Notes under the pieces: generated by a model
Seen by the model: the letters and a program-made list of their open reading frames with translations, nothing else
The model's database searches: none
Told to the model about the DNA's origin: nothing
Assembly: GCA_963848615.1 (NCBI GenBank)
Contig: CAWKEK010000005.1
Location: 48,007-112,006, forward strand
Origin: an uncultured Candidatus Babeliaceae bacterium
Lineage (GTDB): Bacteria > Babelota > Babeliae > Babelales > Babelaceae
Length of the DNA stretch: 64,000 nt
Direction of reading: 5' to 3'
Part shown: positions 1 through 64,000 of the stretch, one piece after another
Layout: each line of letters begins with the position of its first letter
Numbering within the stretch: the stretch's first letter is position 1
Program-made: the position numbers and the translations under genes

Positions 1-144
1 AAATTAATTCATGGCCGTGTAATTTTTAGGTTATTCTCATTTGATGACCCAGAAAATTCGTGGATGATTATTTCTCTTTTGAAAAACCCTATAAGCTTTT
101 GGAGTAAAATCCGCTGGGACCGTTGTTTCCAATGGATTAAATAA
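1..144 (+). CDS. 3' end of an unidentified gene entering from the left edge (partial)
   Basis: Frame 1 is open from base 1 to TAA at 142-144 (...SFWSKIRWDRCFQWIK*). No recognisable motif. Confidence 0.25.
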   Translation, partial: KLIHGRVIFRLFSFDDPENSWMIISLLKNPISFWSKIRWDRCFQWIK

Positions 145-165
145 AAAAACGATAAAGGAATTCGT

Positions 166-663
166 ATGAAATTTTTCAATGTACTGGCACTGACAGCAAG
201 CATTTTAATTTTACCCGGTTGTTTTTGGAATAATACTCCTGAAACAAAAACTGTTTCTGAAGAACCAGTATCGCTCCATGTCGTTAATGTTCTTTCAAAA
301 GATATGTATGACGATGCACATATCAAAGGTTCTGTACATATGGATCTTGATGATTTAGATATGTATGCTGAAAAATGGAACAAAGAGACGCCTCTCGTCT
401 TTTATTGTTCTAACTATCAATGTTCTGCTAGTGGCCATGCTGCAAAAGTGTTTAAAAAAGCTGGCTTTAAGCATGTCTATGCCTATGAAGGTGGCGCTGC
501 TGAATGGTCCCAACTTGGTTTTCCCATGGAGGGCAGTCGTACTGAAGAAATCTCTAGTTATTTAAATCAGCCTGCAGGGACTCAGCAAGAGGGTCAACAT
601 GACTTTGATATCATAACTGCTGCTGAGTTAAAAGATATGATGATTAAGGCAGGCTTACTCTAA
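166..663 (+). CDS. Rhodanese-domain sulfurtransferase, probable lipoprotein
   Basis: The leader ends in the lipobox LPGC. There is a rhodanese-like active-site loop (FYCSNYQCSASGHAA) and a C-terminal YEGGAAEW motif. Confidence 0.8.
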   Translation: MKFFNVLALTASILILPGCFWNNTPETKTVSEEPVSLHVVNVLSKDMYDDAHIKGSVHMDLDDLDMYAEKWNKETPLVFYCSNYQCSASGHAAKVFKKAGFKHVYAYEGGAAEWSQLGFPMEGSRTEEISSYLNQPAGTQQEGQHDFDIITAAELKDMMIKAGLL

Positions 664-710
664 TTAAAAGTGTACTATAATTATAAATTTGATATATTTG
701 GAACAGATAA

Positions 711-784
711 GGCGGCATAGCCAAGTGGTAAGGCATGGGACTGCAAATCCTTGATCCCCGGTTCGAATCCGGGTGCCGCCTCCA
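711..784 (+). tRNA. tRNA-Cys (GCA), CCA encoded
   Basis: Cloverleaf folded by hand: acceptor GGCGGCA/TGCCGCC, anticodon loop CTGCAAA, T arm CCCGG-TTCGAAT-CCGGG, then discriminator T and CCA. Confidence 0.9.
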
Positions 785-823
785 TCCTGCGCTCCTGCTG
801 AGCTCCGGGTGGCAGGCCAGCCT
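785..823 (+). repeat. GC-rich 3' trailer motif shared by both tRNA genes (copy 1)
   Basis: TCCTGCGCTCCTGCTGAGCTCCGGGTGGCAGGCC lies directly after the CCA. About 28 of 38 positions match the trailer at 1104-1142. CCTGC...GCAGG can close a hairpin. Confidence 0.6.
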
Positions 824-933
824 TTTGTGGCTCATAAAAACATAGTAGTGCAAATCTTTTTAGCCTTTTTTATCTAAAAAAGCCTATAGTTAATTGATTT
901 ATCTACAAAGCTGGGTAAACTATTACTATATTT

Positions 934-1027
934 TTGATATAGTTGAGCCGGGGTGGTCCTTCGACTACGCTCAGGATAAACTTTACCACGTAACGTGAAG
1001 TAAGTTGATATAGTTGAGCCGGGGTGG
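934..1027 (+). repeat. 23-bp exact direct repeat duplicating the upstream region plus the first 10 nt of tRNA-Leu
   Basis: TTGATATAGTTGAGCCGGGGTGG occurs at 934-956 and 1005-1027. The 48-nt spacer contains the palindrome CACGT-A-ACGTG. Confidence 0.8.
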
Positions 1028-1103
1028 CGAAATGGTAGACGCAAAGGACTTAAAATCCTTCGAGGGTTTCCTCGTGCCGGTTCGAGTCCGGCCCCCGGCA
1101 CCA
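1018..1103 (+). tRNA. tRNA-Leu (UAA) with long variable arm, CCA encoded
   Basis: Acceptor GCCGGGG/CCCCGGC, anticodon loop CTTAAAA, variable arm CGAGGGTTTCCTCGT, T arm GCCGG-TTCGAGT-CCGGC. Confidence 0.93.
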
Positions 1104-1142
1104 TCCTGCACTCTTGCGCAGCCCGAGATGGCAGGCCGTATT
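1104..1142 (+). repeat. GC-rich 3' trailer motif shared by both tRNA genes (copy 2)
   Basis: TCCTGCACTCTTGCGCAGCCCGAGATGGCAGGCC lies directly after the CCA and aligns with 785-823. Confidence 0.6.
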
Positions 1143-1222
1143 GCGTTTCTCTTCTTTTTATTTATAAAATATCTTTGTCCTTGGTACTATAAGAATTATT
1201 ATCTATATACCAAAGAAACACC

Positions 1223-2233
1223 GTGAATAATAAGATCTTCATAATTTTTTTTATTATCCTATCATCTTTTAATGTGCTTGCAGAATCCCATTATCATTGC
1301 AACTTAGTGCGATTTAGCCAGGAACTTTTGGTTGATGGAAAGTTCACCGCAGAGAGTTTGAAAAAATTTTTAGTGTCGGCCTATAACGAACGAAAAATTA
1401 CTGACCCCGCTTTTGCTGTCGGAGACTGTTTAGTGGTCAAAGACCTTACCGGACAGGGTGGCGTATTGACCGGTCAGCTTTTTCTGGTAAAAAGCTTTCA
1501 GGGACAAACAGAGCGTGAGTTTATTGTTAAAGAACTCATTGCTGGCGAAAATGAAATATCAGATCTCATCCAGGTAGCGCATTACCAACCGGTGCACCCC
1601 TATATTTGGCCGAAATCTGTTAAAGATTTTCCCATCATTTACTTACCCATTGCCTATCTATATTACAGTGCTGACGATAAAGACTATTATTTTTCCTTAA
1701 TGCCAAAAGCACAGGGCCAAGAATTCTTCAACCTTATGAACTCTTATGTTGCCAACCCTTGCCAAGAACATACAATGCATCTGCATAAAGCGTATGCCGC
1801 CTTAGGCAGAACGTTGGCCCATTTTCATAGCCATTTTATGCAACCTGATAACCATTCACTTAAGGGGCTTACCATTACGCATGGTGACCTGCATGCGCGC
1901 AATATTTTTTATGACCTAGAAAATGATACTATCTCTTGGATAGATAATCAGTCCATGAGGGCATCTATACACGAACGTCAATCGTTGTTTGTTGATATGC
2001 ATGAGGCATTGTGTAAACATTTACATGATTATGACTGGCTTGGATTTGATAAAAATATACGTGATAACCCACAAAGCTGGATAGATTCTTTTTACCCAGG
2101 GTTCTTTGATAATTATCTCAGAGAATATGGCCCAGAGAAAAAAAAACATGCTCAGGAGCTCCAAGAAATTTTGCTGAGTATTGAAGATGAGCGATTACGA
2201 AATTTGTGCATTTCGGCTATTAATTTTGATTGA
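1223..2233 (+). CDS. Secreted kinase-like protein (APH/choline-kinase-type phosphotransferase fold)
   Basis: GTG start and hydrophobic leader (IFIIFFIILSSFNVLA). Candidate beta3 Lys in REFIVKEL, catalytic-loop motif HGDLHARNIFYD, and a downstream metal-binding-like ISWIDNQ. Confidence 0.6.
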   Translation: MNNKIFIIFFIILSSFNVLAESHYHCNLVRFSQELLVDGKFTAESLKKFLVSAYNERKITDPAFAVGDCLVVKDLTGQGGVLTGQLFLVKSFQGQTEREFIVKELIAGENEISDLIQVAHYQPVHPYIWPKSVKDFPIIYLPIAYLYYSADDKDYYFSLMPKAQGQEFFNLMNSYVANPCQEHTMHLHKAYAALGRTLAHFHSHFMQPDNHSLKGLTITHGDLHARNIFYDLENDTISWIDNQSMRASIHERQSLFVDMHEALCKHLHDYDWLGFDKNIRDNPQSWIDSFYPGFFDNYLREYGPEKKKHAQELQEILLSIEDERLRNLCISAINFD

Positions 2234-2365
2234 TATAATCAGCATATTCAACTAGCCCCATTAAAAAGCTTGACAATTTTTGCCGATTTTTTCACTATAC
2301 AGAATAGTGTTAGTTCTTTACGCAAAATTTAAGTGTACAGATTAAAAAAAAATTAAGGAAAAGTT

Positions 2366-2641
2366 ATGAACAAAGCAAAACTTATTGAACACATGTCAAA
2401 AATGACAAAAATGCAAAAAAGTGAATGTAAAAGAGCACTTGAAGCATTAATTAAATCTGTTGGCCAAAGCCTTAAAGGCGGCAAATCAGTAGTTCTTACT
2501 GGTTTTGGAACATTCTCTGTTATGAAACGTAAAAGCAGAATGGGCGTAAATCCAGCAACGGGTAAAAAAATGACTATCGCTGCAAAAAAAGTAGCTAAAT
2601 TTAAGCCAGGCAAAGCTCTTAAAGAGTTAGTAGCTGCTTAA
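2366..2641 (+). CDS. hup: HU/IHF-family DNA-binding protein
   Basis: MNKAKLIEHM...GFGTFSVMKRKSRMGVNPATGKKMTIAAKKVAKFKPGKALK is a typical HU arm. AAGGAA RBS upstream. Confidence 0.9.
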   Translation: MNKAKLIEHMSKMTKMQKSECKRALEALIKSVGQSLKGGKSVVLTGFGTFSVMKRKSRMGVNPATGKKMTIAAKKVAKFKPGKALKELVAA

Positions 2642-2675
2642 AAAATGATGCTAACAGTAAGCTCATAAGTAAAAA

Positions 2676-2706
2676 AGACGTCGTGGTATCCACGACGTCT
2701 TTTTTT
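2676..2706 (+). terminator. Rho-independent terminator after hup
   Basis: Hairpin AGACGTCGTGG-TAT-CCACGACGTCT followed by T6. Confidence 0.8.
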
Positions 2707-2766
2707 AGCGCATCAAATGATGTATACTACAAAAAATTATTATATTACTTTTTAAGGAGCATAAGT

Positions 2767-3192
2767 ATGGATATGAATTCAGCTGACATGGCAACATCTT
2801 CAGTTGCTGTCGAAACACCGGTAGCACCCATGGAAAACGTAACTTCATCACAAGGATGGCTTGATGTTATTAAAGAACGTTTTAATAGCCAAGAACCGTG
2901 GGCAATTGAGTTAGTTATTTTCGGATTGGGTGGTTTTGTAGCAGGCTTTTTACTCAAAAACTTTGGTAGAATAGCCTTGATACTTTTGGCAATCGCCGTG
3001 GTTTCAATTCTTGGTCTCCATTATACCCATCTGTATGATATGCCCTTTGAAAAGCTCCAAGCCTTACTTGGCATTTCTGATGTAAATACCTTACAAGATA
3101 TTATCACCATGAAAATTGCATGGGCTAAAGATCATCCAGTTGCTATTGTTTCAGGAGTAGTAGGTCTTCTTGTTGGGTGGAAAGTTGGCTGA
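2767..3192 (+). CDS. Small membrane protein (2-3 TM), unknown function
   Basis: ATG at 2767 follows an AAGGAG RBS; the longer ORF from 2683 runs through the hup terminator. Hydrophobic segments WAIELVIFGLGGFVAGFLL, IALILLAIAVVSILG and AIVSGVVGLLVGW. The 3' end overlaps the next gene by 23 nt. Confidence 0.5.
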   Translation: MDMNSADMATSSVAVETPVAPMENVTSSQGWLDVIKERFNSQEPWAIELVIFGLGGFVAGFLLKNFGRIALILLAIAVVSILGLHYTHLYDMPFEKLQALLGISDVNTLQDIITMKIAWAKDHPVAIVSGVVGLLVGWKVG

Positions 3193-4357
3193 TTTTGTTG
3201 ATACAACATTTTCTGCAGTAACCTTTATAGATGATCTTTTGAATGCGGCCCTTTCAGAAAAAGCTTCTGATGTCCATGTTGAGTCAACGCAACAGGGAAT
3301 CAAGGTCCGTTTTCGTACTGATGGTATGCTACACACCGTGCGTGAAGTCACCCATGCCGACGCTTACCATGTCATTGCCCGGCTCAAGGTACTTGCACAT
3401 CTTGATGTGAGTGAACGGCGGCTTGCACAAGACGGTAAATTTTCTTTTGTAGTGCCACATGCGTCGGTTGACATGCGTGTGGCAACTTTTCCAAGTCTGT
3501 ATGGTGAGCATGTTGTTATACGAATACTTGACCGCTCACATGATTATTTTAATGTTGAAACATTAGGTTTTTTTGCTGACATGAGCCAACAGTTCACCCG
3601 GCTCATCGAGCTTTCTCATGGCCTTGTTTTGGTCACCGGGCCAACCGGTTCAGGTAAAACAACCACCTTATACAGCGCTCTTAATCTTATTAATCATCAA
3701 GAAAAACATATTATTACCTTAGAAGAGCCGATAGAATATTCTTTTGATGGGATCACCCAAGCACAGATTCGCCCGGAGATCGGGTTCACCTTTGCAACGG
3801 CTTTGCGTTCGGTATTGCGCCAAGACCCAGACATTATTCTTGTAGGTGAAATACGTGACTATGAAACTGCAGAAATCGCTATTCAGGCAGCCCTTACCGG
3901 CCATCTTGTAGTAAGCACGTTGCATACCACCGATGCCCCATCAGCAATTATTCGTTTAATTGACATGGGTGTTCGTTCATTTTTAATTAATGCTACCGTA
4001 ACCGGTGTTCTTGCACAACGGCTGGTGCGAAAACTATGCACAGAATGCCGTTATGAAACTGAGGTTCCTACTGAGTATCAAAGTGCCGCCAAACGATACG
4101 GCATTCCACTAGAGTGCGTCTGGAGTGCAGACGGATGTGCAGTGTGCAACGATACGGGTTATCGTGGACGCATCGGCATCTTTGAGCTTCTGTTAGTAAG
4201 TGATGAGATGAAAGAGATTATTACGCGACGGCCATCATATACGCAGTTGTATGAAGCTGCGGTTAAAAGTGGCATGCGGACATTAATGCATGACGGTCTT
4301 CTTAAGGTCGCTCAAGGCCTAACATCAATTACAGAACTTGCCCGCGTACTTGGGTAA
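3170..4357 (+). CDS. GspE/PilB-family secretion or type IV pilus assembly ATPase (short form, no N-terminal domain)
   Basis: Walker A GPTGSGKTTT, Asp/Walker B box DPDIILVGEIRD, His box TGHLVVSTLHT, tetracysteine motif CTEC...CAVCNDTGYRGRIGIFE. Confidence 0.85.
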   Translation: MLGGKLADFVDTTFSAVTFIDDLLNAALSEKASDVHVESTQQGIKVRFRTDGMLHTVREVTHADAYHVIARLKVLAHLDVSERRLAQDGKFSFVVPHASVDMRVATFPSLYGEHVVIRILDRSHDYFNVETLGFFADMSQQFTRLIELSHGLVLVTGPTGSGKTTTLYSALNLINHQEKHIITLEEPIEYSFDGITQAQIRPEIGFTFATALRSVLRQDPDIILVGEIRDYETAEIAIQAALTGHLVVSTLHTTDAPSAIIRLIDMGVRSFLINATVTGVLAQRLVRKLCTECRYETEVPTEYQSAAKRYGIPLECVWSADGCAVCNDTGYRGRIGIFELLLVSDEMKEIITRRPSYTQLYEAAVKSGMRTLMHDGLLKVAQGLTSITELARVLG

Positions 4358-4360
4358 GTT

Positions 4361-5239
4361 TTATGCAGTTTTTGCATAAAACGATTTAAAATCTTCGTAG
4401 AGGGTGCGCGCAAGTTCGTCCATGATCATAATAGGATCAATTTCTTGAGCATCAGCTTTCTCACCCGCGCCGTCAACAGGAAATCTTTTTTGATCCAAAA
4501 TGCGTTGTGCTACTTTTGTTTGACGAAGGGTATAGGGCGCGTTTGATAGTGCTAAGAATGAACCATCTTCTGGGGCTATTTGTGCAAAGTAGATAAGCGT
4601 ATCGTCTGTGTTAGGGCGTACTAAGGTGCCGTCGGCTTTCTGGACCATCGGTGCATTAACAAGAATCATCTTGCTATTTTTAAAGCCAGCATTATGAAAT
4701 AAATGGACCATCATTTCTGCTTCAGTTGTTACCTCTGCCGGTAGGTTCTCTTTTTCTTTTTCTTGTAATGGTCGTGAGCCGCCTAATAAAACAATATATT
4801 TAAATGTATAGCCTTCATCAATGAGTTTTTTAAGATAGTTCATGCGGTAGGCTACACGCTCTTTGAGCGCACCCATTAAACCGGCATAAGTATAATCATT
4901 TTTTTTGGGTTTTATTTCGTCGATCATACCAAGTTGTTTGAGCTCTTGTATAATCGTTGAGCTGTTTTGTTGTATATCTTTGTGAACAGGGTTTGGTGCT
5001 TGTGCATCCCAGCGTTCACCTGTGCGTAAAAGATTTTTCTGGGCAAACGCATTGGCTTCTTGTAATGTTGTTATCCGTTCATTGAGTAATGCAAAAATAT
5101 TTTTTGTCGGAGCCGTAAGTTGTCCAAGCTCATGAAAGGGCTCGATATGCGCTTTGGCTTGAAACGGGTGGTGCATTACCATTAATGCAATGCTTAAAAA
5201 TGCTAAAATTGTTGTTGGAATAGCAAGCTTTTTATTCAT
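4361..5239 (-). CDS. Secreted protein, possibly YdcF/DUF218-like
   Basis: Leader LAFLSIALMVMHHPFQA. Motif order IVLLGGSRP ... TEAEMM ... RPNTDDT ... LALSNAPYTLRQ resembles DUF218. Weak by-eye call. Confidence 0.45.
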   Translation of the reverse strand: MNKKLAIPTTILAFLSIALMVMHHPFQAKAHIEPFHELGQLTAPTKNIFALLNERITTLQEANAFAQKNLLRTGERWDAQAPNPVHKDIQQNSSTIIQELKQLGMIDEIKPKKNDYTYAGLMGALKERVAYRMNYLKKLIDEGYTFKYIVLLGGSRPLQEKEKENLPAEVTTEAEMMVHLFHNAGFKNSKMILVNAPMVQKADGTLVRPNTDDTLIYFAQIAPEDGSFLALSNAPYTLRQTKVAQRILDQKRFPVDGAGEKADAQEIDPIMIMDELARTLYEDFKSFYAKTA

Positions 5240-5287
5240 GAAAATTTCCCTTAGTACTTGGACAGGCTCAGTGTGAAACGGCTGTCT

Positions 5288-6565
5288 TTAACTATGCATT
5301 ATATGATAAAACGTATATTTTACGTGGTTCATTCTACTCGTGCGCGCACGGTAGCCATATTCTTTTAAAAAATCAAAACTTAATGGCTGTATTTTATAAT
5401 GCCGGATATCCCGCAGTTGTGCAACTTTTTTTGAGCCGATCAGATGATGTGTTGATAATGAAAGAAGATTTTTATCCGTATGCTCAAAATTCATGGTAAT
5501 AGTATGAAACCCCGGAACAAGGTCCAATGACTCAATACTTTTTATACATGCCGGATAAAGTACCAATACAGGCATCGGTGAAAAGTGGTTCAGTGCCTTG
5601 CGGATCGAAGATCGTTTACGAAAGTGGCTTGGTAGGGTATACGTAGTGCAACAAAAAAAACTTTCGTGACTAAAAACATACGGGTTATTATGAACCGATA
5701 GACAAACATCCAGAACCCGTGGACCCTTTTTATCATGCATTGGCAGCGGTATAGCAAGCTCTTGTAAACTTCGTACACAATAGTGTTGCGGTGTTGAGAT
5801 AATATCAAGATTTTGTACTTTATCCCCACACGAATAAAGATTGATAATGGTCCCAAACATCGATGAACTTATCATCGGCTGCATTTTTTCTTTATATAAA
5901 GGCGTTGCACATAAAATGGCTGTGTCTATATACAGTTGCTGATGCGGATACTGTTTTTGTATAGTGGGCAGGTGCGCAATAAGTTGCCCGCCATGGCTAT
6001 GTGCATAAAGCTCAAATTTTATGCGGGCGTTGGGGTACTGTTGCTGCAAATTATTTTTTATTGCAAGTAAACTTTCATACAGATAACCGGACTCTTTATT
6101 CCGCTTGCGTTCACTTAATGCTCCAGACCAACCAAAGGTATAATAGTGGTATGCGCCTTGGCGGTTACTGACACAGCGGTCGGTACGTTCGAATGTGCGT
6201 ATAATCGTGATAGCGGCTTTTTCATCGGTTAATGGATGTGAAAGAGGCACCATAATCTGATTGGTGATATCGGTAATGCCTAAATCTAACACAACGTCAG
6301 AATGGTGTAAAAAAGGGTGCTTGCGTGCTGATGCCATTGCCCGTTCGATCAGCGAGTTTTCACTATATTGATCGCGCCAGCTTGCTGGAATATCGATAAA
6401 AAAACAGCCTGCAAGTACGGTGCCATGAATAAAAACACGTGCAGTAACAAGGGTATGTGTTGGGTCTACTGGTATTGAGAGTTCAGGCGCAGGTTGTAGA
6501 GCGGCAACAACTTTACTAAGCACCATAATAAGAAAAAAAAGAGAAATTTTGAGTACGCGCTTCAT
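5288..6565 (-). CDS. Secreted alpha/beta-hydrolase (lipase/esterase-like)
   Basis: Start moved to MKRVLKISLFFLIMVL (ATG at 6565). Nucleophile-elbow-like LYAHSHGGQL. No other family assignment possible by eye. Confidence 0.55.
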   Translation of the reverse strand: MKRVLKISLFFLIMVLSKVVAALQPAPELSIPVDPTHTLVTARVFIHGTVLAGCFFIDIPASWRDQYSENSLIERAMASARKHPFLHHSDVVLDLGITDITNQIMVPLSHPLTDEKAAITIIRTFERTDRCVSNRQGAYHYYTFGWSGALSERKRNKESGYLYESLLAIKNNLQQQYPNARIKFELYAHSHGGQLIAHLPTIQKQYPHQQLYIDTAILCATPLYKEKMQPMISSSMFGTIINLYSCGDKVQNLDIISTPQHYCVRSLQELAIPLPMHDKKGPRVLDVCLSVHNNPYVFSHESFFCCTTYTLPSHFRKRSSIRKALNHFSPMPVLVLYPACIKSIESLDLVPGFHTITMNFEHTDKNLLSLSTHHLIGSKKVAQLRDIRHYKIQPLSFDFLKEYGYRARTSRMNHVKYTFYHIMHS

Positions 6566-6928
6566 AACAAACCTAACAATAACGCGCAAACCAACGCGTC
6601 CAGACCAACCACTATAAATTGTATAATAGAATTAATGGGGTGTCAAAAATAACTTATGTTTTTTGAAGAAATAAGTGGTAGAAATGTAAGTTACCTATCC
6701 TGCGTGTCACCCCCGATAACTCTTGCAGAGGGCTTTACGCTCAAAACTAGCTCGATACAGCACGTCGTGCAACATCTCGCGTCGACCCGGCGTTGCCGGG
6801 TTTGACAGTTGAGGCTAACTTGATGATAGTATAGACGGTCTGTAATTTATCCGCAGCTATTAGCCAGAATACGCTCTTTTTGTTACGCTAATAGTATAAA
6901 AATATTATATAATTAACGCAGCTTTTCT

Positions 6929-7600
6929 ATGGTTTCTTTAAAGAATTTCTCTGTTTCAGCCCAAACTGTCCCTATTGTTCATGGTATCACTCATGATTTT
7001 ATCAATGGTCAACTGGTGATCATCTCAGGTGATAATGGCTCAGGTAAAAGTACTCTGGCCTGTTCACTCATGGGCCTTTCTGGATATACCTGCAGTGGTG
7101 AAATACTACTTGATGGCGTTGATATTTCTGGTTGGTCTGTTGAAAAACGTGCCCAAGCAGGTATATTTCTTGGATTTCAGCACCCCATAGAAGTTCCTGG
7201 TCTGCCGATTAAAACGTTTTTGCACTATGCATACAGGTCCTGTAATCCCCAAACTGCACTGAGTGTTGAAGATATTAATCAAAAAATAGAAAAAGCTTTC
7301 GAGCTTGTCCGGTTGCCAGCAGATTATATCGACCGCAATGTGCATGAAGGCTTTTCTGGCGGGCAAAAAAAGCGCTTTGAGCTAGTGCAAATGCTCGTTC
7401 TGGAGCCACGCATTATTATTCTTGATGAGCCAGATTCTGGCCTAGATACTCAAGGTGTTTCTGCGTTAATTAACGTTATTAAAGAATATCGGGCTACCCA
7501 TCAAGATGCTATTTTTATACTTATTACGCATAATACTCAATTGCCACAGCAGCTCAATGCAGACCATACGGTAACCATGTCGGCAGGTAAGCTGCTATGA
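6929..7600 (+). CDS. sufC: Fe-S cluster assembly ATPase SufC
   Basis: ABC ATPase with Walker A GDNGSGKST, signature FSGGQKKR and Walker B IIILDEPDSGLD. Overlaps sufB by 4 nt. Confidence 0.9.
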   Translation: MVSLKNFSVSAQTVPIVHGITHDFINGQLVIISGDNGSGKSTLACSLMGLSGYTCSGEILLDGVDISGWSVEKRAQAGIFLGFQHPIEVPGLPIKTFLHYAYRSCNPQTALSVEDINQKIEKAFELVRLPADYIDRNVHEGFSGGQKKRFELVQMLVLEPRIIILDEPDSGLDTQGVSALINVIKEYRATHQDAIFILITHNTQLPQQLNADHTVTMSAGKLL

Positions 7601-8931
7601 CCCTTAATGGCGCCTGTCTTACAGCAGAGCTTGTTAAAAATATTTCACATGAAAAAAAAGAACCCGCATGGATGCTGGCCTTTCGCCAAGGGGCTCTGGA
7701 ACGGTTTCATGAGAAAAAAATCCCCAGCTGGGCTGCAGACCTGCGTGGTCTGGATTTATCTGATATCACCATGTATGTTAAGCCGTTGGTCAGTGAAAAG
7801 CGTTCATGGCAAGATATCCCACAAGATATAAAAACCACCTTTGAGACCCTGGGAATTCCCCAAGCAGAACAAAAATTTCTTGCCGGTGTCGGCGCACAAT
7901 TTGAATCTGAAGTTATTTATAAAAGTTTAAAACAGGAATGGGCAGACAAGGGTGTACTATTCTGTTCCATGGAAAGCGCCGTACGTGACCACCCAGAACT
8001 GGTTAAAAAATATTTTTCTACCGTTATTCCACCAGATGATAATATTTTTGCAGCGCTCAATTCTGCTTTTTGGTCAGGCGGTAGCTTTGTCTATGTGCCA
8101 CCACAGGTGCAGGTAACCATGCCACTACAGGCTTATTTTAGAATTAATCAACAGCAGATGGGTCAGTTTGAACGAACACTGATTATTGCAGATGTTGGTT
8201 CTTCGGTTCACTATGTTGAAGGCTGCAGTGCGCCGATCTATTCACGCGCCTCATTGCACAGTGCTGTGGTTGAAATTGTTGCGCTTGAAAATGCGCAGGT
8301 GCAATATACTACCATCCAAAACTGGGCACCCAATGTCTATAACTTGGTCACCAAGCGTGCCGTTGCCTACCGTAATGCACGGGTATCGTGGGTTGATGGC
8401 AACTTTGGCAGCGCCGTTACTATGAAATATCCCTGCGTTGTTCTTAAAGAACCGGGTGCACAGGGACAAGTATTGTCACTTGCTGTTGCAGGTGCGCATC
8501 AGCACCAAGATGCCGGTGCTAAAATGATTCATCTTGCTCCGTATACCAGCTCAACTATTGTCTCGAAATCTATTTCACAAAAAGGTGGTCGCGCGTCATA
8601 TCGCGGACTTGTTAAAGTCGTACCATCTGCGCATCATGTAAAATCACGCGTACAGTGCGATGCATTATTACTTGATGATTATTCACGTTCAGACACCTAC
8701 CCCACCGTGACAGTTGCCACGCATGATGCTGATATCGGCCATGAGGCCTCTGTTAGCAAAATTTCAGACGCGCAACTTGAATACCTTTGCAGTCGTGGGC
8801 TCACCCGTCAACAGGCTTTGGGCCTTGTTATGACCGGCTTTGTTAGTGCTTTTGTTGAACAGCTGCCTATGGAATATGCTGTTGAAATTAATCGCTTAAT
8901 CTCTGCAACCATGGAAGGCTCAATTGGATAA
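7597..8931 (+). CDS. sufB: Fe-S cluster assembly scaffold SufB
   Basis: 444 aa containing YVEGCSAP, NWAPNVYNLVTKR and the conserved C-terminal EASVSKISDAQLEYLCSRGL. Confidence 0.92.
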   Translation: MTLNGACLTAELVKNISHEKKEPAWMLAFRQGALERFHEKKIPSWAADLRGLDLSDITMYVKPLVSEKRSWQDIPQDIKTTFETLGIPQAEQKFLAGVGAQFESEVIYKSLKQEWADKGVLFCSMESAVRDHPELVKKYFSTVIPPDDNIFAALNSAFWSGGSFVYVPPQVQVTMPLQAYFRINQQQMGQFERTLIIADVGSSVHYVEGCSAPIYSRASLHSAVVEIVALENAQVQYTTIQNWAPNVYNLVTKRAVAYRNARVSWVDGNFGSAVTMKYPCVVLKEPGAQGQVLSLAVAGAHQHQDAGAKMIHLAPYTSSTIVSKSISQKGGRASYRGLVKVVPSAHHVKSRVQCDALLLDDYSRSDTYPTVTVATHDADIGHEASVSKISDAQLEYLCSRGLTRQQALGLVMTGFVSAFVEQLPMEYAVEINRLISATMEGSIG

Positions 8932-9502
8932 GATAGTCGATAGAATTATTTTACGTAATATCTCTGGCGTGCACGAATTTTTTGTAACGCATGATATGCA
9001 GATCACTATTTTTTTAAACACTATTTTGGCAACCGAACTAGAAATTCGTGTGATATGCAACACGCCCGGCACCCATGCAGCTATTGGCATTATACATAGT
9101 CAGAAAGCTCATGACACTCTTAAGCTCACCACGCTTCAACAACATCAGGCGCCACACACCAGCAGCACGGTTACCGTGAAAGGGGTTTTGTATGACCATG
9201 CAACCGTTAATTACGCCGGCAAAATTTACGTAAGTCCAGACGCCCGTCACACCAAAGCAGAACAAAAAAGTCATATGCTGTTGCTCAGCTCAACGGCTCA
9301 TGCCCAAGCAGTGCCAGCATTAGAAGTTTTAACAAACGATGTCCAGTGCAAGCATGGCAGCGCGATTGCGGGTATCAACCCGAACGTGCTTGAATACGTG
9401 GCCTCACGCGGTATATCCCCTGCAGATGCGCAAGATATCTTAGTGCAAAGTTTTTTTCTTTGTATGTTAGAAGACAAAACGGCAGAAGAATTTTTCAAAT
9501 AA
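8924..9502 (+). CDS. sufD: SufD-like protein (short, C-terminal beta-helix part only)
   Basis: TTG start overlaps sufB by 8 nt. PALEVLTNDVQCKHGSAIAGINPNVLEYVASRGI matches the SufB/D C-terminal signature. Only 192 aa. Confidence 0.7.
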   Translation: MDKIVDRIILRNISGVHEFFVTHDMQITIFLNTILATELEIRVICNTPGTHAAIGIIHSQKAHDTLKLTTLQQHQAPHTSSTVTVKGVLYDHATVNYAGKIYVSPDARHTKAEQKSHMLLLSSTAHAQAVPALEVLTNDVQCKHGSAIAGINPNVLEYVASRGISPADAQDILVQSFFLCMLEDKTAEEFFK

Positions 9503-9504
9503 AC

Positions 9505-10194
9505 TTATGGATTCGGTACGGCTTGGTCATCATGATCTTCGCGGGATTTATATTGATTTATCGCGTCAGCTGTTCTTGGCGATAATAGATCAAGTTGATC
9601 TTCTCTATACACTTCAACCAGATGGTTAGCATAAATTTCAACTCTGCCAAAATCGTTAGGATCACGCTGAGTGCATGCAATTATTCCCGTTTCATTTACT
9701 TGAGTCACACCAAGAGTTTTAAACGATGTTGCATCTTGCCCTCGCGCTATGACTACAACATGGTTTGGGTTTTCTGGGTTATAATCACAATTGACTTGAC
9801 AAAAACTTGCTCTAACTTTGCCTTTTAAATAAATCTTTTTTACAGGCTCAGCAAAATCAGCAAGAAAAATTTCGGGGCCTTGTGGTCTTGGGCTTTTAGG
9901 AGAGGTCAAAGGGAGTGGTGAAGCCTGTCTTATCGAAAAATCGTCAAAACCAGTTTCACGCGTGGGCGATCCGATATCGCTCAACGTCGGTGAAGCTGCT
10001 TGCCCTTGGTCGGAATCGCTTTTAGAGCTTGGGCTGACTACCGATGGTGCTTTCGCCGGAGACTGACCAATAAATAAGCCACTTAGGCGTTTTAAAAGCT
10101 GTTTACGAGCATCTTTGTGTGTAGGTTTTTTTTCGTCCATTCCATGCAGACTTGATATCAGCACTAAGCTCAATAAGAGTGGATATTTTGTCAT
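9505..10194 (-). CDS. Secreted protein with Ser/Pro-rich linker, unknown function
   Basis: Start set at MTKYPLLLSLVLISSLHG (ATG at 10194). Low-complexity SPSSKSDSDQGQAASP region, then a roughly 110-aa C-terminal domain. Confidence 0.5.
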   Translation of the reverse strand: MTKYPLLLSLVLISSLHGMDEKKPTHKDARKQLLKRLSGLFIGQSPAKAPSVVSPSSKSDSDQGQAASPTLSDIGSPTRETGFDDFSIRQASPLPLTSPKSPRPQGPEIFLADFAEPVKKIYLKGKVRASFCQVNCDYNPENPNHVVVIARGQDATSFKTLGVTQVNETGIIACTQRDPNDFGRVEIYANHLVEVYREDQLDLLSPRTADAINQYKSREDHDDQAVPNP

Positions 10195-10303
10195 TGGCGT
10201 ATCCCTTTTTTCATCATTTTTTGTGACTGTCTGACTAAGCCTTATTCTATGAATGTCGTACGAATAAAACAAGACTTTTTGCGTAAGTAGAAAATATTTT
10301 TTC

Positions 10304-10723
10304 TTAACACTCGGTTAATTGTTCTGCTAACTGAATTTTTCCGTCACCATAAAAAATATTAGGAGTCTCGCCCGCGGTGTAGATATTTACCTTTACATCA
10401 ATGTCTGAACTTACCCTGATGGTAAGAACCCCACCTTGACGCTCTTCCATGAGATTAAAAAAAGAGGCAGTTTCTTTAACTTCATGTTCTACGGTAATCA
10501 TATCACGTGCCATTTTGTGTGGCGCTTTAGTAACAAGAAGCGATCCTAAAAAATGGGCAACTCGTATTTCTTGAATCGTCTTGGGATATGTTTTTGTACC
10601 ACGATTGAAACCGTCGTCTGGTGTATTGTCTGCTGAATGCACAGCCATCTCCATGCCATGAGCGTAACTCATCATCACCAACAACGCACCTAGAAGATAT
10701 TTGAACATACTCTTTCCCTTCAT
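10304..10723 (-). CDS. Small secreted protein X (cassette gene 2)
   Basis: Leader MFKYLLGALLVMMSYAHG. A decayed second copy lies at 11803-11993. Confidence 0.55.
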   Translation of the reverse strand: MKGKSMFKYLLGALLVMMSYAHGMEMAVHSADNTPDDGFNRGTKTYPKTIQEIRVAHFLGSLLVTKAPHKMARDMITVEHEVKETASFFNLMEERQGGVLTIRVSSDIDVKVNIYTAGETPNIFYGDGKIQLAEQLTEC

Positions 10724-11117
10724 AAATAGGATTTATACAAGTAATATTAAGAACCCGCTACTTGCGCGGGAACCAATCATATAAGGCAGGCTCGCCAGCC
10801 AAAGAATATTTCCCAGTTTTGATTTTATTAAATAAATATTCTCGCCATTCTTTATCATCAATACGGTCGAAATCTTTGTATAATTTCCAAAGCGGGTCAG
10901 ATACTTCAACTTTGTCTTCTGATATTATTATAGCTACTAAATGTTTGGCATCTTCAAGTATACTAAAATAATATTCAGCTTCTTGTATATTAGCACAAGC
11001 GCTGATCTTTAATAAAATATCTTCGATATGCTTTGGCAAATGTAAAAGCATATGCTCTTTCTTTACTGAAATATTTTCTGCCTCAATTTCTTTTATTAAT
11101 TTTTTTATTCTTTCCAT
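10652..11117. repeat. Segmental duplication, copy 1 (5' end of gene X plus whole paralogue A)
   Basis: Aligns colinearly with 11917-12379. About 135 nt at 10759-10895 have only 2 mismatches; the rest is much more diverged. Confidence 0.85.
10758..11117 (-). CDS. Cytoplasmic protein, paralogue A of 12020..12379 (cassette gene 1)
   Basis: Start set at MERIKKLIKEIE to match the paralogue MEKIKQLIKEIR. The C-terminal 43 aa (WKLYKDFDRIDDKEWREYLFNKIKTGKYSLAGEPALYDWFPRK) are identical in both copies. Confidence 0.55.
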   Translation of the reverse strand: MERIKKLIKEIEAENISVKKEHMLLHLPKHIEDILLKISACANIQEAEYYFSILEDAKHLVAIIISEDKVEVSDPLWKLYKDFDRIDDKEWREYLFNKIKTGKYSLAGEPALYDWFPRK

Positions 11118-11125
11118 AACAATCA

Positions 11126-11343
11126 CTATCGCATCTTTCTTATTGGCTGCAAATGCCATACTTCTTTATTCGCTGGATTATAAACTAACTCCCAGTCAAC
11201 CGTTTCATATATAAAAAATCCTAGCTTTTCGGTATCTGGGCAAATAAGTTTTCCTTAATAATAATGCTAAGATCCCAACAATCTATTTTTGTTTCAGAAA
11301 TGCCTACTGAAACAAAACAACATTCAAAATCCGCTATTTCCAT
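11126..11343 (-). pseudogene. Possible frameshifted small gene
   Basis: ATG at 11343 gives MEIADFECCFVSVGISETKIDCWDLSIIIKENLFAQIPKS* (stop 11221-11223). A second frame continues EKLGFFIYETVDWELVYNPANKEVWHLQPIRKMR* (stop 11126-11128). Confidence 0.25.
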
Positions 11344-11359
11344 ATGTACTTCATAGTAG

Positions 11360-11668
11360 CTAAGCTTCAAAGCTTATATATTCTGGATAGTTATTATCAC
11401 GATAGGCTTTCATTGCCTTTACCAACACTCGAACCAGCATGTTTTGAAAAACTTTATCTTGCATGTTTTCATCAATATAAGGTCTCTCCAAGTCTATAGA
11501 AAAATCAGGAATTTTATTGATATTATCTTTATGCACATGAAGCAATTTTTTGTGATTCTCAATACCAATAAAAAAAGCCAACGGGCCATGTGCTGTTTCA
11601 GTCATAGCATGGTAGTAATGAATGCTATTTGCAAAATTAACTTTTTTTATTTCAATATATAACGCCAT
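11360..11668 (-). CDS. Hypothetical cytoplasmic protein Y
   Basis: Start set at MALYIEIKKV (ATG at 11668). No leader. An internal segment of about 70 nt is repeated at 11725-11795. Confidence 0.5.
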   Translation of the reverse strand: MALYIEIKKVNFANSIHYYHAMTETAHGPLAFFIGIENHKKLLHVHKDNINKIPDFSIDLERPYIDENMQDKVFQNMLVRVLVKAMKAYRDNNYPEYISFEA

Positions 11669-11715
11669 CTTTTTAATACCTTGCAGTTTCAAGCTTTGCT
11701 TCATGTTTAGGTTTT

Positions 11716-11993
11716 TTAATTTCAGAATTATAAGGCCTCTGCAAGTCTATAGAAAAATCAGGAATTTTATTGACGTTATCTTTATGCACATAAGGCAGTT
11801 TCTTAACACTCTGGCAATTGTTGAGCGAAATTAATTATTTTGCCACAATAAAAAACTTTTGGTGATGCACCTGCGGTCTAGATGTTTAAATGTACCTGTT
11901 GGTCTGACTCTGTCTGCATGCCATGAGCGTAGCTGATCACCAAAAACGTACCTATAAGATATTTGAACATACTCTTTCCCTTCATAAATAGGA
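11716..11993 (-). pseudogene. Decayed fragments of gene Y (11716-11800) and gene X (11803-11993, middle roughly 225 nt deleted)
   Basis: 11725-11795 aligns to 11475-11545. 11803-11915 aligns to 10304-10400, and 11917-11993 aligns to 10652-10723. No intact ORF. Confidence 0.7.
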
Positions 11994-12379
11994 TTTATAT
12001 ACGTAATATTAAGAACTCGCTACTTGCGTGGGAACCAATCATATAAAGCAGGCTCGCCAGCCAAAGAATATTTCCCAGTTTTGATTTTATTAAATAAATA
12101 TTCTCGCCATTCTTTATCATCAATACGGTCGAAATCTTTGTATAATTTCCAAAGAGTATCGGGTACGTCTATTTTGTCTTCTGATATTATTATAGAGATT
12201 TGACCTTGAACTTCTTCTAAAATACTAAAATAATGATCTGCTTGTCTTATATTTGTACAAACGCTGATCTTTAATAAAATATCTTCGATGTGCTCTGGCA
12301 ACTGTAAAAGCGCCAGTTCATTTTTTTCAGGCATAACTTCTATTCGAATTTCTTTGATTAATTGTTTTATTTTTTCCAA
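11917..12379. repeat. Segmental duplication, copy 2
   Basis: Colinear with 10652-11117 (see copy 1). Confidence 0.85.
12020..12379 (-). CDS. Cytoplasmic protein, paralogue B of 10758..11117
   Basis: 119 aa. The N-terminal two thirds diverge from paralogue A; the C-terminal 43 aa are identical. Confidence 0.6.
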   Translation of the reverse strand: MEKIKQLIKEIRIEVMPEKNELALLQLPEHIEDILLKISVCTNIRQADHYFSILEEVQGQISIIISEDKIDVPDTLWKLYKDFDRIDDKEWREYLFNKIKTGKYSLAGEPALYDWFPRK

Positions 12380-12487
12380 AAGAACTCCGTGTTTTTTTTA
12401 AGCCCTTGCAAATGCCATACATCTTTACCTATATTGCATATAGTCTATCACTTGCTGAAAATAGTTCACTCGGCTAAGCTTTAATGT

Positions 12488-13711
12488 ATGGATAGTTCAC
12501 TCATAAAACAAGATTTTCCGTTACTGCGCAACTCAAGCATCGTCTATTTAGACTCAGCCGCAACATCACAAAAGCCTGATGCTGTCGTAACCGCGCTTAC
12601 CGATTTCTACCAAACCAGTAACGCACCGGTTCATCGTGGCATATACGCATTAGCAGAATCGGCAACCCAGCAGTATGAAGCTGCTCGCCGCGCTGTTGCA
12701 GCGTTTATTAATGCAGAGCCACAAGAAATTGTCTTTACTTCAGGAACTACCGATAGTATTAATATGGTCGCCCACGGCTGGGCCGCCTTTAATTTAAAAG
12801 CTGGCGACGAGATTGTTTTGCCAGAATCTGAGCATCACAGTAATCTCTTACCATGGCAGCAACTGAGTATAACACATGGTGTTGTGATTAAATACGTGTC
12901 ACTTACCAGTGATTTTAAATTAGATATTGAAGATTTTTTAAAGAAAATTACCCCCAAGACAAAATTGGTCACGTGTGCACTCAGCTCACATATTTTTGGC
13001 TCTATGCCACAAGAATATCTTCAGGCAATCTGCGCCAAAGCGCACGAAGTTGGTGCACGGGTGTTGCTTGATGCAGCCCAAGCTATCGGCCACATGCCGA
13101 TTGATATGCAGCTACTTGGCGTAGACTTTTTAGCTTTTTCGGGCCATAAACTTTTTGCCCCCACAGGCATTGGTATACTGTATAGTAATAAAAAAATATT
13201 TTCGCAGCTGGGTGTTTACCGTACCGGTGGCGGCATGGTGCACAGTGTACAGCTTGGTTCAAACCAGCTTGACTGTATGGACTGGAAAGAGATGCCCTAT
13301 AGACTAGAAGCGGGTACTCCGCCCATTGCACAAGCAGTTGGGTTGCATGCGGCAATAGATTATTTTAAGCAAAAGATACATTATACAAAACTTTCTGAAC
13401 ATGAAAAAATGCTCACCAGTGCGCTTAAGGAGCATTTAAAAAAACATGATGATATCGTTATTATGCAACCTGAATATGCCAACGCGGTACCTAACCATCT
13501 TGTCTCTTTTTACAGTAAAAAATTTCACGCGCATGATATTGCCGCTTGGCTTGGTCAGCATACTATTGCCGTGCGTGCCGGCCACCATTGCTCACAGCCG
13601 ATTCATGAACGGTTTGGCATTGCAGCCTCTGTGCGTGCAAGTTTTCACGCGTATACCACTGTGCATGACATTGACGCTTTTGGTAAAGCACTTCATGCTC
13701 TATATACATAA
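12488..13711 (+). CDS. sufS: Cysteine desulfurase SufS (class V aminotransferase)
   Basis: PLP-lysine motif FSGHKLFAPTGIG, catalytic-Cys loop RAGHHCSQP, N-terminal YLDSAATSQKP. Confidence 0.9.
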   Translation: MDSSLIKQDFPLLRNSSIVYLDSAATSQKPDAVVTALTDFYQTSNAPVHRGIYALAESATQQYEAARRAVAAFINAEPQEIVFTSGTTDSINMVAHGWAAFNLKAGDEIVLPESEHHSNLLPWQQLSITHGVVIKYVSLTSDFKLDIEDFLKKITPKTKLVTCALSSHIFGSMPQEYLQAICAKAHEVGARVLLDAAQAIGHMPIDMQLLGVDFLAFSGHKLFAPTGIGILYSNKKIFSQLGVYRTGGGMVHSVQLGSNQLDCMDWKEMPYRLEAGTPPIAQAVGLHAAIDYFKQKIHYTKLSEHEKMLTSALKEHLKKHDDIVIMQPEYANAVPNHLVSFYSKKFHAHDIAAWLGQHTIAVRAGHHCSQPIHERFGIAASVRASFHAYTTVHDIDAFGKALHALYT

Positions 13712-13719
13712 CTAGATAG

Positions 13720-15230
<1,511 letters not shown>

Positions 15231-15329
15231 GAAACAAGTTCCCCCGAAACAGGTTTCCCCGAACTTATTGCGTCCCTATCTAATCTGTTTATAGCATATA
15301 TAAGAATAATTTCTCAAGTAAAAGATTAA

Positions 15330-15355
15330 GGCCCTGGAATTGCAGGGCCTTTTTT
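15330..15355. terminator. Hairpin terminator between 14739..15230 and the MutS-like gene
   Basis: GGCCCTG-GAATT-(G)CAGGGCC followed by T5 on the plus strand. It lies immediately 3' of the minus-strand stop at 15361. Confidence 0.5.
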
Positions 15356-15360
15356 CATAG

Positions 15361-16977
15361 CTAGGGTAAATGAAGATGATGTGTCTTGGTATGCTTTATT
15401 GCAAGGGCGCTGAGCGCTGTGTAATGACTTGCGGTGAAGCTTATAACATTATTTTTTTCATACAACTTTGAAAGGGCCACTTCTAAAAAGTCAGACCCCT
15501 TTTGAGCGTTGGTGCTCGTGAACGGTTCGTCTAGCAATACGCAGCTTAATCCGGGATTTTCTGTTATAGTGTTGAGTATTTTTTCTATGCGTGCGCATTC
15601 AGCATAAAAACGTGACGTGCCCGCGGCGATATCGTCCTGGATAAAGCGGTAGGTACAGATATGTGAAAAGGGGGTTATTTCAAACTCTTGCGCCGGTGCA
15701 ATGCCAAATGTTTGTGCAAAAATAAGCGCATGGCCTATACCATTAATATAGGTCGATTTTCCTGAGCCATTTTCGCCGGTTATAAAGGTGTGTAGATAGT
15801 CCTGATCATTATCCCAATTTCTTGATTGCTCTGCCGGGATAAAAAGATGGCGTAAATTTTTTGCATGAATATGTGGTTTTGTTGAAGTGCTATATTCCAC
15901 AAAGCACCATGGCGCATCAACTGTTTGTTTTTTTATCATAGTTGCTGCTGCTATATAAAGTTCAATTTCGCCCAGAGCATTAATCAGATTCTCAAATTCT
16001 TGGTGTGTTTGCATATACAGATTATATGCTGCAAGAATACCTCCAATATGGCTGAAAAACGACGCTTGTCCAGTAAATGTTGATTGGTTAAGCAACTTTA
16101 AAAGATCTTGCGCGGCTAATGAGCACTCGGGAGACCTACTAAAAAATTTTTCAAGTTCGTGATAGGGCGCAAAGCCTAAGGTGTCTGCATGATGACTTTT
16201 TAAAAGTTCATACAGCACCCGTGCCGTTTTAGTATATTCGGCCAGGTGAATCATCTGTTGCTGAAGAATTTTGATTGTTGCTGCTCGTTGATTAATGTTA
16301 CGCCCCATATCAATAAATGCAGGTATATGTACGGCTAAAAGTGCTGCATGGAAACGATAATATTGAAAACGGGTTGCGTTTGGTGGCAGGTGATTGTGTC
16401 CGCACGTGCTCGCCGCGTGATCATCAAGATCATCAAGATCATCAGCAGCTGGTGTAGCGGGTGCAAAGTTGGTAAAGCCAGAGTGTAACATAAGATACTC
16501 TCCCATCGGAAAGCACAGTCCTGCTATATGCAGGAGATAACCAATATCAAGTGCATAGGGTGATGTATTAAATCGTTTTAAACTGTCCCAAGAAAAATAT
16601 ACCTGCTTTAAAGCTTCTAACGATAGTTTTTCTTTTTCGATAGCTAATGCATCTTCGTGGAGTGGCAATCTATTACGTAGTTCTTCAAGGTCGGTGTGTA
16701 GCGTCTCTTGCTCGAGAAAAAAATGAATAACTGCCTGTCTTTGTCTGAGTGTTTTTGTAGATGCAGTTGGGTGCAAAAGAAATGGTTCAGCTGCCCTTTT
16801 TCCGGCTGTAGTTACGGTTGGAATTGTTTTAGCCAAAGAATTTCTATCTGTTTCAGATAAAAGGTCCAGATCATGCTGAGTAAAGGTATCGATAATTACC
16901 TGGTCTTGTTCGACATTACATAAAAGGTTACAAAGAGACAATGAACATAATAATGTTATTGTTATAAGATAGTTCAT
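15361..16977 (-). CDS. MutS-family ATPase (domain V only) with N-terminal signal peptide or anchor
   Basis: Start set at MNYLITITLLCSLSLCNLLC (ATG at 16977, AAGGAA RBS). Walker A ITGENGSGKSTY, Walker B VLLDEPFTSTN, then TASHY. No mismatch-binding or clamp motifs seen. Confidence 0.75.
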   Translation of the reverse strand: MNYLITITLLCSLSLCNLLCNVEQDQVIIDTFTQHDLDLLSETDRNSLAKTIPTVTTAGKRAAEPFLLHPTASTKTLRQRQAVIHFFLEQETLHTDLEELRNRLPLHEDALAIEKEKLSLEALKQVYFSWDSLKRFNTSPYALDIGYLLHIAGLCFPMGEYLMLHSGFTNFAPATPAADDLDDLDDHAASTCGHNHLPPNATRFQYYRFHAALLAVHIPAFIDMGRNINQRAATIKILQQQMIHLAEYTKTARVLYELLKSHHADTLGFAPYHELEKFFSRSPECSLAAQDLLKLLNQSTFTGQASFFSHIGGILAAYNLYMQTHQEFENLINALGEIELYIAAATMIKKQTVDAPWCFVEYSTSTKPHIHAKNLRHLFIPAEQSRNWDNDQDYLHTFITGENGSGKSTYINGIGHALIFAQTFGIAPAQEFEITPFSHICTYRFIQDDIAAGTSRFYAECARIEKILNTITENPGLSCVLLDEPFTSTNAQKGSDFLEVALSKLYEKNNVISFTASHYTALSALAIKHTKTHHLHLP

Positions 16978-17181
16978 GGAAGGTTCCTTTAAGACTTTTA
17001 AATTTTTTTTCAATTGAATCGAGCAATCAGTGCAAGCAATATGGACAAGAGGTAGGTCTGCAGAGCGTCAGAGATAATGATTGCTTAAAGAAGCATTATA
17101 CTGGAATATCTTCAAACAGTAAATTGAATTATGCTAATCTGGTTTTGGAAAAGTGTATTATCTTTTACAAGGGGGACTCGT

Positions 17182-17739
17182 ATGGAACTGCATCATAAAA
17201 GATCGTTGATTGTTCTTGTTTCGAGTGCGTTATTAACTGGGTTATTCTTTTTAACCTGGTATCAGTTCAGAAACCAAGCCCGTATTATTATCAATCAAGT
17301 TATCGCCGATGATATAAATCGATTGCAGATGATATTCGACCGCATAGACCGTGAATGCGGAATTCTTTCTTTTGATCATGAAAAAAATTATATCGATTTT
17401 TTAACGGTAAAAAGCTTTGTAAGCTCAGAGGTTGGTCCTATGAATCTTGTTTGGCCAGAAAAATGGGCCGGCCCGTATGTGCAAGATAACCCGACCATTC
17501 AATCTAAAAAATATGAAATTCTTAAGACAAAAAAAGGCTATTATATTCTGCCCGGAACTGGCGTGCAGCTTTCAAACGGCATGGTCATGGGCAAAGATAT
17601 TGTTATTACACCAGAAACCGATATTGAAGAGCTGATAAACGCTGAGCATGGGTTATTCTATAACGGAAAAGCTTTAATCGCTCCGGTTATGGTACATAAA
17701 AAAACATTAGTTGCTGATATTGAACAGGACGACGAGTAA
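17182..17739 (+). CDS. Membrane-anchored hypothetical protein
   Basis: ATG at 17182 after a GGGGGA RBS. Single TM segment SLIVLVSSALLTGLFFLTW. Confidence 0.5.
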   Translation: MELHHKRSLIVLVSSALLTGLFFLTWYQFRNQARIIINQVIADDINRLQMIFDRIDRECGILSFDHEKNYIDFLTVKSFVSSEVGPMNLVWPEKWAGPYVQDNPTIQSKKYEILKTKKGYYILPGTGVQLSNGMVMGKDIVITPETDIEELINAEHGLFYNGKALIAPVMVHKKTLVADIEQDDE

Positions 17740-20034
17740 TTATAGTTCTTGCAAAAAATCAGCAGAGATTTTTTTACTTTTTGCGCCAAACTGCACTGTT
17801 GCAAAGAGGGTATCTTCACCCCGTTCTTCAAGCTCTTTAATAGTGCCGATGCCATACGTAGCATGGCGTACACGTTGATTTATCCGTAAGCGCGCAGGCT
17901 CAGAAATCTCTTGCGAGCTTTCTTCGAGCTCTTGGTCAAAAGCAAACTCAGGGATCACCAATTTTGGTTGTGCCGCGTGCCCCACCTCCGCTCGTGGTGT
18001 GCCAAGCTTCAGCGCAGTCAAATCAGTGCGTTTCGCACCATTCATGGCGGAGCCTAAGTACCAGTCGCGTAAATAATTTTGGATATCGATAATGTTCCAT
18101 TGTGAACAATCGATGTTTCCAATCCAGTCAGGCAGTTCATGCACAAAGCGTGACGTGCGTTGGTCTGTCATGGTGCCAAAAACATAACGGTAACGAACAT
18201 GCGTAAGTAATAACCGTTCCCGTGCGCGGGTTATGCCGACGTATAATAAGCGGCGTTCTTCTTCAACCGTTTCGTTGGCAAAAGTTGCATGCGCACTGGG
18301 TAAAATATTTTCCTCAAGCCCCGTTAAAATAACGGTATCAAACTCAAGCCCTTTTGCAGCATGCAGTGTCATGAGTGATATATAATCATGCGTGGTTTCA
18401 TCAATGATATGTTCTTGCAGCAGGGCCACTTCTTCTAAAAAACGTTCTAGAGTAAAGCCCTCTTGCGTAGCAGTTTCTTGGCGCGAAAATGAGGCAATAG
18501 CATTAAGTAACTCTTTTACGTTGCCGATCTTTGCTTGTGCATCTTCTTGGGCAAAATGTTCTTGTAAGTATTCAAGATATGTTGTTTTTTCAATAAAATA
18601 GTCTGCAACTTTTTGTGCAGTGTCATTACGCGTAAAGCCATGAAAGAGATTAATAAACGAACGAACAGACTCTGCTTTTAAACCAGAGACAACTTTTTCA
18701 GTAAGCATATGTTGTAGAATCTGAAAGCCATTTAGAAAGGGCTGTTGGTCCCACAACTCAATTAATGTTTCAATAAATTTGTCCCCAAGGCCCCGGGAGG
18801 GCACATTGATAATGCGCGTGAGAGAAATGCGGTCAAAGGGGTTAACCACCAGACGCATGTAAGCAAGCAGATCTTTAATTTCTTGGCGGTCATAGAATTT
18901 TACGCCACCGATAATTTTATACGGAATCGAGCCACGAATAAGTGCTTCTTCAAGCGCGCGTGATTGATAATGTGACCGATATAACAATGCAATCGACTGC
19001 CCACTATTTTTTTTGATATGCATCGATGCTAGTTTGGCAACTACGTCACCTTCCTGGTAGCTTGAAGCACACTGTATCCGCCTGATGCGGTCGTTGCCGT
19101 TCTTTTTTGACCATAATTTTTTGGGGTTACGGGTACTATTATTTTCAATAATAGCATTTGCCGTATCTAAAATTGGCTGTACAGAACGGTAATTTTGCGC
19201 AATGGTGATAGTTGTTGTTTGAGGAAAGTCACGTTTAAAATAAACAATGTTTTGAATTGTTGCGCCGCGCCAGGAATAAATAGATTGGTCCTCGTCGCCG
19301 ACAACACACAATGAATCGATACAAAACTGTTTGGCATCGTCTTGGGTTATCTGTTGCAGCAGCGCATGCTGCACTAAATTAGTGTCTTGATATTCATCAA
19401 CCAGCACGTGGCGTACTTTGTTTTGAAAATCTTTTTTAAATTCTGCGTTCGTTCTAAAAAGTTTTAATACTTCCAAAAGTAAATCATCAAAATCAAGGCA
19501 ATGGGCGTTTGTTTTTTCACGTTCATACACGTTACACAGCTCTTCTAATAAGGGATCGGAGATCCCTAATAAACTATTTTTATGCTGTGATATCGCACCG
19601 GCTAATGCTTTAACTGTTACTTTTTTTACCAGGCCGTACTTATTAATTATAGCCTTGAGCATTTTTTCTTTGTCGTCTTCGTCAAGAATACTAAACTCTG
19701 GGTGCGCTATATGGTGGCGATAGATTTTTAATAACCGCAAACAATATGAATGGAACGTGCCGACATAAGGAAGTTGATATCCAGGTAAAAAATGGGCGAT
19801 ACGTTCTTTCATCTCACGTGCAGCCTTGTTAGTAAACGTAAGGGCTACAATCGAGTAAGGGGTGACGTTGTGCATGAGCATAAGGTTTGTCATGCGTGCG
19901 GTAATCACGCGCGTCTTGCCCGAACCTGCTCCGGCACACACAAGCAATACGCCATCTTTTTGTGCTACCGCCTGTTGCTGTTCTGGATTTAATTGCGTTT
20001 CGAAAAATGTTTGGAAATTGGTGTGTGTGTTCAT
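17740..20034 (-). CDS. uvrD: ATP-dependent DNA helicase, UvrD/PcrA/Rep family
   Basis: Motif I AGAGSGKT, motif II LVDEYQDTN, TLHAAKGLEFD, YVGITRARERL, and a C-terminal Tudor-like RVRHATYGIGTI. Confidence 0.92.
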   Translation of the reverse strand: MNTHTNFQTFFETQLNPEQQQAVAQKDGVLLVCAGAGSGKTRVITARMTNLMLMHNVTPYSIVALTFTNKAAREMKERIAHFLPGYQLPYVGTFHSYCLRLLKIYRHHIAHPEFSILDEDDKEKMLKAIINKYGLVKKVTVKALAGAISQHKNSLLGISDPLLEELCNVYEREKTNAHCLDFDDLLLEVLKLFRTNAEFKKDFQNKVRHVLVDEYQDTNLVQHALLQQITQDDAKQFCIDSLCVVGDEDQSIYSWRGATIQNIVYFKRDFPQTTTITIAQNYRSVQPILDTANAIIENNSTRNPKKLWSKKNGNDRIRRIQCASSYQEGDVVAKLASMHIKKNSGQSIALLYRSHYQSRALEEALIRGSIPYKIIGGVKFYDRQEIKDLLAYMRLVVNPFDRISLTRIINVPSRGLGDKFIETLIELWDQQPFLNGFQILQHMLTEKVVSGLKAESVRSFINLFHGFTRNDTAQKVADYFIEKTTYLEYLQEHFAQEDAQAKIGNVKELLNAIASFSRQETATQEGFTLERFLEEVALLQEHIIDETTHDYISLMTLHAAKGLEFDTVILTGLEENILPSAHATFANETVEEERRLLYVGITRARERLLLTHVRYRYVFGTMTDQRTSRFVHELPDWIGNIDCSQWNIIDIQNYLRDWYLGSAMNGAKRTDLTALKLGTPRAEVGHAAQPKLVIPEFAFDQELEESSQEISEPARLRINQRVRHATYGIGTIKELEERGEDTLFATVQFGAKSKKISADFLQEL

Positions 20035-20159
20035 AGTTAAATCAGTTTACCGTAATAATATTATTGCGGCAAAATAATTATACGTTGATTTATTAATAAA
20101 CTTTTGTAGGCTTAATATACTATTTTTTCAATAATTATCTTTATATATATTAGGGCAAA

Positions 20160-21110
20160 ATGCGTAGAACTTTACAGATAACTTTATCTATACTTATTTT
20201 TGTTTCATTAATAAATAGCCTTCACGCGCGCGTCGACATATCATCTTGGAGTCATTATAAAATTATTGGTTATATTGTGAAAGCCTTAAGTAAGCCAGTA
20301 ACAAAAGGGCTGTTGGTTGATTCAAGGCCATTAACTATATCAAATCGATTACTACTGTATGGCCCTCCAGGCAATGGAAAGACCACATTAGCCCGGGAGA
20401 TAGCAGTTGCCGCACAGTGTGAATTCGTTCATATACGAGCATCATCGATAGTGACCAAGTATCAGGGCAGTGGCTCTGAAAATATGCAAAAAGAGTTGAT
20501 GAAAGCATTTGATAAAATTCTTGAAGGTGATCGCCCTGTCGTTATATTTATAGATGAAGTTGATGCCATAGCTGCGACGGGGAATGGGGAATCATCGCGG
20601 CTTGAATATACTAATGCGGCTCAAGAATTGTGGCAATATCTAGATACCTGTAAGAATGATCCGCGTGTTTTTATAATTTGTGCCACTAACCAGTATGAAA
20701 AATTAAATTTGGCTTTTGTGAGTCGTTTTCCAGAGCGGCAGAGATTAAAAATTGATCAACCAGATAAGGAAATCAGGAAAACTGTTTTATTAGGCCTCAT
20801 GGAAAGATATGATTTTACATTATATGACCGTATTGTAGATGATTTGGCACAGCATAGTAATGGCATGAGTATTCGTGAATTAGAAAATTTTATTTATGAG
20901 CTTAAAGTAAGCTTTGAATTTGAAGCAATATTATCTGATAAAGAGGTGATAGAAAAGATAAAAGATTACCCGCGTGGATATAAAGACCCCAATGAGATAT
21001 CTAAAAAGCCTTCCAAAAGGGATATCTACGATAAAATTCACATGCTTTCTGCGATTGTTTCTATGGTGAATAATGGAAGAATAATCGCAAAAGAATTTGG
21101 ATTTATATAA
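20160..21110 (+). CDS. Classical-clade AAA+ ATPase with N-terminal TM anchor or signal
   Basis: Leader LQITLSILIFVSLINSLHA. Walker A LLLYGPPGNGKTTLA, Walker B VIFIDEVDAI, second region of homology ICATNQYEKLNLAFVSRF. Confidence 0.85.
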   Translation: MRRTLQITLSILIFVSLINSLHARVDISSWSHYKIIGYIVKALSKPVTKGLLVDSRPLTISNRLLLYGPPGNGKTTLAREIAVAAQCEFVHIRASSIVTKYQGSGSENMQKELMKAFDKILEGDRPVVIFIDEVDAIAATGNGESSRLEYTNAAQELWQYLDTCKNDPRVFIICATNQYEKLNLAFVSRFPERQRLKIDQPDKEIRKTVLLGLMERYDFTLYDRIVDDLAQHSNGMSIRELENFIYELKVSFEFEAILSDKEVIEKIKDYPRGYKDPNEISKKPSKRDIYDKIHMLSAIVSMVNNGRIIAKEFGFI

Positions 21111-22116
21111 CTCCGACGGACTTTTTGTGTATAATTTTTTTGAGTTCTTCAATTATTTGCTCAAAAAGTTTTTCATCATTTTGTGCGATTTGCAAGTCAA
21201 CCGATAGGTTATCATATTTTTGCTTTTGTAGATTTCTTTCTTCCACAATCTTAATCGGAAAAATATGGCATTGCAATTCAATTGGTGTGTAAATATCTCT
21301 CATCCTTTTATCAATTTCAAAAAATATTTTTTTTTGGCGTTCTATATCACTAAAAAGCATATTTTTACACAAAATTAATCTTGTTTTCTCATTTTCGTAT
21401 TTTTTCAATATTTTTTTACAATCTTCTAATGTTTTTTGTTGCAGGCAGTTGATTGCACTTTCAAAGTATATCCTATTCAGCGTATCTATTTTTTGTGCAT
21501 TTATTTCTAATTTTTTAAGTGCAAGTTTAATTTCAGCTTCTTTGACCATAAAATCAACTTTTACCATAACGTTTCGACGTTGGGCGTAACTTATCCACAA
21601 AATCATTTCTATGAATTTATCTATATTAATATGAAGCTTATCATCTAGGGAATTGATAAGAAATTCATTTTTAATAGATTCAAATTCCTCAGTGCGAATT
21701 TTATATTTCAAAAATAAATTTTGCAATTTTTCTGCTTCGTTAATAATGGTATCTTTTAACGAATCATTTTCATTTTGGCGATCTTTTATTAAATTTTCAT
21801 TATAAAAATTAATATTTAATAAATCGCTAATAGTGAGATTATCAATCTCTTCTAAATATTCCTTTTCGTAATTACAGAAATCAGAATGAAATGACGCAAC
21901 TAATAAATCTGCATTTGCAACAAAGCCAAGATTGAATTTAATTGCTTCTAAAGAATCGCTTTTGCTCACGGGAATGCTTACCATGTCGAAATATTCGAAC
22001 CAATTTTCTTTAAAATAATTTACATCCTGAGCAACTATATTTTTTATTATGACTAGAGATGATAAAATCATTAATGAGATTTTAATAATCTTGTTAGTTG
22101 ATTGCTTGAGGTTCAC
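21103..22116 (-). CDS. Membrane-anchored coiled-coil protein, paralogue 1
   Basis: Shares NYFKENWFEYFDM..LEAIKFNLGFVA and MILWISYAQRRNVMVKVDF with 22168..23250. Very AT-rich. The 3' end overlaps the AAA gene by 8 nt. Confidence 0.6.
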   Translation of the reverse strand: MNLKQSTNKIIKISLMILSSLVIIKNIVAQDVNYFKENWFEYFDMVSIPVSKSDSLEAIKFNLGFVANADLLVASFHSDFCNYEKEYLEEIDNLTISDLLNINFYNENLIKDRQNENDSLKDTIINEAEKLQNLFLKYKIRTEEFESIKNEFLINSLDDKLHINIDKFIEMILWISYAQRRNVMVKVDFMVKEAEIKLALKKLEINAQKIDTLNRIYFESAINCLQQKTLEDCKKILKKYENEKTRLILCKNMLFSDIERQKKIFFEIDKRMRDIYTPIELQCHIFPIKIVEERNLQKQKYDNLSVDLQIAQNDEKLFEQIIEELKKIIHKKSVGVI

Positions 22117-22167
22117 AAGATTCCTTTTAATATGAAAGAATAGACTTAATTTTTATTTGAGCAAAAA

Positions 22168-23250
22168 TTATGAATAGCCCAAGCGATTACAATAATTTTC
22201 AAAACTTTCTGCTTTTTCCGCTCGTGCCTTCTGTTCTATTATTTTTTTTGTTTCATTAATTATTTTCTCATAATTTATTTTATCGTTTTCAGCTGTTCGC
22301 AATTTCGCGCATAATTCAATGTTTTCATTTAATAATCGATTTTTTTTTGAGGTATCTTGCCCTTGTTGAAACATATCTTCCAGGCCGTGATCATAGTGTT
22401 TATTTTCGATTTGCTCTAAGCTTTTTTTGTTAAGAGTTAAATCATTGAGAAACTTACTCTCATTCTCCATTATTTTTGCGTTTATTTCTTCTAGGGTTTT
22501 TAATGATTTTTTACATTCCTCTGAGGATACTTTTTGTGTGAGATTGATTATTTTTTCAAAATGTTTTTTATTAATTTCTTCTACTTTTTGTTTATTTGCT
22601 TGTAGCGTTATGTTTACAGATTCGATGTTTTTTTCATTGATTATTAAATCTAACTTTGTCATAACAATACGCCGCTGGAAGTAGCTTATCCATAAAATCA
22701 TTTGAATATATTTCAATACAGGTGATAAATATTTTGCATCAGCATTTTTATAGTTTGTGATGAAATCATCCTTAATGAGATCAAATTCTTCAGCTGAAAG
22801 TCCATGTAATTTATACAGCTCTTTTAGTTGATCTTCTTGATTAAGAAGTTGGAGTTCTAATATATTTTTTTTAGCTTGATCATTTTGAATTTTATTTTCA
22901 TCACTAATAATATCGCACATGATGGATTGTTTATCCCTGTTATGATTTTTTTCCAGCATTTCGGCTAAAGCGTTATTAAACCAATCATCGAACTCGGTTT
23001 CAATTAAAGCAAGTATTTGATCAAAATGTGCTACAACGCCAAGATTGAATCTTATTGTCTCTAAAGAATAACCTTCGTTTACTACAATATTCTCCATATC
23101 CAAAAAGTTAGACCAGTTTTCATTAAAATATTGTAAATCTTCAGCCGGAATATTTCTTACGATAACCATTAGAAAAAATATTATTATTTTTTTAATGTTT
23201 TTAAGTAATTGTCTATTCTTTACGAAATCCTTTTTAAATTTTTTTTGCAT
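22168..23250 (-). CDS. Membrane-anchored coiled-coil protein, paralogue 2
   Basis: QYFNENWSNFLDM..LETIRFNLGVVA and MILWISYFQRRIVMTKLDL. Lys/Glu/Asn-rich heptad-like sequence. Confidence 0.6.
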   Translation of the reverse strand: MQKKFKKDFVKNRQLLKNIKKIIIFFLMVIVRNIPAEDLQYFNENWSNFLDMENIVVNEGYSLETIRFNLGVVAHFDQILALIETEFDDWFNNALAEMLEKNHNRDKQSIMCDIISDENKIQNDQAKKNILELQLLNQEDQLKELYKLHGLSAEEFDLIKDDFITNYKNADAKYLSPVLKYIQMILWISYFQRRIVMTKLDLIINEKNIESVNITLQANKQKVEEINKKHFEKIINLTQKVSSEECKKSLKTLEEINAKIMENESKFLNDLTLNKKSLEQIENKHYDHGLEDMFQQGQDTSKKNRLLNENIELCAKLRTAENDKINYEKIINETKKIIEQKARAEKAESFENYCNRLGYS

Positions 23251-23301
23251 AACAGCTTTTCGAATTTTTCAAATTTTTTTTAACGGTGCTTTTATAGATG
23301 A

Positions 23302-23592
23302 TCATCCTGTTGCAATTTGTATTGTTTGTTCAAAAGGTTTATTTTCCCTAGTTCTTTTCATTAACTGCACTTTTGCATGTCTTATTTCCTTTGAATCCAA
23401 CATCAAAAAATATTTATCAGTTGTATCTCCATTTAATGAAAACTCCTCAGTTTTTTTATTGAATTTACAATAAGCAAATACTTTTTTTATTTTAGCATCT
23501 TGCTTACCTTTTTCATTAATGAAAATTTCGCCATAGATTTGAGTTTCAATTTTATATTCAACATAAACATCATTTTCTATTAATTTATTCAT
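23302..23592 (-). CDS. Small cytoplasmic hypothetical protein
   Basis: Start set at MNKLIENDVYVEY (ATG at 23592). The longer ORF to 23664 reads through a duplicated fragment of the gene's own 3' part. Confidence 0.45.
   Translation of the reverse strand: MNKLIENDVYVEYKIETQIYGEIFINEKGKQDAKIKKVFAYCKFNKKTEEFSLNGDTTDKYFLMLDSKEIRHAKVQLMKRTRENKPFEQTIQIATG
23392..23434. repeat. 43-bp direct repeat, copy 1 (inside 23302..23592)
   Basis: TGAATCCAACATCAAAAAATATTTATCAGTTGTATCTCCATTT has 1 mismatch to 23615-23657. Confidence 0.85.
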
Positions 23593-23614
23593 GATAAAAT
23601 ACATAAGGTTCCTA

Positions 23615-23657
23615 TGAATCCAACACCAAAAAATATTTATCAGTTGTATCTCCATTT
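23615..23657. repeat. 43-bp direct repeat, copy 2 (orphan gene fragment)
   Basis: In the gene's frame it reads NGDTTDKYFLVLDS*, with stop codons immediately upstream. Confidence 0.85.
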
Positions 23658-23795
23658 TTTGCATTCTATTAACATATCATGCGTAGCTAAATCAAAATCC
23701 AATGGATCATTTTTATTAATCGCGCTGATCATATGATTTAATTGTGTTTCAAAAAAGATGAAAATATTTTTTTTATTCGTGGTTTAATAATTATA

Positions 23796-24308
23796 TTATT
23801 TTCTTAGGTTGAAGGCAGTAGACAAATCAAACTTTGAAAGTTGTTCAGAAACAGTGCCTATAAATCTTCTAACATCTTGCGGATTCAATAAGGGTGAATT
23901 GGGGATATCGCCCTCTGCAGGGTCAAAACCATCTGCGCCGACTGAGTTTATTTCTCTTCTGGCTTCAAGTCTTTTTTCTGTCGCATCTAAAGTTTTAATG
24001 CTTGCAGTTGCTTGTTGTATCTCAAGAACCGTTTGCTCTAAATTTTTTATTTGTTGAGCTTCTTTTTTTCTCAATTCATGTCGCTGGTTTTCTAGATCAG
24101 TTTTTTGTTTTCTGAGCATATCTAGAAGTGCTTCTACTTGTTCCAAATGAGCTTTATAGAGGCTTGCATCTGCCCATTCTTGTGATCCGGGCGAAAAAGT
24201 TTTTTCAGGTGATTCATCTGAATCCATTGCATATGCTTTTGAAATGATCGATAGTGTGGTCAAAAAGATGATGAGCTTGTATGTTTTCACGTTTGTCCCT
24301 GTGCACAT
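23796..24308 (-). CDS. Secreted coiled-coil protein
   Basis: Leader YKLIIFLTTLSIISKAYA, then a heptad-rich central region (LEQVEALLDMLRKQKTDLENQRHELRKKEAQQIKNLEQ). Confidence 0.55.
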   Translation of the reverse strand: MCTGTNVKTYKLIIFLTTLSIISKAYAMDSDESPEKTFSPGSQEWADASLYKAHLEQVEALLDMLRKQKTDLENQRHELRKKEAQQIKNLEQTVLEIQQATASIKTLDATEKRLEARREINSVGADGFDPAEGDIPNSPLLNPQDVRRFIGTVSEQLSKFDLSTAFNLRK

Positions 24309-24394
24309 TGTGGCTTAAATACATGGTGATACAATAAGAGGCGCAAAAAGCGCCTCTTAGTATGATAATGAAAATGAGCTTTTTTTGCTACTTT

Positions 24395-25336
24395 TTATTT
24401 AGAACTTGACCCGCTGGAATCGGCAGTAGACATTAAGCCAAAAAGCCATGCTAAAGCTGAAGGTGTCGCTGCAGTTTGCGCTCCATCGCTTTGTTTTACT
24501 ACCACTGTTGTCGCATTACAGATTGCATCAATCTCATCTTGTGGAACGCCGTTTTGTTGCAATTCCTCTATAAGCGCAGCTTTTTGATCTTCAAGTTTTC
24601 TGGTTGCCTGCATACGGCTTTCGAGTGAATCGCTTCGCTCGCGGGTGAATTTAACTTTTTCTGAAGTTTCTCGCTCTGCTGTTAATTTTGCATCTAATGC
24701 AGCTTCAAATTCACGTTTTGCGGTTTCAAATTGTTCTAGTGCTTGTCTTGCTAATTCACTTTTAGTTGCTGAATTTTCAAGGGCATCTTGTTCTGCAGCT
24801 TTAATTGCGTTTAAAGCCTGTTGCTTGCTCATAATTTCTTTACGCGCAGCATCGACTTTTGGACTTAAACTTTGAACAGACTTTTTCAGTTTTTCAACCA
24901 GAGCCGCTTGTTGGCGGATGAGCCTTTCTTGATGGGCCGCCTGTTCAGCCTCAAATTCTTGTCTTTGGCGACGTTTTTTTTCAGCCTGCCTTTTAATTTT
25001 GTCTGCTTTTTGTGTTATAAGCACGGTTTTAGTAAGATCTTCAACCTCATCATCACTGGTGACAATAGCTACATCTGTATCAAAATCTAATTCAGGAAAT
25101 TGATCAGGAGCTTGGGCTGTTGCAAGAGCAACAACTGCACCAGCAACCTGTTCTTGACTTGCGCCGAGCCTGTCAGCAGCATCGGCTATTTGACCCTGTG
25201 TAGCGGCCAAAACGGTTTTGTCTTCTTTGAGTAGCTTTTGATAATAGTTTAGCAGGCTTCGCGCCTTTTGCTGCATCTGCGTAATTCTCGCTGAGGTCCA
25301 TCGCTTGGAGAGTAAGTTCGAGACATGCCTGTGCAA
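24395..25336 (-). CDS. Ala/Glu/Gln-rich coiled-coil protein (start uncertain, possibly 25368)
   Basis: The ORF starts at TTG 25336. An ATG at 25368 followed by an A6 run opens either MKKYLALALLTCTG (lipoprotein-like, a different frame) or, with one extra A, MKKISSAGTTYLHRHVSNLL in the main frame. Confidence 0.55.
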   Translation of the reverse strand: MHRHVSNLLSKRWTSARITQMQQKARSLLNYYQKLLKEDKTVLAATQGQIADAADRLGASQEQVAGAVVALATAQAPDQFPELDFDTDVAIVTSDDEVEDLTKTVLITQKADKIKRQAEKKRRQRQEFEAEQAAHQERLIRQQAALVEKLKKSVQSLSPKVDAARKEIMSKQQALNAIKAAEQDALENSATKSELARQALEQFETAKREFEAALDAKLTAERETSEKVKFTRERSDSLESRMQATRKLEDQKAALIEELQQNGVPQDEIDAICNATTVVVKQSDGAQTAATPSALAWLFGLMSTADSSGSSSK

Positions 25337-25453
25337 GTAAGTAGTGCCAGCGCTAGATATTTTTTCATAAATTCTCCCTAATAAGTAGTACGGTTTATTT
25401 TGGGATAGAATTGCCTTCTATCCCAGGAAATCTACTATATGGGAAATTTAAAT

Positions 25454-26581
25454 TCAAGGATTTTGTGATGGTAAGTTCTTTTTCCACTCAACCAAAAATG
25501 TTTTAAGGGGATCAAGACCATGTTCTGTGGTAGCAGATACGAGTATATGTGGTTGATAATTTCTAAACAAAAAGTCTGACATGTCAGGGTTAGGCAGTTT
25601 GTCGACTTTATTAAAGACATAAACCATTGGCTTATCACTTGCGCCTAATTCTTCAAGAACATCATGCACAACGGTGATATGTTCCTGCCAATTTTTATCT
25701 GAAGCGTCGATTACTTGGAGCAACAGATGGGCATGTTGTAATTCAGAAAGGGTAGATTTAAATGCCTCAATAAGTTTATGTGGTAGCTGTTGAATAAAAC
25801 CGACCGTGTCAGAAATTAATCCAACTTTTTTCTTTTCAATAAAAAGTTCACGCGTAGTTGTATCAAGCGTTGCAAACAGTTTGTCTTGCGCAAGCACCGA
25901 ACTTTTGGTGAGCGCATTAAGAATGGTCGATTTACCAGCGTTGGTGTACCCAATTAAGCACATAAGGGGCAGTTCAGAACCAATTCTTTGTTTACGTTGA
26001 GTTTCACGGACTTTTTGAAGTTTTTCTAAATCACGGCGCAACTTGAGCATAAGATGTTCAATATGCTGTGTCTCTTTTTCTTTTTGCGTTTCACCAGGGC
26101 CACGGGTACCGATACGGCCACCTTGTTGTGACATATACAGCCCGCGTCCGGTTAAGCGCGATTTTTGGTGCTGTAACATAGCAAGGCCAACCTGGGTTTT
26201 CCCCTCTGCTGACTGTGCACCTTTTTCAAAAATTTCTAAGATAAGGTCTGTTCGATCAAAAACATGGCACTGGAGTATACGGCTTAAGTTACGTTCCTGT
26301 TGGGGGGAAAGCGCGTCAGAAAATATGACCTCTTGGATTTCCTCTTTTTTGACTAATTCAAGAACATCTTCAAGCTTACCCAGGGTTAAAAAGTTTGCCG
26401 AGTCGATGCTGCGTAATTTGATCGTGATGAAATGTTCAGTGCTGACACCATTAGATGCCGCAAGATTTTTAAATTCTTGGTAATATGATTCAATGTCAGA
26501 AATAGGGTTAAAAGGCGAGTGGATGCCAATTAACAACGTTTTTGGTTGTTCAATAGGAATAATTGATGCCGGTTTGGTCAT
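25454..26581 (-). CDS. hflX: GTPase HflX
   Basis: HflX N-terminal domain, G1 GYTNAGKST, G3 DTVGFI, G4 NKVD. Confidence 0.92.
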   Translation of the reverse strand: MTKPASIIPIEQPKTLLIGIHSPFNPISDIESYYQEFKNLAASNGVSTEHFITIKLRSIDSANFLTLGKLEDVLELVKKEEIQEVIFSDALSPQQERNLSRILQCHVFDRTDLILEIFEKGAQSAEGKTQVGLAMLQHQKSRLTGRGLYMSQQGGRIGTRGPGETQKEKETQHIEHLMLKLRRDLEKLQKVRETQRKQRIGSELPLMCLIGYTNAGKSTILNALTKSSVLAQDKLFATLDTTTRELFIEKKKVGLISDTVGFIQQLPHKLIEAFKSTLSELQHAHLLLQVIDASDKNWQEHITVVHDVLEELGASDKPMVYVFNKVDKLPNPDMSDFLFRNYQPHILVSATTEHGLDPLKTFLVEWKKNLPSQNP

Positions 26582-26692
26582 TACCGTTTACTCATTTTTA
26601 GGGTATAATACTATAAATATATACTATAAGTTTAGCGGTCATAGAGAAGTTTTACAAATTTATTAGAAGTTTAATGGCGTTGAAGGACCTGT

Positions 26693-28012
26693 ATGTTTGG
26701 CTCATTAACAGAAAAATTTTCTGCTTTATTCTCACGATTTTCTTCATCAAAAGTGTCTCAGCAAACGGTTGATGATGCTATGCAGATGGTTAAAAATACC
26801 CTGCTTGAAGCCGATGTGCCGTTTGATGTTGTTACCCATTTTGTTCAGCACGTGCAGCAGGACCTAATCGGTAAAAAAGTCTTTTCTTCATTAAAGCCAG
26901 CTGAGTTGGTGATGAAGTCGGTGCATGAACGTATTGTTCAGCTTTTGGGGGGCAAACAGAGTGCTACCACATTCTCGTTCCAGATACCCAGCGTTATTGT
27001 CATGGCCGGGCTCCAGGGTTCTGGTAAAACGACTACGCTTGCAAAATTGGCCCATCTGATTCAAAAAGATGCCGCAAAGCGGAATAAAAAAAGAAAAATA
27101 GTGGTTTGCTCAGTTGATTATTATCGTCCTGCAGCTCGTGAACAGCTTGAAGTGTTAGCAAAAAATATTGGGGTTGATTACTACACCCCAGAAGCAACTG
27201 ATCCGGTAACGGCAGCACAGCAGGCTGTTCAGTATGCCCAAAAAAATCAGTATGAGTACTGTTTTATCGATACAGCAGGGCGCCTGCATGTTGACCAAGA
27301 GCTTTTGGGTGAGCTTTCTGGGATTATTAAACGTGTTAAGCCAACCTATACTTTTTTAGTCATTGACGGCATGATCGGTCAGGAATCGTTGCGTGTTGCC
27401 CAAGCGTTTGAAGCGATTATTAATGCAACCGGCGTCATTTTAAGCAAAATGGATGGGGATACCCGCGGTGGCGCTGCATTTGCCTGTTATTATATGGTTA
27501 AAAAACCGGTAATTTTTATGGGTACGGGTGAAAAAGTTGACGATTTAGAATATTTCAACCCAGAACGTATTGCCAACCGCATTATTGGCCTTGGTGATAT
27601 GCATACGCTTATTGAAAAGGCTGAAGAAAAAATTAAGGTGTCAGACCAGCAAGATCTTCAAAAAGCTTTTAATAGTGGCAAGCTCACGTTACAGGATTTT
27701 GCAAAACAGTTGGATATGATGAGTTCTTTAGGGAGCTTATCGTCACTTATGAAATATATTCCGGGGATTCCGGGGATAAAGGTCGAGCCGGCTCAACTTG
27801 AAAAGGGTGAGCGGGAAATGAAAAAATTTAAGGCGATTATCAGTTCGATGACGCTTAAAGAGCGACTTAATGCACGTATCATCAATGAACCACGCCGGAA
27901 ACGGATTGCTGCAGGTTCAGGGACTACGCCGCAAGATATCACCTTATTGTTAGAAAGATTTGAACAAAGTCAGCAATTTGTTAAAATCTTAAAGAGAAGA
28001 CCCCATTTTTAA
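26693..28012 (+). CDS. ffh: Signal recognition particle protein Ffh
   Basis: G domain GLQGSGKTTT, DTAGR, SKMDGD, and a Met-rich M domain. Confidence 0.95.
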   Translation: MFGSLTEKFSALFSRFSSSKVSQQTVDDAMQMVKNTLLEADVPFDVVTHFVQHVQQDLIGKKVFSSLKPAELVMKSVHERIVQLLGGKQSATTFSFQIPSVIVMAGLQGSGKTTTLAKLAHLIQKDAAKRNKKRKIVVCSVDYYRPAAREQLEVLAKNIGVDYYTPEATDPVTAAQQAVQYAQKNQYEYCFIDTAGRLHVDQELLGELSGIIKRVKPTYTFLVIDGMIGQESLRVAQAFEAIINATGVILSKMDGDTRGGAAFACYYMVKKPVIFMGTGEKVDDLEYFNPERIANRIIGLGDMHTLIEKAEEKIKVSDQQDLQKAFNSGKLTLQDFAKQLDMMSSLGSLSSLMKYIPGIPGIKVEPAQLEKGEREMKKFKAIISSMTLKERLNARIINEPRRKRIAAGSGTTPQDITLLLERFEQSQQFVKILKRRPHF

Positions 28013-28040
28013 GGGGATGTAATTATGTTGAAAGGTTTAC

Positions 28041-28331
28041 ATGGCAGTTAAAATTAGACTTTCTCGTATCGGGAAAAAAAATGCTCCGTTTTATCGTATC
28101 GTCGCAATCGATGAGCGTAAAAAACGTGATGGTGCATCACTTGAAATTTTAGGGACATATAACCCTCGTTCAGGTCAGTTTATTCAGTTTCACGAAGAAC
28201 GCATTCAACATTGGATCGGTCTTGGTGCACAGGAAACAGATGCAGTAAAGAAATTACACAAAGCATTTAAAAAAAATCAAACTGAAGTAGCAAAAGCACC
28301 CGTAGCAGAAGCTGCGCACCACGTTGCTTAA
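28041..28331 (+). CDS. rpsP: 30S ribosomal protein S16
   Basis: MAVKIRLSRIGKKNAPFYRIVA... Confidence 0.95.
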   Translation: MAVKIRLSRIGKKNAPFYRIVAIDERKKRDGASLEILGTYNPRSGQFIQFHEERIQHWIGLGAQETDAVKKLHKAFKKNQTEVAKAPVAEAAHHVA

Positions 28332-28349
28332 TAACGGTAAAGTTGTTAT

Positions 28350-28589
28350 ATGATTCGTTTATTTATTGAGTCTGTTGTTAAAGGGCTTGTCGACAACGCA
28401 TCTGCTGTTTCAGTACAGGAAATGCCCGTTGATAACAGCCCTACTGTTGTTATTCAAATCAAGGTTGCAGGAAGCGATATCGCTCGTGTTATCGGCAGTG
28501 AAGGACGTGTTTTTAGAGCACTCCGGACCGCGTCTAACCTTCTTGCTCCTGGCCACATTAAAGAGATCGTCGTCGACGTCGCTGCTTAA
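28350..28589 (+). CDS. KH-domain RNA-binding protein (YlqC/UPF0109-like)
   Basis: 79 aa with VIGSEGRVFRALRT (GxxG-type KH loop). It sits in the conserved position after rpsP. Confidence 0.8.
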   Translation: MIRLFIESVVKGLVDNASAVSVQEMPVDNSPTVVIQIKVAGSDIARVIGSEGRVFRALRTASNLLAPGHIKEIVVDVAA

Positions 28590-28591
28590 TT

Positions 28592-29913
28592 ATGAAAATC
28601 TCTGTTGTTACGCTTTTCCTGACCTGTATAAGCCATTCTTTTCGACAAGTTTGGTCAAGCGTGCTCAGGATATGCGTATCATAGATACCGATCTGTATGA
28701 TCTTTTTGCGTATGCTGACCCTAAACAGCGCATCGATGGTCCAACCTTTGGTCATGGCGCTGGCATGGTTATCAAGCCTGAGATTATAGAGCGGGCTGTT
28801 ACAGATATTGAAAAGCAGCATGGTTCTGCCTACAAAATCTTCTTTTCGCCGCGCGGCAAAAAACTTAATCAAAAATCGTTACATGCGCTTTATGAACGTA
28901 TGCGTGCTCAAGAAAAAGAGCATATAATGCTTCTGCCTGCGCGTTATGAGGGTATGGACGCACGCATTGAAGATGAATACGCTGATGAGATTATCTCGAT
29001 CGGTGATTTTGTCTTAATGGGTGGTGATCTGCCGGCAATGGTTTTTCTTGAAGGGTTGCTTCGGTTGGTTCCTGCAATAGTAGGCAAATCAGAATCGGTT
29101 GAGCTTGATTCTTTTTCAGGGCCGTTCGTTGATTACCCAGAATATACCGCCCCGGTAGAATGGAAGGGCCGTCAGGTACCTGAGCTGCTCCGTTCGGGCA
29201 ACCACAAAGCTATCGCCGATTGGCGCCAGCAAGAGGTTGCGCGTGAGTCTGTGTTGCACCATTTTGATTGGGTACGTGCCTATCCAGATTTTAGTCCCGA
29301 GCAGGAACGGTTAGTTCAAAAGAATATACCCCATCACTATGTCGTTCTTATGCATAGCGACGTTCTTGTCTCAGAAGATAAAGTTACTACAAAAGTTGGC
29401 ACAACATCAGTTACTTCGCTTGATATTCATGATATAGCCCGTTCAGCGTTAACGTATGGTTTAAAAAATTATTTTATTGTTACGCCACTTGCAGACCAAA
29501 AAGCTATTGTAAAGACGCTTTTAGGCTTCTGGCAAGAGGGTCCTGGGATTTCTTACAATAACTATCGCCATGACGCGCTCAACCATGTTATAGTAGAAAA
29601 TAACCTTGAAAATGTTATTGAACAGATCACTCAGCGTGAACAAAAGACTCCCCTTTTAATTGCAACAGGGGCAAAAAATGATGCTCACCCTGGGACGATT
29701 ACTTTTTTTGACCAAGAAAAGGTCTGGTCTTGCGATCGGCCTGTTGTAATTATTCTTGGTACAGGAAGAGGCCTAACCCCTGAGCTGATTGCACGATGCG
29801 ACTATCGCTTGGTGCCGCTCGAGGGCTTTTCGCCCTTTAACCATCTTTCGGTACGTTCTGCTGCTGCCGTGATATTTGATAGATGGTTGGGTAAAAATAA
29901 GAAGACAGAATGA
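28592..29913 (+). CDS. trmD: tRNA (guanine37-N1)-methyltransferase TrmD fused to a second SpoU-like SPOUT domain; one frameshift near 28617-28620
   Basis: ATG at 28592 gives MKISVVTLF, then the frame must shift (observed TTCCTG, expected TTCCCTG) to continue PDLYKPFF...DGPTFGHGAGMV...ISIGDFVLMGGDLPAMV. The C-terminal roughly 200 aa carry VVIILGTGRGL and NHLSVRSAAAVIFDR. Confidence 0.85.
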
Positions 29914-29962
29914 AATTTTTTTAGTATAGTAATTAGGTAAAAAGTTATAATTAAGGACTATT

Positions 29963-30374
29963 ATGAAATCACCAAAATATACCAGAGAAACAATTAAAGA
30001 GCTTGGCCAGTATGATCGCGGCTTTCCAAAGTTCCAAGTTGGCGACTGCATCGAAGTTGCATTAAAAATTAAAGAGGGCGATAAAGAACGTCTTCAAATG
30101 TTTGAAGGTGATGTTATTGCTATGCATAAAAGCGGCGTTTCTTCAACATTTACTATTCGTAGAATCGGTGCTAATGGCATCTCTATCGAACGTATTTTGC
30201 CATTCTTATTCACCTGCAATAGATTCAATCAAATATGTTCACCAAGGTGATGTACGTCGTTCAAAATTATATTATATGAGAACACGTATCGGTAAAGCTG
30301 CGCGCGTTAAAGAAAAAGTTCTTACCAAAGAGCAAAAAAATGCAGCTCAAGCTCAAAAAGCAGCCGCTAAGTAA
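29963..30374 (+). CDS. rplS: 50S ribosomal protein L19 (one frameshift near 30204-30209)
   Basis: FQVGDCIEV...[17 protein letters not shown], then a frame switch to [25 protein letters not shown]. Confidence 0.85.
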
Positions 30375-30756
30375 GTGGTTTTCGCTTTGTTGTATCATAC
30401 TGTTGCCTGCTTGTTATAAGAAATTAAGTAATCATGCAGTCCATTATTATGATCAGCAACCTGAGCTGTCTAACGAAGCGCATCTTACAGATATCCCATT
30501 TCCTATTCAAGTAACCGCCCATGCACTCAGTGGTTCCAGCCCTGATTGCACAGGACTTACGTTTATAAGCACCTTTGAGCTACGTGATCTGGTTAAGTTT
30601 TATCAATTTGAGATGGAACGGCTTGGTTGGAAAGAATTACACCTTTTTAGTGTCGAGTCTGAAGTGCTTCTGGTTTTTGAGAAACCTCAAAAATTCTGTA
30701 CCGTTTCGATTCGCCCGGATAACCGAGTTATTATATTTTTTGGTGCTCGGAAATAA
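30340..30756 (+). CDS. Lipoprotein, unknown function
   Basis: Lipobox in [11 protein letters not shown]. The only in-frame start overlaps the rplS 3' end by 35 nt. Confidence 0.5.
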
Positions 30757-30764
30757 AAATAGTT

Positions 30765-30794
30765 AAAGCCCTTTTTAAAAAGGGCTTTTTTTTT
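30765..30794 (+). terminator. Rho-independent terminator
   Basis: AAAGCCCTTTTT/AAAAAGGGCTTT hairpin followed by a T run. Confidence 0.75.
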
Positions 30795-30817
30795 AAATAA
30801 ATCAGCGGAGGGTTTCA

Positions 30818-31321
30818 GTGGTAAAAAGTAAAATATTTTTCGTATTCGTTTTTTTGAGTACGTTAAGTTTAGTAACGAGTTTCGTTCAGGCTGCGCAGGT
30901 AGTCGAGATAGAGAATCAAAGCTTTCAAGAATTACGGCTCTTTCTGCCTGCCGATGAGGAGAGGCAACCTATAATTCTGGAAAAGGCATTTGATAGTTAC
31001 ACGTCGATGTGTGCAGATATTCGTCTTGCTAAATTATATGCAACTCAGGCTGACGCTGTCGGTGGCATACGTCTGCCGGGGCTTCAGACGTCACGGCATC
31101 TTTATTTATTGCTTTTGAATAAGCAAGAAATGGATGACGGCAGTGTTAAACATATTATTCGAGTATATGACTGCCCAACTAGGAAAAAGAATGAGCGACT
31201 ACTTCTGACCCAATTAAAACCTGTCTGCATGCTTAAAGAAGACAAAGATGAATTTTCAATTATTATTGGTGAAAATGGCGCTATAAGGCCGGTAAAAAAA
31301 TTAATAAAAAAGCCCAGGTGA
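30818..31321 (+). CDS. Small secreted protein, unknown function
   Basis: GTG start. Leader IFFVFVFLSTLSLVTSFVQA. Confidence 0.5.
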   Translation: MVKSKIFFVFVFLSTLSLVTSFVQAAQVVEIENQSFQELRLFLPADEERQPIILEKAFDSYTSMCADIRLAKLYATQADAVGGIRLPGLQTSRHLYLLLLNKQEMDDGSVKHIIRVYDCPTRKKNERLLLTQLKPVCMLKEDKDEFSIIIGENGAIRPVKKLIKKPR

Positions 31322-31339
31322 AGAAAACCTGGGCTTTTT
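31311..31339 (+). terminator. Rho-independent terminator overlapping the stop codon
   Basis: GCCCAGGT-GAAGAAA-ACCTGGGC followed by T6. Confidence 0.75.
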
Positions 31340-31520
31340 TATTAGAAAAAATTAAAATTGAACGCGCATAAAAAAAACTTTTGCAAGAAGAAGTAACTTT
31401 TTTCATAATATTACCCCTTTGCCATCTAGGCGTCGAATTCGAGCGCCAATTGACAAATATAAAATTATATTTAAACTTACTAGTAGTGTAGATTTAACTA
31501 TAACAATGGGGTATTTAACG

Positions 31521-31904
31521 ATGAAAAAGATATTTCTTATTATCTGCGCATGGTTAAGCGCTATAAGCACGCTCAGCGCCATTTTGCCAGGGTTGCCCCA
31601 CACGACCGATATGGCTACGCTCAAACAGATGTTTGAAAAGAAAAAAGAAGATATTGCCCCTAAGCTTGAACAACTCAAGGCCCTTGTAGATCAGTATCAT
31701 ATGCAGGATGTTTTTGCTGAAGATTTTGGACATATCAAGCTCTATCTCAGTTTTAATGACCAAAGCAATGGCACACATGATGATCTTATAAAAAAATATC
31801 AGCTTGCTATTGGTATGTTGCAGTGGTACTCGCTGCAGGTGTCAGCTTGGTTGCACGCTCTTCAACGTGATGGCCAAGATTTTTATATCAGCTATTTAAA
31901 ATAA
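31521..31904 (+). CDS. Small secreted protein, unknown function
   Basis: Start set at MKKIFLIICAWLSAISTLSA (ATG at 31521). Confidence 0.5.
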   Translation: MKKIFLIICAWLSAISTLSAILPGLPHTTDMATLKQMFEKKKEDIAPKLEQLKALVDQYHMQDVFAEDFGHIKLYLSFNDQSNGTHDDLIKKYQLAIGMLQWYSLQVSAWLHALQRDGQDFYISYLK

Positions 31905-31929
31905 GTTACTAAATTTAATGGAGTTATCT

Positions 31930-32568
31930 ATGACAAAAAAACTATTTTCTTTCCTAGGCATGGCGCTTTTTGTATCTGTATTGACAACATCGAAGCTTTT
32001 TTGTGAGCGACAAGAGCTTGATGGCAAAAATTATCGCGCATTACGTTCGCCTTTGATCTCTATTACAAACTTGAGTAATCAAATCGTGACGTTTGCCGGT
32101 ACTGGCTATTGTGTAGATATTCCTGCAGCCCCAGAATGGAACTTTTTATATAACTATTTTTGTCCCCTTAACGGGTATACTACTACGGCTACGATTGAAT
32201 TCAGCGCCGTGGTTCCTGACCCTATAAAAAAAGGAATTCATCAATTTGCGACTATCAAAACATTAAACGGTACCTATACCTTAATTTATGATGCACACAC
32301 TAACACGTTGGCATTATATGATAGCCGTCAAGCATTTGTATCTTCTATAGTAGTTTTTGAAGGTATCACTGAAGAACTTGAACATTACAAAGCTGCGTAT
32401 TTAGATATAAATAAGGGTTGTGTTTATCGACTTAAAAAAACGTACAATCTAATTGTTAATTCTGACGGCACGGTTACATTAGCATCTGTAAGTAGCGGCA
32501 TAGCACTTATAGAGTTTGAAAAAGATACACGTATACATTTTAATGAACGTTATCAGGCCTCAGTATAA
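31930..32568 (+). CDS. Secreted protein, unknown function
   Basis: MTKKLFSFLGMALFVSVLTTSKLF leader. Confidence 0.5.
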   Translation: MTKKLFSFLGMALFVSVLTTSKLFCERQELDGKNYRALRSPLISITNLSNQIVTFAGTGYCVDIPAAPEWNFLYNYFCPLNGYTTTATIEFSAVVPDPIKKGIHQFATIKTLNGTYTLIYDAHTNTLALYDSRQAFVSSIVVFEGITEELEHYKAAYLDINKGCVYRLKKTYNLIVNSDGTVTLASVSSGIALIEFEKDTRIHFNERYQASV

Positions 32569-32585
32569 AAAAAATACACAAAAAA

Positions 32586-32617
32586 AGCCCCCGATTTATT
32601 TCAGGGGCTTTTTTTAT
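32586..32617. terminator. Rho-independent terminator
   Basis: AGCCCC-GATTTATTTC-AGGGGCT followed by T7 and preceded by an A run. Confidence 0.75.
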
Positions 32618-32801
32618 ATCTCTATTTCTCTTAAATTATCAAGACCATGAAAATTCGGATCTCTTTTATTGAGTTTCTGAAATTAAGCATCTGCCCATTA
32701 CGTAGGCGTATTGGTGGGGTTGTTGTCGATTTTTTAGATTGTGCCATGATTATAATTAGATAGTTCAAGTAATTGTTTTAGTTAACATAAGGATATATTT
32801 C

Positions 32802-33527
32802 ATGATATACAAAAAATCTATACTAACTATTGCAGCTTTTATAGGCACAGGCAACGTTTTTGGCTATTCCCATGAAGAATTGAAAAAAGACTCTTTAAGG
32901 CTCCTTGATATTGAAATGCAAGAAAAAGCAGGCGTTGAAGTAGACTTCTGGGCGGCTGAAGAAGAGATTTGTCAAAAATGGGCCACTGCACCGTACCAAG
33001 AATTAGACAAAATTATTAATAGAAATGATCGAAAAGTTTTTGATTTTCTCCAAGAAACTTTAACATTTAAAAAAGAACGGGATGCTAAAGAAGATTTATG
33101 GAAGCTTTTTACACAAGCAGTTAATAATCCTGAAATAGCTATCAATGCAAATCCAATTGTGATGGCCTGGGTTGAAGAAATAAAAAAGCCAACCTCAAAT
33201 TCTCAGAACTTTGCTTATTCACATGAAGATGAAGCGCGGAAGTTAGATAACAAAGTTATATATGAGTTTGTTAAACTTTTCAGCAAGCTAAAAAAATCAA
33301 AAAAAGATCTTTTTAAGGCATTTATTCTGAAATCACAAAAAGATTTATTTTTTGGTCGTTTAGATTGTGTTGAAATTACAAGAGATCTGCTTTTATCCCA
33401 ACGTAGAGCAGATATGGTAGATGCCCTAAATGATCAGCAACTTGCCTATTTAATTTTTAACTTCACCCTAGAAGATGCTCCTAGTATTGTAGATTGTTTG
33501 GTAGAGTTAATTCATTCATCATTATAA
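32802..33527 (+). CDS. Secreted protein, unknown function
   Basis: Leader SILTIAAFIGTGNVFG. Helical, Lys/Glu-rich. Confidence 0.5.
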   Translation: MIYKKSILTIAAFIGTGNVFGYSHEELKKDSLRLLDIEMQEKAGVEVDFWAAEEEICQKWATAPYQELDKIINRNDRKVFDFLQETLTFKKERDAKEDLWKLFTQAVNNPEIAINANPIVMAWVEEIKKPTSNSQNFAYSHEDEARKLDNKVIYEFVKLFSKLKKSKKDLFKAFILKSQKDLFFGRLDCVEITRDLLLSQRRADMVDALNDQQLAYLIFNFTLEDAPSIVDCLVELIHSSL

Positions 33528-33558
33528 TAATATCGTGCATTTTAATTTTAACTAAAAA

Positions 33559-33586
33559 AGCCCTCGAGATAATTGAGGGCTTTTTT
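33559..33586. terminator. Bidirectional terminator between convergent genes
   Basis: AGCCCTC-GAGATAATT-GAGGGCT, flanked by A6 upstream and T6 downstream. Confidence 0.75.
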
Positions 33587-33608
33587 GTTGCTTGGTTTTT
33601 AGAAGATA

Positions 33609-33995
33609 TTATGCAGCGGTTGCAGCGCGGGCCACCTTGCTATGGGTGTTGCTTTTAAGGGCGCTATTTTCAGCCTTAAGCTTTTTAATTTCTTTTTTAA
33701 GCGTTAAGACTTCATCAGAAAGCTCTTCAACTTCATGCTCGAGCGCTTTATTGTCCCTTTTTAATTTACGCATCGCTGCAGAATCACCGTTGTCCTGTGG
33801 GGCTGGTGCTTGCTGCACCGGCACTTGAACCACTTCGGTACGTGTTTGGCGCGGCTGTGAAATTGCGTTGCCGAGTATGCTGCCGCCTAATGCGCCACCA
33901 AATGCACCCCAGCCAGCTGAACCGTTACCTGCGTGTAGCGTTGCGCATGATACAATTAATAGAACGTCCATTAAAACATTTTTGAACCTGTACAT
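33609..33995 (-). CDS. Lipoprotein-like protein with glycine-zipper segment and C-terminal coiled coil
   Basis: Leader ending LLIVSCAT, then GNGSAGWGAFGGALGGSILGNAI, then heptads LEHEVEELSDEVLTLKKEIKKLKAENSALK. Confidence 0.55.
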   Translation of the reverse strand: MYRFKNVLMDVLLIVSCATLHAGNGSAGWGAFGGALGGSILGNAISQPRQTRTEVVQVPVQQAPAPQDNGDSAAMRKLKRDNKALEHEVEELSDEVLTLKKEIKKLKAENSALKSNTHSKVARAATAA

Positions 33996-34072
33996 AGGGT
34001 CCCCCTTTTAGTAGAAAAGCGTATTCTCTCCTTGTAAGTATCATAAAATTTGGGGACAAAGTTCAATAATTA

Positions 34073-34414
34073 TTACCGATCCATGAAAACAGTTACGTTA
34101 GCATAGAACTTTTGCGTAAGAAGTCCATCAAGGGCATCTATTTCTGAGATAAGTTCTCTTTCAAGAGAGCCAACAGCGTTGGTGTCTGAACTACTTTTTG
34201 CGTCTCTCAGTTTTTGCTCAATGTCTGCTATCACGTTTACAGCTTTTTCGATTGCTTTGTTGTCAGACGCATAGCTTTTGCTTGCTTGGGCTTGTTGCAA
34301 GATGTGGGCTATGCGCGCATCTTTTTGCCATTGTTGATGGTGAATAGTGGCTTCTTCAGCTACACATAAAAAAAAATAAGCACACAAAAAGACATTATGT
34401 AATAATTTTTTCAT
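34073..34414 (-). CDS. Small secreted protein
   Basis: Start set at MKKLLHNVFLCAYFFLCVA (ATG at 34414). Confidence 0.5.
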   Translation of the reverse strand: MKKLLHNVFLCAYFFLCVAEEATIHHQQWQKDARIAHILQQAQASKSYASDNKAIEKAVNVIADIEQKLRDAKSSSDTNAVGSLERELISEIDALDGLLTQKFYANVTVFMDR

Positions 34415-34435
34415 TAACAGCTCCATTTGATTTTT

Positions 34436-34621
34436 TCAATCTATCAAGCTTCTAAATTCTGTTCTTTTCGAGCAAGCCGCTGAGTAAGCTCCAAAACTCT
34501 CCAAATAGTTGTTGACGCGCGGGCCATGTGCTCTATCATGCTTACGTGACAGTTCATTTCCTCCTGACACGTTTAGGCTTAAAGCACTAATGAGCGATAA
34601 AGTAATTAATTTTATATTCAT
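34436..34621 (-). CDS. Very small secreted protein (61 aa)
   Basis: MNIKLITLSLISALSLNVSG leader. Short, so uncertain. Confidence 0.35.
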   Translation of the reverse strand: MNIKLITLSLISALSLNVSGGNELSRKHDRAHGPRVNNYLESFGAYSAACSKRTEFRSLID

Positions 34622-34636
34622 ACACTCCCTTAATAA

Positions 34637-36046
34637 TTAATTCTCTTCTTTTTGGATCTCTAGGTAATTAACCAATTTATTAATTTTACCGGCGCCTTGT
34701 AACAAAAGTACATCTCCATGATCTAGTCTATTACTTAAATTCTGCTTGATGGCGCTAAAGGTGTCATCAAGGGGGCAGTACGGAAATAGAAAGCGTAGGG
34801 TTTTTGGCCTTGAGCTCTGCAACAAAGCGCTCACTGGTAATATCAGCAATAGGGGCTTCACTTGCCGGATAGATATCAGTAATAATCAAATGATCGATCC
34901 TGTTTTTCTGTGAAAAAAGTTCGATAAAGTCGTTCCATAACCCGGCAGTTCGGCTATACCGGTGCGGTTGAAAGGCGACAACCAGTTTCCCTCTGTCCGT
35001 TTACGTGCAACGTTAAGCGTTTGTGCGATCTCGGTAGGGTGATGCCCATAATCATCAAAAACTAATGCCCCTTTATGAGTGCCCTTAAGGGTAAAGCGTC
35101 TGTCGATGCCCTTAAAATTAGCAAGCGCGCTTAAAATTGTTTGAAACGGGATATCCAGCTCCAGACAAACGGTAATAGCAGCAAGTGCATTTAAAAGATT
35201 GTGTCGGCCCGGCATGGTTAAATACAGAGCCCCAAGCGGTTGGCTTTCGCCACGTTTCCAGACCGTGCAGGTAGAGAAAGTTTTTTGTAGGGTGATATCT
35301 TGGCCAAAAATATCTGAGCTTGCCTTGAAGCCGTATCGGATTGTTTTAGTAGTTGTTAAGGGCAAGATAGCATCAATATGCTCGCTATCGTCACATAAAA
35401 TGGCTTTGCCGTAGAAGGGGATATTTTCAAGAAATTTTTTAAAGGTATTTTTAATATCTTCAATGTCGCTATAGACGTCTATATGCTCAAGGTCGATATT
35501 GGTTACCACAGCGATAGTGGGGTAAAGGCGTAAGAGCGATTTATCGCTTTCGTCAGCCTCGGCAACCAGAAAATCACCTTTTCCAAAGCGCGCATTACTT
35601 GAAATGTTTTTTAAGTGTCCCCCAATAATAACGGTTGGATCAGTTTGTGCCTCGATAAGAATATGAGAAATCATAGACGTTGTAGTTGTTTTACCATGGG
35701 CACCTGCAATAGCAACACTATATTTTGTCCGCATCAGCTCAGCCAGCATCAGTGCCCGTGATATCGTGGGAATCCCTCGCTTTTGTGCAGCAAGAATTTC
35801 TGGATTGTCTGCCTTAATAGCAGACGAATAAACCAAAATATCGATCGACGGGTCATGGCATGCAGCAGTGTTATTGCCCGCATAGACCGAGCAGCCAAGG
35901 TGTGTAAGGTCATAGACACTTTTTTGCTCAAGGTCGTTATCGCAGCCAGAGATGTGGTATCCCTGACTTTTTAAAATCGTGGCGATGCCGCTCATGCCGA
36001 TGCCACCGATGCCGATAAAATGGATATGATTTTTTTTCTTATACAT
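34637..36046 (-). CDS. murC: UDP-N-acetylmuramate--L-alanine ligase MurC (two frameshifts, at T3 34986-34988 and T5 34801-34805)
   Basis: [36 protein letters not shown]. After the shifts the sequence continues [14 protein letters not shown]...[14 protein letters not shown] and ...[12 protein letters not shown]. Confidence 0.88.
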
Positions 36047-36068
36047 GATTCAACGTTTTACGGGGTGT

Positions 36069-36102
36069 GCCTATCTGCCGTGCCCAAGCCATGCAGATAG
36101 GC
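36069..36102. promoter_or_regulatory. Perfect 10-bp inverted repeat with 14-nt spacer between the merR-like gene and murC
   Basis: GCCTATCTGC-N14-GCAGATAGGC. No flanking T run on either strand, so it is not a canonical terminator. Confidence 0.3.
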
Positions 36103-36114
36103 GATAAAAAGATA

Positions 36115-36543
36115 TTAAAGGAGCTCGCGTAACTTGAGTAATTTTTTCTGTAGCTGAATTATTTGCGTTGCAATATCTTCTGGAAGTTCAAGTGCGTGCT
36201 GTTTTTTACGGCGACCGTCTACAGGTTTTTCAGAGGCTTGTTCTTGTTCCATGGTTGTTATGCTGGAAGCGATAATATGTGCCTCATTAAGAACCTTTTG
36301 AGCGTTGTTTTTGTGCTCCTTAAGATACTTTTTAGCGCCAGATATGGTAAAGCCTTTACTGTATAAAAGGTCTTTAATGAGCTCAAATTTTTTGAGGTCT
36401 TTGTCATCATAAAAGCGTTGCCCGCCTTCAGATCTAAAGCCTTTTATACTGAACTCTTTTTCCCAAAAACGAATAACAAAACGTTCTACTTCTAGTTTTG
36501 TTGCAAGTTCGCCTATGCGAAATTTTTGCTTTGAAATTTTCAT
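36115..36543 (-). CDS. MerR-family transcriptional regulator
   Basis: N-terminal HTH FRIGELATKLEVERFVIRFWEKEF...GGQRFYDDKDL plus a C-terminal coiled coil. Confidence 0.8.
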   Translation of the reverse strand: MKISKQKFRIGELATKLEVERFVIRFWEKEFSIKGFRSEGGQRFYDDKDLKKFELIKDLLYSKGFTISGAKKYLKEHKNNAQKVLNEAHIIASSITTMEQEQASEKPVDGRRKKQHALELPEDIATQIIQLQKKLLKLRELL

Positions 36544-36665
36544 AAAGTGCTCCTTTTTAGCGTGTTCTTTTTATGCGCTTCATGCGCGTTACGTGCTAGC
36601 AGAATGTGGTTCTTCATGGTATCATATTTATAAATAACGTATATCATTTTTACCGGTAAAACCTC

Positions 36666-38247
36666 ATGGATACAAAACAATTGTTTATTTCTCTTTCATT
36701 TGCTCTTATTACTACCATGCTGATCAATTATTTTATTATTGATCGATTCATTACTAAAGATACTCAAGAGATTAAATCTGGACAAGCTTTTCATGTAACT
36801 CTCCCAGAGCAGATGAATAAGCCTCTTGCAACTGAAGTTAATTTTTTAGATGAGGATAGAGCTCTTTTTACAAAAAATCAACCACAAATTACTCATATAG
36901 CGACTCCGTACTGCGATATAGCTTTTTCATCACAGGGCGCAACGATAGAGCGCAGTGATCTGTAAAAAAGTAAGTGGTCATGTTGAAAAGGCTCTTGAAA
37001 TTATTACGCCCGGCGTTAACGGCACACCATACTCATTTCTTATTGCCTTTGATAAGCATACGCCCCTTAATTATCATCTGAAACATCAAGGGTATACCAA
37101 TGGCGTGCACACGCTTACCTATGAGTCAGTAAGCTCACTGGGCAAAATAACTAAGCAATACAACGTGTACGATTCAAATTACACCATCGACATGGTTGTT
37201 ACTATTGCGCCACATGCGCCGCTTGTGCCACGCATTATTTTCCCTGCGCCACAACTTGCTGGTGTAGAAAAAAATGCAACCTATGACCTTGCACTTATTA
37301 ATAATCAAAAAATTCATTACAGCGCCTTAAAGTTTCAGAAATCAGCGATAAAGCATTTGCAATGCCAACATTATCAGGATGTGCAGACCGTTATTTTGTT
37401 AATGCCCTTATAAAGAGCCACCCTGCGTTTGCCCAACGTTCTTATTTTGTTACACACCAACAAGAAAATTCGACCCATACTTTCTTAGAATGCATTGTCG
37501 AAGGTCCTGAAATTACCGAACCGGTAAACTATACGTTGTCATGGTACTGTGGCCCTAAAGAGTTTGAAACACTTGAAAAAAGTGACGACCGTTTAACAGA
37601 ACTTCTTGATTATGGCTGGTTCGCCTTGATTGCACGCCCGTTACTTGCAGCACTTAAATTCTTATATAATTTTGTTCATAATTTCGGTCTTGCGATTATT
37701 ATTCTTACCATTTTAATGAATCTGCTCTTGCTGCCCTTTACCTCACGCGGCGAAAAATCGATGCAAAAAATGGGCGATTTTAGCAAAAAAATGCAATATT
37801 TCGAACAAAAATATAAGCATGACAAAGAGCGTCTTGCGCAAGAAAAAGCTGAGCTTATTCAAAAGCATGGCAGCTTTGATGCTATAGGTTGCTTATCATT
37901 TGCGCTACAAATGATATTTTTTATTGGATTAAATAAAGTGCTTACCTCATCGGTAGAGTTGTATCAGGCGCCGTTTTATGGTTGGATCACCGATCTTTCA
38001 GCAAAAGACCCTTATTATATTTTGCCGTTTTGCGTATTTCTGGGGATTGTTGTGCCGTTAGTATTTAAGGCATCTGGCAGCAAATCTGATGTTCGTCAAA
38101 GTGCACTTACTTTTGGTATCGCCTTATTGATCTGCGGTATTATGGCGAAACTTCTCTAGCGGGCTTGTGCTTTTTATTTTAACCAATATCGTAACCCGTG
38201 TTTGTGGTTACAGCGAAATGAAGAAGACGTCTTATGTTAATATATGA
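36666..38247 (+). pseudogene. yidC: Membrane protein insertase YidC, at least 3 frameshifts (about 36955, 37362-37413, 38150)
   Basis: N-terminal TM, periplasmic domain, GWFALIARPLLAALKFLY, LLPFTSRGEKSMQKM. The last segment, LSSGLVLFILTNIV, is in a third frame ending at 38247. Confidence 0.8.
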
Positions 38248-38854
38248 ACGATCAGTTACCTACACTTACAAAATTATTAAAGCAGCTCCAGCAGGTGCCC
38301 TATTTAGCATCAAAAAATTTGTATCGCGTTGCGCACCATTTTTTACAGATGGATGCGCAGCGCTTGCGCAGTTTAATGCAACCTTGCAAGAGGCGCATGC
38401 GGGTCTTAAAAAGTGTGACATCTGTTGTGCTTGGCAAGAAAACAGGGCGGCTGCAGTTTTGCTGCTCGCCACGGCGGGATAAAGCACTAATATGTGTGGT
38501 TGAAACATGGTACGATTTGTATGCTATTGAAAAAACTGGCGGGTTCAAGGCGTTTACCATGTGTTAGGTGGAGCGATTTCGCCACTTGATGGCATTGCAC
38601 CAGAAGATCTTTCGGTGCCGCAATTGGTAAGCACGTCTGGCCTCAGGTTGTACAGAATTATTTTTGCGTTAAATCAAACGCCAGAAGGCGAGGCGACAGT
38701 CGTCATATATTGCACGAAAAATTAATCTGGCTTATCCACGAACGAACTATTTAAAATTACTTGTTTATCTCGAGGTGTGCCGGTTGGTTCTTCATTAGAA
38801 TCTGTTGATCGTGTCACCGTATTTAAAGCTTTAGCAGAAAGGCGTCTCTTTTGA
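38244..38854 (+). pseudogene. recR: Recombination protein RecR, at least 4 frameshifts
   Basis: Pieces in different frames: [100 protein letters not shown]. Confidence 0.75.
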
Positions 38855-40148
38855 AACAATCATCATATGGCGCAGGGGTGTTTTACGATCGTCGACGTAA
38901 AGAATTAGTCGATGCTTGTAAAACAGCAAAATCCAACATTAAAAAATGGCGCGATCATGTTGCTTGCAGGTTTTGAAGATGGCAAGCACACTTTTAGACA
39001 AGAGAGCTCATTTTATTACTATACGGGCTTAACTGAGCCAGGATTAGTATTAGTTATTGAATTTTCTGGTAAATCGCGCTTATTTATTCCTGCATATGCG
39101 ACACCGCGTTCAGACTGGTTAGTCGAAGAAGTAGTTGCCACAAAAGAATGCGCCCAAAAATTTTCACTCAGTGACGTAACTTACTTAGGCAAACCACAGC
39201 GTGGTTACGAGCCAAATTTATTGGCGGGTGCTGAACAGTATGAAGAACTTGTCTGCTTATATTAAAAATATAATCAATGCTGGTGGTAACATCTGCATGC
39301 CCTACGCACATCACACACGCTCTATTTTATATCCTGTTTTTTTAATGCATATGCAGCAATTTGTTGCCTGCTTTCGTGAATCATGTGCATGATGTCAGTT
39401 ACCTATGGCCGTACAACGGTCACATAAAAATAAATTTGAAATCGAAACTGATGTATAAAGCGGTTGAGTTAACCATGGTTGCTCAAGAAGCTGCGGCAAC
39501 GGTTATTCAGCCTGGTGTAAAAGAATCGCTTATTAAAGCTGGCATCGAATATATCTTTGCGGAATCTGGTGGCACTCCTGCGTTTCCATCGATTGTTGCA
39601 GCAGGTAAAAATACTACTATACTCCATTATCATGGTGGTGATGTTGCTATTAAGCCCAACGAACTGGTAGTGGTTGATATTGGTGCAGAATACGATTACT
39701 ATTGCGCAGATATTACACGTACCTACCCAGCATCTGGGACATTCACCAAGCGTCAACGTGAGGTGTATGAGGCCGTTCTTGCGACGCATGAATATATTGC
39801 AAGCATAGCTAAACCAGGCTTGTGGCTTAAAAACCCAGATAAACCGAAAGAATCGTTACACCATTTGGCAGTTGCGCATTTGGAAAAGAAAGGGCTTCGC
39901 CAAATACTTTAAACATGGCATTGGCCACTATTTAGGCCTGGATGTGCATGATGTGGGTGATTACACGTCGGCCGCTTGAAGAGGGCAATGTTTTTACTAT
40001 TGAACCGGGCATTTATATTCCAGAAGAAAAAATCGGCATCAGAATAGAAGATGATTACTGGGTTGTTGCTGATGGCGTTGAATGCTTATGTGCGGAACTC
40101 CCGCGTGATGCTGAATCTATCCAAGAGATGGCGCGTGCGAGTCATTGA
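38851..40148 (+). pseudogene. pepP: Xaa-Pro aminopeptidase (M24B), several frameshifts; start approximate
   Basis: FRQESSFYYYTG, VVVDIGAEYDYYCADITRTYP, HGIGHYLGLDVHDVG, FTIEPGIYIPEEKIGIRIEDD spread over at least 4 frames. Confidence 0.75.
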
Positions 40149-40205
40149 TGATGAAGACGAAGATGAGAAGAAGATTACGAATAATATAGGTAAGAAAGTC
40201 CTGTT

Positions 40206-40608
40206 GTGAAAAAGTTACTCATAGTTTTAGCATCACTCATAGCGTCACCATTGTTTGCAGATGAACTTAATGAAAAGCAGAAAGAAGCTATCGTTACTGC
40301 TTACCAAGTCACGAGTGCAGGTGCAATGGTATATGGTGTTGGAAGACACTATTAAAAGATTGAAAAATCCTGAATCTCGTCAATTATATGATGCACTTGT
40401 TAGCACGTATCAATCATATTTACAGACGTTTGAGCCTAAAAAATCTGGAGTAAATCGATTCTTTAAAATGTCATGTTTCAAAGCAATCGAAAGCTGCCGC
40501 CAACTTGCTGTTCCTCTTGTAATAACATATTTTGGCACAAGAATGTTTATAGGTTCAATAATCTACAAACAACGAAAAAGTGCTGAACGTGAGCTGCTGA
40601 GGCGTTAG
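40206..40608 (+). CDS. Secreted hypothetical protein (one frameshift near 40330)
   Basis: GTG at 40206 gives the leader VKKLLIVLASLIASPLFA...AIVTAYQVTSAGAMVYG, which then continues in the frame of ORF 40255..40608. Confidence 0.4.
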
Positions 40609-40749
40609 TGCGTCAAGAAGAGTTAGAGCGTAAATATGGATACAGAAAATAATCCTTAATGATCTGTTTATCTGAATTTTTATGCAAAAAAAGGGGCCGT
40701 GTTGGCCTCATGTTTTACTATTATTTTCTTTATCTGTTGAAGTTGCTGT

Positions 40750-41178
40750 TCAAACAATTGCGCTACAGTTTTCTTGAGATTCCGTAAATATCCTTGTGTC
40801 TTTTGCAAGCGCTTTTACTCGTATCTCAGCAATATTGGAAGTAAGCCACAGCGCTGAGCTCGAAGGCTTATTCGGCATATCTTCTGACGAAATGCCAGAT
40901 AGTTTTAATTGGGCATATCGTTCTAAATCAACTCTGTCGCCGCACCCATCGTAAATGGTCTCTAATCTCTCATTATCGCCGCGAGCTTTACTATAAGAAC
41001 GGGCTATGGCGTTAATAAAGCGGCATAGATCTGTGTCAGTTTTTTGTTGAGCCAAAGCCGCAAGAAAGACGTTTCTTGCAGGTGCTGTGCATCGCACACC
41101 GTAAGGCGCTTTAGACCCATAGACCACGTACTTGCGAAAGTCAGAAGCTACTTCTCGTCCTTTAGGTGAAAGTTGCAC
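40750..41178 (-). CDS. Hypothetical protein (may be the C-terminal part of 41199..41543 if a frameshift is present)
   Basis: GTG start. Its frame stays open upstream across the stop codon of the preceding ORF. No leader of its own. Confidence 0.4.
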   Translation of the reverse strand: MQLSPKGREVASDFRKYVVYGSKAPYGVRCTAPARNVFLAALAQQKTDTDLCRFINAIARSYSKARGDNERLETIYDGCGDRVDLERYAQLKLSGISSEDMPNKPSSSALWLTSNIAEIRVKALAKDTRIFTESQENCSAIV

Positions 41179-41198
41179 GCTGTTAGCTGATAATATTT

Positions 41199-41543
41199 CT
41201 AGCGTGTCATCATTTGGGCCAAAAAAAGATTTACTGCAGCAAACTGCTGTGGTTGTGGAAACGTTCTCTTGATGAATTCTTTATATGTTTTATGCTTTCC
41301 AAAACATGGTTCCTTACTTTTAAGTTCGAAGAATCCTTGTGCACCTACGGTGACAAACGTATTGTTTATTGCAGCTAATTCATCTGGAGATAGTTCTTTG
41401 CCGGCTTGACGCAGAATCTTTTCTAGTGCGGGGAAATTGGGATAACCGCCCACAGAATTTTCGAGCGCTCTAAAGCTGCTTTCAAAACAGACAATCTGTT
41501 GAAAAGCAGAAAGTGCAATAAGATAAAGTAAGTGTTTTTTCAT
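41199..41543 (-). CDS. Secreted hypothetical protein
   Basis: Start set at MKKHLLYLIALSAFQQIVCF (ATG at 41543). Confidence 0.45.
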   Translation of the reverse strand: MKKHLLYLIALSAFQQIVCFESSFRALENSVGGYPNFPALEKILRQAGKELSPDELAAINNTFVTVGAQGFFELKSKEPCFGKHKTYKEFIKRTFPQPQQFAAVNLFLAQMMTR

Positions 41544-41695
41544 GAAGATGTCCTTGCAAAATAAAGATTGTTTAAAAAAATAGCTCGATACAAGATACAA
41601 TTTTTTTAAACAATCATCAATTTTTAGAGCAGTTTTTTGATACAATAATCGTTTTGAAAATAACATGAAATTTAATTTTGCCCGTTGGGCGCTGT

Positions 41696-42178
41696 CTATG
41701 CGTTACTGCTGTTTTCATTTCTACCGCTGCGCTTAATTAAAATAACACTGTCTATAAATTCATTATGTAATTTTGATGCGATATTTTTTGGAAAACCCTT
41801 TTCTTCAAATTCAGCTGCTGAAGGAAGCGTACTATTTACTATATGATCCAAAACAAAATCATTTAATTTAAGACCTTCTTTTTTAGCTTGTTCATTGTTA
41901 TAACCATTGTTTTTTAACGTAGAGACGATTATATTAGCGAATTCCTTTTGTACAAGACCGATTGCTTTATCAAGATCAGCATCTGGTATAGGACCGTTTG
42001 TATCAAGATCATCAACTAGGAATCCTATTAAATCATTTATTGTGGGTGGAACCAAAACATGACTATCTGTTGCATCAAAACCTTTGACTTTCTCAACAGG
42101 TCTGTATGCGGATTTTCGTGGCATGCTGTGGCATTGGCTCGCACATAGTAATGCGAATAAAAGAAATTTAGTCTTCAT
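41696..42178 (-). CDS. Secreted hypothetical protein
   Basis: Leader MKTKFLLFALLCASQCHS. Confidence 0.55.
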   Translation of the reverse strand: MKTKFLLFALLCASQCHSMPRKSAYRPVEKVKGFDATDSHVLVPPTINDLIGFLVDDLDTNGPIPDADLDKAIGLVQKEFANIIVSTLKNNGYNNEQAKKEGLKLNDFVLDHIVNSTLPSAAEFEEKGFPKNIASKLHNEFIDSVILIKRSGRNENSSNA

Positions 42179-42288
42179 AGTAAAATCAATCTGTTAAGGT
42201 TATACGATTTGAAAGTATAATTTTAACGTTTTTTTATGCGTATATCAATAAAATATCTTTAATATAAAAAGATTTTTAGTAAATAGTT

Positions 42289-42744
42289 TTAAGTGAGTTT
42301 ACTTTTCTTTGGTGAAGAAAAATACCAGTACGTTCCTTTGGCAATAATTACCGGTTTTGAAAGCATACTGATATAAAATTTTTTATCATATGCTTGAACG
42401 GCTTTTTCAAAGGTAGGAAGCACGTTAAAAGCCCGTATTTTTGCCGTGTTTCCCTGCCTAATTGCTTGTAATGTTTCACCTAATGTTCTTACCGGTTCTT
42501 TTTTCGATTCGAGTAAGACCGGCAGATGCGTATCGACCCATTGAGTAAAAGAGAGGCTTGGAACTTTGCCATCTTTCAAAAGTGATTTTATTTCTTCAAT
42601 AATTGCACGTTCTTTTTTACTGGCAAGCTCTTTTTGTTGTACCGTTGCTGTAGTGACACTGTTTTTTGCAAGCGTTGCGCATGAAATTTTTTGTGAAAAT
42701 AAAAGTGAACTTGCCAGAGCTACAAGAATTTTTTTATTTTGCAT
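42289..42744 (-). CDS. Secreted protein, paralogue of 42734..43144
   Basis: MQNKKILVALASSLLF leader. Shared core (EEIKSLLKDGKVPSLSFTQWVDTHLPVLLES.KEPV versus AEFKTILKEGSVPEVSIRHWIKNRFPVLLRSPKEKV). Confidence 0.55.
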   Translation of the reverse strand: MQNKKILVALASSLLFSQKISCATLAKNSVTTATVQQKELASKKERAIIEEIKSLLKDGKVPSLSFTQWVDTHLPVLLESKKEPVRTLGETLQAIRQGNTAKIRAFNVLPTFEKAVQAYDKKFYISMLSKPVIIAKGTYWYFSSPKKSKLT

Positions 42745-43144
42745 TACTATCTCCACCAGAAATGAACCACTGTGTGCCTTTAACTAAAGCTCGAGCACTT
42801 TCATACCACGATAAAGAAAAATCGTTATGATGTTCTTTTACTGCGCCAATTATTGTTGGAACTGCCTGCGCGCCGTTAATGGATAAAATTTCACCGCTGT
42901 CGACTTTTTCTAAAAGTTCCCCGGCCTGCTTAACTTTTTCTTTTGGGGATCGCAAAAGAACGGGAAAGCGATTTTTTATCCAATGTCTAATAGAAACCTC
43001 AGGCACAGAGCCTTCTTTGAGTATGGTTTTAAATTCTGCAATAACAGACTCTTCCGAATGTACGGTCTCTAGTGGCTGTGTGTTTTCAGAACAGTATAAT
43101 TTCAAACTTATAAAGAGCAGTATACTTGAAATTTTTTTTACCAT
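42734..43144 (-). CDS. Secreted protein, paralogue of 42289..42744
   Basis: MVKKISSILLFISLKLYC leader. Overlaps the downstream paralogue start by 11 nt. Confidence 0.55.
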   Translation of the reverse strand: MVKKISSILLFISLKLYCSENTQPLETVHSEESVIAEFKTILKEGSVPEVSIRHWIKNRFPVLLRSPKEKVKQAGELLEKVDSGEILSINGAQAVPTIIGAVKEHHNDFSLSWYESARALVKGTQWFISGGDSNAK

Positions 43145-43285
43145 TATGTACTCCATTAAAAACTATTTTTATAGTTTGATTGTAATAAATAATAATAATA
43201 GAAAACAATGGTTACGGTTTTTTGCTCGATATTCTTAGACCCTTCGACCAGACTTTCAGTCATCGCTCTGGGCAAGCGGTGAGGG

Positions 43286-44890
43286 TTACCGTTTTTTGCG
43301 CATGGTTGCGCGTAAAATAAGTAAACTTGTCGTCACAAAAAAAGCAGTAAATAAACTTATGCACAGGGTAAATAAATAAGAATATGTTGTGGGTAGTATG
43401 CTTATCACTAAAAATCCCGCAAGCGAGCCAAGTAATGCATTCGATGCATAGCTAACTTGGGTACGCACATGATCAAGATGGTAACAGCCGGCAGAAAAGG
43501 ACGTCATGATCATGACGTCACTAATGGGTGAAAAGTGGCTACCTGCAACAGCGCCAGAAAAAAGCGCGCCAAGCAGCGGATACAGATTAGTTAAAAAAGT
43601 TGGCGAGCCAACAGCAATATTATAATACAGGGGAACCGTGATGGGTAGCATCAGCGCGATAGTTCCCCATACCGAGCCAGTTGAGGCCGATATAACGGTA
43701 CATAACATAAAGATAATAGCGGGCAAAAAGGCAACAGAAAGATCTGCTGGTAACAGTGAAGCTAAGTAGCTACCCGTTTGCAAATCGTTTTTGAGCAACG
43801 TGCTTAATGTCCAGGCAAATAAAAGTATTAATAATGAATTTTTCATAAACATAAAACCATTATAGCATGCTATAAAAACATAATCTGTTTGTTGGGGGTT
43901 GTGGTAAAGAAATAATGCTGTGGTTAAACAGACGGCTAAAAAACTTGCTATAAAAAGTGACCAAAAGGGGTCAGCCTGTTGAAGCGTTAGCATAAAGGGG
44001 GCAGTGCCACCAAGAAGCTTACTATTGCCTGAATACAAGACAGCCGTAATAAAAGAGCCAATAAACGTAGCAATTGGGACAATAAAATCTAACAGTGTCC
44101 CCTTAAATTGTTCACCCACTCCTGCCTGCCCAAGGGGCACCTTGCCGCCATAAAGATTGCCCGTTTGTTCAGCTGTATGTTCAAAATCAGCCATGGCGCC
44201 ATAAGAAAGTCCATAAGAAACAGTAACCCAGGCAGAAAAAACAATTAAAAGAGGATACAGAAGGTAGGGTATACAGGCAAGATAGACAAACAAAGGGTCG
44301 TCTTTAACCAACGATCCTACGTGGTCAACCGGTGATATACCAGAAGCTTGCATTTGTGCCAAAATAAAGGCAACCCAGCTGCTTGCAGGAACAAGCATAC
44401 ACAGTGGCCCGCTCATCGAATCGAGTAAAAAGGCAAGTTTAGCCCGAGCTATTTTGAAATGGTCGGTTACCGGGCGCATAATGGCGCCAACAGTAAGGTT
44501 GTTCACATAGTCATCGATAAAAAGGGTACTTGAAAGCATCAGTGACGTCTGCTGTGCCGCTCGGGCCGTTTTTATAAACTGTAATAAAAAGTTTGTATAG
44601 GCCCTGATGCCCCCCGAGTGGTTCATGAGCTGTATCAGTACCCCCAGAAGTATTAAAAAACTGAACGTATAGACATGGTCTAGGCAACTTCCGGTAATAA
44701 GTCCTGCAATATGGGTTTCTTCTATAATTCTTTGGATTGCAAGGCTGATGGTGGCAACCGGGGCAAAATGTGTGGCAATGGCAGTTGCCATTAAAACGCC
44801 TCCAGCAAGGGATAGGAGTACATTACGCGTTATGATAGTGACCACGATCACGGCAAGGGGTGGCAGCACGGTTAACCAAGAATATGACAT
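43286..44890 (-). CDS. nhaC: NhaC-family Na+/H+ antiporter-like membrane transporter
   Basis: 534 aa and polytopic. N-terminal LTVLPPLAVIVVTIITRNVLLSLAGGVL is typical of the family. Confidence 0.7.
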   Translation of the reverse strand: MSYSWLTVLPPLAVIVVTIITRNVLLSLAGGVLMATAIATHFAPVATISLAIQRIIEETHIAGLITGSCLDHVYTFSFLILLGVLIQLMNHSGGIRAYTNFLLQFIKTARAAQQTSLMLSSTLFIDDYVNNLTVGAIMRPVTDHFKIARAKLAFLLDSMSGPLCMLVPASSWVAFILAQMQASGISPVDHVGSLVKDDPLFVYLACIPYLLYPLLIVFSAWVTVSYGLSYGAMADFEHTAEQTGNLYGGKVPLGQAGVGEQFKGTLLDFIVPIATFIGSFITAVLYSGNSKLLGGTAPFMLTLQQADPFWSLFIASFLAVCLTTALFLYHNPQQTDYVFIACYNGFMFMKNSLLILLFAWTLSTLLKNDLQTGSYLASLLPADLSVAFLPAIIFMLCTVISASTGSVWGTIALMLPITVPLYYNIAVGSPTFLTNLYPLLGALFSGAVAGSHFSPISDVMIMTSFSAGCYHLDHVRTQVSYASNALLGSLAGFLVISILPTTYSYLFTLCISLFTAFFVTTSLLILRATMRKKR

Positions 44891-45004
44891 AAAAACCCTT
44901 TTAGGATTTGACTGAAAGGCACATTTTTACTACAGTGAGTAATACCCACGTAAGTTTTTAAGCAGTATATCATAAAGTAGCATAAGTTTTTATAGGTATT
45001 TAAT

Positions 45005-45439
45005 ATGGACATGAATAAAACGTATTTTCTTCGCAGCGAAAAACACACCCCAACATGGCGTGTTATTGATGCTAAGGGCAAAGTTGTAGGCCGTCTTGCA
45101 ACTGAAATTGCTGATATTCTGCGTGGCAAAGACACGGCTCAGTATACTCCGCATGCTGATTCAGGCGACTACGTAATTGTAGTTAATGCTGATAAAGTAG
45201 TTTTTACCGGTAATAAACTAAAAGGTAAAACCTATGAGTGGTACACCGGTTATATGGGCGGTCTTAAATCTCTTACTGCTGAACAGATGATGGCGCGCAA
45301 ACCAGAAGAAGTTATTATGAAGGCCGTTAAAGGCATGCTTCCTAAAACTAAACTTGCTGATGCCGTTATTAAAAAATTAAAAGTATACGCTGGTGCGGAA
45401 CATCCACACCAAGCACAAGTAGCTGCAAAAGTTGCTTAA
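45005..45439 (+). CDS. rplM: 50S ribosomal protein L13
   Basis: TWRVIDAKGKVVGRLATEIADILRGK..., YTGYMGGLK. Confidence 0.93.
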   Translation: MDMNKTYFLRSEKHTPTWRVIDAKGKVVGRLATEIADILRGKDTAQYTPHADSGDYVIVVNADKVVFTGNKLKGKTYEWYTGYMGGLKSLTAEQMMARKPEEVIMKAVKGMLPKTKLADAVIKKLKVYAGAEHPHQAQVAAKVA

Positions 45440-45460
45440 GCTTCTTAAGAATATAAAAAA

Positions 45461-45493
45461 GCCTCGAATCAATCACGATTCGGGGCTTTTTTT
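45461..45493. terminator. Bidirectional terminator after rplM
   Basis: GCCTCGAATC-AATCAC-GATTCGGGGC followed by T7 and preceded by A6. Confidence 0.75.
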
Positions 45494-45510
45494 ATAGTTA
45501 TTTGATAGTA

Positions 45511-46810
45511 TTAATCTTCGCGTTTTCTTTTTTCGCGGCCAGAGTCTAATGCCACCTGTGCGCGGGTAAGGTCTTCAGGTAAAACATCAGCTGCTGGCTG
45601 TTCGGTTACTTTTTTGTAGAGCTCAAATGCGACCTGTTGTGGATTTGATACTGTCGGTGGCACCCCTTCACCACGCAGGTACATGCCGGCAAGGTTAACG
45701 CGTGCTCTGTTGCGTGTTGTGGCTTTGGTTTGCGCGGGGTCAGCAGCAATAATTTGTCCGTATATCTTTGCGGCTTTTTGAAAATCCGGTCCCTCTGCCT
45801 GGCCACCCTTGGGATAACCGTTGGGCAAAATCAAGGCGAATGTCATTAAATGTTAACATGCTTGGCTCAAGCGATTCTGGGTGCTTCTCTATAAACTCGT
45901 TGTAATTGCGTATGATACTGTTAAATGCATTGGCGATTCGTTGCGAATCATTACCACTTGCTGTGTAGCGTAAAAGTTGTGCTTTAAAGAGTATTTCAGG
46001 TAATACATCACGGGCATTTTGGAGAATATACTTTATAACTCTTAAACAAGCCTCTAGATCAGGCTTATTGTCTGGTACATTAACACCCTCATAAAGTTTA
46101 CGCGCATAATCAAAAAGATATTCATAAACCAGCGCAAGGTCATCAATACATGTGTCCTTTTCTTGTTGATTCATATGGTTAAGCGCAATAAACATATCGT
46201 TATAAATTTCTGTTATTTTAGCCTTTTGATAAGTAAAGATATCGGGCTGGGCATTGGCCAATTTTGCGGCTAAAAAGGCTGCCCTAAAACGTTGTGCATC
46301 TGATGGCTTCAAGTCTGGTCTGAAAATTGCGTTGATGTTGTCCATGGCTGTGGTAAACTTTGATTCGTTAAACATTATTTCTGCAGATAATAAAAGCGCG
46401 TTCACAAGGTCACTTTTTTCTCTCTTTTCATCAGGCGCCCCTATAACCTTGTTCAAAAGCTTGACGGCTGACGTTATGGTACGTTCATACGTATCATCCT
46501 CTTCAAACCGTGCTTTTTCAAAAAGTAATTCTGCTTTGTGGAGCATAGCCTTAAAACGAAGCTGTTGGCTTATGGGTGCTGCCGTTCCGATGATATCATT
46601 GTAAAGATCGAGTGCCTTTTCAAAACGAGCTTGAGCAGTTCTTTCATCAGCGTACATATAGTCCGTTTTTTCGCGATCTGCCTCCTCAAGCAGGCTGGTA
46701 AACTCTTCTTGAGCATTAATTTCAGAAACGTCTAAGCAGAACAAAGCGCTTGTCTGGACAGCAAGGGCCAGAACGATACCGATTATAAAAAATATTTTTA
46801 CTGCCTTCAC
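45511..46810 (-). CDS. Secreted helical-repeat protein with C-terminal Sel1-like repeat (one frameshift near 45835-45850)
   Basis: Leader IFFIIGIVLALAVQTSA. TPR-like helical repeats. After the shift, FQKAAKIYGQIIA...NLAGMYLRGEGV is Sel1-like. Confidence 0.6.
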
Positions 46811-46905
46811 CGGAACCCCTTTTTATTTTTTTATAGTTAATCTATTACTTTAATAGTATCTATAGATTATTTTTGAAATGATAGATTTTTCTGGTAATTA
46901 GTTTT

Positions 46906-46931
46906 AAAAAGGGGGGCAGATCTCTTGCCCC
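46906..46931 (-). terminator. Rho-independent terminator after 46942..47419
   Basis: On the minus strand, GGGGCA-AGAGATC-TGCCCC followed by a C/T run (CCTTTTT). Confidence 0.65.
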
Positions 46932-46941
46932 TTGAAGATAA

Positions 46942-47419
46942 TTAAATGGTCGGTTGGCCCATTTCAGCAAGGCGCATGATAGCGGTAGTATTAAGGCCAT
47001 GGGCATAATGGGTTGGTGCCTGTGCTATTTTTCTATAGATCTTTATGGCGTCCTTCTTTTTGCCAGCATCTCGTAACGCATCAGCTTTTTTTAAATCAGC
47101 ATCTAATGCATTGGCCTTCTTGAGCATGCTTTCTTGGCTAAAGTGCCCATTGACAACCATCATCTGCATATATTTGGCTGCTTTGTGGCTAATTTCTGGA
47201 TACCCCTTTTAATTCAGCAAGCCTTGAAAATGCATAATAGGCGTAGTCATATCTCTTTTTGTTATAGAGCTTTATAGCCCTTTTAAGTTCATAGGCATGG
47301 ACTGCATGCATATCTTTGAACGTGGTCGTATTTTTTGAACTATTGTAAACTGGCGCAGCTTCACGCGCATTCAGCCCAGTAAGAGCTAAACAGATAACGT
47401 TGATTATGATTTTTTTCAT
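46942..47419 (-). CDS. Secreted TPR-like protein (one frameshift in the C4T4 run at 47204-47210)
   Basis: Leader MKKIIINVICLALTGLNA. ...YAFSRLAELKG joins to (Y)PEISHKAAKYMQMM...AIKIYRKIAQ when one base is corrected. Confidence 0.5.
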
Positions 47420-47585
47420 AAAAATTCTTCATGTTGAAATGGTTTTTTACTCTCTTACTGTATCAAATAACGTTTTAAAAGCCAGGAATTTTTTCTTTAA
47501 TTATTAAATATATTGATTTATGAGCTTTTAATTAATTATAATTAAAGTAATAGATTAAATAATTAATTGTAGTGGAGATAGTATA

Positions 47586-48512
47586 ATGAAGAATTCTTTG
47601 TCTATGAATGCGCGCTTAGCGTTATTGAGTACACTTTTTACCCTCACATGTTTTACTCATTTTGAGGTTTCGGCTCTGGAACCAATGAATACGTATAAAG
47701 GGCAGGCGATTACTCCGCAAAATATTTTAGAGTTGGCGCCAAAAATTCCTGCAGAAATCGATAAAATGGCACAAGATTGGCTCCTACAAAGGCCGGATCT
47801 TTTATATGTCTTTTCAGGAGAAACTTATTATAATCTTATACCATTCTATAATAAAGCCCCTTTTGCTATTAATTTTGGCAATTTAGACGCGCAATCGAAG
47901 AGCTTTCTTGAATTAATGCGGATGGCGTTAGAGCGCGGTGGTATCAAATTTCCACCATCCGGGCAGGGCTATAGCGCTATGTTGCAGAACTTTACCTTGC
48001 CTATTAACCCAAAGTGGTACCTTAAAGTCAGTGGTTTTTTCAATCGCAGAGCAAACATACAACATGAGATGGGCAAAAATAATCGTGATCTAGAATTCCC
48101 ACAAGAACTTTTAGAACAATTTATAACAAAATATGGCAAAGTAACGTACCAAACAATAAGCCGTTTAGCCTATTGGTTACGTGTTAAAGAGGCTATAGAA
48201 AGATTTAAGTTAGATCGTATTGGGTTATTGCAAAAATATCTTGTTCATATACCTGGAAGACCAACTGACGTTAATGATATGAACTATGTGATTATAGAAG
48301 AAAATGTAGCAGATTCTAAGTTTATGAATGAGACAGATATTTTAAAGGATCCAGAAGCCAAACGCCAATTTGATAAAGTTTATGAATATGCAAACATGTG
48401 GGATCCAACACCTCAGAACTATAAAGTTAAAGATAATAAAATATATTTTATTGATATAGAACAGGCTAATGCTCAGCCACCAAGCAATTTCTTTCTTAAA
48501 GATAAGAGTTAA
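47586..48512 (+). CDS. Secreted atypical kinase-like protein, tandem paralogue 1
   Basis: Leader LALLSTLFTLTCFTHFEVSA. Blocks WYLKVSGFFNRRANIQHEMG, TYQTISRLAYWL, KYLVHIPGRP, NYVIIEEN, MWDPTPQNYKV, FIDIEQAN..PSNFF. Confidence 0.65.
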   Translation: MKNSLSMNARLALLSTLFTLTCFTHFEVSALEPMNTYKGQAITPQNILELAPKIPAEIDKMAQDWLLQRPDLLYVFSGETYYNLIPFYNKAPFAINFGNLDAQSKSFLELMRMALERGGIKFPPSGQGYSAMLQNFTLPINPKWYLKVSGFFNRRANIQHEMGKNNRDLEFPQELLEQFITKYGKVTYQTISRLAYWLRVKEAIERFKLDRIGLLQKYLVHIPGRPTDVNDMNYVIIEENVADSKFMNETDILKDPEAKRQFDKVYEYANMWDPTPQNYKVKDNKIYFIDIEQANAQPPSNFFLKDKS

Positions 48513-48535
48513 TAGAAGCTCTTGGGGATGAGCAT

Positions 48536-49486
48536 ATGAATCGCTTCAGGTCTATTAAAATCTTGGTTACAACGGCGATCATGCTTTCTTGCCCTCTTGG
48601 AGCAACATTGTCCGATATCGCTTGTAGTTTTACCTATAAGGGTCAGCTCATGACTGCGGACAACATTCTCAAGCTTTCACCAAAAGTTCCTGAAAAATTA
48701 AAGCGTCAAGTGCAAAGTTTTTTGAGATCAAAGCCTGATCTAATCGAACTTTTTTCTGGCCAGAGCTTTTATAAAAAATTGCCTGGGCATGACAAAGCGC
48801 CCTTTGCTTTTAATTTTAACCAGATCGATGCTTCTATGAAGGCTTATTTAGAAGATATGGCAATAAAAATAGCGCACGCAGATGCTGGAATTCAGATTCC
48901 ATCAAGTGGGCCAGGAAGATATAATCGCGCACTTTCAAATTTCACAGTTTTTATGGGCCCAGACTGGGTTATCAAATCAAGTGGTTTTTTAAACCGTCGA
49001 GCAAATATTTTGCATGAAGTCGGCATGGACAACCGTGACCCTGAATTGCCACAGGAAAAGCTCGATGCCTTTATACAAGATTTCGGACCGAGAACCTATC
49101 AAACAATAAGCCGTATGCCCTATTGGCTCATGGTAAAAGAAGGTATTAAAAAATTTAAGCTTAATCGTATTAAGTTACCAAAAATGTATTTAGTTCACAT
49201 TCCCGGCAGGCCAACGCAGGTAAGTGACAGTAACTATGTTATTGTTGAAGAAAATATCGGCGGCGTATTATCTGGTGGTGAACGCTACGTTACGCAGACT
49301 AAAATTATGAAAGACCCAGAAGTAAAGCGTCAGTATGAGATACTACAAAAATATGCGGCCTTGTGGGATAACAGCGCTGCAAATTATCATGTTAAAGGCG
49401 GTATACTGTACCCGGTCGATACAGAACAGCCAAATAACCAAAAGCCAAGCAATTTCTTTTGGAAACAGCAAGCGAAAATTTCATAA
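48536..49486 (+). CDS. Secreted atypical kinase-like protein, tandem paralogue 2
   Basis: WVIKSSGFLNRRANILHEVG, TYQTISRMPYWL, MYLVHIPGRP, NYVIVEEN, LWDNSAANYHV, PVDTEQPN..PSNFF. Confidence 0.65.
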   Translation: MNRFRSIKILVTTAIMLSCPLGATLSDIACSFTYKGQLMTADNILKLSPKVPEKLKRQVQSFLRSKPDLIELFSGQSFYKKLPGHDKAPFAFNFNQIDASMKAYLEDMAIKIAHADAGIQIPSSGPGRYNRALSNFTVFMGPDWVIKSSGFLNRRANILHEVGMDNRDPELPQEKLDAFIQDFGPRTYQTISRMPYWLMVKEGIKKFKLNRIKLPKMYLVHIPGRPTQVSDSNYVIVEENIGGVLSGGERYVTQTKIMKDPEVKRQYEILQKYAALWDNSAANYHVKGGILYPVDTEQPNNQKPSNFFWKQQAKIS

Positions 49487-49565
49487 CTCTTTTTTTTAAC
49501 ATTTTTAGAGTTAAAGATAGCGTCTAACCCGATTGTGTGGTATAAATAGAGCTGTTTTGTAAAAA

Positions 49566-50759
49566 ATGTATAAAAAAAGAAAGTATCGTCTCATGAATAA
49601 ACGTCTATTGATAGTATTACTAACAGCCTCACTTTTCACGATCAATTCAAAGGACTTAGAGCCGGATCTTCAGCGGCCGGTGGTTGAAGAGAGAAAACCA
49701 ACAAAAATAGATTACGCGCTTTTTGCTTCGACTAATACGGTCAAGGGCGTTCCTATAACACCAGAAAATATCTTGGATATGGCTTCGAAAATGGCCCCCG
49801 CTGAATATGCATTTATTCAGGCGTGGTTGAAAATGCGGCCCGATATCGCGGCGCTCATGTCTTGCGCCGAGGCATTTGAAGGGGACAACCCGCCAATAAT
49901 TCAGGATAACCAAGGCAGATTAGCTTATTACTTTGCAACGCAAAAAAGGCTGCAAGAAGCCGGCATTGAAAATTTAAGCAGATCAAGTAATGCCGTTTTT
50001 GAATTGGAACAGTTTGTTCTTAAGGCCTCTTCACTTGCCAATCGGCATAAAAATGTTGGTACGGGGATTTTTGGTATGCCGTATGGTGACAAGATCTCCC
50101 CAGAGCAATTAAAAGAGTTTAATGCAAAGCATGGTGGGCATACCTACCAAACCATCAGCAGGTTAGCTTATATACTGCGTGGAGCAGAGATCTGCGAACT
50201 TTTTGATCTTGATCGTATTGAACTTCCGGAAAAATATCTTGTTCATATTCCTGGCCGTCCGGATGTTGTTGCCGATACCAATTACATTATTGCTGAAGAA
50301 AAAGTAAGGCATATTATTGCCGATTTACAAGACCATCCATTGGCATTAGATCCAGAAGTTATTCGTCAGTTAACGATACTTATTGGTGGTACTGCATTAT
50401 GGAATTTTGTCGGTTCACGCGGTAACATTTTTGTGATAAAAGATCCTGAAACAGGCAAGCTCAAGGTAAAACCTCACGATACAGAACAACCAAACGTCCA
50501 TTCACCGGCTGATTTCTTTCATAAAAATGCGGCGGTACATTTTAGCAATGTGCGTCATGGCTGGAATGCTCTCAAAGACGAAATTATTACCAGCTATGCC
50601 GGAAAACTTACGTCACAAATCGATGCAACTCAGCTTGCCCCCGAGCAGAAAGAGTTTCTAAAAAGTCTTGTTGCAGAGCGTGTTGCAAAAATTCTTCATG
50701 AAAAAGACGAACTAGAAAAAAATATTTCTGCGCATTTTCCGCAAGAAAAAAAAGATTAA
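49566..50759 (+). CDS. Secreted atypical kinase-like protein, tandem paralogue 3 (diverged, C-terminal extension; alternative start 49593)
   Basis: FVLKASSLANRHKN, TYQTISRLAYIL, KYLVHIPGRP, NYIIAEEK, LWNFVGSRGNIFV (N replaces D), PHDTEQPN..PADFF, plus about 70 extra C-terminal aa. Confidence 0.65.
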   Translation: MYKKRKYRLMNKRLLIVLLTASLFTINSKDLEPDLQRPVVEERKPTKIDYALFASTNTVKGVPITPENILDMASKMAPAEYAFIQAWLKMRPDIAALMSCAEAFEGDNPPIIQDNQGRLAYYFATQKRLQEAGIENLSRSSNAVFELEQFVLKASSLANRHKNVGTGIFGMPYGDKISPEQLKEFNAKHGGHTYQTISRLAYILRGAEICELFDLDRIELPEKYLVHIPGRPDVVADTNYIIAEEKVRHIIADLQDHPLALDPEVIRQLTILIGGTALWNFVGSRGNIFVIKDPETGKLKVKPHDTEQPNVHSPADFFHKNAAVHFSNVRHGWNALKDEIITSYAGKLTSQIDATQLAPEQKEFLKSLVAERVAKILHEKDELEKNISAHFPQEKKD

Positions 50760-50768
50760 TTAATAGTA

Positions 50769-50795
50769 AGGCCCCGAGTGTTTCGGGGCCTTGTT
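50769..50795 (+). terminator. Terminator-like hairpin after the kinase-like array
   Basis: AGGCCCCGA-GTGT-TTCGGGGCCT followed by TTGTTG, a weak T tract. Confidence 0.6.
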
Positions 50796-50918
50796 GTATA
50801 TTTTCCTAACGATTTTATGCCTTTGGGATGATCTGGTAGCCCTTTTGTTAAAATAACTATTATTTGTTATTATTTTCATAATCAACTTATAATTACACAA
50901 TAACTTAAGGTTAACATC

Positions 50919-51635
50919 ATGAAAAGGATTAATTTTTTATATCTCATGCTTACCTTGCCGGCATGCGTATTTGCCGCTGATACAAATTCAGGAGCAGAGA
51001 CAAGACAGATCAGAGTCCTAAGTCGGGAAAAAACAGATACGCTGTTAAAGTGTGTTGCTGAAACGTTGGAAGGTGCTGGAAAACGGGTAAAAGCTGTCGG
51101 TTACGATCCTAACCAGATTACTTGGGGATATGACGCATTCGTATATCCCTGTCTTGATGATAAGTATGTTCTTTGTTTAACGCCTGATACACAGCGTCTA
51201 TGCATGAAAAATAAGGCCATCACTCCTGTTGAACATTTTATTCTTCGTCATGCGGCTCACACTGCCTGTCTAGGCCGCATCCCGGAAGAAGAAGTCGATC
51301 GGGTAAAAAATTATATTTCTGGGGTTGGGGTAGGTTCATTGATTGCTGGCACAGCCATAGGCCTGAGCGTAGGATCATTGCCTGTTGTTTATACAGGTGC
51401 GGCTCTTTCAACTGCGGCAATTCTTGGCAGATTAGGACTAGAATTTACTACGTGGCCTGAACACCGACTTGCTGCGCGTTCTGTGGCGCGGGCATGCGAA
51501 CAATTTAAAGATGCTGAGCTGGTTACTGTCTATAAAGATTATAACGAAATGCACCCAAGGCCTTCAGATCTTTCTAAAGCTCCCCAAACGATTAAACTAT
51601 TAAAAGCTCAAGTTGAAAAGAGACATGAAGTATAA
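50919..51635 (+). CDS. Secreted or membrane protein with Gly-rich hydrophobic segment
   Basis: Leader FLYLMLTLPACVFA. Internal GVGVGSLIAGTAIGLSVGSLPVVYTGAALSTAAILG. Confidence 0.5.
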   Translation: MKRINFLYLMLTLPACVFAADTNSGAETRQIRVLSREKTDTLLKCVAETLEGAGKRVKAVGYDPNQITWGYDAFVYPCLDDKYVLCLTPDTQRLCMKNKAITPVEHFILRHAAHTACLGRIPEEEVDRVKNYISGVGVGSLIAGTAIGLSVGSLPVVYTGAALSTAAILGRLGLEFTTWPEHRLAARSVARACEQFKDAELVTVYKDYNEMHPRPSDLSKAPQTIKLLKAQVEKRHEV

Positions 51636-51657
51636 AACAACTTAAAAAACAAGAAAA

Positions 51658-51683
51658 TCCCCGGAATTCCCGGGCTTTTTTTT
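51658..51683. terminator. Bidirectional terminator between convergent genes
   Basis: CCCGG-AATTC-CCGGG followed by T8. Confidence 0.65.
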
Positions 51684-51695
51684 AGATCTAAGCTC

Positions 51696-52175
51696 TTATA
51701 TAATTTGACCTGCTTGCCGCATCGCATTCAATCTTTGGTGAGCATCACCTGCTATGAGTGGTCCAGCATTATCTTTCAAAAATTGATAAACATTGGCGGC
51801 TTTTGTATATTTTCCATCATGTAAATCTCTATCGGCATTCTCAAGTTGTTGCTGTAATGACGCATGTGCAAGATATTCCGCCGGCTTGGTCTGGTTGGCA
51901 TCTGGTAAATTTGACATGTCTTTTAGGCGTTTTATCGCTTCAACCTTTATACTTCTAGGCGCTGTATATTGGTCAGCTAAAATAGTTTCATATAGCATTC
52001 TTGCGCTATCAAATTTTCCTTGTTCCTTAAGTGCAGCAGCTTTATCAAGTTTATCTTCCCAATATTCGCGCCAGTTCATATAACCTGTTTTTAATCTCTT
52101 TAAAGGTTGAGTTTCTGATGCATTAAGGGCGCTTAAGCTTAAAAAGCCGACTAATGCTATTAATTTGTTCTTCAT
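51696..52175 (-). CDS. Secreted TPR-like helical-repeat protein
   Basis: Leader LIALVGFLSLSALNA. Two units of the type ALKEQGKFDSARMLYETIL and LHDGKYTKAANVYQFL. Confidence 0.55.
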   Translation of the reverse strand: MKNKLIALVGFLSLSALNASETQPLKRLKTGYMNWREYWEDKLDKAAALKEQGKFDSARMLYETILADQYTAPRSIKVEAIKRLKDMSNLPDANQTKPAEYLAHASLQQQLENADRDLHDGKYTKAANVYQFLKDNAGPLIAGDAHQRLNAMRQAGQII

Positions 52176-52255
52176 AATTAATCCTTTTTATTTTTATTGA
52201 ACTGAATTACTTTCAATTTAGCATAAAATGAAGCTAGAAAGCAATGGTTTTTATT

Positions 52256-52285
52256 GAAAAAGCCCCGGAACTCCGGGGCTTTTTG
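52256..52285. terminator. Terminator-like hairpin (relic copy, next to the rseP fragment)
   Basis: AGCCCCGGA-AC-TCCGGGGCT, flanked by A5 and T5. Confidence 0.5.
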
Positions 52286-52296
52286 AGTTTTAAGCG

Positions 52297-52375
52297 TTAT
52301 AAACCAAGATAGGGTTTGGCAAGAACTAAGATGTCTTGAATAATAATTCGGGCGGGCAAGGGTGTTAAGAGCACT
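52297..52375 (-). pseudogene. Orphan copy of the last roughly 80 nt of rseP
   Basis: TTATAAACCAAGATAGGGTTTGGCAAGAAC... aligns with 53121-53199 (TTATAAGCCAAGATAGGGTTTGGCAAGAAC...). Similarity decays after about 35 nt. Confidence 0.65.
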
Positions 52376-52450
52376 CAAATTGCAGGATGGTTGAAACTTG
52401 ATATAATATAAAGTATATGTTTAAGTTATTGATATAAAAATAAGGTTTTT

Positions 52451-53056
52451 ATGAAAAAATACATGTTATGTGCACTGGTTTCATCGTTGAGTCTTTCGGC
52501 TGAGTATAACGTCGACCGCGCGATTGAGATTATGAATGATATCGTTGATCGGGCACTAGAAGGCGTAAAGACTACCGGAAATCAAAATGCTTTTTGTGAA
52601 GTGCAAAAAAAGGCCGCACAAGATCTTTTAGAGCTGAGCGAGCAGATGACACAAGAGCAGATAAAAACTATTTTAGGTGATATTGAAAATGAGTTATTTT
52701 CTGAAGAAAATATCAAAACTGCTCGTTCATTTCATCAAAAAATTCGAGAAACGTTACTCAAGTTATCTGTTGCCAATAGCGATGAAGATCTTCTAAATAT
52801 CTATGAAGAATTATTGCCGATCATTGCATCAGATATTCAAAGTGCCCGTATGTTCTTCAAAGTCTTTGCATACAAAAATGAGCTAACGTTAGAAGATCTT
52901 GTTGGTTTAAAAGCAGATGTTGCGCCATTTAAAACCACTATTACTATTTTTTATGCGCTTTTTAATGATCCATCAGGCAAGTTATTAGCTGCTGCGATGG
53001 CTGGCAGTCGCCATCCATTTTCTTTCAGCGACAAGCTTATTGAATTGTATATATAA
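52451..53056 (+). CDS. Secreted helical protein, unknown function
   Basis: Leader MKKYMLCALVSSLSLSA. Bracketed by the duplicated hairpin plus rseP-3' modules. Confidence 0.5.
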   Translation: MKKYMLCALVSSLSLSAEYNVDRAIEIMNDIVDRALEGVKTTGNQNAFCEVQKKAAQDLLELSEQMTQEQIKTILGDIENELFSEENIKTARSFHQKIRETLLKLSVANSDEDLLNIYEELLPIIASDIQSARMFFKVFAYKNELTLEDLVGLKADVAPFKTTITIFYALFNDPSGKLLAAAMAGSRHPFSFSDKLIELYI

Positions 53057-53073
53057 ATTTTTTTGTTAGATTT

Positions 53074-53109
53074 TAAAAAAAGGCCCTGAAAAGATTCAGG
53101 GCCTTTTTT
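53074..53109. terminator. Bidirectional terminator (52451..53056 and rseP)
   Basis: AGGCCCTGAA-AAGA-TTCAGGGCCT, flanked by A7 and T6. Confidence 0.75.
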
Positions 53110-53120
53110 ATTACTCAATT

Positions 53121-54257
53121 TTATAAGCCAAGATAGGGTTTGGCAAGAACCAGAATATCCTGGATAGTTACCCAGGAAATAAGAACGAGTAAGAGTGCCC
53201 ATGTGGCATACGCAATGCCATTCCTGATGCTTTCAGGTAACGCTCTGCCAATTATCGCTTCGATGGTATAAAAGAGGGCTTGGCCGCCGTCAAAGACTGG
53301 TAACGGAATAAGGTTCATAACCGCTAAGTTAACGGAGATAAAGGCTAAAAAGAGTAAAAAGACAATAAAGCCTTTTTCTGCACCCTTAACCATCTGGGTA
53401 ATAACCATAACCGGTCCGCCGATTCCTTTAACAGATTTTTCTCTAAAAAGTTTGGTTAGGGCGTCGATAGTTGAAAAAATCCAGAAATTGGTTTGTTTAA
53501 TTCCCATCTGAACAGCCTGCATAACGGTCGCAGCCTTAATAGGAAGATATTCAAAGGCAATCCCCAGACCTTTGTCGCTCAAGGTGACTGTAACGTCGCG
53601 TGTGGTTGAAATTTCAGGGGTTTCATGGTGTGTAATACGTAAGGTAACTTCTTTGCCATGGTGAGTGCTGAGGGTTTGCATAAGTTTGTGCATAAAGACC
53701 GGTAACGGGAGCTTGGTGAGCTCATAGAGCGTATCGCCAGCCTTAATGCCCTCGATAGTGTCTCCAACAACCAGGCCTGCCTGGGCTGCAGGAGAATTCT
53801 CAATAAGAGTCTCTATGTCAGATGTTGCGTTATTCGGGAATAAAAGAGGGGTTTTAGGGGCGCCAAGTATAAATGCAAGGGTTACGGCACCGTAGGCAAA
53901 GATTAAGTTAAATACGATACCACCTGCGATAATAAGCATTTTTTGGTAATACGGCTTAACCGCAAACGAATCAGGTGCGGTGCTTTTACTTTCTTTTTGT
54001 TCGCCTTGACCCGGTTCTTCAGAGCCTGCAATCTCAACATACCCACCAAAAGGCAGGGCAGAAAGTGTGAAGACCGTGTCGCCTAGTTTCTTTTTTAGTA
54101 ATTGTGGACCAAAGCCGATTGAAAAAGAAGGGGTCTTTACCCCAAAGAGCTTGCAAAAAAGAAAGTGGCCTAGTTCGTGAAAGCCAACAAGAAACCCAAA
54201 CCCTAAAGCACCGGTTAAGATAAAAGGTAGATACATAATAAGAGCAGAAAGTTGCAT
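53121..54257 (-). CDS. rseP: Site-2 (M50) intramembrane zinc metalloprotease RseP
   Basis: HELGHFLFCKLFGV (HExxH), central PDZ-like region, NLIPLPVFDGG. Confidence 0.9.
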   Translation of the reverse strand: MQLSALIMYLPFILTGALGFGFLVGFHELGHFLFCKLFGVKTPSFSIGFGPQLLKKKLGDTVFTLSALPFGGYVEIAGSEEPGQGEQKESKSTAPDSFAVKPYYQKMLIIAGGIVFNLIFAYGAVTLAFILGAPKTPLLFPNNATSDIETLIENSPAAQAGLVVGDTIEGIKAGDTLYELTKLPLPVFMHKLMQTLSTHHGKEVTLRITHHETPEISTTRDVTVTLSDKGLGIAFEYLPIKAATVMQAVQMGIKQTNFWIFSTIDALTKLFREKSVKGIGGPVMVITQMVKGAEKGFIVFLLFLAFISVNLAVMNLIPLPVFDGGQALFYTIEAIIGRALPESIRNGIAYATWALLLVLISWVTIQDILVLAKPYLGL

Positions 54258-54382
54258 GAATACTCCTGATTGAGATATATAATAAATATTTTATGAGAAT
54301 AAGCCTACCATAAAAATAGCACTTTTACACCCGACCGGGGTAGCTCCGGGAAGTCATCCATGAGCTTGTTAAAATTGACCAC

Positions 54383-54410
54383 TTGAAAAAATTAGTAAAA
54401 AAGCTACAAT
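54383..54410 (+). promoter_or_regulatory. Candidate sigma70-type promoter of the str operon
   Basis: TTGAAA (54383-54388), 16-nt spacer, TACAAT (54405-54410), about 75 nt upstream of rpsL. The AT-rich context lowers specificity. Confidence 0.3.
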
Positions 54411-54486
54411 TAAAGGAAGCGTCTACCTTAATTTACAGTAGAAAAATTATTAATTACACCGTTAAAACGTATGGATATATAGAACT

Positions 54487-54900
54487 ATGCCTACAATTAA
54501 TCAGCTTGTTCGCCAAGAGCGTGTTAAACCGCGCTATAAATCAAAAAGCCCTGCACTCAAGGGCAGTCCTCAGGCACGTGGCGTTTGTACTCGTGTGTTT
54601 ACTCAAACACCGAAAAAACCAAACTCTGCATTACGTAAAGTTGCTCGTGTTAAGTTATCAACTGGCATCGAAGTAACCGCTTACATTGGTGGTGAAGGCC
54701 ATAATCTTCAAGAACACTCCGTTGTCTTAGTACGCGGTGGTAGGGTAAAAGATTTACCTGGTGTTAAATATCATATCATACGTGGAGCGCTTGACTGTGC
54801 TGGTGTTGATAAACGCCGTCAAGGTCGTTCATTGTATGGTGCTAAACGTCCAAAAGCAAATAAAGTAAGGTATACAGTATGCCACGTCGTAAATCCGTAA
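54487..54900 (+). CDS. rpsL: 30S ribosomal protein S12 (3' end probably read through by about 12 codons because of an indel in the A run near 54858-54864)
   Basis: [10 protein letters not shown]...[14 protein letters not shown]...[35 protein letters not shown] would give the expected stop (GCAAAATAA) with one extra A. Confidence 0.93.
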
Positions 54901-55362
54901 ATTTTATCAGAGAAATTGAACCAGATGCTCGTTATGGTTCACGAGATTGTTCAAAAGTTTATTAACATTGTTATGTGGCGTGGTAAGAAAAATGCCGCTC
55001 GTACTATTGTCTACGATGCATTAGATATTCTGACTAAAAAAAATTCAGGCGATCATGAAAAAGCATTACATATGTTTGCTCACGCGCTTGAACAAATTAT
55101 CCCAGCAATTGAAGTTCGCCCACGTCGCGTTGGCGGAAGTGTTTATCAAATCCCTACAGAAGTAACTGCACACCGTGGCAGATCTTTGGCTATCCGTTGG
55201 CTTATTGCAGCTGCAGCAAGCCGTGCTGATAAAACTATGGGTGAACGTTTGGCTCATGAACTATTTGATGCATATGAAGGTCGTGGTAACGCCATGAAGA
55301 AAAAACTTGATGTGCATAAAATGGCAGAAGCCAACCGCGCATTTTCACACTTATCTTGGTAA
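54879..55362 (+). CDS. rpsG: 30S ribosomal protein S7 (one frameshift near 54930-54940)
   Basis: ATG at 54879 gives [21 protein letters not shown], then a frame switch to [19 protein letters not shown]...[13 protein letters not shown]. Confidence 0.85.
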
Positions 55363-55380
55363 TGAAAGGGAAGTACGTTT

Positions 55381-57457
55381 ATGAGTATCCCATTAGATAG
55401 ATATAGAAATATAGGTATTGCAGCTCATATCGATGCAGGAAAGACAACGTTTACTGAGCGTATTCTTTTCTATACGGGTGTTTCTCATAAGATCGGTGAA
55501 GTTCATGAAGGTGAAACAACATCATGGACTGGATGGAGCAAGAAAATGAGCGTGGTATTACTATTACCTCAGCTGCTATATCTGCGCTTGGAAAAATTAC
55601 CAAATCAACATTATTGATACTCCGGGCCACGTAGACTTTACCATTGAAGTTGGTACGATCGTTGCGTGTTCTTGATGGTGTTGTTGCGGTGTTTTGTGGT
55701 GTTGGCGGCGTTCAGCCACAATCTGAAACAGTGTGGCGTCAAGCAAATCGTTATAAGGTTCCACGTATTATCTTTGTTAACAAACTTAGATCGTATTGGC
55801 GCAGATTATTTCCGTGTCGTTAATGATATTAATAATAAATTACATGCAAATGCTGTTGCTATGCAGATTCCTGTTGGTCAATCTGAAAATTTTACGGGAA
55901 TCATCGATGTTCTTACTCAAAAAGATGGCAACATTTAGTGGCGAGATGGGTAACATCCTTGCTTGGCCTGGATGTTCCTGAAGAATATAAAGCGCAGGTC
56001 GAAGAGCATTCGCAAAAATTGTTGAAAAAGCGGCAGAAGTTGATGATGCGCTTGCAGAAAAATTTCTTAACGAAGAGCCTATTACCATTGAAGAAATTAA
56101 GGCTGCTTTGCGTAAGGGAATTATTGATCGTAAAGTTGATTCCCGCTTTCTGTGGTACGGCATTTAAAAATAAAGGCGTTCAGCTTGCGCTTGATGCGGT
56201 TGTTGATTATTTACCATCGCCACTGGATATTCCACCAGTTTCTGGTATTGTTCCGCGATACTGATAAAGTTGAAGAACGTATAACTATCTCCAGAAGCGC
56301 CATTTTGCGGTTTGGCATTTAAAATTATGACCGATCCATTTGTTGGTGTTTTAAGTTTCGTTCGTGTTTATTCAGGGACGTTTAAATCTGGTTCATATGT
56401 CTATAATGCTACCAAAGGCGCTAAAGAGCGTGTAAGCCGTTTGGTTAAGAATGCATGCTAATAAGCGTGAAGAGATTCCTGAACTTCGTGCTGGTGATAT
56501 TGGTGCGGTTGTTGGTTTAAAAGAAGCAATAACTGGTGATACATTGTGTGATGAAAGTCATCCAATTTTACTTGAAAAAATCGATATCCCAGATCCAGTT
56601 ATTTCAGCGTCAGTTGAACCAAAACAAAAAGCTGATTATGAAAAAATGGGTGTTGGCTTACGTAAACTGATGCAAGAAGATCCATCATTCCAATTTTCTT
56701 TTAATAAAGAAACATCTCAAACGGTTATTCGTGGTATGGGTGAGTTTCATCTTGAGATTATTGTTGATCGCCTGAAACGTGAACATAAAGTTGAAGTTAC
56801 TCAGGGTAAGCTACAAGTTGCATTTAAAGAAACTATCCAAAAACCTATTGAGGTTGAAGGTAAGTATATTAAGCAATCTGGTGGTAAAGGTCAATATGGT
56901 CACGTTTGGATTCTGTTTGAACCATTAGAGCGTGGTAAAGGGTATGAATTTGTAAACGGTGTTGTTGGTGGAACAATTCCTCGTGAATTTATTCCAGGGG
57001 TTGAAAAGGGTCTTGAAGACGCACATAATTCTGGTGTGTTAGGTGGATTCCCGGTAGTAGACTTTAAAGCAACGCTTAAAGATGGTTCTTATCATGATGT
57101 TGACTCTTCTGAGCTCGCGTTTAAAGTTGCTGCATCGTATGGCCTTTAAAGATGGTATGAAGAAAGCTGATCCATGTTTGCTTGAACCGATAATGCAGGT
57201 TGAAGTAGACACTCCAGAAGATTATATGGGTGACGTAATGGGAGATTTAAATTCCCGTCGTGGCCGTATATTGGGTATGGAAGGCAAAGGCGGTACTCAG
57301 GTTATCATGCAGAAGTTCCCTAGCAGAGATGTTTGGTTATGCAACGCAACTGCGTTCTATGACTAAAGGTCGTGCAAGTTATTCAATGGAATTCAAATGT
57401 TACCGAGAAGTTCCTAAATCGGCTCAAGAGCAGATTTTGAGTGCGAATAAGATATAG
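55381..57457 (+). pseudogene. fusA: Elongation factor G, at least a dozen frame changes in 2.1 kb
   Basis: All EF-G blocks are present but scattered over three frames: [159 protein letters not shown]. Confidence 0.85.
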
Positions 57458-57506
57458 AAGTTATAGAGATACGAGTATTTAATTATATAGGTTGTTAGGA
57501 GATACT

Positions 57507-58696
57507 ATGGCAAAAGGCGTTTTTGAACGTAAAAAGCCTCACTTGAACGTCGGAACGATTGGTCACGTTGACCATGGCAAAACGACATTGACCGCTGCTA
57601 TTGCAACGACATTAGCAAGTAAAGGTCTTGCTGAAGCTAAACCATTTGATGAAATTGATAAAGCACCAGAAGAAAAAGCACGTGGTATTACTATTGCTAT
57701 TTCACACATTGAATATGAAACAGCAAATCGTCACTACGCGCATATTGACTGTCCTGGTCACGCTGACTATGTTAAAAACATGATCACCGGTGCGGCACAG
57801 ATGGATGGCGCGATCTTGGTGGTATCTGCAGCAGATGGTGCGATGCCTCAAACTCGTGAACATATTCTTCTTGCTAAAAACGTTGGTGTTCCATCACTTG
57901 TTGTCTTCTTGAACAAAGTTGACATGGTTGATGACACAGACATGGTTGACATGGTTGAAGAAGAAATTCGTGATCTTCTTGAAATATGACTTCCCAGGCG
58001 ATAAAATCCCTATTATCCGCGGTTCTGCATTAAAAGCATTACAAGGCGATAAAGGTGAACTTGGTTCACAAGCAATCGATAAATTGATGGAAGCATTGGA
58101 TACCTACATCCCAGCTCCTACACGTGAAGTTGACAAACCATTCTTGATGGCTGTTGAAGGCGTGTTCTCAATTGCTGGCCGTGGTACTGTTGCTACGGGT
58201 CCGTATTGAACGTGGTCGTATTAAAGTGGGTGAAGAGATCGAAATTATTGGTCTTGGATCACATGCTAAAACAACGGTTACTGGTATTGAAATGTTCCGT
58301 AAAACATTGGAACATGGTGAAGCTGGTGATAACGTTGGTATTCTTCTTCGTGGTACGAAAAAAGAAGAAATTGAACGTGGTATGGTTCTTGCTAAATCAG
58401 GTTCTGTTAAACCGCATAAAAAGTTCAAATGCCAAGTGTATGTTCTTTCTAAAGATGAAGGCGGACGCCACTCTCCATTCTTTAATGGTTACCGTCCACA
58501 ATTCTACTTCAGAACGACAGACGTTACTGGTGTTGTAACACTTCCTGAAGGTCGTGAAATGGTTATGCCAGGCGATGACGTTAACTTGAGTGTTGAACTT
58601 ATTACGCCTATTGCAATGGAAAAAGATGGACGCTTTGCAATTCGTGAAGGTGGCAGAACGGTTGGTTCCGGTGTTGTTACTGAGATTTTAGATTAA
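57507..58696 (+). CDS. tuf: Elongation factor Tu (two frameshifts: A run near 57985, extra C near 58200)
   Basis: [41 protein letters not shown](K)[16 protein letters not shown] and GRGTVATG(R)IERGRIKVG continue only after shifts. Confidence 0.9.
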
Positions 58697-58714
58697 TCGA
58701 ATGGATAATGATTG

Positions 58715-59020
58715 ATGAAAAAGCAAAAAATTCGTTTAACATTAAAATCTTACGATCATCATTTGCTTGATAAAGCGGTTAGACAAATTGTCTTGACGGT
58801 TAAACGGACAGGGTCGCATGTTGTGCAACCTGTTCCGCTTCCGAATCAATGGAAATTTTTTACCGTGTTGCGTTCACCGCATATCGATAAAAAATCTCGT
58901 GAGCAATTTGATATTACTACGCATCGTAGAATTTTAGATATTGTTTCACCGTCAGATCAGACGATGGATGCTCTTATGAAATTGAGCATATCTTCTGGTG
59001 TAGATGTGGAAATTAAATAA
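58715..59020 (+). CDS. rpsJ: 30S ribosomal protein S10
   Basis: [19 protein letters not shown]...[25 protein letters not shown]. Confidence 0.93.
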
Positions 59021-59037
59021 GTATGAAAGGTCATGTA

Positions 59038-59669
59038 ATGATCAATGGTTTCTGGGGTACAAAAATTGGAATGACCCAGGTTTTTTCCGATGATCATAAA
59101 GTGGTGCCAGTAACTGTTATCGATCTAGCACGTTGGGTTGTAACGCAAGTCAAAACCGCACAAAAAGATGGATACAGCGCTGTGCAGCTTGGATGCGTGA
59201 AAAAGCGATTTGAATCGAGTGAGTTCGCATCTTCATGGATGGAAGAACCACAAAAATATTTTAGCGTACGCAAAGAAGTACGTTTGGCTGAAGATCTGAC
59301 CAAGATCTTCAGATTGGTAGCGCTTTCAATATCAACGAATTTATCACTAAAGGTGATAATGTTGATGTAGTTGGTGTCTCCATCGGACGTGGTTTTCAGG
59401 GCGGCGTGAAACGACACGGCTTTACCGGCGGTGTTGCCAGTCATGGTAGCAAGCTTGGTCGTAAAGGGGGATCTCTTGGATTCATGAGAAGCCAGGGTCG
59501 TGTTATGAAAAATAAACGTATGCCAGGACATATGGGTGTAGACCGCTGCATGATTAAAAATCTTGAAGTTGTTCAAATTGAACCACAAGCGCGCATTGTG
59601 CTTGTTAAAGGTTCAGTCCCAGGAAAATCCGGGTCACTCGTTTATCTTAAAAAACGTGGGGATAATTAA
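59038..59669 (+). CDS. rplC: 50S ribosomal protein L3 (one frameshift at AA/AAA near 59301-59303)
   Basis: [16 protein letters not shown]... then, after the shift, [13 protein letters not shown]...[21 protein letters not shown]...MPGHMG. Confidence 0.88.
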
Positions 59670-60292
59670 TGACGCAGGTAATTAAAACGGTACTTACACC
59701 AGCAGATTTAGAACTTTCAGCTCGTACTGAAACTACTGCCAATACTAAAGCCCTTGCACAGTATATTCGTGCATTGATGCAAAATTGGCGTCAAGGTACT
59801 GTAGCATGTAAGGATCGATCAGAAGTTTCTTTTTCCAACAAAAAACCGTGGAAACAAAAAGGAACAGGTCGTGCTCGTGCTGGAAGTCCACGTTCACCGC
59901 TTTGGCGTAAAGGTGGCGTAATTTTCGGGCCACAAGAACGTGTAAGAACGCTTAAAGTTACAAAAAACCACAAAAGAGAAGTTTTTGCAGATTTATTGTG
60001 GTCTAAACTTGAAGCTCAAAATGTAATTTCGTTGAATTGGTCGGCTGATGAAAGACCGAAAACAGCTTTAGCATATACTGCTTTAAAACAAGCAGGACTT
60101 GCAGATAAAAAAGTGGTGCTTTTCGTTTCAACGTATGATTTTATAACACAAGCATCATTTGCTAATATTCCAAATGTTTCGATGATCTTTTTTGATCAAC
60201 CAAATGCGTTTACATTAGCGCATGGCGACCATTGGATGTTCTTAGCAAAAGATAGCGATTTATTTAAAGAAATGGTCGGCTTATGGAGTTAA
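59669..60292 (+). CDS. rplD: 50S ribosomal protein L4
   Basis: [30 protein letters not shown]. Confidence 0.92.
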
Positions 60293-60618
60293 GTATCTAT
60301 AACATCATTAAGGGCCCACGCATATCTAATAAAGTGTATCGCCTTAACCAACAGTTTAATCAGTTGGTTCTTGAAGTACACCCACAGGCTAACAAGCCAT
60401 TGATTGCACAGGCACTTAGAGAATTGTTTAACGTAACGGCTGATAAGATTCGTATTGTTGTGTCTAAAGGAAAATTCAAACGTTCTGGACGCCATGTATT
60501 TCAAGGCAAGACACGAAAAAAAGCGTATGTAACTCTTAAAGAAGGCCAATCAATTGATATTATGAATTGGACATCTTCTGATGCCGGTTCAGTTGAATCA
60601 GCAAAGGGTGGTGAATAA
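60283..60618 (+). CDS. rplW: 50S ribosomal protein L23
   Basis: Operon position and the pattern [10 protein letters not shown]...[24 protein letters not shown]. Confidence 0.9.
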
Positions 60619-61436
60619 TGGCTATTGTTACACGTAAACCTAGAAATGCTTCATTACGTTTTCAAACGTATTTAGACTCAAGTGATATTACCACATCAAC
60701 ACCAGAAAAATCTTTGGTGATTGGATTGCGTAAGCACGGCGGTCGAAATGCTTATGGAAGAATCACGGTCAGACATCGTGGTGGTGGCGCCCTTCAGAAA
60801 TATCGTCTTATTGATTTCAAAAGAGATCAACATGATATTCCTGGTAAAGTTACTACCGTTGAATATGATCCGAACCGTAACGTAAGAATCGGACTTGTAG
60901 TCTATGCCAATGGTTCAAAAAGCTACATGCTCTTACCTCAAGATATAAAAGTTGGTTCAACGGTTATATCAGGTAAAGAAGTGGAAGCTAAAGTAGGAAA
61001 TGCTTTACCATTACGTTCTATTCCAGTCGGTTTCATGGTTCATAATATTGAAATGACTCCTGGTACAGGTGGAAAACTTGCTCGAAGCGCTGGAACATCA
61101 TGTCAGCTTATGGCTAAAGCGGATGATTATGCAACCGTAAAAATGCCATCTGGTGAAATTCGTATGATTCATCTCGATTGTTGGGCAACCATCGGTGTTC
61201 TTGGTAACGCTGATCAAAAGAATATTTCGATCGGTAAAGCTGGCAGAACACGTCGTAAAGGGATTCGTCCTACCGTTCGTGGTATGGCTATGAACCCGGT
61301 TGATCACCCACACGGTGGTGGTGAAGGTCGTTCTAAATCTGGATCACATCCAGTAAGTCCGACTGGTAAAGGTGCTAAAGGTACACGTACAAGAAAGCGT
61401 AAAAATCCGCTTATTTTGAAACGTAGAAGACCATAA
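60618..61436 (+). CDS. rplB: 50S ribosomal protein L2
   Basis: [36 protein letters not shown]. Confidence 0.95.
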
Positions 61437-61459
61437 CAGGATTTAAAAGGTAAAATTTT

Positions 61460-61747
61460 ATGACAAGATCCTCAAGAAAAGGTCCATTTGTTGCAAGTAG
61501 CTTACTTGAAAAAGTAAGCCGTCTTAAGCAAAGTGGCAAAAGAGAGGCAATTAAGACATGGTGCCGTTCGAGCACAGTACTTCCTGATTTTGTTGGGATT
61601 ACTTTTGCCGTTCATGATGGCAAAAAACATGTTGCAGTGTATGTTACGGAAAATATGGTTGGCCATAAATTAGGTGAATTTGTGCCGACCAGAACATTCA
61701 GGTTGCATAGTGGTCAGCGTAAAGCCGCGGTTGCTGAAAAGAAGTAA
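61460..61747 (+). CDS. rpsS: 30S ribosomal protein S19
   Basis: [15 protein letters not shown]...[26 protein letters not shown]. Confidence 0.95.
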
Positions 61748-61787
61748 TTTATATACACTGATAAGTAAACATAATAAGGTATAAATA

Positions 61788-62126
61788 ATGGAATTTACAG
61801 CAAAAGCACGTTATCTTTCGTATTCGCCCTATAAACTGCGTCCTCTAGTTGATGTCGTACGTGGCAAAAATGCCCTCTATGCCATTAATTGGTTGCGTAC
61901 TTATCGCTCACAGCGTTCAGAAGTTGTGTCGAAGGTACTTGATTCAGTTCTTGCGAATGCAAAGAATCTTAAAAATATTGAACCGGAAAATCTCGTTATT
62001 AAAGAGATTTGCGTGGACCAAGGACCGATACATCGCTATTTTAAACCTGGCGCTCAAGGTCGAGCAAATCCTCAACGCAAGCGGTTATGTCATATGAAGA
62101 TTGTTTTAGAATCTAAAGAGGCTTAG
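61788..62126 (+). CDS. rplV: 50S ribosomal protein L22
   Basis: AKARYLSYSPYKLRPLVDVVRGK...ICVDQGPIHRYFKPGAQGRANPQRKRLCHM. Confidence 0.93.
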   Translation: MEFTAKARYLSYSPYKLRPLVDVVRGKNALYAINWLRTYRSQRSEVVSKVLDSVLANAKNLKNIEPENLVIKEICVDQGPIHRYFKPGAQGRANPQRKRLCHMKIVLESKEA

Positions 62127-62127
62127 T

Positions 62128-62760
62128 GTGGGACAAAAGGTTAACCCAATAGGGTTTAGAATTGGCGTATATCGCGATTGGGATTCACGTTGGTTTGCAC
62201 GTGATTCATATGCGAAATTCTTCTTTGAAGATTTGGCTGTTCGTAAGTATTTAGAAAAAATGCTTCCTGATGCTGATATTTCTAAAACGGAAATAGAAAA
62301 AACAGGGAGCAGCTTCAAAGTTGTTGTTCATGCCGCTCGTCCTGGTGTTGTAATCGGGAAAAAAGGGCAAGAAATTGATAACTTGCGTAGAGGCCTTGCT
62401 CAGCTTTTAAAACGAGACAATATCGAAGTTTCAGTACAAGAGATTAAAACTCCTGAACTTGATGCACATGTTGTAGCTAAAAAGATCGCTCAAGATCTTG
62501 AAAAGCGCGCAAGCTTTAAGAAAGTTATGAAAAAAGCAGCTTCTTCAGCATTAAGAAGTGGTGCTAAGGGTGTTAAAATTCGCGTTGCAGGACGTCTTGG
62601 TGGTGCAGAGATTGCACGTGATGAGTGGATCCGTATTGGATCAACCCCATTACATACCTTGCGTGCAGATATCGATTACGGAACTGCTCGAGCATTAACT
62701 ACCTACGGTATCATTGGTGTTAAAGTTTGGATCTGTAAAGGCGAATACCCCGTAGTTTAA
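62128..62760 (+). CDS. rpsC: 30S ribosomal protein S3
   Basis: GTG start. MGQKVNPIGFRIGV..., GVKIRVAGRLGGAEIAR. Confidence 0.95.
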   Translation: MGQKVNPIGFRIGVYRDWDSRWFARDSYAKFFFEDLAVRKYLEKMLPDADISKTEIEKTGSSFKVVVHAARPGVVIGKKGQEIDNLRRGLAQLLKRDNIEVSVQEIKTPELDAHVVAKKIAQDLEKRASFKKVMKKAASSALRSGAKGVKIRVAGRLGGAEIARDEWIRIGSTPLHTLRADIDYGTARALTTYGIIGVKVWICKGEYPVV

Positions 62761-62769
62761 GGATATCTT

Positions 62770-63249
62770 ATGTTAATGCCAAAAAAAATAAAATATAGAA
62801 AAGTTCAACGAGGGACTCGTAAAGGAAGATCCAAGGGCGCTCGTGATGTTATGTTTGGTGACTATGGCCTTCAGGCTCTTGAACCAGTATGGCTTACAGC
62901 TGCTCAAATTGAAGCAATGCGCGTAACTATTTCACGTAAGTTGAAAAAAGTTGGCAAAATGTTTCTACGTGTCTTTCCCGACAAACCTGTTTCTAAAAAG
63001 CCTGCTGAAACTCGTATGGGTAAAGGTAAGGGTAACGTTGAGTTTTGGGTAAGTGTTGTAAAACGTGATCGTATTGTTTGTGAAGTGTCTGGCTTGAGCG
63101 AAGCTGAAGCTAAAGATGTTCTTAAACAAGCGCAATATAAGCTTCCTATGAAGACTAAAATTGTTAAACGAGAAGCTGTTGTACAACCTGTAGCACCATC
63201 GGTAGCACAGCCGGTAATTGAACAAGTGGTAACAAATGAAAAACAATAA
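62770..63249 (+). CDS. rplP: 50S ribosomal protein L16 (about 20-aa C-terminal extension)
   Basis: MLMPKKIKYRKVQRG...RMGKGKGNVEFWV. Tail VVQPVAPSVAQPVIEQVVTNEKQ. Confidence 0.93.
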   Translation: MLMPKKIKYRKVQRGTRKGRSKGARDVMFGDYGLQALEPVWLTAAQIEAMRVTISRKLKKVGKMFLRVFPDKPVSKKPAETRMGKGKGNVEFWVSVVKRDRIVCEVSGLSEAEAKDVLKQAQYKLPMKTKIVKREAVVQPVAPSVAQPVIEQVVTNEKQ

Positions 63250-63466
63250 AGCGTTATCGCAAGAAATGAAAAACATGAATGCCGAGCAACTGCTTGTTGC
63301 TGTAGATGGTTTACGCCACGAGCTTTTTCAGCTTCGTCTTAAATCAACAACAGGACATGTAAAATCTTTTGCTTCTGACCAAAGAATGCTAAAAAGTGCG
63401 ATTGCTCGTGGATTAACGTATTTAAATCAAAAAGAGCGCGATTTAGCGCGCGAAACACAAGCGTAA
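63236..63466 (+). CDS. rpmC: 50S ribosomal protein L29
   Basis: Operon position and ELFQLRLKSTTGHVKS. Overlaps rplP by 14 nt. Confidence 0.85.
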   Translation: MKNNKALSQEMKNMNAEQLLVAVDGLRHELFQLRLKSTTGHVKSFASDQRMLKSAIARGLTYLNQKERDLARETQA

Positions 63467-63470
63467 GACT

Positions 63471-63725
63471 ATGGCAGAAAATACAGAAAAAAAATCGACA
63501 ATACGTGGAAAAGTTGTATCTGCAAAGATGAACAAGACCATCGTGGTTGAAGTTGAAAGAACTTTCATGCACCCACGCCTTGCAAAGGTAATGCGTTCGA
63601 TAAAAAAATATAAAGTTCACGACGAAGAACAACGTGCACGTCAAGGTGATAACGTTGATATCTACGAAGGGCGTCCTGTTTCTAAAACTAAGTATATGTA
63701 CTTAGCAGATATCGTGAGCAAGTAA
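63471..63725 (+). CDS. rpsQ: 30S ribosomal protein S17
   Basis: IRGKVVSAKMNKTIVVEVER...HDEEQRARQGDNVDIYEGRPVSKTK. Confidence 0.92.
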   Translation: MAENTEKKSTIRGKVVSAKMNKTIVVEVERTFMHPRLAKVMRSIKKYKVHDEEQRARQGDNVDIYEGRPVSKTKYMYLADIVSK

Positions 63726-63735
63726 GGAAATTGTT

Positions 63736-64000
63736 ATGTCTACTATTCAAAAAGAGACTTTTTTAGAAGTTGCTGACAATTCCGGTGCGAAATTAATGCA
63801 GGTATTTCATCTTGTAGGAAGTACTGGCTTAAAAGACGCTGGTCTTGGTGATATTGTTATCTGTGCAGTCAAGGAAGCAACTCCTGGCGCAACGGTAAAA
63901 AAGAAAGACAAAGTAACGGTTGTCATCGTTCGCACAGTAAAAGAACAACGTCGTGCAGATGGTAGTTATATCGCATTTGGTGAAAATGCAGGCGTAATTA
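63736..64000 (+). CDS. rplN: 50S ribosomal protein L14 (partial, runs off the right edge)
   Basis: ATG at 63736 gives MSTIQKETFLEVADNSGAK...GDIVICAVKEA. Confidence 0.9.
   Translation, partial: MSTIQKETFLEVADNSGAKLMQVFHLVGSTGLKDAGLGDIVICAVKEATPGATVKKKDKVTVVIVRTVKEQRRADGSYIAFGENAGVI

Follow-up and report, generated by a model that had tools for sequence, protein, structure and literature searches.

The DNA from about position 10291 to 12444 of the 64-kb window (the whole stretch of Babeliaceae DNA analysed here) is very likely an insertion at the 5ʹ end of sufS in which orphan polymorphic-toxin/immunity modules form a decayed array. The array holds two orphan modules in tandem, each consisting of a truncated toxin CT and then an intact immunity gene, together with a probable second immunity family. 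The original prediction had likened the locus to polymorphic effector/immunity loci. It was right about the kind of locus but not about the roles it assigned, as the partner of the immunity protein appears to be an upstream toxin and not the secreted protein X.

The island lies within the suf cluster, in which SufC (6929-7600; NCBIfam, E = 1.8e-57), SufB (7597-8931; NCBIfam, E = 6.5e-197), SufD (8924-9502; NCBIfam, E = 2.9e-38) and SufS (12488-13711; NCBIfam, E = 3.5e-134) are all encoded on the plus strand. As had been claimed, sufCBD ends at 9502, sufS starts at 12488, and the roughly 3 kb between sufD and sufS carries only minus-strand ORFs; both coordinates and strands were confirmed. The GC content was 0.30-0.35 over 10800-12400, compared to 0.42-0.49 in the suf genes. 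When the sufD-sufS junction was checked in two Babeliaceae relatives, the two genes were found to be adjacent in L003, with a gap of 72 nt, and the gap in L002 contained other cargo. The adjacency in L003, the other cargo in L002 and the drop in GC indicate that the island is accessory, as the original prediction had proposed.

On the plus strand at 10235..10290 lies a remnant that copies the 5ʹ end of sufS from about -17 to +30 ('ATGAATGTCGTACGAATAAAACAAGA'). It matched the sufS 5ʹ end of L002 at 41 of 50 positions and that of the window's own sufS at 39 of 52, and L002 has an equivalent remnant (11318-11363) to the left of its own cargo. Judged from these alignments, the remnant appears to bound the inserted array on its left. 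Homology upstream of sufS with both L002 and L003 begins at 12445-12447 in the window, and the insert would end, on its right, where the conserved sufS upstream region starts at 12445. The minus-strand ORF at 9505..10194, which encodes a Ser/Pro-rich secreted protein of 229 aa from the ATG at 10194, had been counted as a member of the island. This protein had no family match in Pfam, NCBIfam or PADLOC; a 30%-identical protein of 233 aa is encoded beside sufD, at the same position, in L002, and the gene is not present in L003. Given the syntenic counterpart in L002, it appears to be older cargo common to the two genomes and to lie outside the toxin/immunity array.

Two minus-strand genes of the array, A1 (10758..11117) and A2 (12020..12379), encode proteins of 119 aa each. 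These had been described as cytoplasmic proteins of about 120 aa that fitted no family that could be named. The precomputed Pfam assignment was PF28101.1, 'CdiI-like', for 7 of 7 family members, that is, A1, A2 (P0003) and five homologues; P0007 and P0005 were unmarked (E ≤ 1e-5), and P0004, P0002 and P0006 were flagged 'weak'. By this assignment, both proteins are members of the CdiI-like family, whose prototype we take to be CdiI-NC101. The start of A1 is most likely the ATG at 11117 rather than 11159, because family members are 119-121 aa long and TTG starts are present in the family, both A2 and the L007 homologue having one. A1 and A2 are 74% identical across 119 aa (E = 4e-57), with 75 diverged N-terminal codons and 44 identical C-terminal ones, and no further copy of A was found within the 64-kb window. 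The dN/dS ratio was about 0.35-0.4, both for the variable half of A1 and A2 (dN 0.245 and dS 0.613 in the N-terminal part) and for A1 and its L015 homologue. Both genes are intact ORFs and, by these estimates, evolved under purifying selection.

In other genomes, members of the A family lie immediately 3ʹ of genes for secreted proteins whose C-terminal domain is, by sequence comparison, homologous to CdiA-CT NC101. In L007, P0004 follows by 8 nt a signal-peptide protein of 758 aa, the C-terminal domain of which matched 5I4Q_A with an E value of 6.6e-15 and retained R, E, H and Q. In L012, P0007 follows by 42 nt a 2037-aa protein with a DUF637 match (E = 1.4e-7), an 'AVDNNFL' sequence and a weak PT-VENN match that is under the Pfam cut-off (E = 0.0042); for the 768-aa ORF upstream, no match to POTRA/ShlB, NCBIfam or the PDB was obtained. 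The CT in L026 and L016 is an orphan whose nuclease domain is complete, whereas in L015 and L017 no toxin accompanies the A homologue, which is itself an orphan.

The window retains two pieces of such a toxin, both on the minus strand. The first, at 11126..11361, was recognized by tblastn and three-frame reading as a dead remnant of an NC101-class CdiA-CT tRNase domain. Its segment 11254-11135 matched the C terminus of the 758-aa protein (65% over 40 aa, E = 4e-12) and also L012 (77% over 22 aa). The 65% match and the same 8-nt spacing to the start of the immunity gene identify it as a toxin remnant. It retains WELVYNP…WHLQ (E, H, Q), lacks the N-terminal or delivery region, has lost the segment equivalent to Arg200 ('GR.AP'), and contains an in-frame TAG at 11221-11223 as well as a frameshift; this copy is a pseudogene. 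The frameshifted small gene earlier placed at 11126-11343 was thus real in its frameshift, but its extent and its identity had to be revised. The second piece, at 12367..12444 (tblastn 12426-12391 and frame reading), is a stub of the last ~17 codons of an NC101-class toxin domain ('…NIGKDVWHLQ…'), which overlaps the start of A2 and is truncated at the right edge of the insert. When both full-length toxins were used as tblastn queries against the 64-kb window, nothing but these remnants was found, and neither CdiB (Omp85/TpsB) nor a full-length CdiA is encoded in it. The window thus appears to hold the debris of a polymorphic-toxin module and no CDI system.

The NC101 toxin is a BECR-fold RNase that cuts the 3ʹ acceptor end of tRNA using EF-Tu, with Arg200 and His248 as catalytic residues, and Asp84 and Arg85 of CdiI-NC101 contact the toxin, plugging its nuclease active site (PMC5737660). 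Compared to the CdiA-CT/CdiI pair of E. coli NC101 (PDB 5I4Q/5I4R; PMC5737660), the toxin domain linked to the A family is homologous and keeps Arg200, Glu236, His248 and Gln250, and the spacing is alike, with the immunity gene 8-9 nt after the toxin stop. The immunity proteins are of similar length and have the D84-R85 motif in common: DFDRIDD is invariant in the seven-member alignment of the A family, where 'DFD84R85IDD' aligns with 'HLD84R85DDFY' of CdiI-NC101 ('LD84R85DD' of 5I4Q_B). The solved CdiI-NC101 has a four-helix club fold and the AF2 model of A is all-helical (pLDDT 92); hhalign gave a colinear alignment of 74 columns (E = 7.6e-4), although with a probability of only 25%, which is weak. 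This similarity is marginal, since Foldseek with the model found no match in the PDB at E < 0.1 and placed CdiI-NC101 (5I4Q_B) outside the best 50, and an HMM of the A family did not match 5I4Q_B. The proposed homology to the solved CdiI therefore draws on three things: the family assigned by Pfam, the genomic neighbourhood and a single motif. The locus also differs from NC101 in that the toxin in the window is only a dead remnant and that the delivery scaffolds of the related loci are not of the E. coli CdiA/CdiB type.

Three repeats were detected within the array, namely 10674-10973 versus 11936-12235 (90%), 11467-11551 versus 11720-11804 (87%, in Y) and 10300-10408 versus 11799-11907 (71%, the 3ʹ end of X). 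Intact X (10304..10723, minus strand) encodes 139 aa with an N-terminal signal peptide ending in …SYAHG, with M as the next residue. Its second copy, X2 (11803..11985, minus strand), is a pseudogene in which the signal peptide and the final ~38 codons survive; it measures 183 nt against 420 nt, so that 237 nt were deleted internally and in frame, and it carries a TAC to TAG nonsense change. The duplicated, decaying cassette of the original prediction was therefore recovered, including the decay of X, with a deletion larger than the ~225 nt given there.

The mosaic structure that had been claimed for the two A copies, with a nearly identical 3ʹ end of ~135 nt, was borne out by alignment, max-chi2 and dS. 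The last 132 coding nucleotides of A1 and A2 have only two differences, both synonymous. The shared tract (10690..10892 and 11952..12154, minus strand) comprises the 3ʹ 135 nt of A, the 34-nt spacer and ~34 nt of X, running into the signal peptide; its two copies differ at 6 of 203 positions (3%), compared to 56 of 225 (25%) upstream. The breakpoint was placed at 10892/12154, with a max-chi2 of 41.4 that none of 2000 permutations reached. Because dS between A1 and A2 was 0.088 in the tract and 0.613 upstream, and because the distant homologue in L007 encodes the same amino acids as the tract at a dS of 1.25, the identical 3ʹ block is best supported as a recombination or gene-conversion tract. 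In part, the conserved C terminus of A also reflects conservation across the family of the motif aligned with Asp84-Arg85, the toxin contacts of CdiI-NC101.

A further minus-strand gene, Y (11360..11668), represents the second family, of about 100 aa. Its ORF extends to 11704 (114 aa), and the start is most likely 11668 (102 aa) because homologues, 24 representatives of which matched at E ≤ 1e-3, align from residue 13. These homologues lie 9-10 nt 3ʹ of genes for proteins of 176, 210 and 999 aa that have a ~105-aa C-terminal domain in common. Y-family loci in L018 and L019 show a constant-junction/variable-CT architecture, and L024 has three Y paralogues in tandem. The predicted model of Y combines a β-sheet and a helix (pLDDT 86), and no family or fold match was obtained. 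From this gene context, Y is probably an immunity protein for a toxin domain other than the NC101 class. The fragment of Y earlier reported at 11716-11800 was also seen, at 11720..11804 (minus strand); it covers residues ~52-79 of the 114-aa ORF (tblastn, 79% over 28 aa) and is fused straight onto the stop codon of pseudogene X2.

In the explanation that we prefer, complete toxin-immunity loci would have lost their delivery part to leave the array, and recombination between the repeated modules would then have reshaped it through tandem duplication, gene conversion over ~200 nt, the deletion in X2 and the formation of the Y fragment. A1 and A2 may neutralize incoming NC101-class tRNases from competitors, for example other bacteria that share the protist host or habitat; the invariant D84-R85 pair within DFDRIDD would plug the active site of the nuclease in the way that Asp84/Arg85 do in CdiI-NC101. 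Y may counter a second toxin class in the same manner.

It is unlikely that the entire array, the immunity genes too, is non-functional debris about to be deleted from a reduced genome. Pseudogenes or fragments do make up four of the eight elements, GC is low, a scan for promoter-like sequences did not beat shuffled sequence, and A2 has a TTG start. However, such a start is normal for the A family, the ORFs of A1, A2 and Y are full length, and the dN/dS values for A1-A2 and A1-L015 and the identity in both copies of the DFDRIDD-bearing part of A, held by gene conversion, all speak against mere debris.

We consider it quite improbable that A1, A2 or both provide working self-immunity to an intact NC101-class toxin encoded elsewhere in the genome, which would make the bacterium attacker as well as defender. 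The 64-kb window is small against the complete 1.3-Mb chromosome of the relative L002, full-length toxins occur in related metagenomic loci, and the two immunity genes have intact ORFs that purifying selection has maintained. Against this, the searches with full-length toxins found remnants alone in the window, and the immunity gene lies directly 3ʹ of the toxin in every complete locus, whereas here both copies stand behind dead stubs.

The secreted partner that the original prediction had assigned to A was X, and cytoplasmic A and exported X would then form the functional unit, as immunity and effector or as chaperone and secreted effector. Adjacency and the 34-nt spacer with its ribosome-binding site, kept in both copies, agree with this pairing, which we nevertheless regard as very improbable. 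X had no homologue but itself among 5.8 billion proteins, no family match in Pfam, NCBIfam or PADLOC, and was not found 3ʹ of the A homologues in L015, L007-L012 and L026. The closest A homologue (L015, 92% identical) has the spacer in common and diverges exactly at the start of X; apart from the orphans in L015 and L017, the remaining A homologues have a toxin upstream as their partner; and X2 is dead while A2 is intact. X thus appears to be a genome-specific, unexplained passenger rather than a conserved partner of the immunity gene. That the duplication is an assembly artefact is scarcely credible: public read depth is only ~2x with no read set across the entire island, but the copies are 25% different over 225 nt and have different flanks, and independent contigs agree at 100% with 9400-10723 (L001) and with 11728-11974, across the joint between the Y and X fragments.

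Orphan toxin/immunity loci of this sort are already well known, and we found none reported in the literature for this lineage of protist-dwelling bacteria. As in the orphan cdiA-CT/cdiI modules (Poole et al. 2011, reviewed in PMC9086364), the CTs are truncated, without start codon or delivery region, and each stands ahead of an intact immunity gene; the modules lie in tandem and show signs of recombination and horizontal transfer. Here, in contrast, no full-length cdiBAI lies upstream, the array sits within a housekeeping suf cluster, and the toxin pieces (a frameshifted copy and a 17-codon stub) are more decayed than typical orphan CTs starting at the VENN motif. Orphan modules and immunity-only islets are both documented (PMC9086364); the islets, presumed to defend against the toxins of other cells, likewise hold more than one immunity specificity but no matching delivery system, examples being the orphan CdiI islet of S. 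Typhi (PMC7400221, PMC9086364) and P. aeruginosa loci in which orphan immunity genes number up to 15. The present islet differs in its host, which belongs to the Dependentiae and is neither a free-living nor an enteric proteobacterium, and in holding the unexplained secreted X. Rhs/T6SS orphan effector-immunity arrays (PMC3967940, PMC10539506) have the same constant and variable modules, made and deleted by repeat recombination, but the searches here turned up neither Rhs/YD repeats nor T6SS components.

A wider proposal, tentative and in our view doubtful, is that Dependentiae inside protists wage contact- or secretion-mediated warfare against other bacteria via NC101-class EF-Tu-dependent tRNase toxins on scaffolds without recognizable relatives (the 758-aa protein with a Sec signal; the 2037-aa DUF637 protein, with no detectable CdiB). 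Selection would keep defensive islets, and the sufS 5ʹ end would be a recurrent, possibly site-specific integration hotspot, which a ~50-nt duplication of the sufS start would mark in two genomes whose cargo differs.

Four 'hypothetical' genes of a poorly annotated phylum thus gain names and testable functions, and the range of the NC101-type toxin/immunity pair now reaches far beyond Enterobacteriaceae. The locus is a clean example of orphan-module decay together with homogenization by gene conversion, and the Y family and the C-terminal domain of its partners would, if confirmed, be a new toxin/immunity pair. These findings suggest that bacteria sheltered within protists still meet, or lately met, toxin-armed competitors.

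The insert at about 10291-12444 is a decayed, probably orphan toxin/immunity islet, in which the immunity role is predicted. It lies in the suf cluster, where sufC (6929-7600), sufB (7597-8931) and a short sufD (8924-9502), all on the plus strand, are separated from sufS (12488-13711, plus strand) by a gap of about 3 kb holding minus-strand ORFs. The GC content fell to 0.30-0.35 in the sufD-sufS insert versus 0.42-0.49 in the suf genes. A search with SufD returned two Babeliaceae (Dependentiae/TM6) MAGs with identities of 73% and 70%. In the Babeliaceae relative L003, there were only 72 nt between sufD and sufS, indicating that this adjacency exists in Babeliaceae; it is probably ancestral. 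This synteny check agreed with the original prediction of an accessory island splitting the cluster, as the gap is occupied in the window and the two genes are adjacent in L003.

The gap of the other relative, L002, contained a homologue (30% identity) of the Ser/Pro-rich secreted protein encoded at 9505-10194 on the minus strand, together with an unrelated HflK/SPFH-like gene. Since the homologue occupies the same gap, the Ser/Pro-rich gene is older, common cargo; it had been correctly placed inside the gap, but it predates the rest of the insert, which is specific to the window genome. A remnant copy of the sufS start of about 50 nt (about -17 to +30) was located just left of the variable cargo, which it separates from the Ser/Pro-rich gene, in both genomes (10235-10290 in the window and 11318-11363 in L002), and the two genomes hold different cargo. 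The window remnant matched the L002 sufS start at 41/50 positions and the window's own at 39/52, being closer to L002. These remnants delimit the insert that is specific to the window, which runs from about 10291 to about 12444, and suggest either that the 5ʹ end of sufS is a site-specific or recurrent insertion point, or that a single ancestral insertion was followed by cargo replacement.

The short form of SufD was conserved (192 aa in the window, 194 aa in L002, and 197 aa in L003), and the window protein matched the C-terminal core only of SufD models (positions 124-270 of 275). L002 (13822-14295) and L003 (11908-12363) also carry, between sufS and trpS, a gene for an ogt-type methylated-DNA-protein-cysteine methyltransferase (TIGR00589, E 7e-30; 151-157 aa); this gene is missing from the 32-nt sufS-trpS junction of the window (13711-13744).

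Self-comparison of the window confirmed the repeats reported earlier, with three pairs: 10674-10973 and 11936-12235 (90% identity), 11467-11551 and 11720-11804 (87%), and 10300-10408 and 11799-11907 (71%). The paralogues A1 (10758-11117) and A2 (12020-12379) were 74% identical, and the window held no third copy. An assembly artefact was rejected because the A1 and A2 copies are too diverged; in addition, independent public contigs matched 9400-10723 and 11728-11974 exactly, although the public reads gave short contigs only at about 2x, with the full duplication beyond their span.

When all island proteins were searched against Pfam, NCBIfam, and PADLOC, no significant families were obtained. 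Among 5.8 billion proteins, the A family had just seven members, all tagged PF28101, a family named "CdiI-like" by gene-context annotation, and a metagenome scan with the A profile added a single locus. The view that these proteins belong to no nameable family was thus revised. An alternative A1 start at 11159 (133 aa) was rejected because this longer ORF would run into the toxin remnant, A2 has a stop at the corresponding codon 7, and family members are 119-121 aa.

The gene contexts were decisive as to what the A proteins are. At locus L012, the A homologue lies 42 nt downstream of a 2037-aa protein that has a DUF637 domain (E 1.4e-7) and, about 270 residues before its C-terminal end, the sequence AVDNNFL; its match to PT-VENN is weak and falls short of the Pfam cut-off (E 0.0042). 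At loci L007-L011, it lies 8 nt downstream of a 758-aa signal-peptide protein. The two large proteins are alike in their last 210-230 residues or so only, and the final 80 or so residues common to the large A-linked proteins matched chain A of PDB entry 5I4Q (5I4Q_A), the CdiA-CT toxin of Escherichia coli NC101 (E 6.6e-15). This BECR-fold RNase binds EF-Tu and cuts tRNAs at their 3ʹ acceptor end, an activity that requires Arg200 and His248 (PMC5737660). Four residues cluster in the active site (R, E, H, and Q), and all of them were conserved in the domains of L007, L012, and the metagenomic locus L026. The hunch of a polymorphic effector/immunity locus was right in kind, and the A family adjoins NC101-type toxin domains.

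These domains stand on two unrelated scaffolds, at L012 (1534-9958) a 2037-aa DUF637/VDNN protein behind a 768-aa ORF without POTRA/ShlB or other family match, and at L007 (7716-9992) a 758-aa Sec-signal protein without known domain. None of the three proteins had a match in NCBIfam or PDB, and the scaffolds may be undescribed delivery systems. The L007 toxin locus adjoins three tandem AAA-ATPase genes (4754-7634), two of which are 52-53% identical to an AAA-ATPase gene of the window (20163-21071); this likeness hints that L007 comes from an organism related to that of the window. At L026 (1456-2228 and 4773-7219), split transposase-like ORFs accompany the A homologue, and a 532-aa protein directly followed by a 116-aa protein resembles a further toxin-immunity pair.

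In the window itself, tblastn with the L007 toxin gave matches at 11254-11135 (65% over 40 aa, E 4e-12) and at 12426-12391. The minus-strand segment 11361-11126, read in two frames, gives …SYYEV…IIIKENLFAQIPKS with a stop and then GFFIYETVDWELVYNPANKEVWHLQPIRKMR with a stop. What had been called a frameshifted small gene is therefore the remnant of an NC101-type toxin. It retains the C-terminal third of the nuclease, while the central NGFKFSEYYY..LWNNGR.APS (Arg200-equivalent segment) is unrecognisable, and upstream of the nuclease domain no toxin sequence is left. The remnant ends 8 nt upstream of the A1 ATG, the identical spacing to that in L007. Before A2, a minus-strand stub (12444-12367) keeps only …NIGKDVWHLQ… and ends exactly where the sufS-upstream homology starts. 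The decayed toxin pieces before A1 and A2 indicate that both modules are orphan units of dead toxin and (predicted) live immunity.

We further compared the A family with the solved immunity protein CdiI-NC101, whose sequence was recovered via an orphan NC101-type CT/cdiI pair on the Salmonella plasmid CP074295.1. Searches of PDB sequences with the A-family HMM and single members gave chance matches only and did not match the immunity chain 5I4Q_B, and Foldseek of the all-helical A model (pLDDT 92) found no PDB match with E<0.1. Profile-profile alignment was colinear over 74 columns (27-102 vs 28-101); it was nevertheless weak, with E 7.6e-4 and a probability of 25%. A motif was held in common, HLD84R85DDFY in CdiI-NC101 and the invariant DFD84R85IDD in the A family; Asp84 of CdiI-NC101 contacts Arg200 and His248 of the toxin, and Arg85 contacts Asp220 (PMC5737660). 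Because the Pfam, context, and motif evidence combine, we accept the A family as a probable homologue of CdiI-NC101. The Salmonella pair (2414-3076) is carried by a conjugative IncF plasmid; its CdiA-CT is 70% identical to 5I4Q_A, its cdiI matches 5I4Q_B with E 1.9e-29, and both are annotated merely as hypothetical proteins.

A1 and A2 had been described as mosaic through recent recombination. Upstream of 10892/12154, 56 of 225 sites differed, compared to 6 of 203 downstream, a stretch that takes in the non-coding spacer and the X start; the max-chi2 of 41.4 was reached by 0 of 2000 permutations. The dS was 0.61 upstream versus 0.09 downstream (Fisher p = 0.005), and for the identical amino acids in L007 it was 1.25. 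This nucleotide pattern shows a genuine, recent exchange between A1 and A2. The identical C-terminus, however, is partly a family-wide trait, as the L012 homologue P0007 (43% identical) retains LWKLY.DFDRIDD. In the variable half, dN/dS was 0.35-0.4, which argues for past purifying selection on both copies.

The proposed pairing of A with the secreted protein X did not hold. X (10304-10723) has a signal peptide, and among 5.8 billion proteins it matched itself alone; its second copy is 237 nt shorter and carries a TAC to TAG stop. The A gene of L015 (92% identical), which lacks X, shares the spacer with the window and diverges exactly at the X start, so X is not a conserved partner of A. Scanning the island for promoters and terminators gave nothing better than shuffles, except a GC-rich hairpin spanning the A1 stop codon (10754-10770; CCCGCGCAAGTAGCGGG then TTCTTAATAT), a candidate terminator or attenuator separating X from the immunity gene. 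The hairpin of the A2 copy (12016-12032, CCCACGCAAGTAGCGAG) is weakened by substitutions.

For the neighboring protein Y, there were 24 representative homologues, about 100 aa long and aligning from Y residue 13 onward, so the Y start is probably at 11668. Against Pfam, 22 family members gave scattered chance matches only, and Foldseek of the Y model (pLDDT 86) found no PDB match with E<0.1. Y homologues lie 9-10 nt downstream of proteins of 176, 210, and 999 aa with a common C-terminal domain of about 105 aa (…EHE..ES…), and a Y-family gene invariably comes next; this domain, taken from the 176-aa (L018) and 999-aa (L021) proteins, had no matches in Pfam or PDB. L018 and L019 share the junction PQGPE..PEKEKTKTDT, followed by differing C-termini. 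Such a combination of a constant junction with differing C-termini typifies polymorphic toxins. At L024, three Y paralogues stand within a tandem array of small genes. We infer that Y is the immunity protein of a second system, and the loci L018 (561-2659), L019 (515-2762), L021 (1993-4992), and L024 (6285-8303) may represent this unnamed polymorphic-toxin system.

Orphan islets of this kind are well known from the CDI and Rhs systems, among them immunity-only islets in weaponless genomes (PMC9086364; PMC7400221), and the likeness lies in immunity genes without the weapon, here within the 64-kb window. We found no paper on Dependentiae together with polymorphic toxins or immunity. What is new is the host lineage, Dependentiae, the position of the islet within the housekeeping suf cluster, and the unfamiliar delivery scaffolds at related loci.

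Follow-up and report, generated by a model that had tools for sequence, protein, structure and literature searches.

A low-G+C insert encoding predicted exported helical paralogues and an immunity-like protein between hflX and uvrD of a Babeliaceae genome

Introduction

Widespread and almost uncultured, the Dependentiae (also TM6 or Babelota) live as intracellular parasites of protists, and to our knowledge the means by which they attack their hosts are largely unknown. Several described systems offer points of comparison. The Inc proteins of Chlamydia, which carry a bilobed hydrophobic domain, and the effectors of Legionella are coiled-coil-rich secreted effectors. The binary and tripartite alpha-helical pore-forming toxins of the ClyA family are elongated all-alpha proteins made as adjacent paralogues, some with Sec signal peptides. 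Polymorphic toxin/immunity cassettes, reportedly set out by Zhang, Aravind and colleagues in 2012, are said to be accompanied by orphan immunity genes. Within the phylum, the report on Chromulinavorax destructans (PMC6561590) states that 44% of its CDS carry signal peptides and that this set is enriched in ORFans.

The locus considered here lies in a 64,000-nt stretch of a Babeliaceae genome; this whole stretch is referred to as the window. Its relevant features are as follows.

20160..21110, + strand: AAA316, AAA+ ATPase with a signal-peptide or anchor-like N-terminus (PF00004, 96.9 bits; G+C 36.3%)
21103..22116, - strand: A337, predicted exported all-alpha protein, paralogue 1 (337-aa ORF, GTG start, AAGGA ~5 nt upstream)
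21327..21335, - strand: A9 tract within A337 (compared with P0002/P0003 from another public assembly)
22168..23250, - strand: B360, predicted exported all-alpha protein, paralogue 2 (360-aa ORF, AF2 model)
23302..23604, - strand: C100, small cytoplasmic protein, putative orphan member of an immunity-like family of Dependentiae (family alignment)
23609..23657, - strand: 49-nt duplicated C100 fragment, a copy of 23386-23434 (96% identical)
23796..24308, - strand: D170, resident signal-peptide protein of the variable interval (G+C 38%, native)
24395..25368, - strand: E, positional counterpart of the congeners' first secreted protein after hflX (frame analysis, alignment)

Like the signal-peptide ORFans of Chromulinavorax destructans (PMC6561590), A337 and B360 are predicted to be exported, belong to no recognisable family, come from a small-genome protist parasite and presumably act on the host; they differ in that the A/B family has only three known members. 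By a crude rule, 341 of the 890 ORFs of this genome have a signal-peptide-like N-terminus, a feature as common here as in that species. The likeness to polymorphic toxin/immunity cassettes lies in large exported proteins that share a C-terminal domain and are followed by small cytoplasmic proteins, and in orphan small genes. However, neither the C-terminal domain nor the small protein matches a Pfam or PDB family, the window has the small gene only, and A337 and B360 have no counterpart in such cassettes. With the Inc proteins and Legionella effectors, the paralogues share export, long helices, restriction to a lineage, fast evolution and an origin in intracellular bacteria, but they have no bilobed hydrophobic domain, their predicted export is by Sec, no homology is seen, and fold matches have Z of 11.0 or less. 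They also recall the ClyA family, being adjacent, elongated all-alpha paralogues of ~340-360 aa with predicted Sec signal peptides, which some of its members also have; however, there is no hydrophobic head segment and no Pfam match (E up to 1), and no ClyA-family chain appears in the top 50 structural matches for either model, a result that is not decisive.

Composition of the Island

The original prediction, made from the sequence of the window, was of a very low-G+C island, and this is borne out at every scale used. The 2.7-kb island has a G+C content of 27.7-28.0%, as opposed to 39.6% for the genome. The three 1-kb bins spanning 21001-24000 have values of 0.278, 0.277 and 0.280; of the 64 bins, the one that comes next stands at 0.321, and the sufB bin (8001-9000) at 0.452. 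In 200-nt windows, values within the island range from 0.215 to 0.325; they jump to 0.395 at ~23800 and change gradually at ~21100. Across the assembly, 2.5-kb windows (n = 3702) have a mean of 0.394 (sd 0.036); the minimum, 0.268, lies inside the island, and only four segments of the genome fall below 0.31.

It had also been postulated that this composition reflects foreign origin or mutational bias. When the G+C of 527 ORFs is predicted from their amino-acid sequences and the codon usage of this genome, amino-acid composition accounts for ~10 of the 13 missing points and codon choice for ~3. From protein sequence alone, A337 and B360 are assigned 29.5% and 30.8%, the two lowest values of the 527, and the observed values are 26.8% and 27.9%. 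Their codon-level deficits, -2.7 and -2.9 points, amount to ~1.2 sd (sd 2.3) and just miss the 5% quantile of -3.2; the deficit of C100 is -6.5 points. Similarly, their GC2 ranks 1 and 2 among 737 ORFs, but their GC3 (0.25) only 35-36, and this GC3, at the 5th percentile, is compatible both with long residence and with transfer. The very low G+C would arise chiefly from proteins rich in Ile, Lys, Leu, Glu and Asn, together with a modest AT bias of the sort usual in accessory genes. Because amino-acid content explains most of the deficit, the argument for acquisition from composition is weak; the accessory or acquired nature of the island is supported, but its main support comes from elsewhere.

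Predicted Exported Helical Paralogues

Both ORFs of the predicted pair are present, and their products are 33% identical across 325 aa (E 4e-45), a level that places the duplication far earlier than the genus. The two conserved blocks that had been described, YF(K/N)ENW...FNLG and MILWISY.QRR.VM.K, were both found and are common to A337, B360 and a third member, P0004, at 27-34% identity. That 337 and 360 codons remain open in 27% G+C DNA, with blocks conserved in three members, argues that these are real genes.

As judged by sequence searches, A337 and B360 are an orphan family of three known members. No member was found in the other Dependentiae genomes (0/260, the sole match being a marginal 15-bit coiled-coil match), elsewhere in the same genome, or in scans of viral, genome and metagenome contigs, and viruses yielded no homologue by sequence or by fold. 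There is only one foreign relative among 1,835,955,588 representatives; in 15 billion proteins, the sole relative is a 233-aa protein on a 999-bp contig.

The two proteins had been described as membrane-anchored and built of heptad sequence, and neither description is supported. Read by eye, all three family members have a basic n-region, a short h-region of 10-12 residues and small residues at -1 and -3, with cleavage-like sites IVA-QD, IPA-ED and ISS-FD, and a crude signal-peptide rule is positive for A337 and B360. A hydropathy scan gave no second hydrophobic segment beyond the N-terminus of either: past residue 40, the top 19-residue values are 1.08-1.28, and none exceeds 1.3. Hence the features expected for Sec export (the n-region, an h-region of ~7-15 residues, small residues at -1/-3 and no other membrane segment) are all seen by eye and with the crude rule; the N-termini look like cleavable Sec signal peptides, and export is predicted. 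As for heptads, a crude Fourier periodicity scan in 42-residue windows found few that peak near 3.5 in A337 or B360, giving no consistent heptad signal; the proteins model as all-alpha bundles. The AF2 models, built from only three family sequences, contain long helices of 42-64 residues. The B360 model is all-alpha (pLDDT 75.8, pTM 0.66), and its conserved N-terminal half modelled alone reaches 80.0 and 0.70. The B360 models gave no specific fold match, only generic helical hairpins at the Z values given above, and neither protein matched a toxin or immunity family in Pfam, PADLOC, PHROG or NCBIfam.

A337 and B360 would then be Sec-exported, soluble, elongated all-alpha proteins. Most likely they are interaction factors specific to the lineage and act outside the cytoplasm, be it in the periplasm, on the cell surface or inside the protist host. 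As far as evidence goes, the earlier statement that their function cannot be assigned still stands.

A Small Immunity-Like Protein and an ATPase

The small gene of the island was originally read as a 96-aa protein with a duplicated fragment. Gene and duplication are real, but an alignment of 12 family members makes a start at MYFIM (23604), giving 100 aa, more likely; three-frame translation indicates that the upstream copy of the fragment is in a different frame and terminates in a stop.

Homologues of C100 occur in 11 of 261 genomes, the nearest inside the same genus. Seven of them come directly after a conserved domain at the C-terminus of large exported proteins, a domain present in 24 of the 261 genomes; conversely, of the 8 matches that score best against the profile of that domain, 7 have a C-family gene within 100 nt downstream. 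The large proteins differ in their N-terminal parts and have one C-terminal domain in common, and 1-3 small cytoplasmic proteins are encoded immediately after them. Five further C-family copies are tandem repeats inside those arrays, and three more belong to other toxin-like arrays, one with an EndoU_bacteria domain (44.1 bits, cut-off 25.3). Orphan copies of the small gene occur elsewhere, and the loci are AT-rich and located at different sites in close relatives. The gene order typical of immunity genes, with the small gene immediately 3' of the C-terminal domain, is thus found for the family but not for the copy in the window. Neither the domain nor the small protein matched a Pfam or PDB family. 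UPF0231 (PF06062) was considered for C100 and rejected, its scores of 24.7 and 24.1 bits lying below the 25-bit gathering cut-off and only 1 of the 12 members matching at E up to 0.01.

Since the C-terminal domain was not found in 20000-25500 or in the assembled genome, the C100 copy would be an orphan; the genome is only 66% complete, and consequently the portion not recovered could contain a partner toxin gene. The C100 family looks like an immunity family, and the toxin role of the C-terminal domain is putative. C100 may therefore be described, by analogy with the gene order of its relatives, as an orphan immunity-like protein whose family is coupled elsewhere in Dependentiae to a toxin-like C-terminal domain of large exported proteins. 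The original view of an island without assignable function holds for A337 and B360, but C100 now has a place in a family that is immunity-like and associated with toxins. The coupling of this domain to the small family resembles polymorphic toxin/immunity biology and may matter more than the island itself.

The neighbouring AAA316 belongs to a subfamily present in 5 of 41 family genomes, this one included, and its nearest relatives are within the genus. An ATPase beside the toxin/immunity island of the congener G002 shares 53% identity with it, and relatives flank toxin-like loci in both G002 and G030; AAA316 is probably part of the same accessory block. An 8.3-kb island in G002 carries genes to which AAA316 and C100 show 53-58% identity, far below the 86-93% of core proteins. 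That island sits between an ABC ATPase gene and glyA, two genes that are ~440 bp apart here.

The hflX-uvrD Interval

The order ffh-hflX...uvrD is syntenic, the HflX proteins of four congeners being 87-93% identical and uvrD 79-88%. The interval between hflX and uvrD measures 5.4 kb in this genome, against 4.0, 2.4 and 2.2 kb in congeners and 0.2 kb in another genus, with no relationship between its contents from one genome to the next. When relatives were compared at this site, as the original prediction had proposed, the pair proved to be missing from the interval of four congeners: no homologue of A, B or C was found there in G002, G003, G004 or the covered part of G001. The island is absent from close relatives at a conserved site, and, with the A/B family lacking in 260 of 260 phylum genomes, the contrary scenario of conserved syntenic core genes is excluded. 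The hot spot appears to reflect turnover of the secreted repertoire, with different exported proteins in each close relative.

The predicted same-strand string downstream of hflX, convergent with the ATPase gene at 20160-21110, was confirmed; the stop regions of A337 and AAA316 overlap by 8 nt. A337 and B360 lie directly downstream of C100, and the C100-B360 and B360-A337 spacers are 51 nt each. Two further exported proteins had been proposed at 23796-25368. D170 does have a signal peptide, and no clear homologue of it was found in the congeners' intervals, but the signal peptide of E (ATG at 25368) is out of frame with its 313-aa body. G002 and G004 share the conserved 5' region and signal peptide of E, and this genome has one extra base just past the signal peptide. 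With both flanks native, this 5' region conserved and uvrD at the identity given, the contig does not appear to be a chimera. A search for mobility features gave no tRNA within 19 kb, short repeats at chance level only and no integrase or transposase match.

Origin of the Block

Taken together, these results have led to a model, to which a probability of roughly 0.55 is given, in which the insert is a strain-specific accessory cassette of secreted proteins drawn from a toxin/immunity-type flexible gene pool. An acquired, accessory nature is supported, chiefly by absence from relatives. The cassette would have inserted into a hypervariable hot spot between hflX and uvrD. Because the AAA316 subfamily flanks such loci and C100 has an immunity-like link, the whole block, ~20160-23790, would come from the lineage's flexible pool of toxin, immunity and secreted-protein genes, arriving by transfer or relocation. 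For A337 and B360, the link to this pool is drawn from adjacency in this one genome, and no other genome was found in which an A/B gene adjoins a C-family gene. Their low G+C is mostly a matter of protein composition, and nothing marks them beyond lineage-specific secreted ORFans; the insert is ordinary accessory baggage of a parasite lineage.

It is possible, but unlikely, that A337 and B360 are themselves parts of a conflict system, either periplasmic immunity proteins in an orphan array with C100 or a secreted two-component helical toxin with its antidote close by. Their position directly behind C100 across the two 51-nt spacers, the relatives of the flanking ATPase beside toxin-like loci, and the way in which tandem exported paralogues of ~350 aa recall binary or tripartite alpha-helical pore formers are consistent with this idea. 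In addition, the order is the same in G030, where a large exported protein, weakly matching EndoU (21.2 bits), precedes a 130-aa ORF, which in turn precedes a 344-aa helical ORF of 28% G+C with a signal peptide. However, hhalign shows no homology between that 344-aa protein and A/B (probability 2%), and no genome ties the A/B family to a toxin gene. Furthermore, A337 and B360 have neither a hydrophobic head segment nor a match in the toxin and immunity families searched, and more than 300 mature residues is large for immunity proteins. A bolder version, somewhat less likely still, would make AAA316-A337-B360-C100 a mobile conflict cassette of Dependentiae, with C100 as antidote to a toxin domain not yet described, A337 and B360 as a new pair of helical toxins or host effectors that are exported by Sec and travel with it, and the signal-bearing AAA316 as a dedicated partner of such loci. 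If so, polymorphic-toxin-type warfare, or host attack, would be described in the phylum for the first time; no paper combining 'Dependentiae' and 'polymorphic toxin' was found in the searched literature.

Other explanations fare worse than the accessory cassette. If the genes had come recently from beyond the phylum, with a giant virus, the protist host or another endosymbiont as AT-rich donor, the low G+C would be a donor signature, and the lowest-G+C 2.5-kb window of the genome, genes absent from all relatives and the codon-level deficit of C100 all fit. Such a transfer is nevertheless very improbable, given that no viral relative exists by sequence or fold, that the sole relative in 15 billion proteins is the short fragmentary-contig protein noted above, that amino-acid composition accounts for most of the deficit, and that C100 and AAA316 have their nearest relatives within the genus. 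A misjoined foreign fragment deserves thought in a metagenome-assembled genome of 27 contigs, and another assembly does have the same genes on a 2738-bp contig of their own. Such an artefact is the least credible reading: the insert lies inside a contig syntenic on both sides, where a misjoin would rather break synteny; the stop regions of A337 and AAA316 overlap; and C100, inside the low-G+C stretch, and AAA316 are closest to a congener's genes. One public run also has near-identical short contigs at similar depth (island 2.1-3.1, hflX 2.5), a weak point; that run may be the source sample. Finally, the genes could be non-functional leftovers of an old insertion, drifting to AT, which is doubtful, if less so than a distant donor. 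The frameshift in E, the C100 fragment upstream of C100 and the missing toxin partner would suit such decay, but 337 and 360 codons are intact where ~8% of random codons would be stops (as estimated from base composition), the motif blocks are conserved in three members at 27-34% identity, and confident AF2 models were obtained from only three sequences. A further point on the side of decay comes from the other public assembly, in which the A337 gene (P0002, P0003) apparently has one extra A at the A9 tract and is split into 266 + 66 aa. Given the composition, an A tract this long is no surprise (P 0.38), and A337 may be decaying or variable.

The low-G+C island

The family Babeliaceae is placed in Candidatus Babelota, also known as Dependentiae or TM6, and the assembly under study comprises 989,870 bp in 27 contigs (39.6% G+C, 66% complete). 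In three successive 1-kb bins across 21001-24000, the G+C content is 27.8, 27.7, and 28.0%, while every other bin among the 64 of the window has at least 32.1%. The stretch also contains the lowest 2.5-kb window genome-wide (0.268; 3702 windows, mean 0.394, sd 0.036). The very low-G+C island of the original prediction is thus real, and its open reading frames are as described there:

Genes of the island and its surroundings
20160..21110 (+), AAA316, AAA+ ATPase
21103..22116 (-), A337, predicted exported protein
22168..23250 (-), B360, predicted exported protein, paralogue of A337
23302..23604 (-), C100, small predicted cytoplasmic protein
23796..24308 (-), D170, gene between C100 and E
24395..25368 (-), E, first gene after hflX, with a 313-aa body (E313)

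In 200-nt windows, the right edge is abrupt, with G+C of 0.25-0.28 giving way to 0.395 near 23800, and the left edge is gradual, extending across the 3' half of the AAA316 gene. Only four segments of the genome fall below 0.31 G+C, the island included; the others lie outside the window, at C12:33501-39750, C21:33501-36000, and C11:83251-87250. One of these three carries a glycosyltransferase-like gene cluster with N-terminal anchors, one carries a tandem array of five small signal-peptide paralogues, and one has no long open reading frame.

It had been proposed that this composition reflects foreign origin or a strong mutational bias. Among the 737 ORFs of at least 150 aa, A337 and B360 rank first and second for low GC2 (0.18 and 0.19 versus a mean of 0.367) and 12th and 30th for GC1, but only 36th and 35th for GC3 (0.25 versus 0.342, sd 0.071). 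Given their amino acids and the genome's own codon usage, the two proteins would be expected to have 29.5% and 30.8% G+C, the two lowest values of 527 ORFs, and 26.8% and 27.9% are observed; codon choice therefore accounts for no more than -2.7 and -2.9 points, against an sd of 2.3 and a 5% quantile of -3.2. Ile, Lys, Leu, Glu, and Asn together make up 54% of each protein. The codon-level deviation of C100 is larger (-6.5 points), and the intergenic spacers have 20-26% G+C. Thus, the low G+C stands as described, but since the deficit of A337 and B360 is mostly driven by amino acids, composition by itself is a poor argument for foreign origin.

A337 and B360: predicted exported helical proteins

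The two proteins are indeed paralogues, with 33% identity across 325 residues (E 4e-45) and two conserved blocks in common. In both, a basic N-terminus leads into a single 10-12-residue hydrophobic stretch, and this is followed by IVA|QD in A337 and IPA|ED in B360, with ISS|FD in P0004, a third member of the family; the conserved block D(L/V)xYF(K/N)ENW starts immediately past this point. Past residue 40, hydropathy stays at or below 1.3 in every 19-residue window. These features argue against the membrane anchoring that had been predicted, and suggest instead that the hydrophobic stretches are cleavable Sec signal peptides and that the mature proteins are soluble. On the best-supported reading, their site of action would lie outside the cytoplasm.

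The AF2 model of B360 is all-alpha (pLDDT 75.8, pTM 0.66), with helices of 42, 59, 45, and 64 residues, and the conserved N-terminal half modeled on its own is likewise all-alpha (pLDDT 80.0, pTM 0.70). The heptad sequence of the original description is not borne out by a crude Fourier scan, in which neither protein shows sustained 3.5-residue periodicity; consequently, "helical bundle" is a safer label than "coiled coil". Prediction of an A337-B360 complex (score 0.00, mark 0.34) spoke neither for nor against an interaction.

Relatives of this pair are scarce. Matches of A337, B360, and C100 in Pfam, PHROGs, NCBIfam, and PADLOC do not rise above noise. The Foldseek comparison that had been proposed yields no match at E<=0.001 for the full B360 model in PDB or BFVD, nor for the N-terminal half in PDB, and the ESM Atlas has no usable match. 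With VIA-align, the top Z of full B360 against 48,161 chains is 11.0, covering only residues 239-352 and generic helical hairpins, and that of the N-terminal half is 9.2, again to generic hairpins; the values of this half fall in the range that the tool yields for unrelated helical proteins. Across 1,835,955,588 representatives searched exhaustively with phmmer, four proteins reach E<=0.001; three of them correspond to the window's own genes in another assembly. The sole foreign match is P0004 (233 aa, E 3e-9, from a 999-bp contig), and word-indexed protein searches return just the window's own proteins and P0004. Viral or eukaryotic homologues had been suggested as a further check; neither BFVD nor the viral contigs gave a confirmed relative. 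Run over viral, genomic, and metagenomic contigs, the family alignment produced 417, 599, and 484 pattern matches, respectively, with none confirmed. Among 261 Dependentiae genomes, the A/B profile finds the genome under study, which has no other paralogue, plus one 15-bit match (E 0.008). No work in the searched library joins "Babeliales" and "coiled-coil".

C100 and a putative toxin/immunity pair

By the alignment of 12 family members, C100 probably starts at MYFIM and would thus have 100 aa; UPF0231 was rejected as its identity. The profile of its family, the C family, finds 19 copies in 11 of the 261 genomes. In four of these, a C-family gene lies directly 3' of a large signal-peptide protein (827, 1446, 600, or 411 aa); the N-terminal parts of these proteins are dissimilar, but their final ~135-160 residues are 40-54% identical. 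This C-terminal domain, with the invariant positions GE.CR, H.F, W.RL..GD, and LL.HEY.E, has profile matches in 24 of the 261 genomes.

Loci bearing the C-terminal domain
L028:4252-7049, G002, 827-aa protein
L029:6206-11258, G007, 1446-aa protein
L031:6074-8898, G123, 600-aa protein
L033:5018-7339, G124, 411-aa protein
L041:3503-4588, G169

In seven of the eight best domain matches, a C-family gene follows within 100 nt; the remaining one begins only 151 nt from the start of its contig and lacks a C-family match. In the closest subfamily, one to three copies of the ~100-aa protein come directly after the domain. Seven of the 18 C-family copies in other genomes directly follow the domain, and five are extra tandem copies in the same arrays. 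Other toxin-like arrays account for three more: two copies in G206, where a protein with an EndoU_bacteria match (44.1 bits; cut-off 25.3) comes first and a 144-aa ORF second, and a single G123 copy that follows an exported protein of 737 aa. Two are orphans in polysaccharide-type clusters, and one is on a 1.2-kb contig. Polymorphic toxin/immunity loci, as reportedly described by Zhang, Aravind and colleagues, have the same arrangement, in which the shared C-terminal domain of a large exported protein precedes a small gene. Neither of the two has a match in Pfam or PDB, and no work in the searched library joins "Dependentiae" and "polymorphic toxin". Taken together, the domain and the C-family protein look like an undescribed, putative polymorphic toxin/immunity pair.

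The assembled 66% of the genome holds no copy of the domain, and C100 would thus be an orphan. A remnant of the toxin-like domain upstream of C100, suspected by eye, found no support in hmmsearch with all filters off against 273 six-frame peptides of 20000-25500 (best E 0.56, elsewhere in the region). As originally noted, the C100 gene has a duplicated fragment: 49 nt recur 223 nt upstream with 96% identity, out of frame and ending in a stop.

A variable locus and the origin of the island

The comparison proposed for the hflX-uvrD site reveals conserved flanks, ffh-hflX and uvrD, around an interval of 5.4 kb here; the congeners G002, G004, and G003 have 4.0, 2.4, and 2.2 kb, respectively, and members of other genera have ~0.2 kb (G008) and 4.2 kb (G009). 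In the congeners examined, three to five helix-rich ORFs with signal peptides fill the interval; the set differs from genome to genome, and its members are scarcely similar to one another or to D170 and E313.

Congener hflX-uvrD intervals
L013:4452-8339, G002
L014:4634-6837, G004
L015:9304-11387, G003

The first gene after hflX (24395-25453, -) has kept its promoter-proximal 5' region and signal peptide in the congeners, including a common inverted repeat, GGGATAGAA / TTCTATCCC. The mature part shows no relation to the congeners' proteins, and in the genome under study the 313-aa body of E is out of frame owing to one extra base right behind the signal peptide. With conserved flanks around variable secreted ORFs, the A337/B360/C100 trio thus reads as an insert in a secreted-protein locus already evolving fast. 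Genus core proteins are 86-93% identical (HflX 93% between this genome and G002) versus 33% for A337 and B360, a difference that places their duplication far earlier than the genus; gain of the two as a pair seems more parsimonious than loss in all relatives. Promoter-like sites number 27 versus 24.8 in shuffles, and no terminator-like site, no Rfam match (19000-26800), and no tRNA close to the island were found.

AAA316 has a classic AAA domain and an N-terminus that is signal-peptide or anchor-like; if exported, it would presumably be sensible only in the host cytosol. Its subfamily is patchy (5 of 41 family genomes, this one counted), with two to three tandem copies in G002 and G003. In G002, the 827-aa protein and its C-family gene lie between two such copies, 53% and 46% identical to AAA316, within an 8.3-kb island running from an ABC ATPase gene to glyA, genes that are ~440 bp apart in the genome under study. 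In G030, AAA316-like ATPases lie on either side of a locus with three members: an exported protein of 1085 aa that matches EndoU weakly, an ORF of 130 aa, and a 344-aa low-G+C signal-peptide ORF; the last was rejected as an A/B homologue (hhalign probability 2%). By these loci, block 20160-23790 resembles accessory islands at other sites in relatives, in its parts list rather than its order.

An assembly chimera is very improbable. Both flanks of the island are syntenic with the congeners, A337 and AAA316 share 8 nt where their stops meet, and the nearest relative of low-G+C C100 lies inside the genus. One public DNA run carries 6% of sampled words; its short, near-identical contigs match portions of the island and of hflX at similarly low depth, but bridge no junction. 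No RNA run containing the words is listed. The best-supported reading takes the island for an accessory cassette, specific to this strain, from a pool of toxin, immunity, and secreted-protein genes. C. destructans has signal peptides on 44% of its CDS, a set enriched in ORFans (PMC6561590), and by a crude rule 341 of 890 ORFs here have a signal-peptide-like N-terminus; a pair of orphan helical proteins, predicted to be exported from a variable locus, is therefore nothing unusual for the lineage.

Homopolymeric tracts

Phase variation at a contingency locus was considered and rejected. The A9 tract of A337 (21327-21335) is expected from composition (P 0.38), and the eight runs of at least 7 in B360 (P 0.004), none of which reaches 10, are insufficient. 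In another public assembly, A337 is broken into 266 and 66 aa on a 2738-bp contig, a split consistent with one added A in the A9 tract, which may be either a true variant or an assembly error.
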